From the NCBI GenBank assembly GCA_038087875.1, contig CM075988.1:4588001-4652000 (forward strand): DNA of 64,000 bases, in the 5' to 3' direction. The stretch is from Malacoraja senta. Lineage: Eukaryota. This document shows, one piece after another, positions 1 to 64,000 of the stretch; positions within the stretch are counted from its first letter, which is position 1; each line of letters opens with the position of its first letter. The notes beneath the pieces were generated by a model. The model was not told the DNA's origin. It searched no databases and saw only the letters and a list, made by a program, of their open reading frames with translations. Position numbers and translations under genes: made by a program.

Positions 1-980
1 CACCACCACCTTTGACAAACTGCAATGGGCTTTCTCCGGCATTCACAACGGGGAAATATAACTCAAAACTAAACCAAACCTTGGCAGATTTTGTTCACGA
101 TTATATCAGTAACTGTGCAATGTAGCTCATTGCATGCAAAATGCCCAGGGAAGTTTCTGGGAGAAGTGATATACTGCTGGATAAATACAAGTTATTTCTT
201 TCATGCCCAAAATGAGTAAATAAGCAAAGAATGAAATAGGCCTTCTAGAAATCTGACATCCACATTTTCATTATTTTTCCAAGACACAATCTTATCACGT
301 TTCACGAATTCATTCATTTGGCAATATTTCAAATTATTCTGGCAGACAAGAATATCTGTTTGTTATATTTGAAATCGAAATTTTCTCAAGTGTATTCAAT
401 TTATTTTTGGTCATCAGTTGCATCTTTATAGTTCCTTGGATATGTAAACATGATCCCTCAGCGTTCAACAGGGAAATGGAATATGCAAAAGGAATATGCA
501 AGAATTATTCCTTTAGAAATTGTTCAATGATTGAAATTGGTTGAAATGTGGGCTTTTACAGTAATGGGGAGAGCTGACTTTCCCTTTTTAAAGGGGCTAC
601 CTGAAACTAAATTAGTAATGAGTGAAATTATTGTCAATAATCTAATGGTAACGGTAACAGATACTATAATGAGTAAATCCTGTGTTAGAAACTCAAAACT
701 GGACGACTGCTGCTGGAAATCTAAGAGAAGGAACAATTTCTTTAGACCCAAAATAGCTGGAGGAACTCAGCAGGTCAGACAGCGTCTCTGGAGAAAAGGA
801 ATAGGCGATGTTTAAGGTTGAGACCCTTCTTCAGCCAGATCCGAAACTTCACCTATTAATTTTCTCCAGAGACGCTGTCAGACCTGCTGAGTAACCCCAG
901 CTTTTTGTGTCCATCTTTGATTTAAACCAGCATCTGAAGTTCCTTCCTGCACTGAACAATTTCTTTAGATAGATGAAACT

Positions 981-1640
981 TCAAGTCAAGTCAAGTCAAG
1001 TTTATTCGTCACATAGGCATACGAGATGTGCAATGAAATGAAAAGTGGCAATGCTTGCGGATTGTGCAAAAAAAACTACAAAACAGAATGGAACAGAATC
1101 AGTAATTACATATTTGTGGGAGAGAGAAAAAAAAAAGAAGAAACAGCAATTTTAAAAAGACACCACACAGCAGTAAATTGGTACAGTAAGTTAGTCCCTG
1201 GTGAGATAGGAGTTTACAGTCCTAATGGTCTCTGAGAAGAAACACCTTCTCATCCTCTCTGTTTTCACAGCATGGCAACGGAGGCGTTTGCCTGACCGTA
1301 GCAGCTGGAACAGTCTGTTGCTGGGGTGGAAGGGGTCCCCCATGATCTTGTTGGCTCTGGATTTGCACCTTCTGATGTATAGTTCCTGCAGGGTGGGTGA
1401 GTGTAGTTCCCATAGTGCGTTCGGCCGAATGCACTACTCTCTGCAGAGCCTTCTTGTCCTGGGCAGAGCAGTTCCCAAACCAAATTGTGATGTTTCCGGA
1501 CAAGATGCTTTCCACAGCCTCTGAGTAGAAGCACTGGAGGATCCTCAGAGACATTCTGAATTTCCTCAATTGCCTGAGGTGGTAAAAGCGCTGCCTTGCC
1601 TTACTCACCAGTGCGGCAGCGTGTGATGTCCATGTCCTTG
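981..1640 (-). mobile_element. Rex1/Babar LINE 3' fragment
   Basis: KARQRFYHLRQLRKF..VESILSGNITIWFGN..ALQRVV; (CTTGA)n tail. Confidence 0.85.
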
Positions 1641-4600
1641 TCGATGAATCTCCTCTGTTTATTAAAGTTGAAGGAGGGAATCCACCAAATTATAGAATCG
1701 TTTGTACCAGGAAAAGTCTTAAATCTGAATCATTTCTTATATTTTCTATTCCGGGCCAATTGCTCGTTGACGAACTATCTGCTGGAGGAACTTCACTGCT
1801 CCCCCCCTATCAGCTGGATCCATGTCCATTGGCCTTCACCCCTCCTCTGGCCCCTCACCACTCCATGGTGTGAAGGGCCTGTTCCTGAGCTGTTCTTGTT
1901 CTATATTCTATAGGAGTAACATACAGTAGCAAATGAAAATAAGAAAACTAGAAAAATATATATTGAATGATTTTTCACACAGATTTGAAATTGAAGAAGA
2001 GGTCAATAGGCCAAACTCTGAAGGGAAGGTAAAGATAATTCAGGGGCTGAAACATGTTATCCAAGCAAGTAAACAGTTTAACAAAAAAAGTCAAATCCTC
2101 AGGTGTTAAGAGCTTTCGCCCCTGGTTTGAACAGTTTGAGTCAATTGCTGATGCCTTCACTCAGAACTTTCGAAACCCTCTCGATTCATGCATGTCACTT
2201 TAGATTGGGAAATCACAGATGAAACTCCACTGTACATTGAAGTTGAAAGAACGAATCCAGGGAATTATAGATGTGTTCGTCTCACACCTGTTGTTGGACA
2301 TTTATTGGAATCTGTAATTCAAGGCAGAGGGGGGAAGCACAAAAGGAAATCTGCGCTGATTATGGAGCCAACATGAATTTGTAGAGAGTGAGTCACATCT
2401 AGCAAAGTTAATTGAATTCTTGGAGAAAGTATATAAAGCAGTCGACAGGAGAGAGACTGTGATGTGCTTTTTGTGAAATTCCGGAAGGGAATGAGATGCG
2501 TTTCGTGCGGGAGAATGGTAGGGAGTATTAAACATTATAAACTAAATATATTATTCACCTGTCAGAGTGATCGCTCAGTTCAGAGAAGATGGCGGGACTG
2601 TATTCCAAATTGTGTTAGTTGACAAGAACAGGTCTGTTTATTACAGTTCATGTGACAGAGAGTCTTATTCCCAAACATTTGGCACAAATATAGCTGATAC
2701 TAAATTGAAATGAATCTAGATTCAAAAGATAGTAACCACAAAACCACTGCATCTTATTAGAAACCCATCTGTTTTACCAACATCTACTAGCAAAGGGAAT
2801 TTGATCTGCAGTTGATCTGTACTCTCTATGCTCTAGTTTAAAGTTTAGTTTGGTTTAGAGATACAGTGTAGAAACAGACCCTTCGGTCCACTGACTAAGG
2901 GCTTACTCCGACCATCCCATACACTAGTTTAGTTTAGTTTAGAGATACAGCGTGGAAACAGGCTGTTTGGCCCATCGAGTCCATGCAGACCATCACTTGT
3001 TCCATGTTATGCCACTCTGCCATCCACTCCCAGCACTCGAGGGCCAGTTAACCTACAAACCCGCACATCTTTGGGATATGGGAGGAAACTGGATCACCAG
3101 GAGGAAACTCGTGTGGTTACAGGGGAGAACGTGCAAACTCCACATAAACAGCATTAGAGGTCAGGATCGAAACACCTGAGTCTCTGGCACTGTGTTGGTT
3201 TTTTAAAACGTAACGTTTTGATTCTATATTTGATGTAAAATCCTGTGTTCTAGGAATTAAACCTGGTTAATCCTTTGATTCTAAGTCTAAGGAGATGATA
3301 GATGGAGAGAAGAAATAAGATAATTAACTTAAAACAGTGATAGGGGTTACAAAATGGAATTGGCAAAGCACAGTGGCCCATGGTAGATTGGCTGCCTCAC
3401 AGCGCTACAGACAGGTTTGATCCTGACTACCGGTGCTGTCTGTACAGAGTTTGTACGTTCTCCCAGTGACTGCATGGGTTTTCTCCGGATGCTCTGGTTT
3501 CTTTCCACATTCCAAAGACGTGCAGGTTTGTCAGTTAATTGGCTGCTGTAAACAATGTAGGATGCAAAACTAGCTTAACATAGAACTAGTGTACGGGTGA
3601 TCATTGGTTGGCGCGGACTCGGTGGGCTGAAGGGCCTGTTTCCACGCTGTATCTCTAAATTAAACTAAACTAAACTAAAATGCAGGGATGGAATGAATTA
3701 TAGAAGAGACATTGAAGGAGAAAGGAGACATTGGAGTTGATTTGGAAAGGGGTTGTAGAGAGCAGGAAGGATATATTCCATCAGGTAAATATTTAAGAAT
3801 AAAAGATGTCAAAGGCTTCAATATTTTTTGCAGAGCTTGCAGGCAATCACAGTCAGACTGCTTGTCAGTTACACATCATGTTTGAAACCCACTGCTGCTG
3901 ATCAGTTTATAATATCCATTCTTGATTCTTAATGTTTAAAAATTGACCAGACCTGCCGTAGGCTGTGTGGAAGTAATAAAACTCGTTATGTTCTGACAGG
4001 TAATAAAAATAGCAAGTGCTGGCAATGCCGATACAAACCTGCGGATAGCAGAGGATGGGGTGGGTTTAATGAGATGGTGCCAGGAACAGCACCCACGCTG
4101 TGCGGCTGCGGTAGCCCACGTGGGTCAGAAACCTGTTGGCTCAGGCTTCTTACACCACCTGCCGAGAAACATCCTTGCCAATCCCTCACCCACTGCCTGC
4201 TCTCACTCCCCACCTTCCCTCTGGACAACAGAATCTTTGATATAACAGCAGACCCACCCAACCTCACCGAGCTGACGGAGTGCCACAGTTCCAGAGGGGA
4301 ATTGGTTTGGGCAGCATCTTCAGCACTCTGACGTGGACAGTTCCTTGGCACTATTGCAAACAAGGTCTTCCTGGAAAGCTTATAACCCAGTGGTAAAAAA
4401 AAAAGATTTCTCTAGCTTCAAGTAACCCTTGCATCCCCTCTCTCTCCGACCCTCCCCCACGCAAGTCGGTGGACTAGTTTCAAAGTCGTCTTATTGAGTC
4501 TCATTGTCTGTAACTCGGTTTCACCTCGCCCCTGGCTGACAATGGTCTGTTTCCCCTATCGTTACTTTTTTTTTGCATATTTTACATTCATTTGTTCTAT

Positions 4601-4989
4601 ATGTCTCCACATCACTGTCTATATCTCTCGTTTCCCTTTCCCCTGACTCTCAGTCTGAAGAAGGGTCTCAACCCAAAACGTCACATATTCCTTTTCCCCA
4701 GAGATGCTGTCTGTCCCGCTGAGTTACTCCAGCATTTTGCGTCTATCTGCAGTCTCCCTGGAGACTGGGGCAGTGTTTATCCCTCCATCAACATCACCAA
4801 CTCTGATGAGCTCATAACTTCCTCAGCACTGAGGGAGATAAGGAGAAAGAATACCCAGAGGATAAATCCAGAGGAAGCATGTACTGTTGGAGGTGACCGG
4901 AGGGTGCCTTACCTGGGGGGGCAGGTGTAGAGAGGCATCATGAACCAGGGGAGTGAATGGAGGACATATCAGGGTAACATGTTTCAGGG

Positions 4990-5945
4990 TATTGTAGATA
5001 GTGAAGATAGTTATCAGTTACAGCAGCATCTTGATCAGATGGTCAAGTCGGCCGAGGAATGGCAAACACAGTTTAATTCAGGTAAGTGTGTGGTTTTGGA
5101 TTCTGGGAAGTCAAGTCAGGTCAGGACCATCACAGTGAATGGTAGGGGCCGAGAGAATGGTACAGAGCAGAAGGATCTGTTTCAAGTTAATTTCAAGTTT
5201 CCGTGTACCTTGTTGTGTGTTGTGAATGTTGGCAGACGAATTTCCCTCTGGGGATAAAAAAGTTCTATCGTATCGCATCGTATCATATTGTAGGAGTACA
5301 CATTCATGGCTCCCTGAAGATGGCATTCCAGGTAGATGGAGTGGTGAAGAAGGCTTTCATCAGCAGGTGTATTGGGTGTGGAAGTTGGAACATTATGTTT
5401 CATTTGTAGAAGTTGTGAGTTAGGCAACACTGAAAGTATTGTTCAGTTTTTGTGTCCATGCTATGGGGAAGATGCCATGAAGCCAGAAAGAGTACAGAGA
5501 AGATTAATGAAGATGTTGCCAGGACTTGACAGCCTGAGCTAGACCGAGAGCTTGAGGTTTATTCCTTGGAGCGCAGGAGGATGAGGGGTGACTTAGTAGC
5601 GGTGTATGCAACCATGAGGAGAGAGTGAATGAACACTGCCTTTTTTCCAAAGACAGGGGAACGAAGAACAGGAGGACATGTATAAGGCAAGAGCAGAAAT
5701 ACAGAATGGAAAGCCAAGGGGAAGCCTTCTCACTCAGAGGATGGAGATTATATGGAATGAGCTGCCAGAAGAATTAATCAAGGCAGATAAAATAACAACA
5801 TTTAATAAACATTTGGACAAGGTTATTGATAGGATATGGGACTAATGTGGGCAAATGGGACTAGCCTAGATTGGACATCTTGGTAAGTGTGGATTAGTCG
5901 GGTTGATGGGCCTGCATCTCTGCTGCGTGATTCTATGACTTCATA
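4990..5945 (+). mobile_element. CR1/HER1-like LINE 3' part (decayed)
   Basis: LQQHLDQM..EEWQTQFNSGKC; typical CR1 3' end. Confidence 0.8.
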
Positions 5946-5999
5946 GAATCAGTTCAAAGTTTTAGAGCTCTCAACCTGGCATATTTGTCAGGTTACACA

Positions 6000-6630
6000 G
6001 AAATATAGAAACATAGGAAATAGGTGCAGGAGTAAGCCATTCGGCCCTTCGAGCCAGCACCGCCATACAATATGATCATGGATGATCATCTTAAATCAGT
6101 ACCCCGTTCCTGCTTTCTCCCCATAATCCCTTGATTCCATTCGCCCAAAGAGCTATATATAACTCTCTCTTGAAAACATCCAGTGAATTGGTCTCCACAG
6201 CCTTCTGTGGCAGAGAATTCCACAGATTCACAACTCTCTGGGTGAAGCAGATTCTCCTCATCTCAGTCCTAAATGACCTACCCATTATTCTTAAATTGTG
6301 ATCCCTGATTCTGGACTCCCCCAACATCGGGAAAATGTTTCCTGCATCTAGCCTGTCCAATCTCTTAAGAATTGTATATGTTTCTATAAGATACCCTCTC
6401 ATCCTTCTAAATTCCAGTGGATATAAGAGCAGTCGATCCATTCTTTCATCATATGTCAGTCCCGCCATCCTGGGAATTAACCTGGTGAACCTACGCTGCA
6501 TGCCCTCAATAGCAAGTATGTCCTTCCTCAAATTAGGAGACCAAAACTGCACGCAATACTCCAGGTGCTGTCTCACCAGGGCCCTGTACAACTGCAGTAG
6601 GACCTGCTTGCTCCTAAACGCAACTCCTCT
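6000..6630 (-). mobile_element. CR1 LINE 3' part
   Basis: LLQLYRALVRQHLEYCVQFWSP..FTQRVVNLWNSLP. Confidence 0.9.
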
Positions 6631-7195
6631 CACTATATTACTCTCCTCCATCATGAGTTGCTTATTTTTCCTTGTGGCTGCAGTCTTAGTTGACACCTCA
6701 GTCCCCATCTCAGACCGGTTGCTGAGCTTCTATTGTTGGCCTACCTGTGGCCCAGTGCACCGCTCTCCCCCTGTTCTGGCTCACATCTACCAGTGTCTCC
6801 GGGCTGCACTCTGTAATGCAGCAGCTGCCTCCCTCCTCCCCCTGGCCTCTCTAGCTCCATCTCAGGAATTAGGTTACTCACAGCAGCCGTCTGCCTTTGT
6901 GGAGATGGTCCCTTGAGGACCGGGAGGCCCGCAGTTTGATGCACAGATGAACGTGGACCACCGTGTGTGTAGGAAGGAACTGCAGATGCTGGTTCACACC
7001 GAGGATAGACACAAAATGCTGGAGTAACTCTGGAGAGATGGAATGGGTCGAGACCTTTCTTCTACAGACTAAAGTCACCTATTCCTTCTCTCCAGGGATG
7101 CTGCCTGTCCCGCTGAGTTACTCCAGCATTTTGTGCCTGTCTTCGATGTGGACCACGCTGCAACATTCAATGTAAGGGAATGTTGCCCTTTACCC

Positions 7196-7433
7196 TGGTT
7201 GTTTTAGAAAGGGACTACGCCCTGTGTCCTGGGGGATTTCCGGGACCGCTGGGCACCGCGGGGGGTGGAAGGTATCCTTGACAAGGATTGTAATATAGTT
7301 GTTTAATTTTCAGTACATTGATATTTAAGAATATTTTGGTTTACTTTGTGCTATGGTGGTGGGTATTGTTTTGTATTGTAAATGTTATTCTTGTAAATAA
7401 ATTGATTACAATTATTTTTGGTTGAAAAAAAAG
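7196..7433 (+). mobile_element. Tx1 LINE 3' end fragment
   Basis: VVLERDYAL..DFRDRWAPRGVEGILDKDCNIVV* matches the C-terminus of the 31062-31511 ORF; AATAAA and polyA. Confidence 0.7.
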
Positions 7434-8614
7434 GAAGGGAATGATCAGCCATGTTGCTGCTCTTATGACCAAACTCCGTCCAGTGTGGGACAGCCTACAC
7501 TGTGGTTGAAAGCTGCAATCGTGACACCCCAGTGGATTCAGGAGTGGGAAGAGCTCAGTGTTACCCTTATTAAGGAGCAAGTGAATTAAGCAACAAAGTC
7601 AAAGTCAAAGTCAATTTTATTCGTCGCATGCACCCGAAGGTGCAGTGCAATGAATTTGCCAGCAGCGATACACTTAAAAAGAACACACAATACACAATAA
7701 GACTTAACACAAACATCCACCACAGCATTCTTCACTGTGGTGGAAGGCAACAAAGTTCAGCCAGTCCTCCTCCTTTGTCCGTCCATGATCAGGGCCCTGA
7801 ACCCTCCGTAGTCGCCGCTACAGACGGCCCGATGTACAGTCCCTCTTGTCGGGGTGATTCAAGTTCCGATGTCGGGACAGTCAAAAACTCTCCGCGGCTT
7901 GGAGTGCCCGAATCGGCATTTTCTTACCGGAGACCGCGCGTTCAGGATGTTATAGGCCGCAGGCCGGCAGTCGGAGGTCTTCTCCAGCAATCCCCGGCAA
8001 GGGATCCCAGTCTCCGGATGGTAAGTCCACACCACACTCGCGGCTAGAAGCTCCGCAGACCACAGCCCCATGATGCCAAAGTCACCAGGCCAGTGATCGG
8101 AGCACTCCTCTCTGGTGTCCCCCGGCAAGGCTTCGCCCACCCCGCGATGGAAAAAGTCCACGCTGCGCCCGCTACTGTAGATCTGGTCCCGACAGCGGGA
8201 AAGGAGGCTCCAATCCATGCTGTTAGACCGCAAAGTCGCCTCTCGCGACCAAAAGTGGTTCCCCCGTTTCCCCCCACCCCCTACACAAGACACAGAGACA
8301 CTTAAACAAACGTATGGAGACACCAAAACAAAAACAAAAATCAAAATAACGAACATGCTGCTGGCAGGGCAGCTGACTCGCAGTGCCCCCACCGACCTGG
8401 GAGTGAATTTCCATGCCAGTCATCTTAGTCACACAATTTATCTTCCTCTTTATCCTCTGAGGCTAACTGATGAAAGATGGAGGAATCCTATCCTCCTACA
8501 ACCTGGGACAGGGTAGTGATTACCATTCTGGTCACAGCCTGTTGGAGTCGCTTGTGTAGGGAGGAACTGAAGATGCTGGTTTAAACCGAAGCTAGATACA
8601 AAAAGCTGGAGTTA

Positions 8615-8965
8615 CCTGGATATAGTGGATGTGGAGAGGATGTTTCCACTGGTGGGAGAGTCTAGGACCAGAGGTCACAGCATCAGTATTAAAGGAAGGG
8701 GATGATGAGAATGTCTTTAGTCAGAAGGTGGTGAATCTGTGCAACTCATTGCCACAGAAGTCTGAGGACACCAAGTGAATGGCTATTTTTAAGGCAGAGA
8801 TAGATAGATTCTTGATTAGTACGGGTGTCAGGGGTTATGGGGAGAAGGCAGGAGAATGGGGTTTGGAGGGAGAGATAGATCAGCCATGATTGAATGGCAG
8901 AGTTGACTTGATGGGCCGAATGGCCTAATTCTGCTCCTATCACATGACTTTATGACCTTATGAAC
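8615..8965 (+). mobile_element. CR1 LINE 3' end
   Basis: MFPLVGESRTRGH; ggccgaatggcctaattctgctcc tail. Confidence 0.8.
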
Positions 8966-9574
8966 TCAGTGGGTTGGGCAGCATCTCTGTAGAACAGGGA
9001 ATAAGTGATGTTTCGTGGTGAGACCCTTCTTCAGACTGTGTGTTTGACCTATACCCCGAATCTGGCTTTCATCTGGAACCCAGTGTCTCATTTAATTACG
9101 GCTCAGATCCGGACACCACACAGTGAAAATCCCACACAGCAGTGGTGAGTTTCTCGGGCAAGTTTGATTTTTCAGGCCTTAGCGCTGGAGCTCCGGTGAG
9201 CTGTGACCGCCGAGCTCAACACCTCCGGGCTGCGGGACTGCGGAGCGGCCAGCCGCGGGCGGCGGCGCCGACTCTAACATCGGGAGCTCCATACCGGCGC
9301 GGCCTTGTTGGCTTGTCGGCTTCAGAGACCACGGACTCCGGTAGGGAATCGGCCGTTCCAGCCGTCCCAGCCGCTGTGAGGACTCTCCCGACGCCGGGGC
9401 AACAGCACCCGGCGAGAACGGCCAGGACCATCGGGCCTCCGTAGAGGCAACTGTGGAGGCCTCAATAGGCCTGACTTTGGGAGAACTGGGGCTGGGGACT
9501 GGACATTGTGCCTTCCCCCACAGTGGTAATCATTGTGGGGGGATGATTTTTGTGTGTAAATTATTGTTTTACTC

Positions 9575-9830
9575 TCTGTCAAAGATGGCTGCCGGAAGGG
9601 AGAGTGGACGCTGGCGCGTTTTAGCTGCCGCTGCTCTCTCTTTCATATTGTGTTTTTGATTTGTGTTTTCCGATTGAATTCTGTCTTTAATTTGTGTACT
9701 TGTGATGTCTTTACTATTTATTTTATTCTGCTTACATGTTTTTACACTATTTGTTAAACTTTGTAAGGTGTCCTTGAGACTTTTGAAAGGCGCCCATAAA
9801 TAAAATGTATTATTATTATTATTATTATTA
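9575..9830 (+). mobile_element. Short non-autonomous element with L2-type tail
   Basis: 5' AAGATGGCTGCC; 3' gtaaggtgtccttgag..gaaaggcgcc..ataaataaa then (TAT)n. Confidence 0.5.
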
Positions 9831-11274
9831 GCAGTGTATACCAGAATGCTCTCTGAGCCCCAAAAGTGCTTCGCAGACTCAAAACATTGACAGAATGTTA
9901 TATGTAGGAAGGAACTGGTGATGATGGTTAAACCAAAGATAGACACAAAAAGCTGGAGTAACAGGCAACATCTCTGGAGAGAAGGAATGGGTGACGTTTC
10001 GGACTTCTAAAGAAGGGCCTCGACCCGAAACGTCACCAATTCCTTCTCTCCAGGGATGCTGCCTGTTCCTCACAGAATGTTATACATTTTGCGATACAAT
10101 CGTCATATGCAGATTTTACATTTTTTAAATAATCCATCAGTAATCAACATGTTTAGTAGTCTTTGATCCTTGTTTTTATCTTTAATGGAGTTGCCTCTAG
10201 TTAACTGACATCTGGGACTTTTCTTTCTGATGGTTAGAAAAGCTTTCTCCCAACTGTCTTGTAAATGTGAGACATAAAGTGGCTCCTCTTATCCCATGAT
10301 CAGTTTTATTGCCCTCAGCCTGGTTCACAACCACCTATGTTTACCTTTACTCCAGCTATCTATGTCTTGCAATTTAAACACATCCCAAATTGATTTATTG
10401 AGTCTCCTAATATGATCTTTAAGTGACCTTCACTTTGTTGGCCTCATTTCCCATCATGCTTCTCCATTACGGTAGTGGCACAGTGGCGCAGCGGTAGAGC
10501 TGCTGTCTTACAGCGCCAGAGACCCGCGATCGATCCTGACCACAGGGGCTGTCTGCACGAAGTTTGTACGTGCTCCCCGTGACCTCCGTGGGTTTTCTCC
10601 CACACTCCAAAGTCATACGGATGTGTAGGTTAATTTGCTTCGGTAGAATTGTAAATTGTCCCTAAATGGAGGATTGTATTAGTGTTCGGGGATCGCTGGT
10701 CGGCGCGGATTCGGTGGGCCGAAGGACCTGTTGCGCGCTGTATCTCTAAACTAATCTAAACTAAACTGAACTAAGTGTGTAGGAAGGAACTGCAGATGCT
10801 GGTTTAAACCGGATAGACACAAAATGCTGGAGTAACTCAGCGGGGCAGGCAGCATCTCTGGTGAGATGGAATAGGTGAGGTTTTAGGTCGAGACCGTTCT
10901 TCAGACTGTCTTGTAAATGCGGTTCATAAAGTGGTTCCTCTTATCTCACAATCAGTTTTATTGCCCTCAGTCTGGTTTACAACCACCTATGTTTACCTTT
11001 ACTGCAGCTATCTATGCCTTGCAACACATCCCAAATCGATTTCTTGACTCTCCTAATATGACCTTTAAGTTACCTTCACTTTGTTGGCCACATTTCCCAA
11101 CATGCCTCCCCAGTATGTAACCTCTTAGATTAACCATATTACAAACTCACCCAATGTTGTTGTAATATCCAGAAATTCTTATATCACTGCCTTTCAGTGA
11201 TGGAAGGTTTGTTGTAAATGGGTTTTCAAGGATGCTGGCACATGATGAAAAGTCTGCCAGTCAGAGAATCATGT

Positions 11275-11750
11275 TCGACACAAAAAGCTGGAGTAACTCA
11301 GCGGGTCAGACAGCATCTCTGGAGAATAGGAATAGGTGACATTTTGGGTCGAGACCCTTCTTCAGACCGAGAGTCAGCGGAAAGGGAAACGAGAGATATA
11401 GACGGTGATGTAGAGAGATATATGAATGAAAGTTACGCAGAAAAGTAACGGTGATAAAGCAAGCAGGCCATTGTTAGCTGTGAGAATAAGTACAGACAAT
11501 GAGACTCAACAAGATGACTTTAAAGCTGGTACGACTTGGGTGGGGGAGGGACGGAGAGAGGGGGTTTACACAGGTTACTTGAAGTTAGAGAAATAATCAT
11601 ACCACTGGGCTGTAAGCTGTCCAAGAGAAATATGAGATGCTGTTTCTCCAATTTGCATTTGACCTCACTCTGACAATGGAGGAGGCCGAGGACAGGAAGG
11701 TCAGTGTGGGAATGGCAAGGGGAATGAAAGTGTTTAGCAACTGGGAGATA
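11275..11750 (-). mobile_element. Penelope-like element 3' end (GIY-YIG C-terminus plus pLTR)
   Basis: LPVAKHFHSPCHSHTDLPVLGLLHCQSE..KLEKQHLIF.L.SLQPSGM, followed by the abundant pLTR repeat. Confidence 0.85.
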
Positions 11751-12003
11751 CAAATTATGTTGCCTCGTCATGACTGATGGAGTCACTGGGTTTTGCCTGA
11801 AAGATGAGCTAATTGATGGGGCGACACAGCAGTGGCGTTCCTGCCTTACTGTGCTTGCAGCGCTGGAGACCCGGGTTCGATCCCGACAACGGGTTCTGTC
11901 TGTACGTAGTTTGTATGTTCACCCCGTGACCACATGGGTTTTCTCCAAGATCTTTGGTTTCCTCCCACACTCCTAAGAAGTACAGGTATGTAGGTAAATT
12001 GGC

Positions 12004-13197
12004 CTGTGTCACTGGATCTTGGACTTTCTGACAGAGAGACCGCAGTCAGTCCGTGTGGGCAAGAACACTTCAGGCTCGATCACGCTGAGCACCGGCTCAC
12101 CTCAAGGCTGTGTGCTCAGCCCGCTGTTGTTCACATTGCTCACACATGACTGTGCGGCCAGATTCAGGGACAATATGATCATAACATTCGCGGATGACAC
12201 AACAGTGGTGGGATTCATCAGCGGAGATGATGAATCAATGTACAGGGAGGAAGTAAAACAACTAGTGGACTGGTGCGGCAAAAATAATCTAGAACTAAAT
12301 GTGGAAAAAACAAAGGAGATGGTTGTCAACTTCAGGAGGGCGCAGCCAAAGCATGCACCCCTTAACATCAGTGGCGCCACAGTGGAGAGAGTGGAGAGCA
12401 TAAAGTTCCTCGGGGTGCAAATTACGGACAGCCTCACCTGGTCCAGAAACACCACTGGGACCATCAAAAGGGCCCATCAGCGACTGCACTTCCTGAGGAA
12501 ACTAAAACAGGCCTCACTCCCCACCAACATCCTCCTCAGGACTTTCTACAGAGGTACGGTGGAGTCTGTACTCACGTACTGTTTAAATACGTGGTACTCC
12601 ACCTGCAACTGCTCGGACAGGAAGGCTCTGCAGAGGGTAGTGAGGGGAGCAGAGAAGATCATTGGCGTCTCCCTACCCTCGGTACAAGAACTGTTCCTGA
12701 GCCGCTGTCGGAAAAAAGCTCAAAAAATTGCCAAGGACAAAATGCACCCCCTCCACATACACCGGATCTCCTGCCATCAGGCAAGAGATATCGCAGCATC
12801 AAAGCCCGGACTACAAGACTGCTAAACAGCTTCCTGCCATATGCTGTGAGGCTGCTAAACAGCCACTCTGTACTCACAGTCACCTGATTCTGCGGCTTGG
12901 CACGGACACTATAATAACTGGCACTGGCCACTTCAATCACTGGCACTGGCCACTCAAATCAGCCACCCCGGACATGTTTATGATCGGTCTTACTGTACTT
13001 TAACGTTGTTTGTATCTATTTTAACTTATACTGTTCCATCGGGGACTGGATTGTTTTAGTGTTATTATTATTATGTGTGAAATGTTTTAAACGTCATGTG
13101 CGATGCTCCGGTATTCCCTGGGAAACGTCTTTTCGTTTTGCACTGTACAACTGTTGCTTGCAAGATGACAATAAAGGAATTGAATTGAATTGAATTG
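12004..13197 (+). mobile_element. Rex1/Babar LINE, 5'-truncated, inserted in a SINE
   Basis: RT motifs [21 protein letters not shown]; (GAATT)n tail; 8-bp TSD aaattggc (11996-12003 / 13198-13205). Confidence 0.9.
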
Positions 13198-13644
13198 AAA
13201 TTGGCTTGGTAAATGTAAAAAAATGTCCTTAGTGTGTGTAGGATATTGTTAATGTGCGGGGATTGCTGGTCGGCGAGGACCCAGTGGGCCGAAGGGCCTG
13301 TTTCTGCGCTGTATCTCTAAACTAAACTAATCTAAACAAAATTGTTAGAATATGAACAATGTTCAGTTGTGGATTGAAATAATCCATTGACTCATTCAAT
13401 ATTACAACAACATTGGGTGTATGGTGAATGTTAACCATTAGAAAGAAAAGTCCTCCATTGACTCGATCTTCAATGTGCCTGCTTGCGGACGAGATATCAA
13501 CACAAAATGTGGGCAGAATTATAGGAAACAAACAGGCCATTCAATCCAATGATATAGTCCGGCCATCCAGTTAGATCCTTCTTGATTCCTTCCTAAAAGG
13601 TTTCCATGAATGCTAGACACCTCAGGGCAAAATCTCATACCTCT

Positions 13645-14140
13645 AGTGTAGGAAAGAACTGCAGATGCTGGTCTAAATCGGTAGACACAAAATGCTGGAG
13701 TAACTCAGCAGGACAGGCATCATCTCTGGAGTTAAGGAATGGGTGACGTTGAGACCCTTCTTCAGGCTGAGTCAGGAGAGAGGGAGAGAGATATGAAAGG
13801 GGAAGGTGTGAGCTGAGGGGTAGGTGACAACACGGCATATGATCAAGAATATTTAATCAGGGGGTAGTAGAATTAGTCGGAGAACTAGGATGGGGAAGGG
13901 ACGGAGAGAGAGGGAAAACAAGGGTTACTTGAAGTTAGAGAGTTTGATATTCATACCACTGGGCTGTCAGCTGCCCAAGAGAAATATGAGGTGCTGTTCT
14001 TCCATTTTGTGTTGGACCTCATTCTGACAATGGATGGGGCCCAGGACAGAAAGGTCAGATTGGGAATGGGAGGGGGAGTTAAAGTGTTTAGCAACTGGGA
14101 GATCACGTTGGCCTAAATGGACTGAGCGGAGGTGTTCGAG
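13645..14140 (-). mobile_element. Penelope-like element 3' end
   Basis: Homologous to 11275-11750 (EHLRSV..DLPVAKHFNSPSHS). Confidence 0.85.
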
Positions 14141-15099
14141 GAGCATTGTTCCTCTCTGCCTAAACTCCTACATCCTCATGGAAATCAGTGATGAGTATTG
14201 GTACGGCTGATACAAGCTGAGTGAGGCAGAAGGTGGCAGTAACAATCTTCTGGCCAATGATGACATAACAATAAATGGCCCTAGGAAGGAATCTGAATCT
14301 GTGCAATGTTTGATGCCACAGGGCCCAGGCAAACATGAAAAGGTCAAACAGTAAATGTCCTTCTCCTTCTCCTAATTCACCATGTATTGTACCCCTTTCC
14401 CCCTTCCTGTCAGGTTTTATATTTCACTTCCCCACTTGTACTTATGGAATCCTTCGAAAACAATTGCAGAGGAGGCCTTATGTCCTTTAGGTCTCTGCAA
14501 GGGTTTCCGCTGCTCATTCCCCACGGCTCTGAACTCCATTTCCTTCAAATTGTTGTTTAGTTTAGAGGTACAGCAGGAAAACAGGCCCTTCAGCCCACCG
14601 TCCACACCGAACAGCGATCCCCGTACACTAACACACTAGAGACAATTTACAATCTTTACCAAAGCCAATTAACCTACAAAGTCATCAGTCACCATTCCAC
14701 CAAGTAGATGTCTTCCTGGAGACTAGGAATAGTCCTTTATTCAAGTCATCAATGTGCAGAAGGATTGGTCCCAGCACCAATCACATGGAAACTTAACATG
14801 CCTTCTAATAGAGTTTCTGACGCACAGCTCCAGCGATGTGGGTTCAATCCTGACCTCCGGTGCTGTCTGTGTGGAGTTTGCACCTCCTCCCCATGATCAC
14901 ATGGGTTTTCCCCAGCTGTTCCAGTTTCCTCCTACATCCCGAAGACTAGTGAGTCGTTTGGATAATTGGCTGTTGTACATTTTCCAGGTGTGTGTGGGTG
15001 AGTGGAAGGACCTGGAGAGAGATGATGGGAAAGTGCTGGCTGAGTAAACTCCTGTCACATAATTGCTATGCACAATGTGTGACGACAGACCCTATTTCC

Positions 15100-15700
15100 A
15101 CTCTGAGTACAGAAGTTGGGAGGTCATGTTGCAGTTGTATAAGACGTTGGTGAGGCCGCATTTAGAGTATTGTGTTCAGTTCTGGGCACCATGTTACAGG
15201 AAAGATGTTGTCAAGCTGGAAAAGTTACAGATAAGATTTACGAGGATGTTGCCATGACCAGAGGGTCTGAGCTATGGGGGGAGGTTGAGTAGGCTGGGAC
15301 TCTATTCCTTGGAGGATGAGGGGAGATCTTATAGATGTGTATAAAATCATGTGAAAAATAGTTCAGGCAGATGCACAGAATCTCTTGCCCAAAGTAGGTG
15401 AATCGAGGACCAGAGACCATAGGTTTAAGGTGAATGGGAAAAGATTTGATAGGAATCTGAGGGGTAACTTTTTCATACAAAGGGTGGTGGGTGTATGGAA
15501 CAAGCTGCCAGAGGAGGTAGCTGAGGCAGGGATTATTCTAACATTTAAAAAACAGTTAGACAGGTACAGGGATAGTACAGGTTTGGAGGGATATGGGCCA
15601 AACGTGGGCAGGTGGGACTAGTGTAGCTGGGCATGTTGGCCGGTGTGGGCAAGTTGGGCCGAAGGGCCTGTTTCCACACTGTATCGTCTATGATTCTATG
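15100..15700 (+). mobile_element. CR1/HER1 LINE 3' part
   Basis: YKTLVRPHLEYCVQFWAP; 3' tail gggccgaagggcctgtttcc shared with the SINE. Confidence 0.9.
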
Positions 15701-16169
15701 ACACGCTCTACAATACTATGACTAAGCAGCTGTCTGTTTGTCAAAAATACATATTTATTATGACTTTTGTTTCCTGTCACAACGACAAGTCCATATCCAT
15801 GTTGCCTCTTCCTCTTTTAATCCACAGGTTTAAACTAAGCTGACACATCTACAGGGGCACTTTGTCAAATGCATATGCATCACATCAACTGGCTTGCCCT
15901 CTCTGACTCTCCATGTTACTTCATTAGAAACTCCATTAATTAGTTAAAAACAAGTTGTGTTTTACAAATACACACTGATTTCCATTAACTGATGTAATCT
16001 TACTGAAGGAAGTTAATTTTCTCTTAGATTATTGATTCTAGAACTTTCCCCACATCTCGGGTTGAGATGACTGCTTGGCGTTACTAACACAAGGGATAAG
16101 TGTCACAAACCACTCTCTCTCTGCTCCTGCGCCCCATTGAACAGGGTGTTCATAAGGTTACATTATGGC

Positions 16170-16725
16170 TCTTCCACTAGTAGGAGAGTCTAGGACCAGG
16201 GGCCACAGTCTCAGAATAAAAGGACGTACCTGACAGGAGATGAGAAGGAATTTCTTTAGTCAAAGGGTGATGAATGTGTGGAATTTAATGCTGTGTACTG
16301 CTGTGGAGGCCAGGTCATTGGGTATTTTTAAGGCGCAGGTTGACAGATTCTTGATGAGTAAGGGCATCAGGGGTTAAGCGGAGAAGGCAGGAGAATGTGG
16401 TGAAGAGGGAAAGATAGATCAGGCATGATTCAATGACGGAGTAGACTTGATGGGCTGAATGGCTTAATTCTGCTCCAATAATATGAATATATGAACATGA
16501 AGGCCGTCACCTCCATCTGGATCGTCCAGCTAACAGTTGTCCCTCTCCTCAGATACGTTTGTAAACCCTATTGAGATGTATAAAATTCTTAGAGGGCTGG
16601 GCAGCATAATGCTGAGAATTTTATTTCCTCTCATGAAAGAGCGCGTATCCACAGGTTTGATCTCAGAATAAGGCAACATCCATTGGAGACTGAGACGAGA
16701 AAGAATGTATTCGCTCGGCGGGTGG
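16170..16725 (+). mobile_element. CR1 LINE fragments
   Basis: ESRTRGHSLRIKG-type sequence and CR1 tail. Confidence 0.75.
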
Positions 16726-16822
16726 TGGTGGTACGGTATATATGTGTATAAGTGAGTATGTGAAAAAATCTACACACCTGAATATTTGTTCTTGTTTTTT
16801 ACATTGTTTACTGTACTATGTT

Positions 16823-16876
16823 GGGGTGGGAGATTGCAACCTTCACGTGGTCCACCCAGTTTCGACTAATGCAATC
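16823..16876 (+). ncRNA. HDV-like self-cleaving ribozyme (predicted)
   Basis: P1 GGGGTGG/CCACCC(A), P2 GATTGCA/TGCAATC, P3 ACC/GGT, L3 TTCACGT, minimal P4 T-TTCG-A, J4/2 C-TAA; element order matches the HDV nested double pseudoknot. Confidence 0.75.
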
Positions 16877-16959
16877 AACCCGACGTGCACCAACAAATAG
16901 ATGTCATGTTTTGGTGTCTGCAGCTTTAGGCTGTGCACACCATACGCAAGAAGAAGAAG
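16823..16959 (+). mobile_element. Short non-autonomous retroposon, family A (Ingi/Vingi-like), with 5' HDV-like ribozyme
   Basis: Ends in GCAAGAAGAAGAAG; imperfect TSD tactatgtt (16814-16822) / cacaatgtt (16960-16968); second copy at 59821-59936. Confidence 0.8.
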
Positions 16960-17949
16960 CACAATGTTTACATATTCTGTTGTGCTGCTGCAAGTAAGAA
17001 TGTCATTGTTCTGTCAGGGCGGAACAGTGGCGTAGCGGTAGAGTCTCTGCCTTACAGTGCCAGAGACCCGGGTTTGATCCTGACTATGGGTGCAGTCTGT
17101 ACAGAGTTTGGATGTTCTCCCCGTGACCTGTGCGGATTTTCTCCGAGAGCTTTGTTTTTCTTCCACACTCCAAAGACGTACAGGTTTGTAGGTTGATTAT
17201 TTAGGTGTAAATGTAAAATTGTCCTTAGTGAGTGTAGGACAGTGTTAATGTGCGGGGATTGCTGGTTGGTGCGGACTCAGTGGGCCAAAGGGCCTGTTTA
17301 ACAGGCTTTTTAAGGACATGGATATGCAGGGAATGTATTAAATGCATGCAAAGGAGTTGAGTTTAACTTGGCATCATATTTGGCACAGGCATTGTGGGCT
17401 GAAGGGCCTGTTCCTGTGCTCTGCTGTTCAATGTTCTATGTTGTCCAGTGCACTCTGGTTTGGTTTTTGCCTTCATTGATTAGAATCACACAGACAGGAT
17501 GGAAGAGAACAGCACAGGAACAGATGGCCCACGGTGTCAATGCCGAACATGATGCCAGGACCAAAACTTAAATTTTACTTCGGAGTCACGTGAGTGACTT
17601 CGTGAAGACCCCGTCCAGCACGCATGCGCGACATTAGCGTTCACGCAGTGCAACAGCGACGACCGGGAGTACAGGCGCTCCCGCTACACGTCGGTGAAAA
17701 CTAAACAGCGGACCATCAGGTAAGTCTTACACTGAGGTCGTAATCCGCAAGCTGTGCTCTGCTCTCTATTCCAGAGGAACTGGGAACAGGAGCAGCACGG
17801 CAAAGGAAGAAAACCGCCCCCCGTTCGACTCCAACAGAACGGGAGTGTTCCATCAGTGGGGGGCGAGAGGCGGCACCTGGACCGCATATGCTGCGGTCCA
17901 CCCTCATCGAGACCGAGCCGAGCCCAGTCCCGCTAGCGCAGCCTGATGA

Positions 17950-19010
17950 GCGGCAGCGGGCTGGAAGTAAAGTTTAAGCAAACAAACAAACAAACAAACC
18001 GGCCGGTTATGTCTGACTCCGATGAGGAGGGTCCGCCTTAGAGCGGCAGAGCTAGCCGCCTGAGCCGAATGAAAAGGCTCATGGAGCAACTGCTCCAGCG
18101 AGACTTGCTTCAGGAGCTACAGCAGTCTCGCCAGGGGGATCAGGCACTCCCACAGCAGTGCTCTATAAATGCACTGGCCATCGCTTTCCCCTCAAAGCAG
18201 GGCAGCGTTGGCGACCAGGGCTGGGCTGGTCAGGAAGAGGGGTCATTGGCTGAAGATGTCGGGAGTACGCTTGGGGTACAGGATCAGGAAGAGCTGCTGG
18301 GTGTGGAGATCCGCTACGTGGTTTCACCACGAGCAGGGCGGCCATTGGAGCCAAAACTGGCGGCCAGCATCAACCACCTGTCCCTCAAACCCCTACAAGA
18401 CAGGTACTTAATGAGGCACTAGAGCTGGAAAACTGCAGTTCGCTCAATGTACCGGCTGTTAACAGCCAAATCTGGGGGGGGGGGGGGACAGAGTATCCGG
18501 AACCAGGAGCTAAAATCCTCAAGCTCCTGACGACAGGGATAACAGCCTATGCTCGTTCCGTGGATGGGGTGGATATGACCACAAACCAGCAAGACACTCT
18601 GGCTCTGCTGTGCTACACCCAATATGAGATAAATAACCTCCGCAAGGAGAGAATAAGACCTGCCCTCAATCCCAGGTTTGCAGGACTGTGTAAAACACCG
18701 GCCTCAGAGCCGCAGATCCTGTTATTAGGAAGGACAAGTGAAAGACCTGGAGGAGGAGTCCAAAGCATTTGGCCTCATGAGGGCAGGCCCCGGAACGAGC
18801 AGACCCACACAAAAAAAAAAACCAGACGGCAGTACCCCACCGCGTCCACCAGTCAAGGTCAAATTTATGTCACTGGTGAAAGCTCGGGGTCCGCATACTA
18901 TCCCCGAAAGCCTTTTTAGGCCAGGGCCCAGAGCGGACCCCATGGAAAATGCGCCACCCCCAATCAGCAGTACATCAACAGTACATCCAGCAGTATAACG
19001 ACCGATGAAC
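17950..19010 (+). pseudogene. DIRS gag-like ORF (frameshifted)
   Basis: GRPLEPKLAASINHL and ALLCYTQYEINNLRKERIRPALNPRFAGLCK align with the gag-like ORFs of the second DIRS (GEPLGEELASLINYL, LLCSTHFEINYLRK, IRPTMNPKYAALCK). Confidence 0.7.
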
Positions 19011-19039
19011 AAACGGAAGAAAGGAACACTACCATAACC

Positions 19040-20940
19040 ATGGAGGTAGGTGGGTTTGGTTCCTACCAGCATGTAAATGGGGAACTGTACTAACAGGAGG
19101 TGTCTCACGAATGATAGTTATATACTTAACAGTATTCGGGGATACAAAATAGAGTTCATTCACGAAAACATGCCACCAGTTCAGCACGTACCCAAAGGGT
19201 CTTTACCCTCTCAGTCAAAGAGAACTAGAGGCTCAAGCAGAACTGGTGAGGTTACTTACAAAGGGTGTCATTGAGAAATCCAAACATGATCCTTTGGAAT
19301 TTGTCTCAAATATATTTACCAAAAGTAAAAAAGATGGTGGATGTCGCATCATCATTGACTTAACCTCACTAAATACCTTTGTTAAGTATGTACATTTCAA
19401 AATGGAAACATTTGTAACTGCTAAACAACTGATTTCCAAAGGATACTTTATGGCAAGCATTGATCTAAAAGATGCCTACTATTCAGTACCCATTCACAAG
19501 GGTCATCGCAGATACCTGAAAATTTACCTGGATGGGGCAACTATGGCAGTATAAAGTATTGCCTAATGGGTTGACATCAGCCTTAGACTATTTACCAAGA
19601 TATTAAAACCAGCCTTGGCAACATTAGCGAAACAAAGACATATTGTCATGGCGTATCTTGATGATATCCTAATAGTTGGCAAAACCATGGAGTTGGCTAA
19701 ATCAGCTGTATTAGCTACCAAATAATAGTTTGAAACCCTGGGTTTGTCATACATCCAGATAAATCTAAGTTGACGCCATCCACAACTATGGACTATCTGG
19801 GATTCAATTAACTCAATCCACATGTCTGTAACGTTGCCAAAAGGTAAAGCAGCAGAATTGGCACAGATGTGCAACAATTTAATGGTAAGCAATCGACCAA
19901 CCATCCCACAAGTGGCAAGAGTAATTGGCAAAATGGTAGCAGCATTTTCAGCTACACAATTTGGACTCCTGCACTATCAGCACCTACAAAGGGCAAAAGT
20001 ACAGGCGTTGAAACGACATGCAGGTCACTTTGACAGATCCATGAAACTACCCATTGAAGCAATATCAGAGTTACAATGGTGCATATAACACATTTGGCAT
20101 AGTTCCAGCCCTATCATCATCAATAACCCAACGTTAACTATACAAACAGATGCCAGTGCTCAAGGCTGGGGAGCAACTAATACCATATCCAGCACAGGTG
20201 GTAGATGGACTAACCTAGACTCGTCTTTACTACAAACACTGGGCATAAATTATTTGGAAATGTTGGGTGCGTTTTATGGTTTTAAAGCATATTCTAGGAA
20301 TATGCACAACTTGCATGTTCATTTACAAATTGATAAATATCACGGTGGTGGCCTATATTAACCATATGGCCGGAATAAAATCGATATCATGTGACAATTG
20401 GGTCAACACAATCTGGTAATGGTGGGTCGATAGACATTTTTGGCTATCAGCAACTTACCTACCAGGTAAGCTAAATACAGTGCCAGGTCATGCAAATTCA
20501 ATGATAAACACCAAATGGATGTTAAATCCTAGAGCTTTGCTAAAATTACAAACCAATATGGCACACCAGATATCGATCTCTTTGCATCCAGACTAAATCA
20601 CCACGTACCAATGTATGTCCCTTGGGAACCACACCCTGAGGCAGCAGCGATAGATGCATTCGCGCTGAACTGGGGGACAGATTTCTTCTATGCTTTTTCC
20701 CCTTCTGCCTTAATCTGTAGGGTACTACGCAAAATACAGATGGACTCTGCTTCAGGTATTTTGATAGTACCAACTGGCCTACACAGCCATGATTCCCAGT
20801 GGTCCTCGACATGGTCATCGACACTCCTATGACCTTTCCCAGTAGCCCAGACCTATTGACGCACCCTGTATCAGGCATAAGTCATCCATGCCATGCCAAA
20901 ATTAACCTACTGGGTTGCAGATTATCAAAAGACCACTGCT
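19040..20940 (+). pseudogene. DIRS RT / RNase H / Dam-like methyltransferase (disrupted)
   Basis: RIIIDL, HFKMET, ASIDLKDAYYSVPI, AYLDD, QTDASAQGWG, INYLEML, PDIDLFASRLN, IDAFALNWG..FYAFSP motifs, with stops and frameshifts. Confidence 0.9.
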
Positions 20941-20984
20941 GGGACTGGGATTGTCTGACAGGACCATCAACATGATGACACCGT

Positions 20985-21900
20985 ATGTCCACCAGGAAAC
21001 AATACCTATCGAGCATCAGGAAGTGGGAAAGATACTGCTCGACTACTGGGACAACGTACTCATCTGCAACCATAACCAATGTACTGGAGTTCCTGGGGAG
21101 CCTTCACCATAATGAAGGATTGAGCTACAGCGCCATCAATACTGCCAGACGTGCGCTGTCAGCCTACTTAAAACAGGTGCCAGGACAACAGGCCATAGGG
21201 TCTCACCCGCTGGTGATCAAACTCATGAGGAGTATCGTCAACTCCAACCCTCTTAGACCTAGGTATACACAAATCTGGGATGTCAGTGTGGTCCTGACAT
21301 ACCTAAGGGGATGGTCCCCAGCCAGGTCTCTCACCCTGGAAAAGCTAACCCTGAAAACGGTCATGCTGATGCTACTAGTCTCAGCACAAAGAGTCCAGTC
21401 CCTCCACTTACTGCGACTGGACAACATGGTTATAACACCAGACCGGGTCTCATTCACCATTCAGGAGCTGCTAAAGCAGAGCAAGCCAGGAACTTGAGTC
21501 CTAGTTATGGATTTCCGGGCATACCCACCTGACCTACGGTTGTGTGTCATGACTCACTTATTAACTTACATCAACACAACAAGAGATTCTCGAGGGAGAA
21601 GGGAAAAAAAATATATATATATATAAATAAATAAATAAATAAATAAATTAAAAAGCCTTATGGGTCAGCCACAAGAAACCTCAAGGTTGGGTGTCGAGCC
21701 AAACCATCTCGAGATGGCTCAAGCAGGTACTGGGAGCTGCTGGAGTAGATACTGATGTATATACATCTCACTCCACCAGGGCAGCATCCACATCGGCGGC
21801 TAAAAGAATGAACATGGAGAAAACGTTCCAAACGTTCTACCACAAGCCGCTAGCAGAACCTGTGTTATTTGCAGAAAGAGTTTTAAAATCTGCAAAATTA
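20985..21900 (+). pseudogene. DIRS tyrosine recombinase (disrupted)
   Basis: LSYSAINTARRALS, RPRYTQIWDV, SAQRVQSL, KQSKPG, TISRWLK, HSTRAAS; microsatellite insertion at about 21600-21655. Confidence 0.9.
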
Positions 21901-23754
21901 TATAATTTAAGCCCGGGGGAGCATTTTGTCTTTTGTTATTGTTTAATAGATACCATTATTGTTTACAAACAGATTATGGTTGATTACGATAACATACTTC
22001 CTCCCTTGAATGACTTCGGCAGCGAGTGAAGTATGAACTGTTACACGGTTTGAAATCACAGAGCTTTGAAGTCTTCACGAAGTCACTCACGTGACTCCGA
22101 AGTAAAATAGTAAGATTAAACGAGAACTTACCAGTTTGAAGTTTGATCTGTATTTTATGAGGAGTTACGATGAGGGATTACGTGCCCTCCGCTCCCACCC
22201 TCAAATATATAGATCAACAGGTATCTTAGTTCTCCTTTTCTTTACTATGTTTATTTCAATTATTGTGTTTCCTGTGATTCCACACCGCTGCTTTGAAGAA
22301 TGTCGCGCATGCGTGCTGGACGGGGTCTTCACGTAATCCCTCATCGTAACTCCTCATAAAATACAGATCAAACTTCAAACTGGTAAGTTCTCGTTTAATC
22401 TTACTATTCTATTGCAGTTTTACTTGCTAATATTTAATTCCAGTTTGCCTGGATTAAATTAGTTCCACTATACTGTATATTCTAAAATATACATTACACT
22501 AAAATTAAGCTGATGCTGTACAGTTAATTTAAGTCGTTCAATCAGACAATGCCATGATCATTATTAACTCAATGTTCCCCAAAATTTGCCAAGATGGGTT
22601 TCCAGAACCAGAGTCAGTATTGTCTCAGACTAAACATGACTGAAACAAAGCAGAAAATGCTGGGAAAGGGACAGGGCCATAGATAGAAAGAGGAATAGGA
22701 CAACCCAGTGGCGCAGCTGATAGAGCTGCTGGCTCATTGCACCGAGGTTCCAGGTTCGATCCTGACCTCGAGCACTGTCCGTATGTAGTTTGAACATATC
22801 CCCTGTCTGAAGAATGGTTGCAACCCGAACGTCACCTACTCCTTTTCTCCAGAGACGCTGCCTGACCCGCAGAGTTACTCCAGCACTTTGTGTCTAACCC
22901 CTGTGACCGTGTGGGTTTCCTCCAGGTGCTCGTGTTTCCTCCTACATTCTAAAGATGTGAATTTGCAGGTTAATTGGCCTCTGTAAATTGTCCCTAATGT
23001 GTAGGGAGTGGGTGCAAAAGTGGGATGTCAGAGAACTAGTGTGAACGGGTGATCGGTGGTCGTCGTCAATTCAATGGCGGAAGGATCTGTTTCCATGCTC
23101 GTTGTCTAAACTAAACTAAACTAAACTAAAAGGGTCTCGACCTGAAACATCACCTGAAGAAAGGTCTCAACATGAAATATCACCTATTACTTTTTTCCAG
23201 AGATGCTGCCTGATCTGCTGAGTTACTCCAGCATTTTTTAGTTTAGTTTAGTTTAGTTTATTGTCACGTGTACCGAGGTACAGTGAAAAGCTTTTGTTGC
23301 GTACTAACCAGTCGGCAGAAAGACAATACATGATTACAATCGAGCCATTCACAGTGTACAGATACTTGATAAAGGGAATAATGGGAAAAAATGTTCAGTG
23401 CATTTTGTGCTTATCTTCAGTGCAAACTAGCATTTGCAGTTCCTTCCTCCAGATATTATGGATATTGCAATTATAGTGCAGAGATAGTTGACGAGTACAA
23501 TACACTCACTTGGATTTTTATATTCATGATTCAATTGCAATGCATAAATCTTGAAACTACTTCTGACCCCTGAATATAAAGTTAGCCCAGCTCTGCATCC
23601 ACAGATGACAGACACTAATCAGGGTCAAATAGGCAGCTCAACAACACGACATTACAATGACCTGAATAAAATTGACTGTAATTGTGTCTGTAATTTGGAA
23701 AAGGCAAGCATGCTATTAGAATACAGCAATGTGCACAACCCCATGAGAGTTATT

Positions 23755-23978
23755 TAGGAAGGAACTGTAGATGCTGATTTAAACCGAAGATAGACACGAA
23801 ATGCTGGAGCAACCCAGCGGGACAGGCAGCATCTTTGGATAGAAAGAATGGGTGTAGGGTCTCGACCGAAAACGTCACCCATTCCTTCTATCCAGAGATG
23901 CTGCCTGTCCCGTTGAATTGATATGGCATTTTGTGTCTATCTCTGGTTTAAACCAGCATCTGCAGTTCCTTCCTACAC
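23755..23978. repeat. Inverted (fold-back) pair of Penelope pLTR fragments; representative of more than 20 pLTR copies in the window
   Basis: About 100-bp arms taggaaggaactg..gggtg / caccc..cagttccttccta. Confidence 0.8.
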
Positions 23979-24914
23979 ATCATGGTAAAACTCTTCTGTC
24001 TACCTCATGAGAGTGGGCAGGGGGGCAGGAGTGCAAGGGTCAGTGCAGTCATTTAAGGAGGTCAAAAGAATGCTTTGTAAGATTTGTTTTGCTGAAGTTT
24101 GATGTTTAACCATTCTATGTGGGTCAAAAAACAACTTGTGCTGTCACAATACAATAACTAACTCAGGTTGAGGGTAAACTCCACAAAGTCTGCGTTCACT
24201 CCTTCCTCATGCATTATGAGTAGAAAAATGTTATGTAAATGTCCAGGCAGCTGGCAGTATGTCTAGGCGTGATCTATATTCGATGACATTTTAATGAAGG
24301 TTTTTTTTCCATAAACCTTATCACATCATTAAAAGCACTTGCAATGAATAATGTATTCCTTGGTTTGATGTTAGCAAACTGGGGCAATGGCCTACTTTCA
24401 GAACATTACATCTTGACTATCCTCTGAAGAAGTCTGAAGAAGAGTCCCGACATGAAACATCACCCATTCCTTCTCTCCAGGGATGCTGCCTGTCCCGCTG
24501 AGCTACGCCAGCTATTTGTGTCCATCTCTGACTATCCTCTTCTTTAGTTCCTTCTCCACATGTATCAAAGAGATGAATCAGACCATTTTAAGGTTCTACG
24601 GATCCATCTGTTAATTCAAAGTACCTCACACAACAGAGGATGTTGGCCATTGAACATCTCAGCATTAGTAATGTGGAGGAAGGAACTGCAGATGCTGGTT
24701 TACACCAAAGATAGTCACAAAATGCTGAAGTAACTCAGTGGGACAGGCAGTATCCCTGGAAAGAGGAATGGGCGACTTTTCGGGTCGAGACCCTTCTTCA
24801 GAACTGAGTTACTCCAGCAATTTGTGTCTATCTTCAGCCCAAGAAATCCCTGTAGGTGTTTCTAAGGCCGGTGTCTTAACTTAATTAGTATTTTCTCCCC
24901 TATGTTGACCTCAG

Positions 24915-25590
24915 AAGTGAAGACTGAAAGTAAGCATGCAGGTACAGCAGGCAGTGAAGAAAGCTAATGGCATGTTGGCCTTCATAACAAGAGGATTTGA
25001 GTATAGGAGCAAAGAGGTCCTTCTGCAGTTGTACAGGGCCCTGATGAGACCATACCTGGAGAATTGTGTGCAGTTTTGGTCTCCTAATTTGAGGAAGGGC
25101 ATTCTTGCTATTGAGGGAGTGCAGCGCAGGTTTACCAGGTTAATTCCCGGGATGGCAGGACTGACATATTATGAAAGAATGGAATGACTGGGCTTGTATT
25201 CACTGGAATTTAGGAGGATGAGAGGGGATCTTATAGAAACATATAAAATTATTAAGGGATTGGACAGGCTAGATGCAGGATGCATGTGCCCGATGTTCGG
25301 GGAGTCCTGAACCAGGGTCCTCAGTTTAAGAATAAGGGGCTGGTCATTTAGAACTGAGAGGAGGAAAAACGTTTTCACCCAAAAAGTTGTGAATTTGTGG
25401 AATTCTCTTCCTCAGAAGGCGGTGGAGGCCAATTCACTGGATGTTTTCAAAAGAGGGTTGATAGAGCTCTTTGGGCTAGCGGAATCAAGGGATATGGGGA
25501 GAAGGACTAATTGGGGATGATCAGCCATGATCACATTGAAGGGCCGAATGGCCTACTCCTGCACCTATATATGTTTCTATGTTTCTATGA
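24915..25590 (+). mobile_element. CR1 LINE 3' part
   Basis: QVQQAVKKANGMLAFI..LYRALMRPYLENCVQFWSP. Confidence 0.9.
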
Positions 25591-26280
25591 CGGTTGGAGG
25601 TTGTTGCATGTTTGACCTGGGGCTTGCATCTGGCTCTCACGTGAGGCCCAGTCACCCTCCAAATTGGTGCTCAGGTTGGGATAGCTCACAAGGAAAATCT
25701 CATACAGCAGTAGTGAGTTTCTCCAGCATGTCAGTTTATTTAAGTATGTACCGTGGAGCATTCCTCACAAAAGTCAGAACATCAAGAGTAAAGGATGTTT
25801 TATCGTCATATGCACCAAAGTGGAACAGATATTCTTCTTTACAGCAGTACAACAGATATGTAAACATGATACTCAGTTGATACCCTAATAAACAACCAAA
25901 ATAATGTTTAAGAAGGAACTGCAGATGCTGGAAAATCAAAGGTAGAACAACCAAAATAATGTTGATAACTTAAAAGCAAATGTAATGCAATCATAGAAAC
26001 AAGGTCCGAAATCCTTAGTCCAATCAAGGCAGTTAATTGTTTGGAGTTTAGTTGGTTAGCGGTGTTCAATTGCCTGATAGTTTAGGTTAGTTTAGTTTAG
26101 AGATACAGCATGGAAACAGGCCCTTCGGCCCAACGAGTACACACTGCAGTCCAGCGATCCCCACACATTAACACTACCCTACACACACTCGGGACAATTT
26201 ACACATACACCAAACCAATTAACCTATAAACCTGTACATCTTTGGAGTGTGGGAGGAAACTGAAGATCTCGGAGAAAACC

Positions 26281-26470
26281 CTGGATGTTATACGTTTCAG
26301 GTTCCTATATCTTCTTCCCGATGGGAGGAGTGAAATGAGAGTGTGGCCAGGGTGGTGTGGGTCTCTGATGATGCTGGCTACTTTTTTGAGGCAGCGACTC
26401 GTGTAGATCCCTTGGATGGTGGGGAGGTCAGAATCCGTGATGGACTCGTCAGTGTTCCAACATGCTCCGG
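26281..26470 (-). mobile_element. Rex1/Babar fragment
   Basis: LPTIQGIYTSRCLKKVASIIRDPHHPGH..LPSGRRYR. Confidence 0.75.
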
Positions 26471-27339
26471 CCTTCCAAAAATCTTCCAGAACAATATTGT
26501 GTTCAGGTTGCAAAGGTTACATAAAGTTTTTATAGTTTCACAATAAATAATCAGGATCCTGTTCTTAATTGAGGATTGTGAATGTAAGTGGTTGATTTAT
26601 ACTGGCGTAACTCAACTTCAGATCTCCAACTCCATCTTTGTGGCCCTGTTTTCTTGCTCATTTTATATTGCACTTCTCCTGTGAATAGTCCTCCATCCCA
26701 ACTCTCATACATAGCTACCTTTGTTCTAATTAACTTTCCATTGCAGCCGTTATGCATTTTCCTACTCTTATTACTATGGGCGGCATGGTGGCGTAGTGGT
26801 AGAGCGACTACCTTACAGGGCCAGAGACCCAGGTCTGATACTGATTAAGTGTGCTTGCCTGTACAGAGTGCTTTCTCTGAGATTCTAGGATTTACTCCCG
26901 TACTCCAAAGACGTACAAGTTTGTAGGTTAATTGGCGATATAAGTGTAAAAATGTCCATAGTGTGTGTAAGGTGGTGTTAATGTGCGGGGATCGGTGCGG
27001 ACCTGGTGGGCGGAAGGGTCTGTTTCTGCGCTGAATCTCTAAACTAAACAAATAAAAAATTACGCCATTGTTTTTCCAATCTGACATTTGAGTTACCTTT
27101 ACAGAGTTAGCCTGATTTTCCCAGCATTTATTTCCAGTGAGGCATTTCAGTTGACCATCTTATTTCCAGAAATTCTGCATCCATTTCTAATGGCTCTTGA
27201 TTAGGCCCGTAAGCCATATTAAATAACACCATCTAAAACACCTTTTCTTAGTAATTGCTGCCCATCTTATCTCCTACCTACTTGGCAAATATCATGTTCT
27301 TCGACTTCTTACATTATTTTCTATTATGCCAAATAAAAA

Positions 27340-28810
27340 AATTAAAAACAAAATTAAATCAATAACTCTGCAAATATTAATACAAGCGATATAATTCTAA
27401 TCCATGGATGTACATTAGCATTCAGTCCACAGATCCAGGACCTTTCCTTCCAAGTCTGTTTTGAAAAATGTTCCCTGCTTCTGTGCTATGCTTCTGAATG
27501 GACTATTCAAGAGTGCCCATCTCTCCCTCCTTCACTATTGCCTTGCAATAAGCATGGAGGCAAGGTATTTGTGGAAGGTTGGTCAGAATATATCTCTTCA
27601 TGTCTCATTTGAGATTGTGTAGCATATCAAAGTTTACTGATATCAAACGTTCAAACAATGATACCGTAAATTCGTTATCTCCGATAGTGATCTGTCTTGT
27701 GAAACCCTAAAGATATTATGTCTGGATAGGGTACGATTCCAGCTTATCGTACCATTTGGCAGACATTGTGATATAATGTTTTCCCTGTGATAAATAAACC
27801 TTCACACAAGAGGAATTTGTATTTACATCAATTGCAAATTTACATCTAATCCAATGTGCAAATCTGCTATTAGACTATTGCGTTGATTATTTCTTCTGGG
27901 AAGACACAGGGAATCCCTACTTCAACACTTGTATCAAGCCTGGTGCACCTTGGCTCTTCATCAATGCCTACAACATGGTCTGGAGCATCATTATCCATCT
28001 CCCTATTTATATTAACCAATATTGTGCATTGGTGTAGGACAAAAATCTTCTTCATCGGCGGGAGTGGAACAGGAAACCACTATAAAATGTGTTCCCTAAG
28101 TGTCCTGTCATACCTAATCCACTTGACTGGCTACAGTCAGTGAGCAGAGGTGGCAGATATACTCACAAATTGCTAGAGTAACTCAACAGGTCAGGCGGCA
28201 TTCACGGAGAAAATTGATAGGTGACGTTTCAGGTTGGGACCCTTCTTCAGTCGAATATCAGTCAGAAGCAGAGTCGCAGCCTGAAATATCACCTATCAAT
28301 AGTTCCAGAGATGCTGCTTGACCTGTTTAGTTACGCCAGCATTTTGTGGCTATCTTTGGTATAAATCAGTCTCCTCATTATAATCTCTGGGGAGACAACT
28401 CCAAACACACCAATTACAGAACAGTCATGTAATAATTTGCCCTTCACACTACACCATTTGCGTTGTCAGGATCATAGCTCCATTGGAGCAGGCAGATGTA
28501 TTTCTAAGAATCATTACCAAATGTATGCAGTCTGATGTTTTGTTCCTTATTCCAATTAGTTCATCTGATGACTACATGTAACTTTTCCTGCTCACATCAT
28601 ATCGCGCTTCTCCTGTTAATAGTCCTCCATTCCAACTCTCATACCCAGCTACCTTTCTTCTAATTAACTTGCCTTTGCAACCTCTCTGCATCTTCTGACT
28701 CTAATTACGCCACTGTTTTTCCTAATCTGACCTTTAAGTTACCTTTACGGGGTTTGCCTGATTTTCCCATCATTCGTTTCTGGAGTAAAGGAGTAGGTGG
28801 CATTTCAGTT
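27340..28810 (-). pseudogene. env-like glycoprotein remnant (possibly lokiretrovirus type)
   Basis: Directly downstream of the integrase; Cys-containing fragments (CKFAIDV..SCVKVYLSQGKHYITM, ITIG); ends in W-rich region plus hydrophobic TM: TWKERSWICGLNANVHPWIRIISLVLIFAELLI. Confidence 0.55.
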
Positions 28811-28939
28811 CTGAAAAAGGGTCTCGACCCGAAACGCCACATACTCCTTTTTTTGCAGAGATGCTGTCCGATCCCTTGAGTTACTCCAGCTTTTTGTGTC
28901 TATCTTCAAGCCCATTCCAGATAGTGCTAGTTGAGTTTT

Positions 28940-30370
28940 ACTTTATAGTTACACTCCTTCAGCGGAGTCCAATGTTTCCACCTTGCAGTCTCCTTGATAC
29001 TTACTAGATCATGTTGCTCCTGCAATAATAACACTACGTAGTCCCACCAACTGGTGCTGATGACCGGCTCTTTCTGGGATTTCTTTAGCCGTTACCCTAT
29101 CTCCCTCCTCTGGCATTTTGGCTTCAATACTTATTTTCCCCTTCTACCAATTCTTGATCATCCACCAATCAATGACCTCATTCTTAAGTAACTCAGCAGG
29201 ACAGGCAGCATCTCTGGAGAGAAGAAATGGGTGACGTTTTGGGTGGAGACTCTTCTTCAGACTGACTTTCCCATGACTTTCAGTCGAAAGAAGGGTCTCG
29301 ACCCGAAGCGTCACCCTTTCCTTCTCTCCAGAGATGCTGCCTGTCCCATTGAGTTTCTCCAGCTTTTTGTGTCTATCTTCGGTTTAAACCAGCATCTGCA
29401 ATTCCTTCCTAGACATCTCATTCTTAAGTCCGTGCATCACTCCTGATATACCAGATAATCTTTCCCTTCCATTGCAAACCTCTGCTCCTCCAGTTATCAC
29501 ATCTTCCAGTCGGATGTGAACCTAATCCCTTTGTTTGGGGTTGCTCTGCGCTTCATCGGAATGACTGGGAGTACTTTAACCCATCCCTGTCCAGTCTCAT
29601 TCATGCTTTTGTTCTGTGGGCAGGGGATGAGGAATTGTGGTTTCACTCCTAACAAGACACAGCCTCCTTCATTACCTTTCCCATGAAATGTTTTTCCTGA
29701 TTGGAGTCTATCTGAAGAGGAAGTTACACCCTTCCCCCCCCTCCCATCTAGTTATTATTTCTTTGTTTAGTTTAATTTTGTTCAGAGATATAGCATGGAA
29801 TCAGGCCCTTCGGCCCTGCAAATCCAACACAGACCAAGTTTGGTCCCTCGTTCTATCCTACACACTAGGGTTAAGTTACAGAACCCATTTACCGACAAAC
29901 CTACTCATCTTTGGGATGTTGGAGGAAATCAGAGCACCCAGAGAAAACCCACGTGGTCACAGGGAGAACGTACAAACTCCATACGGACAACACCCATAGT
30001 CAGGATCGAACCCAGGTCTCTGGCACTGTGAGGCAGCAACTCTACTGCTGTGCCATTTTGCCACCCTGGTTAGAATTTATGCTATAATGAACAATCAGCC
30101 TGGGAATGCTTCTACCCACCGGGTAAAGTGGTCAATCTGTACTAAACTATGCCTATTATTTTGGGATTAAGCTAAGGGTCCATGGAGTTTATCGGTATGT
30201 ATTCCCATGGTCTCTGTGATGTGGGTTGATTTCACATCCATACAATTGGTGTTTTCCCTAGTTCTACTGCACATAAGTGATGTGCCATTGGCAATACATG
30301 GCTATATCTCTGCCCATTCCTTTCTTGCTTACTTCTTCATAGAGAATATTATCTCTCCTTTTCCACAGCT
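28940..30370 (-). pseudogene. Retroviral-type integrase, heavily decayed and interrupted by SINE/PLE insertions
   Basis: Minus-strand pieces GMGRDIAMYC, RPWEYIPINSMDP, LVQIDHFTRWVEAFP, KEIITRW, LPLQIDSNQEKHFMGKVMKE, GWVKVLPVIPMKRRATPN, PEEGDRV, RWKHWTPLK. Confidence 0.85.
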
Positions 30371-30379
30371 GATGGATAA

Positions 30380-30930
30380 ATGATGACGAGCTTGTATTAC
30401 ACTTACACATGGAGTCAATTGCTCGTCAAACTTAGAACTCTGCCGGTCTCCACTTTACTCTCCACATCTTTTATTAATTTTGGAATAAGAAACAATTCCC
30501 TTTGTACCCCCTTTTGTAGGGCAGGGGCAATGGTAAATGATTGAGAAAATATGTCATGGACCATCATTTTACCAGACATGTGCTGAACTTCAAGCGCACT
30601 ACACATTTACCCTTTAAAGGGTAAATACTGTCATTACATCAAACCAATCTTTCCCAAAAGAACTTAACATCTCAAGATCAGTAAATTAAATGTCTTGAGC
30701 AACATCTTTTAACCATCTGGCAACACATTGATGTAAGGAAAAGTGATGTTTAAGATTCCTCCCCAATTCTTCAAACGATCTACTAAAATAGCTAATTCAA
30801 CTTCCGATCAAAATATACACAAATCGCCAATTTCATCAAATGTTCCAACTTCTTCCTGAAATATTGGCATCGTATATCCAGTATAGAGATATGTACATTT
30901 CTAATACCTCAACTGGAATTCCACATAATT
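30380..30930 (-). pseudogene. Possible gag-like remnant of the same ERV
   Basis: Helical, coding-like minus-strand translation (FDEIGDLCIF-SEVELAIL.., SLHQCVARWLKD) upstream of the integrase; no diagnostic motif. Confidence 0.25.
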
Positions 30931-30943
30931 CTCTCTCTCTCTC

Positions 30944-32424
30944 TTTCTTTTTATTATTATTATTATTATTTTTTTTCCTTTTCAAAAACTTTATTCGACA
31001 CAATCAGATGATACAACACATCAATACATAATCAAAACATACATTATATCAAAACAAATCATTATAGTACAACAGTACATTCATTATTTACGATACTCTC
31101 AACCCCACGTGGTGACCAGCGCCCACGGAAGGCCTCCAGAGACCCCGTGGACACCGCGTGTTCCCTCTCCAGGGACACCCGTGCACGGACGTACGCCCGG
31201 AAGAGGGGCAGGCAGCCAACTCTAGCCTCACCATCGACCGCCCGCTGCCTGGACCCGCGAATGGTCATCTTGGCCAGGCCCAGGAGCAAACCGACAGGGA
31301 GGTCCCACCCCCCCACTTGGCTCTCCCCACACCCTGCCTTATGCCCAAACACGAGAATCGTGGGACTAAAATGCAACCAGAACTTGAGGAACAACCCCTT
31401 CAGATATTGGTACAGGGGCAGTAGCCTCGCACACTCCATGTACACGTGGAACACGGTCTCTTCCTCGCCACAGAAAATACACGCGGCGGACGAGCCCATG
31501 AACCTTCTCAAAAGTTAATTATAAACCACCGCTCCGTGCAACAGTCTCCACCCCAGGTCCCCAATGTAAAGGGGGACAACTCCCTTATAGAAGGACCCCC
31601 ACCGAGGACCTCCCCCGCCTTCAGGTGGTAACACCGTCCACCAAGGTGTGTCAGGACGGAAAACGAAGGCAAGGAGGTGCAGAATGTGCAGGAACATCCG
31701 ATACAGTGTGCGTCTCTTCGCATCACGAAACGGTATGCTGATCATCTCAGCAAGGCGGCTCAGGTTGTGTGGAGCCGGCACCCGAGAAATATCCCAGAGC
31801 CTAGGCCCGATGAGCAGATCTGACGGAGTGGGTGAAAGCTCAGTCAGAACCACTCTAGGCGCGCGCCTCTCCTCGACACCCGCCATGACTGGGCGAGGAC
31901 CGGCCACTCCCACAGCCGCAACATCCCCCTCCCCTCGTGGAGCAACACGCTGGCTGAAAACAGCCAAATTCCTCACTCTGAGCACATCCCGGTAGAAAAC
32001 AGGCAAACCGCTTAGGGCGAGTCGACTGATGCCCGCCACCGGGAGCCGCGAAACCCCCCCCCCTAGGCAACGACCCCGACGAAAAAAGTACGTGGCCAGA
32101 GCGTGCCATCTGGGGGGGTTCTCTACATACATATACCTCCGCAGAGTCCTGAGACGGAGAGCCGCCACCTGGGTACGCACGCATACCAAGGACTGACCGC
32201 CCTCCTCTAACGGGAGACTCAGGACCGCTGCAGAGACCCAGTGCTTCCTATTTCCCCAGAAGAAATCTACCAGCTTTTTCTGTAAAGCAGATGCAAATAT
32301 GGAAGGCGGGACAAGAGTAGCCAGCCGGTACCATAACATGGAGGCCACCAGCTGGTTTATGACCAGCACCCTCCCCTGAAAAGAAAGAACTCCAAGCACG
32401 CCTGACCAGCACCGCAGCCTGGCG
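30944..32424 (-). mobile_element. Tx1-clade LINE, 5'-truncated ORF2 3' part
   Basis: LSFQGRVLVINQLVASMLWY, GGQSLVC, DLGWRLLHG, CIFCGEEETVFHVYMEC zinc motif; AATAAA then (TAA)n/A tail; (TC)n on both sides. Confidence 0.9.
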
Positions 32425-33496
32425 CTCTCTCTCTCTCTCCCTCTCCCTCTCCCTCTCCCTCTCCCTCTCCCTCTCCCCCCAAAGACAATTGTAAAGGAAA
32501 GGTATAAAACCGTCAGTTTCCAACCTCAATTTTAGGGTTGAAATTGGATTGAAACTGGCCATGAGGGGTCCAACATTTTTTTTTAAATTGTGGAAAATTC
32601 CAGAGAAACAGATCGAATATGCGGGCTGAAAGTTGGTGGAAAATTCCGGCAAAAGTTGTTCAAACGGTAAACGCACAACCTTGTAGATGATGCACTGCTT
32701 TCAGCAGGCAAGGGTCAGGTGAGGGACCAGTCAGAGCAAATGTACACTTTACAGAAAACTCTTGTAAATCTGTATCTCCCTTTCAATGACTTCAGAGTTC
32801 TTTCAACTTGGATTCAAGGAAGCAAAAGTTAGTGGTGAAACAAGACCACTCTGCCTTCAGATTTTTTAAAACCTCAAATCATTTTTGACAGTTGCAAATT
32901 TTGTGCATATCTTTCATTCATTTGTTCTATACCTCTCTATATCACCGTCTATCCCTTTCCCCTGACTCATTCTGAAGAAGAGCCGAAATGTCACAAGTTC
33001 ACAAGTTATAGGAGAAGAATAGTAAGATTAAACGAGAACTTACCTAAGTTTGAAGTTTGATCTTTATTTTATGAGGAGTTACGTAGGTGATTACGTGAAG
33101 AACCCCGCCAGTGCGCCTGCACGTCAATCTTCAAAGCAGCGGTGTGAAATCACAAAAAACAACAACCGAAGTAATATAGTCTCTTAATAAAACGAGTAAT
33201 ACAAGAACTTCCATCTGACCTTTATGATAGAGGGTAGGGTCGTGGCGGGCACGTAATCACCTACGTAACTCCTCATAAAATAAAGATCAAACTTCAAACT
33301 TAGGTAAGTTCTCGTTTAATCTTACTATTTTACTTCAGAGTCACGTGAGTGACTACGTGAAGATTTTAAAGCTTTGTGATTTCATGCCGTAGATCAATCC
33401 CGGCTTCTCACTGCATAGATTGACTCGGAACGAGAATAATCAATCATGCATTCATAATAACATTTGTACCACAGATCCCCTTTAAACCAGAGGAAT

Positions 33497-34440
33497 TTAC
33501 ACAGAACTTAAAATAGTTTCTGCACACAATCCCGCATTAACAATAGGCCGTTGGTAAAAATGTTGAAACATCAACTCATTGGACCATCCAGCGGCTGCGA
33601 GGATATGGTCGACGGGGACGTCTTTTGCCCTGGCCGCCGACTTTTCTGCTGCCCTAGTCGAGTGAGACGTAAAAACATAAGTGTTAATACCAGCAGCTGT
33701 TAAGACTTCTTTTATCCATCTGGAAATAGTCTGTATTGAAACTCTCTTGTGTGGTTTCTTGTGTGTGATCAACAACCCAGTTTCCGTATTTCTCAAATTC
33801 TTTGTGACCTCAATGTATTGTAACAAATATGTCTTAATACAGAGGCAAGGATCATTTGGATATACTGCTAGCATAATTTTAAATCCTGTCACACCTGGCC
33901 TAATTTGCTTTAGTAGGTCATAGATATAGAATGTAACCTTGTCTTCAGTTACTTCCATACTGTCTATTTGTAATTTTCCAAGTGTTTGCACTCGTTGTGC
34001 TGTCACTCAAGCCATAAGCATGAATACTTACATACTGAGCTTGGCCAAAGGTAAAGACACACTTGATGACCATTCACAAAGTAGTTTCAGTACCACACTT
34101 ACATCCCAGATTGTCATGTACCTAGGTTTCAGTGGTTTGGAATTAAAGATTCGGTTCATTAGTCTGGAAACAATTGGGTGTGACCCAATTGGGTTTCTTT
34201 CTGAATCCAGAACCAAATATGAGGACAATGCACTTCTGGCTGAATTAATTGCACTACAACTCAGACCTTCATCATAATAAAGTTTTGACAGAAATTCTAA
34301 ACATTTGAAATATCTGCAGTACTTTATTGCACATTCTTTTGTACACAGAACTCTTCCCATTTCTTAATATAAGAAAGGTACTGTTTTTGAGTGCTCTTCC
34401 TCCAGGCTGCCGTAAGCATGTCCACAGTACTCTCAGACAG
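33497..34440 (-). pseudogene. DIRS tyrosine recombinase (disrupted)
   Basis: SAINSARSALS, KPRYMTIWDV, TAQRVQTL, TISRWIK, HSTRAA, GWS..FQHFY. Confidence 0.9.
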
Positions 34441-34463
34441 TCCTCGTCCCAGAAAAGGCATTC

Positions 34464-36280
34464 TTAAAACCTGCAAATCAACAAATCCAAACGATCATAT
34501 AATGGATGTTGTTCCCCTGTTACAGGGTGCAGCAATAAATTACTCCTTTTTGGGACTTTCATCAACATTTGTGTTGTTAATTCTAATATCAATGGATACC
34601 ATGGCTGTGTAGGCCAATTTGGTACTACCAATACCCTTGAAGCAGCATCTTGCCTGATTTTAAGCAAACATTGGCTTATGAGGCAGAAAGGTGGAAATAT
34701 ATATGAAAACATACCACCCCAATGTAGCGAGAAAGCATCAATCGCCACTGCTCCTGGGTCTGGTTTCCATGAGACATATCTCGATAGCTGATGATTCAAG
34801 TCGATGTCGGGCATTCCAAATCTGATTACTATATCATTGGATACCTCTTGATTCAACATCCATTCTTTATTATCATGGAACTTTCGTGACCTGGTGTCTG
34901 CTATCGTGTTCATTCTACCTGGTAGATAGATAGCTGAAATCCAAATGTTCTTTTCAATACACCAAGACCAAAGTTGATTTAACCATTTTGTCACATGACA
35001 CCGACTTAATTCCACCCATATCATTAATATAGGCAACTGCTGTTGTGTTTATTAATTTGAACTTGAACCTTCCTTTTAGTTGTGTTAGAACCATAAGCTT
35101 GGAGTCCATAGAAACCTCCTAAAAGCTCCAAATAGGTAATCCCCAATGTCTGCAGTAACAATAACTCTTCCTGATTCCATCTGCCTCCACAGCTAGATGT
35201 TAAGTCAGTTGCACCCCATCCTAGTGCACTGGCATCAGTTTGTAATATCATGGAAGGTTGTTCAATCAGCACTTTGCCTGAACTGCTTGAGATGTAGAAT
35301 CCACCACTGCAGATTAGAAACAGCATTTGTTGTTACTTGCATGGTTCTATCAAAATGACCAGCATTTACTCTCAGTGCCTGATCTTTGATTCTCTGCAGC
35401 TGTTGATAATGTAATGGTCCATACTGGACTGCTGGGAATCTACTCATTTTCCCAGTACTCGAGCCACCTGTCTGATTAGAGGTTTTTGCTCGTTTAACAG
35501 ATTACTGCAATCTTTAATCAACTCCACCCTTTTTTCACTGGGCAAAGTAATTTGCATTTGGGCTAAATCAATTGTGAACCCCAAATAATCAATCGAGGTA
35601 CATGTTTTTAACCTTGATTTCTTTAGATAAATTTAGAAACCCCCAAACTTTCAAAAGTTTGATTTCATTACTGCAACCGATGCTTCTGTTGACTGTTTTG
35701 TCCTTCCTATAATCAGGACATCGTCCAGGTATGCCATTAGTACAAGCCCCTGGCTCTCAGCAACCCCAGAATTGATTTTAACAATTTTATGAATATTCTG
35801 GGAGGGAACGTTAACCCATTAGGCAGAGCTTTGAACTGCCCTAATTGGTTCATCCATGTAAATTTAAGATACTTCATATCTTGCAAGTAAACAGACACTG
35901 AACAAAAGGATTCAGACTTGTCAAGTCTATAATAATCCTACATCCTCCATCCTTTTTTGATTGAGGGAATATATTTGACCCAAATTGGTGAATTTGGTAG
36001 ACTGATTCTTCAATAACACCTTTTATATATAGGGTTTTGAAGCGCAGCTTGAATCTCCATTACTTCGCAAAGTGGAGAGTTTTGCTAGGAACATGCTGGA
36101 CAGGCAAATCATAATTTGGATTGAATTCAATTCGAAATCCTTGTATATTATTCAGAATTACCACATCTGAAGTAATCTTCTTCCAATGTTTATAGAAGAG
36201 ACGTAATCTGCCTCCAACTTTTGGACTTAATCCAGTTAGTATGTTCCCATGAGAACCAGGTCCACCTACCTCTTGAGTCA
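34464..36280 (-). pseudogene. DIRS RT / RNase H / methyltransferase (disrupted)
   Basis: VGGRLRLFYKHW, ALPNGL, AYLDD, QTDASALGWG, YLPGRMNTIAD, DAFSLHW..YIFPPF, VVPNWPTQPWYP. Confidence 0.9.
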
Positions 36281-37420
36281 TTTGAGTATTCTGAGATCCC
36301 TGGATTCTCCCGGAAGCACCATCACTGGTTCTTACTCCCGCTGCAGGCCGCCAGCTACGTCCCTGCGTTGATGAGCAACTTGGTCCTGGTCTAGGATCCG
36401 TATGACGTCTGAAAGGATACTTCCTCTTTACAGACTTTGCAACCATTGATGTTTTTATCAATCCTGTTTTCGCTTCATCTTCCAACTCTTTAATACGTCT
36501 CCCGAGATCCTCTCCAAAGAGTAAGTTGGGTAATTGTATATTAATTGGTTTGCAGAGTGCTGCGTATTTCGGATTCATAGTAGGCCGTATAGCACCTTCC
36601 TCAGATAATTGATCTCGAAGTGGGTGCTGCATAGCAACCCCAGTGCTTCCTGATGCAACTTCGTCATCTCTTGGCAGTTATCTGCTATTCTGGTAAAAGC
36701 AGTTATTCCAGAACCCAGCAGCTTTAATATTCTCTGCAACTGATTCCAGATAATTTGGTTCACTGCTTCTGCTTTCAGCAACCCACAGTTACTTGGGGTC
36801 TCCTGCTTTCTTGCAGTCTCATCCATCTCCTGCTGTTCCAGCTGATGGTAAACCAAGTAATTTATTAAGGAGGCCAGTTCTTCTCCTAATGGCTCTCCTG
36901 ACCCTGACGGGGCAGCGAATCCTACTGCCAGGGGTGAAACATCTGGCAGCTGCCGTTCATCGCCTTGTACAGCCTCACCATCAGAGTCGGGGTCTGAAAT
37001 CTCATGACCCGTAGCACGCTCCTCATCCCTGAGGGTGCATTCCATCAGCCCTGTACCAGGTGCTGTTGAGCTGCTTCCAGCAGCTTGGATTTCAGTACAC
37101 TCCTTCCTGAGTGAACTTTGCTCCAACAGCCTATGTAAAAGGCTTTCTATTTGGGCAATACGCTCGAAAGCAGTATCAAGCCCTGGAGCTACTTCCATTG
37201 CCTGGGACTCCCTCCATGGGCCATTGGGATTTAAACGTTGTCTTTTGCCCGACAGGCGCTGACTGTGTTTTCACCAGCCCCAGGTCCACAGTCGCTATGC
37301 TCACCGCTGGCGACTGTACCGGGGTTTAGAGGCGGTTGGTCTCTAACCGCGGACTCCAGACTTTTCCGACTTTCTGTCGGCTGTGTCGCTCGCCTCTTCT
37401 CCCTGTCCGTTTTTTCCCAT
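36270..37420 (-). pseudogene. DIRS gag-like ORF
   Basis: ORFs 36575-37198 and 36060-36632 (LLFGEDLGRRIKEL). Confidence 0.7.
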
Positions 37421-37931
37421 GGCGTCTGTGGAAAAAATCCCCACAGATCCACAGTAAACGGACCTGGAAGACATGAAAAAAGTTTCTACTTACCTTGTAG
37501 TTGAAAAACTACAAACCACTGGAGGAGCTCTGCTCCTCACGTCCGTTTGCGTCAAGGCGTCTGACATAATGACGCGCAGGCGCACTGGCGGGGTTCTTCA
37601 CGTAGTCACTCACGTGACTCCGAAGTAAAATTAGGTCATTCGTCCCGTCGAGTCTTCTTAGCCATTCAGTCATGGCTGCTCTCAGCCTCCTAATCCCATT
37701 TTCCTGCCTTTTCCCCATAACCCTTGACCCCTGATCTAGTCAAGAATTTGCCTAATTCCACCTTTAAAATATCCACCGACGTCCTCCACAGCCCTTTGTT
37801 GCTTTTCTCCAGTGATGCTGTCTGACCCGCTGAGTTGCTGCAGCCTTTTTGTGTCTATCTTCAAATAAATGTATCATGCAATCTTAACAGAAGTCAAAAT
37901 ACTTGATCAATCTTCAGCAGTGGATGAATAA

Positions 37932-38248
37932 TGGGCCTGTCCCACTATACGAGTTTACCCAAGAGCTCTCCCGAGTTTAAAAGAAAATCAAACTCGTGGT
38001 AAGCACGTAGAATGTACGTTGCGGGTACGTCGGAGCTCGGGACGTCTCTTAGCGGCTCGTAACACTAACGGCAGGAACTCGGGAAACGCGGTAAACTCGT
38101 GAATACTCGTGAAGATTTTTCAACATGTTGAAAAATGTCCACGAGAGCCCCGAGTACACACGAGCGGCTTTTACCGTAATTCTCCGAGTTCGAATCAGGG
38201 GAAACTCGGGAGAACTCTTGAATTAGCTCGTACAGTGGGACAGCCCCA
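37932..38248. mobile_element. PIF/Harbinger-type MITE
   Basis: TIR TGGGCCTGTCCCAC/GTGGGACAGCCCCA; TAA TSD. Confidence 0.85.
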
Positions 38249-38766
38249 TAAGGCTGGGAGCCATTGAATAGAAGTATACTTAAAACACCGAAAACTTAAT
38301 GCTTGAATTTTTCTTCCTTTGGAGCTTTCATAAATAACTGAAGAACTAAAAATAAACAGTTTATTTCCACGGGCGAATAGTTTGAACACATAATCCAATG
38401 AATAACAGAAAGGGACGTGTGGGGTCACGCATGCAACACACACAACCTTTTAAAGATACACTGCCTCTTAAAATACAAGAGGTCCTGCATATCTACATCA
38501 CACAGAGTAGGAAATTCAGTTTGTCACATCCTCATTCCTGTGGGACACAGCAATAATATTTAATTATCTTCTGACACAGATCTAACAAATAATTAACAGC
38601 TTTTCATTCCCTCACTCAAGTGAACTCACACGTTGCCACAAATCATGCAATCTTTTTAAACTCAGGAGACCATTTGGTTTCAGAATACAGGATTTACTCA
38701 AAGATCCAAATGTTGTAAAACACCATCTCCCAGACCTCAAGCTAATCATTCAAGTCCCATGACTTA

Positions 38767-39252
38767 AGGGCCTGTCCCACCAGCATGCGGGGCCGGTCCC
38801 ACTTTCAACCGTGGAGCCGTCTGGAGTTGTGCGGGGCTGGTCCCGAAATCATACTCACCAATCAGCTGGGCAGGAGGCGGGCCGACTGAATTTGGACGTC
38901 GCACGGCGTCGGGCGGTTATGTCATCACGCAACGGCACGCCGGGCGGTGACGTCATCGCGCAACGCCACGCGCTAGGCGTACGCCGTCAAGAAGCTGCGT
39001 ACGCCGTTGAGGCGGTGCGTACGCCGTTGAGGCGGTGCGTGCGGCCTTCATGCGGCAGCAGGCCTTTGCCACGCGGAATTTTTTAACACTGTCAGTTTTT
39101 CGGAGCCCCGCGCGATGTCGGGACCAGCTCCGCACAACTCCATGCGGCTCCGGCGATCGAAGTGGGACCGGCCAACGCGAGGCCGCACGGCCAGCGCGAC
39201 CACGTTAGGTCGCGCTAGCCACATGCAGTCGCATGCTCGTGAGATAGGCCCT
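38767..39252. mobile_element. PIF/Harbinger-type MITE (different internal sequence)
   Basis: TIR AGGGCCTGTCCCAC/GTGAGATAGGCCCT; TTA TSD; CpG-rich with subterminal inverted segments. Confidence 0.85.
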
Positions 39253-39280
39253 TTAGACATATAAGAATGCAGTGAAAGTG

Positions 39281-39588
39281 AGCGGCACGGTGGCACAGCG
39301 GTAGAGTTGCTGCCTTTCAGCGCCAGTGACCTGGGTTCGATCCCGACTACGGGTGCTGTCTGCACGGAGTTTTATGTTCTCCCCGTGACCCCGGGGGTTT
39401 TCTCCGAGATCTTCGGTTTCCTCCCACACTCCAAAGACGTACAGGTTTGTAGGTTAATTGGCTTGGTATAAATGTAAATTGTCCCTAATGGGTGTAGGAT
39501 AGTGATAGTGTGCGGGGATCGCAGGTCGGCGTTGACTCAGTGGACCGAAAGGCCCGTTTCCGCACTGTATCCTTAAACTAAACTGAAC
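39281..39588 (+). mobile_element. HE1-like tRNA-derived V-SINE (representative full-length copy; about 25 copies, e.g. 3361-3680, 10473-10773, 11818-13332, 17018-17300, 22705-23130, 26778-27050, 29765-30067, 46515-46806, 48900-49580, 54925-55205, 57360-57650, 60500-60818)
   Basis: Pol III A box (tggcacagcgg) and B box (ggttcgatccc); central gtttgtacgttctccccgtg..ggtttcctcccacactccaaa domain; CR1-derived 3' end; (CTAAA)n tail. Confidence 0.9.
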
Positions 39589-40671
39589 AAAACATTGATC
39601 ATGCAAATTCATACATTTAAATATCCCCAAATCAACCAAAACTTTAGCATTTGCCAATTCCTATTCACACTCAAACGTTTAGTTAGGTTTACAGCGTGGA
39701 AATAGGCCCTTCGGCCCACCTGGTCCGCACCGACCAGCAATCCCTGCATATATTAACACTCTCCTACACGCACTAAGGACATTTTTTTTTTACATTTACC
39801 AAGCCAATTTACCTATATACCAGTACGTCTTTGAAGTCCTGATTCTTTCCTTGGTTGGGGTTGGCCTGACTCATACTGTGTTCAATACAAACTGACCTGA
39901 TATCCCACAATTATAACATTCTTTACTGCCCACAAGTCCTATGGGCTGATTTTAGTTTATGTACACTGATGAACCTACGTTTTCATGGCCTATGAAAACT
40001 TAAGTATCGCATTGAAATTATTCTTCACTGGGAATCTCATCTCCAGTTGAGGACCAATTCCATCCTGATACAGAGAGTTGTGAGTCTGTGGAATTCAATG
40101 CCTCAGAGGGCGGTGGAGGCCGGTTCTCTGGATACTTTCATGAGAGAGCTAGATAGGGCTCTAAAAGATACCAGAGTCAGAGGATAAGGGGAGAAGGCAG
40201 GAACGGGGTACTGATTGGGGATGATTAGCCATGATCACATTGAATGGCGGTGCCGGCTCGAAGGGCCAAATTGCCTACTCCTGCACCTATTGTCTATTGT
40301 CTAAATGCAGGAACATCTTCACGTTTTTATGCGGGTTTGCCTGTCCTCAATTTTCACCACAAAGATTCTTTCTGCATCGTTTTCTACTTCCCCCCCCTGG
40401 TTCCTGCTTCAGCAGGGCTATCCTAACCCAAGAAGACACAAAGTGCCGGAGCAACTCAGCGGGTCAGGAAGCTTCTCTGGAGAACATGGATTGGTGACGT
40501 AGAAACAAATAAACTGCAGATGCTGCTCTATACCAAAGATAAATACAAAGTGCTGGAGTAACTCAACGGGTCAGAAAGCATCCCTGGAGAACACGAATAG
40601 GTGTCATTTCGGTTCGGGACCCTTCCCCAGAGATGCTTTCTGACCTGTTGAGTTACTCCAGCACTTTGTGT

Positions 40672-40898
40672 TGTAGCGGCGCCTGCTGGCGCCCGCAGGT
40701 ATTGAACCAAGCGTTCGGAAGCCGCGGTCATGTGACTCGGGAGGGGCTGCTGTTTTCGCGCGGTTTCGCTTTCGCGCCACAGTTGTGTTGCTGACCACCG
40801 TTGTGGTCGGACGTGTTTGTGAAGACCTGTAAGCCAAAGAACTATTTCTTGAATAAATAAGTTCACAAAACCTGGTTGCCGTCTTTACATCCGCCAAA
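40672..40898 (+). mobile_element. Solo LTR
   Basis: Starts TGTAGCGG, ends CCGCCAAA (decayed CA end); AATAAA at about 40852; 4-bp TSD GTGT inside a pLTR repeat. Confidence 0.7.
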
Positions 40899-41445
40899 GT
40901 GTCTCCTTTTGTAAACCAGCAACATTATCCTAACCCAGTTTGGTGTGCCCCTCACTGCTAGATCCCTGTTGTGTGACCCAGGTCCAGTCTTGGATATTCC
41001 GTGGCTGAGATGCCCACGCTGCAGGTGCCACTTTAATCTCTACTATCAAATGAAATCATCAGTGGTAACTCTGAGGTAGTGAAGGGTCTCGACCCGAAAT
41101 GTCATCTATTCCTTTGCTCCATAGATGCTGCCTCACCCGCTGAGTTTCTCCAGCTTTTTTGTCTCCCTTTGATTTTTCCAGCATCTGCAGTTCTTTCTTA
41201 AACAGTGGTAACTCTGAGGCTCTTTTAACTCAGCTACTTCTTTCGCAGCTGGTAGAGCTGCTGCCGCACAGCGTCAGAGACCCGGGCTCGAGCCTGACCT
41301 CGGATGCTGTCTGTGTGGAGTTTGCATATTCCATCGGTCCCCTTGTGGGTTTCCTCCGGGTGCTCAGTTTTCCTCCACATCCCATAGACATGCGGGTTTG
41401 AAGGTTAATTGGCCCTTTGTATATTGCCCCTAGTGGGTAGAGTAA

Positions 41446-41675
41446 AGGGCCTGTTCCACTTGGGCGTCATTTGCGCATCACGCAGATGGCGCGCGAAGAT
41501 TTTGTGCATACGAAAATCCTGGGGCACCGCGCACGACCGCGCGTCACTGCCTACGTCACCACATACCATGCATGCGTAATGCGCACTATGCGTGCATCAC
41601 GTGCGCAGAACAACGCTTGCGGCGTGACGCATAAATGATGACGTGTAAATTACGTGCAAATGACACCCAAGTGAG
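41446..41675. mobile_element. Harbinger-type MITE with damaged right end
   Basis: taa AGGGCCTGTTCCACTTGGGCGTCATTTGC ... GCAAATGACACCCAAGTG. Confidence 0.65.
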
Positions 41676-42133
41676 TCTTTTGCTCAGTGATAGGTGGTTC
41701 CAGGTGTTCCTTCCTCTGACATTTTTTTTAATTCAATTTTTATAAACATCCAGTATTGTTTGTACTATAGATCCATGAGGTCCCAATTTGATCTCATTGC
41801 ATATGCCGCAACCTCTTATCACCTTTGGGTTTTTATGCAACACAAGTTATTATTGTGTCTCGTTTCTCTCCATCACGTCCCTGAGGATCCGACCAGTCCA
41901 CATTAGTGCCTGACATCTGATCTCGCACATTCATCTTGCCAAGCAAAGTCACCTCGTGTTCATCGATATATGTGTGCCAAGGCAATGCAATCTTGAAGTT
42001 CAAGTTCAAGTTCACATTTATTGTTACATGCACCAATTGGTGCAGTGATATTTGAGTTACCATACAACAGAGAGGGCAAAGACCTTTATCATTCAAAGAT
42101 AGACACAAAATGTTCGAGTAACTCAGCGGGACA

Positions 42134-42790
42134 GTTTCAGTTTAGTTTATTGTCACGTGTCCCGAGGTACAGTAAAAAGCTTTTGTTGCGTGCTAATAGC
42201 CCTGTCCCACGGTACGAGTTCATTCCAAGAGCTCTCCCGAGTTTAAAAAAAATCAAACTCGTGGTAAGCATGGAGAATGAACGTAGAGGGTACGTCGGAG
42301 CTCGGGGACGTCTCATAGCGGCTCGTAACGCTAACGGCAGGTACTCGGGAAGACTCGCTAAAGGCAGGTAAGCACGGGAAGACTCGTGAAGATTTTTCAA
42401 CATGTTGAAAAATGTCCTCGAGAGCCCCGAGTACACACGAGTGGCCATTACCGTAAATCTCCGAGTTCGAATCAGGGCAAACTCGGGAGAGCTCTTGGAA
42501 TGAACTTGTACTGTGGGACAGGGCTTTAACCAGTCAGCAGAAAGACCACGCATGATTACAATCGATCCATTTGTAGTGTATAGATACGTGATAAGGGAAG
42601 CCAGCAGAGTCTGATCAAGGATAGTCAGTGGGTCATCAATGAGAGAGATAGATAGAAGTTTAGCACTGCTCTCTAGTTGTGGTAGGATGGTCCATTTGCC
42701 TGATAACAGCTTGGAAGAAAGTGTCCCTGAATCTGGTGGTGTGTGTTTTCACACCTATACCCTTTGCCTGATGGGAGAAGGGAGAATGAG
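42134..42790 (-). mobile_element. Rex1-type 3' end (related copies at about 23240-23390, 25790-26085, 54030-54310)
   Basis: KTHTTRFRDTFFQAVIR; AATAAA(CTAAA)n; interrupted by a MITE. Confidence 0.65.
42197..42526. mobile_element. PIF/Harbinger-type MITE (same family as 37932-38248)
   Basis: TIR GCCCTGTCCCAC/GTGGGACAGGGC; TAA TSD; empty site matches the uninterrupted host repeat at about 23295-23320. Confidence 0.9.
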
Positions 42791-43309
42791 AGGGGGGAAG
42801 AGGGAGTGGGGGGGAGCATCTCTCAATAGAAGGATGCTTTGGGTCGAGTGCAAGGGTCTCGACCCGAAACGTCACCCATTCCTTCTATCCAGAAATGGTG
42901 CCTGTCCTACTGTTACTCGAGTATGTTGTGTTTATCGCTGGTGTAAAACCTACCTCTGTGGTTCCTTCTTACATATTTCCTTTGTCACTCAATAGAATAT
43001 ATTGGGGGGGGCGGGGGGGGGGGGGCGAGGTTCTAGTACTTGGCATCCTGGAAATAATATTGACCAGAAATTCAACTAAAACAGCTACATAAATCTTGTA
43101 TCTGTCCAGGTCTCGAGCACTGTGAGGCAGCAGCTCTACTAGCTGTGCCACAGTGCCATCATTACACCACAGCACTATTTATTTTGATTAGGGTTGAAAC
43201 GATTTGGATGAAAAGGCTCATCTCCAGTGTTACCACTTAAACAAGGCAGGAGAGACTGATGCAACTCAATGGACACATTAATAATGAAGATAAATTAATT
43301 TGAGTCTTG

Positions 43310-43945
43310 AAGTTTGGAGTATAGAAGTCTGGAAATATTGTTGCATTTATATAAGATGTTGGTGAGGTTGTATTCAGAGCATTGTGTTCAATTTTGGTCA
43401 CCATGTTATAGGAAATGTTGTGAAGCTGGAAAAGCTGCAGTGAAGTTTTACGAGGATGTTGCCAGGACCCGAGGGCCTGAGCTATGGGGAACGGTTGAAC
43501 AGGATATGACTCTATTCTTTGGAGCACAGGTGGACGAGGGGTGATCTTACAGAGGTGTACAAAATCATGAGAGGAATAGATTAGGTGGACGCACAGGCTC
43601 TTGCCCAGAGAAGGGGAATCGAGAACCAGAGGTCATAGGTTTAAGATGAGGGGGGAAAGATTTAATGGGAACCTGAGGGGTTACTCCAGTCATAATATCT
43701 TTAGGGTCTCACAAGAGTTTTTCACAGAAAGGGGGATGGGTGTATGGAACAAACTGCCAGAGGAGGTAGTTGAAGTAGGCACTATTGCAACGTTTAAGAA
43801 ACATTTAGACAGGCACATGGATAGGACAGGTTTAGAGGGATATGGGCCAAACACAGGCAGGTGGGACTAGTGTAAATGGGACAGGTTGGTCGGTGCGGGC
43901 ATGTTGGGCTGAAGGGCCTGTTTCCATGCTGTATGACTCTATGAC
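43310..43945 (+). mobile_element. CR1/HER1 LINE 3' part
   Basis: LYKMLVR..CVQFWSP..GVWNKLPEEVV. Confidence 0.9.
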
Positions 43946-45884
43946 TTTAAATTAAGTCAACATGCAAATTAGTAACAAACAGATTCCATTGTGGACATGA
44001 ACAGATTTAATCTCGGCTTGAAACAAAAGGTCAAATATTTGGCATGGTGATACTGTGTCTGTCAAAGTTGTATCCAGCAGTTTGTGCGCTAATAGACGAT
44101 GGTGTGACATCAGAATCCAATTGCAATGTGGCTGAGACTGTGAAACAAAATTCCCAATGGGCACACCTGGCACGGGATGAACTGTGCCATTGTTATCAGT
44201 GGCTAGTTTATAGTTACAACCTGGAAACAGGTCCTTTGGCCCACCAGGTCCGTGCCGACCAGCGATCACCCCGTACACTTGTTCTAATCTATACACTAAT
44301 GTCAATTTACTGAAGTCAATTAACCTACAAAACCGTACATCTTTGGAATGTGGGAGGAAACCGGAGCAACTAGAGATAATCCACGTGGGACAGCATCCGA
44401 GGACAGGATCGAACCCGGATCTCTGGCGATGTAAAGCAGCAACTCTACTGTTGGGCCACCGTGTCACCAGTGGAGGAGATTGGTGGCAATGTTCCATTGC
44501 TATATCCATATTTGCTTTAAGTGTTTGAGTATATTTAAATAGGTTGCATCTATTACTGGGTGGTAGAGCTGCTGCCTCACCGCGCTGGGGACCTGGGTTA
44601 AATCTTAGCCTTGGTGTTGAATTTGCAAGTTCTCCCTATGATCGCTTGTTTTTCCTTCGGGTCCTCTGGTTTCCTCCCACATCCCAAAGACAAGCAGGTT
44701 TGTCTGAGAAAGGGGCATATCATAGAACTAGTGCGAACGGATGATCGATGCTCAGTGTGGTCTCAAGTGGGCCGAATGGCCTGTTTCCATGCTGTGTCTT
44801 TCAATTATTCAATGCAATCGATCTTTTTGTTCATTTATGTTATTTTTTAATGATTTTGGAAAGCTTTTAACAAGCCTTGACATTTAGAAGTGTTAAGAAG
44901 CGCAGAAAATGTTTTGTCAGTGTTAATGTGTAGTTGACCCAAGAGTTTCCCAACCGTTGTGTAGTGGAGGTTCTGATTCTGGAACTAACCACATGATAAG
45001 GTTGGTAGCACAGACCCTGTAAGGTCTGGAAGCTGAATTACTATGAAAACACAAACTACTAGTGCTATAAAACCAGGATAACCACTCAACCAAGAAATTT
45101 GTAATTGTAATTGTAATTAATTTATTAGCAAAGTATGTAAACATACAAGGAATTTGATTTGTCATACAAAAAAAGCAACAAGTTTCAAAACCACATAAAA
45201 ATGAAACATAAACAGCCACCACAGCGGTGTGTGAGAATCCCCAGGACACACAGCATAAGCGGAGACCCACAGCTATCAGTTCAATGTCCGGGCCACACAC
45301 ACACGCTCCTTCACCGTGATGTGACCAGAGTTGTACCGACCGCTGTCACTCTCTCTGCAGTCCCTGTCCCCCCGAACAGTCAGAAAGCCGTCCACACTCG
45401 CACTAGACTCCGGGATGTCCTCATGGAGCCTTGTCCCCGCAAAACACTGAGATCACTGCGCTCACGGCACTCCCTCCGATTCCTCACCAGTGCGGGCAGC
45501 ACGTCCATCTTGTTTCTTTGGCATTCCTCACTGTGATGGAAGGCAAAACTTATACCTTCTATCCTCCTTTTCTCCCACGATCGGGGCGATCGAAGCTCCT
45601 GCGGCCGCTCCAGACACTTCCAAGCCGCTGAGGACTTTCCACCCGATGCCGGTGTTCCAGCTTCCCGGCGGGTGGGGCCTATAATCATCGGGCTGCCGTT
45701 GCGGCGACTGGCTGCGGAGCCCTCAAACTGGCCCCGACCTCGGGTGGACTAGGAGGAGGACTGGACATTTAGGTGCCTTTCCCTCACAGTGGAGAGTGTC
45801 GACTCTGCTGTGGGGGGGATGTTCATGTTGAATCTCTAATAGTGTGTCGTGTCTTTTTTATTATACCTTTTTTACTTTTTTAGT

Positions 45885-46299
45885 TGAAGCTCAGAGGGGA
45901 CCGTGCCTTTGCTGTGTCGGCACCCAAATTATGGAACGATCTGCCTCTCCACATTAAACAGGCCTCTTCTCTTTCTGTTTTTAAATCACTTCTTAAAACC
46001 CATCTCTTCTCCGTGGCCTTTGATACCCAGTAAGATGTCGACTTTATTTACTTGATTTAATTTCTAATTTCTTATTTTGATTGCTTTTATTGCGTGGCTA
46101 TTATTTTTACTCATGTTTTATGTTTTTTAATATATTGTTGTATTTCATATGTAATTTTTGCGCCTCATGTGAGCTGTTATGTTATGTTCTGTTATGTTGA
46201 ATGTTTATGATGTCTTGTTTATTCTTCTGTACAGCACTTTGGTCAACATTGGTTATTTTAAAGTGCTTAACAAATAAACTTGGATTGGATTGGATTGGA
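45885..46299 (+). mobile_element. L2 LINE 3' end
   Basis: KLRGDRAFAVSAPKLWNDLPLHIKQASSLSVFKSLLKTHLF; 3' stem-loop and (TGGAT)n tail. Confidence 0.85.
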
Positions 46300-47849
46300 G
46301 TGACGAAGCTCCTGTGGTTGGAGCTCCCGCAGTCAATCCCTAACAAAGGGACCGCCAGCTCCACGATGTTAAAGCCGCAATGCAGACTATGATATGATGA
46401 GAAAATCACATCTCCGTCGAGGAAAGAGATAAAAAGTTTGAAGCCTGATATCATCAGCAATGTTCAAATGAAGCCCAAAATAATACACGTGGAGTAAATA
46501 TTTCCCGATAGTCCAGTTAAGTTTAGAGATACAGCGTGGAAATAGGCCGCTTGGCCCACCCGCGCCGACCACTGATCCCTGTACACTAGCACAATCCTAT
46601 GCACTAGGGACAATTTACAATCTTTACCAAAACCAATTAACCTACAAACCTGCACACCTTTGGACTGTGGGTGGAAACGGGAGCATCCGGAGACAACCCA
46701 AGCAGTCATAGGGAGAACATACAAACTCAGTACGGACAGCACCCGTAGTCTGGAATAAACTCAGGTCTCTGGCACTGTAAAGCAGCAACTCTACCACTGC
46801 ACCGCTAAATATACATGCATTATATATGTGTACATGCATCATAAGGATTATACGCAGGCAGATAAAAGTTGGTCTTTGCATCATGTTTGGCACAGACATT
46901 GTGGGCCAAAGTGTCTGCTCCTGTGCTGTACCGTTCTACACTCTCTGATTGATGAGGGTAGGGCAGTGAATATTGCTCACAGGGATTTCAGCAAAGCTTT
47001 CGATAAGGTCCCTCATGGTAGACTAAGCCAGAAGATTAACGCTGGTGAGCACTTTGGAGAATTGATATTTGTATCCAAAATTAGCTTGACCATAGATGAC
47101 AGAGGGTAGTGAGGGCAGTCTGAGGAAGGGTCTCCACCTGAAACGTCACTTATTACTTCTATCCAGAGATGCTGCCTGTCCCACTGAATAACTCCATCAT
47201 TTGTGTCTATCTTCGAGTTGTGATGGCGGTGTTTTAATCTGCTGTTCTGCAAAGATCTGTGCTGGGAGCACTATTGTTTGAGATATTTTTCTATAGATGT
47301 ATATGGTGATTGGTAAGCGCAGAGAACACAAACATGAATGGTGCTGTGGATAATGAGGGAAGTTTTTTAAAGGATTCAGCAAGATATCGACAAGATGAAA
47401 ATGTGGTCAGAGAAATGGAGAATGGAGTTTCATCCAGACATGTGTGAGGTATTACATATTGGAAGGTCAAATGCAAATACAGAATAAATGGAAGGATCTT
47501 TAGAAGCATTGGTGTAGAGAGGGGGGCAATGTGTTTTTTTCATTTTAGTTTTTCGTTTTTGAATTGCAGCGCAGAAAGAGGCCCTTCGGCCCAACGAGTC
47601 CGCGTCTACCAATGATCCCCACACAGGGACATATTTTACCGAAGCCAATTAACCTATAAACCTATAGCTCTTTGGAGTGTGAGAAGAAACCAGAGCACTC
47701 GGAGAAAAAAAACATGCGGTTACAAACTCTGTATAGACAGAACCCGTGGTCAGGATCGAACCTGGGTCTCTGGCACTATAAGGCAGCAACTCTACCACTG
47801 TGTCACCGTGCGTCCCTATTGTCAAATTTAGGAATGAGAAAGGGGCAAT

Positions 47850-48180
47850 CTATAGACAATAGACAATAGGTGCAGGAGTAGGCCATTCGGCCCCTCGAGC
47901 CAGCACCGCCATTCACTGTGATCATGGCTGATCACCACAATCAATACCCCGTTCCTGCCTTCTCGCCATAGCCCTGACTCCGCTATCTTTAAGAGCTCTA
48001 TCTAACTCTCTCTTGAAAGCATCCAGAGAATTGGCCTCCACCGCCTTCTGAGGCAGAGAATTCCATAGATTCACAACCCTCTGTGTGAAAAAGTTTTTCC
48101 TCATCTCCGTTCTAACTGGCTTACCCCTTATTCTTAAACTGTGGCCCCTGGTTCTGGACTCTCCCAACATCGGAAACATA
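47850..48180 (-). mobile_element. CR1 LINE 3' end
   Basis: MFPMLGESRTRGHSLRIRG..FTQRVVNLWNSLP. Confidence 0.9.
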
Positions 48181-48396
48181 TGTTTTGTAAAGCCTCACTC
48201 GTCTTTCTCTCCTCCTTCAGACCAAACTCCATTTGTCAAGTTTTTGTTCACTGCCCTTCCTACCACTTTCCTGCGTGGGGAATGGATGAGAAAGTGGGAT
48301 AACGTGGAACTAGTGTGAACGGGTGATCGATGGTCGGTGTGGACACGGTGGGCCAAAGGATCTGTTTGCATGCCGCATCTTTAAACTAGTGGTAGT

Positions 48397-48574
48397 GCTT
48401 CTTCATCTTATCGAGCCCACACACAAGATTAGAAGTTGTTCAGCCTGAGCTGAACACACTTCTCGGCATCTGCCTTCAATGGTGTCTGCCTTGCGCTTCT
48501 TGTGCTTCTTGTACGTGGTGGTGGAAAGATTGGTGGAAACAGGGCTGCGACGTGAATGCTCTTTCCTTGACCCC
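48397..48574 (-). mobile_element. Short non-autonomous retroposon, family B (Vingi-like), with 5' HDV-like ribozyme
   Basis: TSD agtggtagt (48388-48396 / 48575-48583); minus strand starts GGGGTC AA GGAAAGA GCA TTCACGT CGC AGCCCT G TTTCCA C CAA TCTTTCC; AAG tail. Confidence 0.8.
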
Positions 48575-49119
48575 AGTGGTAGTTCTGTACCCACCACTAC
48601 CACCTCCTCTGGAAATTGTTTCCATCTACCTACCACCCTCTTATTGAAAGATTTGTTCTTCAGGTCCCCCTTTAAATCTTCCCTTCTCATCTTAAATTTA
48701 TGCTCTTCAGATTTGGGTTATCCTCCCCTAAAGAAAAAAACTGTGGCTGTCTACCCTGTCTATACCCCTCATCCTCTGATAAGCCTCCTTAAGTTCACCT
48801 GTCACCCTCCTTCACTACAGGGAAAACAGCTAGCATATATGCTCATCACTTAAGTTCTGCATCAATGCATGGTACAGAAGCATTATCCAATATAGAGCCC
48901 AGTTTAGTTTAGTTTAGTTTAGTTTAGTCTAGTTCAGAGATACAGCGCGGAAACAGGCCCTTCGGTCCACCGAGTCTGAACCGACCAGTGACCCCCGCAC
49001 ATTAACACTATCCTACACACACGAGGGACAATTTACATTTATACCAAGCCAATTAACCTACAAGCTTGTACGTCTTTGGAGTGTGGGAGGAAACCGAAGA
49101 TCTCGGAGAAAACCCACGC

Positions 49120-49472
49120 TGTCACAGTCTGTCCTCTCCTGCCTGCCTGCCACTCCCCTCTCATCAGCCCAACTCTCCTCACCTGTGGCACTCAGTTGCC
49201 TCTGATCACCAATTAATCCAGTATATAGACTCTCCTCACCGTTCACACAGTGCCAGATTGTTCTCAGCATTCATGCAAGACTCTCCAGCGATTTCCCGAC
49301 TGCCTACAAGGATTCGAACCTGCCTGCCCCTCTTCGGAACCCTCGCTCAATCCTGAGTCTCTGTGTGAGTACGGTGTACCCATTCCTGTGTTACAGTATC
49401 GGAATAAAGTTCAGTACCAACTATACCTGCCTGATTCTGTGCTGCTATCGGGTCCAAGCTATCCCCGTTACA
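49120..49472 (+). mobile_element. Solo LTR (Gypsy-like)
   Basis: TGTCAC...GTTACA ends; TATA-like at about 49222; AATAAA at about 49403; 5-bp TSD CACGC inside a SINE. Confidence 0.9.
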
Positions 49473-49994
49473 CACGCAGGTCACAGGGATGACGTACAAA
49501 CTCCGTACAGGCAGCACCCGTAGTGGGGATCAAACCTGGGTCTCTGGCGCTGTAAGGCACGAGCTCTACCACTGTGCCCCGTGCTGTTGTTGCCATTTTT
49601 GATCGCACTTCCATTCTGCTTTGAATTAAACCTTTAAGATTTGTGTGGATGAAAGTTGTGGCAAAGTGCGAAGTAGGCAAGTGTGAATGAGGATCCGTGC
49701 AGTGACATTTTAGAAGCTGATCATTGGATCAGTTTATCCTAGAGTCATTTGTAGTCTTACAGCATGGAAACAGGCCCTTCAGCCCAACTTAACCGCACTG
49801 ACCAACATGTCCCATCTACACTACTCTCACCTGCCTGCATTTGGCCCATATGCCTCAAACCTATCCTAACCATCCTAACTTGTCTAAATGTTTCTTAAAT
49901 GTAATAGTACCTGCCTCAACGACCTACCCAATTTCCACGTACACAGATCCATTATCTAGAATGTGTTAGTGAGAATTAGAGGGAATTGTGTGTT

Positions 49995-50470
49995 CATGCT
50001 GGAAAGGGTACAGAGAAGATTTACGAGGATGTTGCCAGGACTGGAGTGTCTGAGCTATAGGAAGAGGTTGAGCAGGCTGGGACTTGGAGAGCAGGAAGAT
50101 GGGGGTGATCTTATAGAGGTGTATAAATCATGAGAGGAATAGATCGGGTAGATGCACAGAGTTTGTTGCCCAGGGTAGGTGAATGAAGAACCAGAGGACA
50201 TAGGTTTAAGGTGAAGACAAAACGTTTTGATATGAATCTGCGGGGTACCTTTTTCACACAAAGGGTGGTGGGTGTATGGAACAAGCTGGCAGAGGAGGTA
50301 ATTGTGGCAGGGACAATCCCAATGTTTAAGAAACCGTTAGACAGGTACATGGATATGACAGGTTGATGTAGACCAAATGCGGGCAGGTGGTACTAGTGTA
50401 GCTGGGACATGTTGGCCAGTGTGGGCAAGTTGGGCCGAATGGCCCGTTTCCACATTGTATGACTCTATGA
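49995..50470 (+). mobile_element. CR1/HER1 LINE 3' part (other fragments at about 2240-2700, 40075-40300, 46945-47520, 48590-48850, 49745-49930, 53760-55650, 59180-59345)
   Basis: Similar to 15100-15700 and 43310-43945. Confidence 0.8.
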
Positions 50471-51169
50471 CTCTGACTTGTACCCTGAATCTGGCTCTCA
50501 CATGGGGTATAGTTGTTCTCTTATATACGGCTCAGAATGGGACAGACACAACGAAAAACTCATAGAGTAGTGCTTCGTTTCATCAAAACCTTAACAATAC
50601 TCACTGGGAAACACTCTGAGAAAACACAAAGCATTTCCAAGATTCAAAGCACCCACAGCCTCACTATCATTGTTGTTTGTTTTTACTAGTACATACGCGT
50701 GAGCGTGCGTGTGTGTATAAATATATATGTGTGGGTGTGTGTATATACACACACTGAACTTTATTTCTCGTTTATTATATTGTTTACAGTGTACTATGTT
50801 TACATATTCTGTTGTGCTGCTGAAGTAGGAATTTCATTGTCCTATCTGGGACATTTGACAATAAAACACTCTTGACTCTTGTCTTATCTCATGATCAGTT
50901 TTATTGCCCTTAAGGCGATGAGTATATCACAGTGAATTTGAATCATTTTTAGATCAGATCCCAACTGAGGAGGAATTTCTACACAAAATGCTGGAGTAAC
51001 TCAGCGGGACAGGCGGCATCTCTGGAGAGAAGGAATGGGTGACGTTTTGGGTCGAGACGCTTCTTCAGTTGTTTGTCTTCTATGACAAGCATTCTTCTAG
51101 GGCAGGTTTAAAGGGATATGGGCCAATGTGGACAGATGGGACGAGTGTGGATGGGTCATATAGGAGGGT

Positions 51170-52189
51170 CTTCTTCTTCGTCTTGCGAATGAAACATAAA
51201 TAAACCAAAGGAATAGTTAGATCTCAAGCCGGGTGTTGAGCAGCCAGGTTGTTGTCTCTGCATCAACCAGGCCCTGAGCTTCATTTGGTGGGTGGTAGGG
51301 GGCGCCGTCCTGTATGGGTATGGTTGCCCAGCCTGCAGCTGTCCGTTTTCTCACCCCTTTTTTTATTTTTAGTGAGTCAAGTGTTTTGTTTTTGGAGGTC
51401 TATTCTTTTTTTATGTGGGGGGGAAGGGGGAACTGCTTTTCAGGGTCCCTACCTGGTCAGAGAGGCGGCTTCCTCGAGCAGCACTTTCGACCCGTCCTCG
51501 CGGCCTTCCATCGGGATCTGGAGCGGCCTTTCCTGAGGGGACCGGCCAGAACCTCGGCTTAGGCGGAGGCACAACGCTGGAGCGTTATCGCGGAGCAGAG
51601 CGGGCGATGCCTTGCTCGGGTCGCCGGGCTGGAACTCCGGTATGCTGGGACCGCTGATAAAAACATCGTGGAGCTGCGGGTCTGTGGAGCAGCCAGCCAA
51701 GGGCGGCGGCGCTGAACTTTACACCGGGATCCTGGGATCTCTCGCCGAGATCGCCAGTAGTGGAGCTCCGTCCAGCGTGGCCTGTCGGCTTCGGAAGCCG
51801 CGGTCTCTGGTAAGGAAGCGGCCGTTCCAGGCATCCCAAGCCGCTGTGAGGATTCTCCCGACGCCAGAGCACGGCCTGGAACATCGGCCCCGTAGCAGCG
51901 ACTGCGGAGGCCTTAAATAGGCCCGACTATGGGTGGACATGGGGATGGGGACTGGAATTTGGGCCTTCCCTCACAATGGGAACCGTTGTGGGGGGATGTT
52001 CTTATGCTTAAATTTCTATATTATTGTTATTGTATTATTTTTAATGTGCTGCAAATGCAATCCGCATTTCACTACACCAATTGGTGTATGTGACTAATAA
52101 AGAACCTTTGAACCTTTGAACCAAGAGCGGGCACTCATAGATGACATGGTTGGCTGTCTGTTGTTCTGCTCCGCATTCACAGGCTGGGC
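51170..52189 (-). mobile_element. 3' fragment of an Ingi/Vingi-clade LINE (CCHC knuckle and C-terminus), split by a younger insertion
   Basis: Joined minus-strand translation SPACECGAEQQTANHVIYECPL/YHPPNEAQGLVDAETTTWLLNTRLEI*; (AAG)n tail; TSD tataggagggt/tattggagggt; sits in a CR1 3' tail. Confidence 0.7.
51298..52113 (+). mobile_element. GC-rich non-coding retroposon with Rex1-type 3' end (relatives at 7598-8398 -, 9130-9575 +, 45320-45885, 60835-61232 +)
   Basis: Shared GC-rich body blocks; conserved hairpin; AATAAA plus short tandem tail; no recognisable protein. Confidence 0.6.
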
Positions 52190-52593
52190 TATTGGAGGGT
52201 GTGGATAAGTTAGGTTGAATGGCCTGTTTCCATGCTCTATGACTGTACGATTCTGCAACTGCTCAGCTTCACGGTTTGAAATGGCGGAAGCGTTACCCTG
52301 TTTCTGAACATCTCTCTGATAATATATAAAAGATCTCCTCCCGTGTTTGTTTACGCGCTTTCGGAAAAGTAACATCCACTCAAGGAAAGATGAAATCCTT
52401 CATCCTGCATTAGAACGCTTCCTTCTTGACTAAGTGCATATTGTAAGCAATTGGTTGCAAATTACGGAGTGCGCATTTCCTGTCTCTTCTTCAATGAATA
52501 TTTAGAGGACAAAATTATTATGAAAATTAATTAAATTATGCCAATCCTCTGCTTTAGTCCTGTCGTAAGGTTCTTATCTCTTCATTTGCTCAC

Positions 52594-52676
52594 CTCTCTC
52601 TCTGTGGTCGAACTGAAGGCACTTGAACAATGGCCGTGGCCTTGTTACCTCCTGGTACTGATGCTTATGTTTTATA
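52594..52676 (-). other. Candidate internal host exon (83 nt)
   Basis: Branch-like CTAAT, acceptor ccctacAG, donor GAG|GTGAGC; one open frame IKHKHQYQEVTRPRPLFKCLQFDHRER; lies in an ~850-bp repeat-free island. Confidence 0.3.
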
Positions 52677-55600
52677 CTGTAGGGCAATCCCATTAGCCCA
52701 TAAAGAGATCACTATATGTACTTAGAAGGTGTGTTGGGAATTGTCTTAGAGCAAGAGCTATTAGGGAAAGAAAATCACTGTCGTTTTTTATTTGCGTGGT
52801 GATGAATCTTTGTAATTTTTATGAAAATTTAATTAAATTGTTTGTGCTCCTCTTTCTTGAGTGTCATGTGGGTGCAGTATCCCATCAATCTTACAGGAAT
52901 AAGACAACAATTTAATTGCAGCTTTGCCTTATGCTTTTCAAATCAGATTTCCTTCAACTCTTGGCAGAAATCAGGGTTGGGACTGGAAGTCTGAACAGGC
53001 CACTCAACAGCAGCACAATATCAAAGGTGCAAGTGCCTGGGGCACAGAGTGAAGTCAAGAGGTGCAAAATTGAAAATTATGACTTTAGCTGACAGTTTGG
53101 TTTACTTTATAAAATTTAGATGATGTTGCATTGCAGAAGTTTGCAGCAGTTAGAGCTGCTGCCTCACGACTTTTAGACGTTAGGCTTTAGAGACTTGAGA
53201 GAGATGTAGTGCGGAAACAGACCCTTTGGCCCAGCGAGTCCATGCCGACCAGCAATCACCCCGTCTACCAGCACTCTGCTAAACACGAGGGATAATTTTA
53301 CCAGTTTACCCAAGCCAGTTAACCTACACATCCATATGTCTTTGGAGTGTGGGAGGAAACTGGAACACCCAGAGAAAACCAACCATCACCACCATCTTGA
53401 AAATGCTGGAAACTTTGAACTTTGTGTTAGACTTTAGAGATACAGTGCGGAAGCAGGCACTTCAGCCCACCGAGTACATGCTGACCAGCGATCACCGCGT
53501 ACACTAGCACTATCCTACACACTAGAGAACATTTTACAAGTCTACTGTTTAACCTACACATCTGATACAGCTTTGGAGTGTGGGAGGAAACCGGTGCACA
53601 CGGAGAAACCACACACGGTCACAGGGAGAACGTACAGACAGCACCCATATTCAGGTTCGAACCCGGGTCTCTGGAGCTGTAAGGCAGCAACTCTACCACT
53701 GGGCCACTAACTTTGACTTGAGGTCAGTCTGGACTTCAGTGTGGTCTGAAGTGTTGGAAGGATATGGACCACAGACAGTACAGTACAGGAAAAGTCCCTT
53801 CAGTTCAAGGTGTCTGTAACAAACATGATGCCAAGTTAAACAAATCACCTCTGCCTGAATGTGGTCCATATTCTTTCAATCCCTGCATTCATCTGCCATC
53901 CTAGAAGCTCCATAAATGCTAACATCATATCTGCCTCCAGCACCAACCCTGCCTGGCACATCTTAAACTTTCCCCATCTGACCACGCTATGCCCTCTGAA
54001 GTTTGATTTACAGTGCAATTTACAATTTCAGTTTAGTTTATTGTCACAGGTACAGTGAAAAGCTTTTGTTGCATGCTATCCAGTCAGCAGAAAGACAATA
54101 CATGATTACAATTGATCCATTTATGATACATGGCAAGGGAATAACGTTTAGTGCAAGGTAAAGCCAGGAGAATCCTGATCAAGGATAGTCTGAGGGTCAC
54201 CAATGAGGTAGAAAGTAGTTCAGAACTGCTCTCTGGTTGTGGTAGGATGATTCTGTTGCCTGATAACAGCTGGGAAGAATCTGTCCCTTAATCTGGAGGT
54301 GTGCGTTTTCACCTCAACATTGGGGAGAAAGGTTCTGACTGTCAACCCTATCTATACCAATCATAATATACTATAGATAGACACAAAAAGCTGGAGTAAT
54401 TCAGCAGGACAGGCTGCCATTCCTTCTCTCCAGTGATGCTGCCTCTTCCGCTGAGTTACTCCAGCTTTTTGTGTCTATATTCGGTTTAAACCAGCATCTG
54501 CAGTTCCTTCCTACAGATAATATACTATTCTGCTATCAGGATTCCCCTCAACATCTGAAACTCCAGAACAAACAAGCAAAGTTTGCCCAATCTCGCCTTA
54601 TACCTAATACCCTCCTATCCATACAGCATTATGGTAAATCTCATCTGTACCCTCTACAAAGACATCACATCCTGCAATGGGGTGACCAGACCTGCACAGA
54701 ATACTCCAAATGCAGCTTAACCAAAGCTGTAACATGAAGAATGGTCTCGACCCGAAACGTCACCCATTCCTTCTCTCCAGAGATGCTGCCTGTCCCGCTG
54801 AGTTACTCCAGCTTTTTGTGTCTATCTTCTGTAACATGACTTACTGATCCTATACTCAATGCGGGAATGATGGAGGCAAGCATGGCAAGTGTACTACATT
54901 GCCTTCCTTACCACTCTATCTACTTAGTTTAGTTTAGAGATGCAGCACGGAAACAGACTCTTTGGCCCACCAAGTCCGTGCCGACCAGCAATCCCCGCAC
55001 ACTAACTCTAGCCTACACACTAGGGACAAATTACAACTTCACCAAAACCAATTAACCTACAACCCCGTAGGTCTTTGGAGTGTGGGAGGAATCCGGAGCA
55101 CCCGGAGAAAACCCACAGGGAGAACGCTCAAACTCTGTACAGACAGCACCCGTAATCAGGATCGAACCCGGGTCTCTGGTGCTGTAAGGCAGTAGCTCTA
55201 CCACTCATTGTACCAACAGCTTGCAATTAATATACTTTCCCTTTACAGTTGACATCCCAAATGCAATACCTCACAGTTGCTTTAATTAAACAGCATCTGC
55301 CATTTCTCAGGCCATTCTGTAAATTATCTATAGTCCACTGTGTCCTTTGAGTTTTCCTCGCTGTCCCCAACTCCACTCATTTCTGCCTCATCTGCAAACT
55401 TAATAACCGACCCATCTACATTAATGTCCAAGTTATTCATATAAATCACAAGCAAAAAAAACAGCACAGATCTCTGTCGAACTCCACTGGCCGTAAGGCC
55501 CCAGCTGGACTAACACCCTCCCACACTATGCTCTGTTATTCATGAGTAAGTCAGTTCTGAGTCCAATCTGTCACTGTGGATCCCATGCATCTTAATCATC

Positions 55601-56219
55601 TGGATATGCCTACCATGAGGGACTCTATCAAATGCCTTACTAAAATCTAGACACAAGAAGCAGCAGATGGTGAAATCCTGAGAAAAAAGCAAAGTGATGG
55701 GGGAATTCAGCAGGTCGGGTAGCATCCGTGGAGGAATTGGACAGATGAAATTCAGCACAGAAACAGGTCATTGCAAAACGATCGTGCACTAAACTTTATA
55801 CATGAGATGTGGTACAGGGGTGCAGTGGTATTGTTGCCTTACAGCGCCAGAAACCCTTGTTTGATCCTGACTATGGACGCTGTCTGTATGGGGTTTGTAC
55901 ATTCTCCCCGTGACCTGCGTGGGTTTTCTCTGAGAACTTTGGTTTCCTCCCACGCTCCAAAGACTTACAGGTTTGTAGATTAAATGGCTAGGTATAAATG
56001 CACTTTTTTTGTTGTTGGTATATATGAAAAAAATTGTCCCCAGTGTAGGATAGTGTGAATGTGCAGGAATCGCTGGTCAGTGGGCTGAATGGCTTGTTTC
56101 CGCACTGTATCTCTAAACTAAACTAAACGAAACACCAGGGGCAATTTACAGAGGCCAGTTACCATGCAAACCCAGGCGTCTTTGGGATGTGGGTGGAAAC
56201 CCGAGCACCCGGGGGAAAC

Positions 56220-56610
56220 CTCCAGGTTTAACAAACTCATCAAGAAGGCTGGCTCTGTGCTGGAGGTGGAGTTGGATTCATGGGAGGTGGTCTTGGAGGG
56301 AAGGATTCTCCTCAAACTGCTGAGCATCTTAGACAATACAGCTCACCCCCTCCATGACACACTGGTCAACCTGAGGAGTACCTTCAGCAACAGACTGGTT
56401 CCACCAAGATGCAGCACAGATCGCCACAGGAGATCCTTCTTCCCTTCACCCCACCCCCCCACCCCCCACCCCACCCGAATCTTTGCACATCCCCAATCCT
56501 TTCCACTCGTCACTTTAATTTCATGTTTCATGTATCTTGTTGAGTTTTATGACTGATGGGAGACCAATTTCCCTCCTGGAATAAATAAAGTTCTATTGTA
56601 TCGTATCATC
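56220..56610 (+). mobile_element. Rex1/Babar 3' end
   Basis: RFNKLIKKAGSVL..ILDNTAHPLH..RSFFP; AATAAA and (TATCG)-like tail. Confidence 0.75.
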
Positions 56611-58934
56611 TGTGGTGAGTTCACATGTCTCTATGTGTGGGTTTCCTCCAGGTGCTCCAGTTTTTCACATTCCAAGGAAGTGTGGGTTTGTAGGCTTAGT
56701 TAGCCTCTGTAAATGTGCCCCTAATATGTGGGTAGTAAATGGAAAAGTGGGATGACATAGAACGAGTGTGAATGGGTGATAGATGGGCAGTGTGGACCCG
56801 ATGGGCGGAAGGGCCTGTTTCCATGCTGTACCTAAAAAAAAGTGCTTCAGTCTTGCCTTATGTTGATGTCTCTGGTAAAACTAGCAGGGTTATGATGAAT
56901 GAAATCCATCTAAACTTCTACAGATAGCTAAATTAAATATAACTCTGATTTTTTAAAGTACACACCAATATTCATTTTAGTTCTTTGCGATTTTGTTTTA
57001 ATTAACTAGACTTCAGAAGACTCGGGTACATTAAAAAGTATTGCAGTTTTAATGATTTCTGGTTTTTGAACAGAAATAGCTTTTCCATTTATGTTGCTCT
57101 TAAAGTGAGAGTACTGATATGACAGAACTGCTCCCGCATTTAAATATCACTTGCTTTGAATTCTATTTTGTTCCTCAAAAATGTAAGAATTGTTCAGCTA
57201 ATCACTCTTTATGATTATAAATTGGTTTGTATTGTGTTTAATGTTGTAGCCTGAATGGGTTAGAAGCAGTACCGAGTAGTTGCAGGAAGGTCAGAAGAAG
57301 GGTCTCGACCCGAAACGTCACCTATCCATGTTCCTCACAGATACTGCCTGACCCGCTAAGTTTTAGTTTTAGAGATACAGTGCGGAAACAGGCCGAGTCC
57401 GCACCGACCAGTGATCCCCAGCACGTTAACACTATCCTACACACACTACAGATACACCAAGCCAATTAATCTACATACCTGTATGTCTTTGGAGTGTGGG
57501 AGGAAACCGAAAATCTTGGAGAAAACCCACGCAGGTCATGGGGTGAAAGTACAAACTCCGTACAGACAGCACCCGTAGTTGGGATCGAACCTGGGTCTCC
57601 CGCGCTGCAAGTGCTGTAAGGCAGCAACTCTACAGCTGGGCCACTGTGCCACTACTGGAGTTACTCCAGCATTTTGTGTCTATCTAAGGTTTTGAATCTG
57701 TCAACTCTGTCACTGGTCCCATTGTTACCTGTGTGTCCAAACATTAAGATGGACCTGGTATCTAACTCAGGCTGAAGAAAGTCACCGTGACACTTTATGG
57801 TCAAGAGCAAAGATCAGCCAGTGACAGCCAGTCATTAACCAATGGTTTAACTCAGTTTTCAGGATCTCAGCAAGACCGGCATTCAGTATCTATTTAAGTT
57901 GTCTTTGAGAAGGTGGGGTGTAGCCACCTCCTTGGATCATTGCAGTCTGTCTGGTGGAGGTACTCACACAACCCTTCTGGGGAATGAATGCAGACTACAG
58001 TACATCTCGTTGTCACCTTCCCCCAGCTAACAATGATCTATTCTACATTTGCTTTCAACTTTGCCCCATTTGATCTCTCGTTTTCACACCTTACCCTTCC
58101 TGTCATGTATTTTGTGTTTTATGACTGTTGGCAGATCAATTTCCCTCCTGAGATAAATAAAGTTCTATCATAGCATATCATATCGTATCGTCTAACATGA
58201 AGGCAGACCATTCATGCTGACTAGCCCATGTCTACATTTGCCTTTCATGTAAATAAATAGCTCCAATCTCACCTGCCCATCCCGTTCTCCCTTCCATCAT
58301 CCTTCTTCCATCATGTGACCATCTAATCCATTGTTTCCATCAAAGACAATCACACTGCAATTGAATTACGCATTCTCACAGCTCCACATATGATTCCTCC
58401 GCTCTCCGCTATAAATCACTTACATTTAATCAGTGGCCTCTCACTCTTCATTGTACCTACGCTTTTTTCTGGATGTGGCCATTACAGGCAAACCTGGTAT
58501 TTATTACCTGCCCCACATTGCTCTTGAGAAGTTAGTGCCAATCTGATTTTTCTGAACAGTGGCTGATTGTGGGAGTTCCCACAACCTGGTTTGCAAAGAG
58601 GAATGAACGAATGTCGTAAACTTCCAGTATGTAACGGTACATCACATGGAAGGGATATGTCCTTCTTGACTAGTGGAAAACTGAAATAAAAATAACTGAA
58701 AATAAGTGTTCATACTGAGAGTTTCCCTCTCCACTCACTCTCAGTCTGAACAAGGGTCTCAACCCGAAACATCACCCATTCCTTCTCTCCAGAGATGTTG
58801 CCTGTTCCCGCTGAGTTACTCCAGCTTTTTGTGTGTGTCATCGGTGTAAACCAGCAGAGATGCCACAGTATTATCTCACCCAAGGTGGCAGGAACTGTGC
58901 ACCAGTCCCTCAGTGCTGCTCCGTACAGATCAAT

Positions 58935-59108
58935 CTTCTTCTTCTTGTTGAGTCCACACTCAAGATTAGAAGTTGTTCAGCCAGAGCTGAACACACTTCT
59001 CGGCATCTGCATGCAATGGTGTCTGTCTTGCAGTTGTGCTTCTTGTGCGTGCTGGTGGAAAGATCGGTGAAAACAGGGCCGCGACGTGAACACTCTTTCC
59101 TTGACCCC
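58935..59108 (-). mobile_element. Family B retroposon copy with 5' HDV-like ribozyme
   Basis: 12-bp TSD with 2 mismatches (58923-58934 / 59109-59120); minus strand GGGGTC AA GGAAAGA GTG TTCACGT CGC GGCCCT G TTTTCA C CGA TCTTTCC; (AAG)n tail. Confidence 0.8.
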
Positions 59109-59820
59109 ATGCAGATCAATATCAAATACACATCAGGATAGACCCAGGTTGGTTTGGCATGCTTGTCCTGGCATTAAATACAATAGTTGTAACGCTATGT
59201 TAGACTTGCACAAAACAATGATCAGATTGTACTTGAAGTATTTTATAAAGCTCTCATCACCATGCTATAGGAAGCGTGCAATTAGACTGCAGATGATGCA
59301 GAAAAGATTCACAAGGATGCTGCCTGAATGGGTGACCTTGAGTTAGCTCCCCTTACAGACAAAATGTGTAGGAAGGAACTGCAGATGCTGGTTAGTCAAT
59401 GCCTTCTATGTTCTGTTGTGCTGAAGCAAAGCAAGAATTTCATTGTCCTATGACACATGACAATAAACTCACTTGAACTTGAACTTGAGATAGACACAAA
59501 ATGCTAGAGTAACTCAGTGGGACAGGCAGCATCTCTGGATGGAAGGAATGGGTGACGTTTTGGGTAGAAACCCTTCTTCAGACTGAAGGTGAAGGGTCTT
59601 GACCTGAAACAGCACCCATTCCTTCCAACCAAAGATGCTGCCTGTCCCGCTGAGATACTCCAGCATTTTGTGTCTATCATGGACTTAGAGAGACCTCCTC
59701 AGCCCTAGACAGTCCTGTGGTCTTTGGGTACAATGACTATGCCTCATGCATACATTGTCCTTCACCAACGAGCTCCTCAGTGTACTGACCCATCCACTTC
59801 CATCATTGCACCATTTGTTC

Positions 59821-59936
59821 TCTTCTTCTTGCGTATGGCGTGCACAGCCTAAACAACCTGTTCTGTTTGATCTTCTGTTTGTGCACGCCAGGTTGATTGC
59901 ATTCGTTGAAACAGGGTGGTTGCAATCTCCCACCCC
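59821..59936 (-). mobile_element. Family A retroposon copy (ribozyme lacks P3/L3 through a ~12-nt deletion)
   Basis: Perfect 11-bp TSD accatttgttc (59810-59820 / 59937-59947); (AAG)n tail; homologous to 16823-16959. Confidence 0.8.
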
Positions 59937-62900
59937 ACCATTTGTTCATGCCATAGCATCAAGGGCAGCATGGTGGCGCAGTGGTAGGGCTGCTGCCTTA
60001 CAGCGCCATAGACCTGGGTTCAATCCTGAATTCAGGTGCTGTCTGAATGGAGTTTGTACCTTTTACCCGTAATATGTTTACAAACTCAAGAGGTTACACA
60101 TCAGCAGGGGAAAGTACACCAACAGGGAAGATAGACACAAAATGGTGGATTAACTCAGCAGGACAGACAGCATCTTTGGGTGGAAGGAATGGGTGATGGT
60201 TTGGGTTGAGATCCTTCTTCAGACCTTCTTCAGTCTTCGGTATAAATCAGCATCTGCAATTCCTTCTCACACCAACAGGGAACACGAGTCCGGAGCTGTG
60301 AGTGACAGTGTGCCGATTCTCAGTATTCTTGACAATATGGTTCTCTGCACCTTAACAATGAAACGTGAAATATCTTCACAAAATAGGTTAGAGTGGCTTG
60401 ATATTGTACTTTAGTGGTTAAAAAAAAATACAGCCATTTCTAGGCTTATCTCTTAAACAAAACTTTGGTTTACTTTTAATATATCCTGATTGATTGATAG
60501 AATTGATTGGAAGATACAACGGTCTCTTCGATCCACCAAGTCCACGTCAGCTATCGATCACCCATTCACACTCATTCTATGTGGTCCCACCTTTGTATGG
60601 ACTTCCTACACACACTAGGGACAATTTATAGATGCCATTTAACCTATGAAACCCGTACATCTCTATGATGTGGGAGGAAGCCGGAGCACCCGGAGGAAAC
60701 CCACACGGTCACGGGAAGAACGTGCAAACTCCACGCAGACTGCACTCGAGGTTGGGATCGATCCCGGGCCTCTGGCGTTGTGAGTCAGTGGCTCTACCAA
60801 CTGCGCCACCCTGCTGCCCTATGTCCTGGTTTACCTTTCCTGGGGATCGAAGCTCCAAACCGTGGTGCCTGTGGACATCGTGAAGCCCGCAGTCTCTGAT
60901 AAAAAGAGGCCAATTCGGGAGCTCCGTGCCGCTGAGAAAGTTTCAACCGCCCTGACGCGGGAGTTTCGATCACCCCAACGGGGGCTTTGATCGTCGGCTG
61001 CGGGGGCTTTGATTGCCCCGACTGTGGATGGTTTGACTGCCCCGACAGCGGGAAAACAAAGAGGAAGAAGATTGAACTTTATTGCCTTCCATCACAGTGA
61101 GGAATGTGGAATCCACTGTGGTGGATATTTACTTTTATGTGGTTGTGCGTCTTGTTGCTTTTCATTTAGTATGGCACTCAAGTTTCACTGTACCTTAACT
61201 GATACACGTGACAATAAACTGACCTTGAAACCTTGTTTTGTCCAACTAAGTTTCTGTGAAATGTTTGATGATGTTTTTCTCTGGAAAAAGCTTCATTTAA
61301 TTGTTTGCTCTTTGTGCATTTATTATTCTCCATTCACCAAATTATAAAGAGTTACGACTCAAGTCAAATATTGAACAGTAGCTAATAGAAATCTCTCCAC
61401 ACCAATAATGTTTCCCTATAGATTTCTACATGGATGGTGTTGTTTGCATTTGTTGGCTGAAATATTCACTGTTTTAGAAATAATCAAATAAAGTTTGTTA
61501 TTCCACGGCACAATGTGCCGGAGTATCTCAGCGGGTCAGGCAGCATTTCTCCACTCCAGCACTTGCTCCAGCACTTTGTGTATTATTTTCTGTTCACTTT
61601 GTTTCTCTCTTCACGAATGCTGCCAGACTTTCTGAACATTACGCGTTTATTTGTTAGATTTATCATTGAAATGTGTTACACGTCCACCACTTATTTTCCT
61701 GCAACTGGTGGTCCGGCACCCCTTTTAATCCAGAAAATATTACGGGAGCGCGCTTGAAATCCCCCCGTCCCCCTGAAAATGTGGCATCTCACTTGGGTGA
61801 GGTGTCCGATCTCAATATCATCGGGACTTTTGAGCCAATCAGCGGGATGAATTTGCTCCCTGCAGGAGCCGGCAGATCCGTTCCAATTGCTGACTTCCAC
61901 GGCCGACTTTGCCGGTCTCAGCCCCTGGGCGGGCTGGGCGGAACGTTCCGGTACCGTTGGACTCCTCTCGGAAGCCGTGGCTTCTGTTGGTCCGGCAAAA
62001 TGGATACTCCATCTCCGGAGAACATTGATAGGTGATGTTTTGGGTCGGGAGCCTTCTTCAGACATCAGAAAGGTCCCGACTCAAAACATTACCTGTCCAT
62101 GTTCTACGGAGATGCTGCCGGACCCACTGAGTTACTCCAGCACTTTGTGTCTTTTCTTGGTAAATTAGCATCTGTAGTTCCTTGTGTGTTCATGTTATTC
62201 TGAACTTGTTGATGGGACCTGGCAATTGTCAACAGATCTGCAAATGAGTATTGGAATAAAGCAATACAATTATGTTTGACAATACAATGTGCAATATTAA
62301 AGGTGCCCTGGGAGTAAAGGTAAAATATGAATTTATAACTCACAAGCACAAAAGCTAAAATATCCACTGAATTAATTTTTCTTTGAAGAAATAGTCCAGT
62401 AGATAAATACAGCAATTACTCAAGGGAATCTTTAATGATGTCGTTGCCAACACACTTCTTTAATAAAACTTGTCTTCACTTTATTCTACAGGAGTAATAT
62501 CTGATTATGTGACTTCCCTAATTCCCCTGATTATTTTCTGCTCATCTCTAACAATCAGTAGAAATTAGAAGCATATTAGTGTTTGTCCACAGGGAATGGG
62601 ATGCTATCTAATGTCTCCAGTTCCAACACGTTCCATTGATAAGCCTTCACCATCCACTATTGACTTGGACAAACTATCATGCATTGTCTCCTTGTCTCCG
62701 TCCTCTCTCTAACCATTCCTTTACGCCCCCTCCGCCCTGCTCCCTTCTCTTTAATTTAAGACTAACCTGTTTTCTAACCTTTGGATTATCGTTCATCAAT
62801 CTGTCCCTTTGACCTTCTGTCCCATCTGCCTATCAAAACCATCCTCACCTGTATCCACCTCTGAAGAAGGGTCTCGACTCACCCATTCCTTCTCTCCAGA

Positions 62901-64000
62901 GATGCTGCCTGTCCCGCTGAGTTACTCCAGCATTTTGTGTCTATGATCAATTCCATCTATCACTCACCAGGCTTAGTCCTGTCCTATCTTTCTCCCTTAC
63001 TCCCCCCCACCACCCGATAATCTTTCTAAAGAAGGACCCGACTCAAAACAACACCATTCCATATTCTTCAGAGATGCTGCCTGACCCGTTGAGTTGCTCC
63101 AGCACTTTTTTTCTGTTCACTTTGTTACTCTCTTCAAGAATGCTGCCTGACTTTCTGAGCATTGCTCATATTTTTCTTATTTGTTATCATTGTAATGAGT
63201 TACAGGTGCACCACCAATTTTCCATCAACTGGTGATTTGGTACCCCCAGATGAAATTACGAGAGTGCACTTGAAATCACCCCCCCCCCCCCCCCAAAACC
63301 CCCCAGAAGTCCCCCTGAAAATGTGGCATCTTGGTCGGATAAGGCGGCTGATGTCGGTCTCATCGGGACTTCCGCGCCCAATCAATGGGATGAATTTGCC
63401 CCCTGGTGCCGGAGCTCTGGAACCAGCAGATCTGATCCCAAAGCTGACTTCCACGGCCAAATTTGCGCGTCGGTGTCTCGGCCCCCGGGCGGCCTATGCG
63501 GACCATTCCGGTACCATTGGACTCCTCACGGAGGCCATGACTTCTGTTGGCCCAGCAAAACGGAAGATCCATAAAGGGTCTGGGACCAAGGGTGCTGGAA
63601 AAATCAGTGATTGACCTGTATTGGGGCAGGATCACATTACCATTCAGGGCAACCTGAATGTTGTCTACTGTGGAAAAAATATTTATATAACCCCATTGGC
63701 CACACTTGAAATAAAATACATCTTGTTGAAAGCAAACTGTGGGAGAAAAACAAACTTGCACCTTTAATGACCTCAGAAAGTGCCAAAGCACTTTATACCC
63801 AATGAAGTACTTCTTGAAATGTACTCACCATTGTAATTTATTTGAGTAAATTCCCATTCCAGTCAATGCTGTGATTTACATCCAGTGGATAATAGGCTGT
63901 CATTTCCTGCGCAGCCTTCACACATGGGAAGAGAGGCCAGGCTCATCATATTGGCGTGGAATCAATATGAAAATAATCCAACACTACGAGATGGGACGAG

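Follow-up and report, generated by a model that had tools for sequence, protein, structure and literature searches.

The closest described counterparts of the repeat analyzed here are NARTc, RIME and SIDER, short non-autonomous derivatives of trypanosomatid L1Tc/ingi elements, a sister clade of Vingi, which carry an HDV-like fold (Pr77) at base 1 and the tail of a related APE-type LINE (PMC4035085). Heads of L1Tc/NARTc and SIDER cleave in vitro, and some SIDER heads with adequate folds gave no cleavage (PMC4035085); RNA release followed by target priming has been described for L1Tc/NARTc and for R2 derivatives (PMC4035085, PMC6765202). Bipartite derivatives that retain the 5′ and 3′ ends of RTE, Ingi, Vingi and R2 LINEs and lack the middle are also on record, and Vingi-1_EE is named as having many of them (Kojima 2018, PMC5786205). 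Vingi elements are characterized by a single ORF encoding an APE endonuclease and a reverse transcriptase (RT), with no RNase H (PMC13708176). Minimal HDV-like (drz-Mtgn) and theta ribozymes have no P4, a short J1/2 and L4, and the catalytic C as first base of J4/2, and nearly 99% of them occur in Caudoviricetes phages, often after tRNAs (PMC10879173). The mammalian CPEB3 ribozyme (RF00622) is a single-copy, intronic, conserved sequence with a 7-bp P1 and a P4; the available text describes it as unknown outside mammals and calls an outgroup missing (PMC8233481).

The window, i.e., the whole 64-kb stretch of DNA analyzed here, contains two copies of a short element of ~175 nt, family B, whose initial 52 nt conform to a P4-less double pseudoknot of the HDV-like type (Table 1). 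Family B resembles NARTc, RIME and SIDER in its size, in the fold at base 1 and in its LINE-derived tail, but differs from them in its vertebrate-type host, a parent without RNase H, a 52-nt head without P4 and an (AAG)n tail, and is known here from its sequence. The features of a bipartite non-autonomous LINE, a 3′ end taken from an autonomous LINE and target site duplications (TSDs), are present. Family B shares with the minimal HDV-like ribozymes the absence of P4; theta ribozymes lie in phage genomes with the cut site at a tRNA 3′ end, whereas G1 of B follows genomic TSDs in a 1.9-Gb eukaryote genome, and B heads a vertebrate retroposon in thousands of copies. The CPEB3 ribozyme has P3, L3 and a one-pair P1.1 in common with B, which lacks its 7-bp P1 and its P4 and whose window copies score below the RF00622 cut-off. 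The best explanation of these observations, to which we assign a probability of about 0.72, is that B is a short non-autonomous element with a Vingi-like 3′ end and a P4-less HDV-like head that would free its RNA from host read-through transcripts at the first G.

Table 1. Positions of family B and family A copies and of their parts within the 64-kb window.
Feature	Position	Strand	Remarks
Family B copy 1 (flagged)	48398..48574	-	177-base repeat
Copy 1, 5′ TSD copy	48575..48583	-	9 nt perfect, 12 nt with one mismatch; adjoins G1
Copy 1, HDV-like head	48523..48574	-	52 nt; two pairs broken through CpG decay
Copy 1, P1	48569-48574 with 48541-48546	-	
Copy 1, P2	48560-48566 with 48523-48529	-	
Copy 1, P3 and L3	48557-48559 with 48547-48549; L3 48550-48556	-	
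Copy 1, J1/4 and loop	J1/4 48539-48540; loop 48534-48538	-	5-nt loop replaces P4
Copy 1, J4/2	48530-48533	-	predicted catalytic C at 48533
Copy 1, purine-rich middle	48476..48522	-	short repeat units, variable in number; presumed parent 5′ UTR
Copy 1, LINE-derived 3′ part	48410..48475	-	final ~13 codons of parent ORF (stop 48429-48431) and 3′ UTR
Copy 1, (AAG)n tail	48398..48409	-	common to parent LINE and most Vingi-like families here
Copy 1, 3′ TSD copy	48388..48397	-	
Family B copy 2	58935..59108	-	
Copy 2, head	59057..59108	-	every stem pair intact; predicted catalytic C at 59067; RF00622 28.0 bits (cut-off 35)
Copy 2, remainder	58935..59056	-	middle; LINE-derived 3′ part from ~59012, stop 58966-58968; (AAG)n from 58946
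Copy 2, TSD		-	11 nt, one mismatch
Family A copy	16823..16959	+	P4-less fold, other stems, 7-bp P1, other tail
Family A-type copy	59821..59936	-	12-nt deletion removing L3 and half of P3

The segments named by the first-pass annotation are all located on the minus strand where it had placed them. Read from 48574, the flagged copy comprises a 6-nt P1 strand, a 2-nt J1/2, a 7-nt P2 strand, P3 and the TTCACGT loop, and then the strands that complete P3 and P1, G-T, a 5-nt loop, CCAA and the strand completing P2. The annotated P1 is present but comprises only 6 bp in B, two of them G.U (7 bp in family A). Preservation of pairing holds fully for the copy beginning at 59108, which is 88% identical to the flagged copy, whereas the latter has A.C at the top of P3 and C.A at the top of P1 and would probably cut poorly. 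The original P3 had been deduced as GCG/CGC from GTG and GCA, in keeping with CpG decay, and this is indeed the majority among 68 complete genomic copies, which restores the top pairs of both P3 and P1 (C17 in 94% and G18 in 85% of copies); CpG decay thus accounts for the variants in the window. The six nucleotides taken for a P4 remnant exist but are the second base of J1/4 and the 5-nt loop, and the C-C-R-A motif is kept in B, whereas A has C-T/G-A-A.

With P1, P2 and P3 nested in HDV order together with P1.1, the head has the HDV-like feature set described in PMC6326823, although it has a non-purine at the second J4/2 base, where the design descriptor of that source calls for a purine. The HDV-like core, G1.U, L3 TTCACGT and J4/2 CCAA, is present in the B majority and intact in 60 of the 68 complete copies, and the first J4/2 base is C in 64 of them and in all of 11 families compared. 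Canonical HDV-like P1 helices have 7 bp. Family B departs from the canonical form in its 6-bp P1 as well as in the absent P4 helix; nine of the 11 families have a 7-bp P1, the remaining two, B and F, having 6 bp.

A structural descriptor run over the window gives exactly three matches, at 59108(-) and 16823(+, family A) without mismatch and at 48574(-) with two, compared with a single match, and no compact one, among 60 dinucleotide shuffles, in agreement with the initial proposal of a second family sharing one fold. No Rfam model matched within the window at its gathering score: against the RF00622 cut-off of 35 bits the flagged copy scores 21.8 and the second copy 28.0, and some B variants pass it (B gives 21.8–31.6 bits, one variant 43.7). 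Single-strand folding, which does not model pseudoknots, yields z-scores of 0.07–0.85 and no signal, and in a nested model a competing pairing joins bases 3-5 of B with 53-55 at ~1 kcal/mol better than P1 plus P3. The absent folding signal and the lack of an Rfam match in the window at gathering score would accord with chance pairings in a repeat rich in G and C runs. This is scarcely credible, given the descriptor results relative to shuffles, the Rfam scores of sister families, and covariation both across families and in pair counts, and it is the cross-family covariation that refutes it; the fold of B is almost certainly real.

This covariation is apparent already between A and B, in which nine of 16 stem pairs are changed on both sides, seven are the same and none is broken, as anticipated by the first reading of these stems as replaced with pairing preserved. 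Majority head strings of 11 families (A, B and nine autonomous Vingi-like families) form 173 of 185 stem pairs, whereas strands combined across families pair in 1198 of 1832 cases (65%); none of 20,000 permutations reaches the observed 173, a count that overstates independence, the families being related and not independent trials. Some of the 12 missed pairs can be traced to families with few copies or truncated ones (D, G, J and K). For P1 and P3 of eight natural copies, a pair-count tool (P2 was omitted because the alignment misplaces it) reports 97% pairing and double changes in five of ten pairs, versus 42–60% pairing in slid controls. The first pair of P1.1 is C-G in all 11 families; its second position is U.U in eight and C-G in three, both strands switching together. 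The L3 U and G, the J4/2 C and the P1.1 C-G are kept in all 11 families while the stems turn over. Inspection by eye added a twelfth head-bearing family (L220).

Full-length elements, several with open frames of 940–1,014 aa, were reached by an N-terminal protein search, and autonomous relatives do carry the fold, a point on which the initial proposal had been left to stand or fall: the topology is the same from the first base, with other stems and 15–43 nt forming a real P4. Every autonomous head seen has a P4, and both high-copy short families, A and B, are without it. Of 13 family-C heads, ten have G1 as their exact start. Because the Vingi-like lineages of this genome carry such a head in general, B and A would most likely have inherited theirs from their parents. 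Two intact family-C LINEs (L159 and L164, ~1266–1400 in element orientation; G000 C8:937.6 kb and C4:35.49 Mb) begin with the initial 26 nt of the head repeated 3–5 times in tandem, followed by one complete head.

The copies bear the marks of insertion. TSDs of 8–16 nt flank 49 of the 68 complete B copies versus two of 68 with swapped flanks, and with a more stringent rule 24 of 33 copies have a TSD that ends at G1, and seven have one that ends a base away. The annotation that G1 abuts the TSD in both window copies is accurate for the flagged copy, with its perfect 9-nt TSD, but in the second copy one T intervenes. A T immediately precedes G1 in 41 of 68 copies of B and in 18 of 31 copies of A; a ribozyme preference for T at -1 was considered and rejected, this base mostly following the last base of the TSD. 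Among 30 Rfam-hit loci, ten have an inverted ORF piece joined within ~40 nt of the head start, a twin-priming pattern. The family-C starts and these twin-primed joins show that the RNA began at G1, as either cleavage or initiation would produce equally. Once inserted, the copies decay: 32 of 68 keep all stem pairs and the core, and non-CpG divergence is 2.1% in the head versus 2.4% in the rest, indicating no selection on inserted copies. The head shows less CpG decay than the rest (7.0% versus 13.3%), which may reflect selection on source elements or search bias. The earlier suggestion of selection on RNA structure therefore holds across lineages and source elements, and not for inserted copies.

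Genome searches returned 1,720 and 1,736 first-look candidates for two B queries and 2,481 for family A (40 scored in each case); the loci fetched contain 107 distinct B matches, 68 of them complete at both ends, a set biased toward the best matches. As no B copy (and three A copies) occurred in 399,600 bases sampled at even steps, B probably numbers a few thousand copies, fewer than about 15,000. The element is contained in six DNA-type sequencing runs from four organisms, and no RNA run was listed among those containing it. Both window copies recur at 100% identity with the same flanks on contig C866 (G000), which is probably a duplicated haplotig. No host gene was recognised within the 64-kb window. 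It also holds tyrosine-recombinase (DIRS-like) retroelements with RT and integrase pieces at 19153-22400 (+) and 33093-37700 (-), and four other TTCACGT matches in the window lie at or near the ends of DIRS-like elements and are unrelated to the ribozyme. The presence of young tyrosine-recombinase elements speaks against a mammalian host, whose repeats appear to resemble those of cartilaginous fishes instead.

The last ~75 nt of B derive from a Vingi-like LINE found in the same genome. Tail and parent are identical in 51 of 54 columns, followed by a one-base gap, and a pattern anchored in the tail with the head excluded gave 244 matches, seven of the 100 listed running upstream into an ORF; the parent ORF ends in a Cys/His motif and DAEKCVQLWLNNI. 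Of the peptide first noted as resembling a LINE C-terminus, only DAEKCVQL(W)LNN is LINE-derived; the parent has NE where KA was read, and the R is a mutation of the copy. A marker of the parent ORF matches 59 times in the genome. The parent copies are 5′-truncated and broken and jointly cover residues 166-982 of the closest public protein (P0011), to which the pieces are colinear with 64–84% identity each. A frame related to the parent retrieved 438 proteins, the best 120 of which are mostly 900–1,050 aa long and for the most part contain APE and RT. Only Exo_endo_phos and RVT_1 exceed the Pfam cut-off in the 987-aa open frame of family C and in the public proteins P0011, P0006 and P0036, and Pfam detects no RNase H in the full-length Vingi-like proteins scanned; the label 'ribonuclease H' on a UniRef cluster member is not backed by Pfam. 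This architecture, rather than a labelled reference, is what the parent's class rests on, and it matches the description of Vingi, so that the parent would be a Vingi-like LINE; an unlabelled Anolis protein in the same tree (P0036) is likewise presumably Vingi. L154:4500-5590 is an LTR-type pol-like fragment located directly before a fragment of the B parent.

The B-parent protein is sister to families C and G, with SH-aLRT 94 in a first tree, not finished in careful mode and with the J row displaced by a long branch, and 0.95 in a second tree, from which two long rows (x_L221 and x_L224) were left out. The best match of the B head among the heads compared is that of family C (84% over 36 nt). 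Searches toward the 5′ end of the parent did not arrive there: a DNA walk gave three matches, the parent copies reaching back only to ~residue 166; an N-terminal protein search, ~56 of whose 150 scored places were inspected, led to other families; all three matches of a P4-bearing B head pattern (non-TT variants) are mutated short copies; none of seven picked from the 100 listed matches of an exclusion pattern (319 in all), nor one other candidate, led into the parent ORF; and a metagenome scan gave one locus, without a 5′ end. That these searches found no LINE copy with the B head would be consistent with a chimera, in which the head was captured by template switching from another Vingi-like family or other RNA and joined to the parent tail, and tail exchange among such elements is described in the accessible part of PMC5786205. 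Such an origin is nevertheless quite improbable in that the head likeness follows the protein tree, a short family-J copy (L239) carries its own head and tail, and parent copies are few (59 markers) and broken, so that a missing 5′ end is expected. Family B is very probably a bipartite LINE derivative. The proposed internal deletion of a Vingi element is sustained for the tail, which comes from a single-ORF APE and RT LINE; for the head we infer it, and the name Vingi comes from architecture.

The short family-J copy L239 (G000 C3:83740660), comprising a head, a brief UTR, an ORF end and a tail, makes an internal deletion directly visible, and its head is the most CPEB3-like. In both trees the Vingi-like families of this one genome fall at separate places among proteins of urchin, lancelet, starfish and icefish. 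Family F has an urchin protein as its neighbor, and the B parent is placed close to one from icefish and to a cluster that includes a hagfish sequence; these positions suggest repeated horizontal transfer.

If the head is a ribozyme, a source copy would be transcribed from an upstream host promoter, its head would adopt the nested double-pseudoknot fold, and the first base of J4/2, a C, would cleave 5′ of G1. The last ~75 nt and (AAG)n, which match the parent LINE, would then recruit its APE-RT protein, and promoter-independent release of the RNA would be followed by target-primed reverse transcription by that protein. Insertion leaves the 8–16-nt target duplications, with copies beginning at or next to G1, after which they decay neutrally, about half keeping every pair. 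The source elements are likely to have cleaved themselves.

Alternatively, the fold may be real but non-catalytic in B, acting in 5′ protection, protein binding or as an internal promoter, with transcription starting at G1. The features that count against cleavage would fit this alternative: P1 is one pair short and contains two wobbles, P4 is absent, and there is a competing pairing. In addition, the Pr77 head of trypanosomes serves as a promoter as well as a ribozyme (PMC4035085), and an R2 fold is described as cap-like protection (PMC13708176). No start pile-up at G1 occurs among 260 reads of one polyA RNA run from another organism, 66 of which run past the 5′ end; the data are from a fragmented library with both strands mixed and represent 6% of the run, and they weigh little because the reads derive from copies lying in either orientation within host transcripts. 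The family-C head has no reads in this run, which carries no weight either way. We regard a non-catalytic head as unlikely, considering that the core bases of J4/2, L3 and P1.1 named above are retained by all 11 families despite stem turnover, that A has the same P4-less form with unrelated stems, that P4-less HDV-like ribozymes are active (10.1101/2023.06.13.544163, available portion), and that a primary sequence that is not conserved fits a promoter poorly.

Several observations concern family A in its own right. No parent was recognised among the elements fetched. The deletion in the copy at 59821-59936 lies between short direct repeats and a TSD is still present, so that the fold was either already broken when the element was copied or lost this segment afterward. 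A subfamily (e.g., L067, L234, L273 and L298) has U.G in place of a P1 U-A pair and CGAA as J4/2, with the fold kept and a different middle, which points to several deletion events. One family A copy (L139:554-690) lies antisense within the 3′ region of a family-B parent LINE.

Likeness to the CPEB3 ribozyme is greatest among the autonomous families. A genome search with RF00622 scored 59 of ~102,000 candidates, of which 51 matched and 39 passed the cut-off; none of 14 control genomes gave a match. Families C, G, J and K pass it, sister families reaching 59.7–64.2 bits, and scores of 63.8 and 59.7 bits are obtained for the family-C heads, which a protein search had identified. The majority string of family J (five copies, tied to Vingi-like ORF pieces) agrees with the RF00622 consensus at 59 of 67 positions by hand count, with one inserted base, a likeness partly selected for since the copies were picked by the RF00622 model itself. 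Two of the eight differences form a compensated P2 pair and three lie in the P4 loop. The 7-bp P4 stem of J is identical to that of the consensus; because every other family has a different P4 and the close group does not share five of the stem's pairs, a chance match is estimated at roughly 1 in 1,000 per family. These comparisons suggest that the CPEB3 ribozyme may derive from a Vingi element, and the direction from element to CPEB3 is simpler because the tree over which Vingi-like heads are spread includes urchin, lancelet, fish and insect proteins.

Instead of descent, the likeness might reflect convergence toward a small catalytic core. In favor of this, the motif is short and rich in G, the J and K copies were chosen by the Rfam model and hence for likeness, 39 hits of a J-lineage protein search include no named amniote or mammalian relative, and the comparison uses the Rfam consensus in place of a mammalian sequence. 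We consider convergence possible but the less probable account, as the likeness extends to positions free to vary, including the identical P4 stem, family C passes the cut-off though it was found via protein, and family A has no listed RF00622 match, indicating that the core alone does not score. We lean slightly toward a joint reading in which the whole Vingi clade would use HDV-like 5′ ribozymes, its most successful short derivatives would carry the first P4-less ~52-nt version seen in a vertebrate genome, and the CPEB3 ribozyme would be a domesticated Vingi 5′ end from near family J.

Ribozyme-headed short LINE derivatives are already known. The 'Ingi' of Ruminski 2011 may cover elements now classed as Vingi. 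The literature searched, in its accessible portions, places no ribozyme in Vingi and contains no paper linking CPEB3 and Vingi, and Repbase, Dfam, patents or supplements may already record Vingi heads; the general idea of domestication is in print without a named donor (PMC7761336). What is new relative to that literature is that the carrier is the Vingi clade, that a vertebrate repeat has a form lacking P4, and that the CPEB3 ribozyme gains a candidate donor.

The 11–12 heads from one genome constitute a natural covariation set that includes the P1.1 pseudoknot pair, and the B head, a natural candidate ribozyme of very small size, could be assayed at little cost. Gene-writing platforms employ Vingi-1_Acar with its native 5′ UTR retained (PMC13708176), and template design would be affected if this UTR held a self-cleaving fold. 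The CPEB3 ribozyme has been tied to memory. Vingi-like heads supply the outgroup missing for work on it (PMC8233481) and a likely donor, making the question of its origin testable. For the host itself, thousands of copies that may still cleave could cut pre-mRNAs when they lie in the sense direction.
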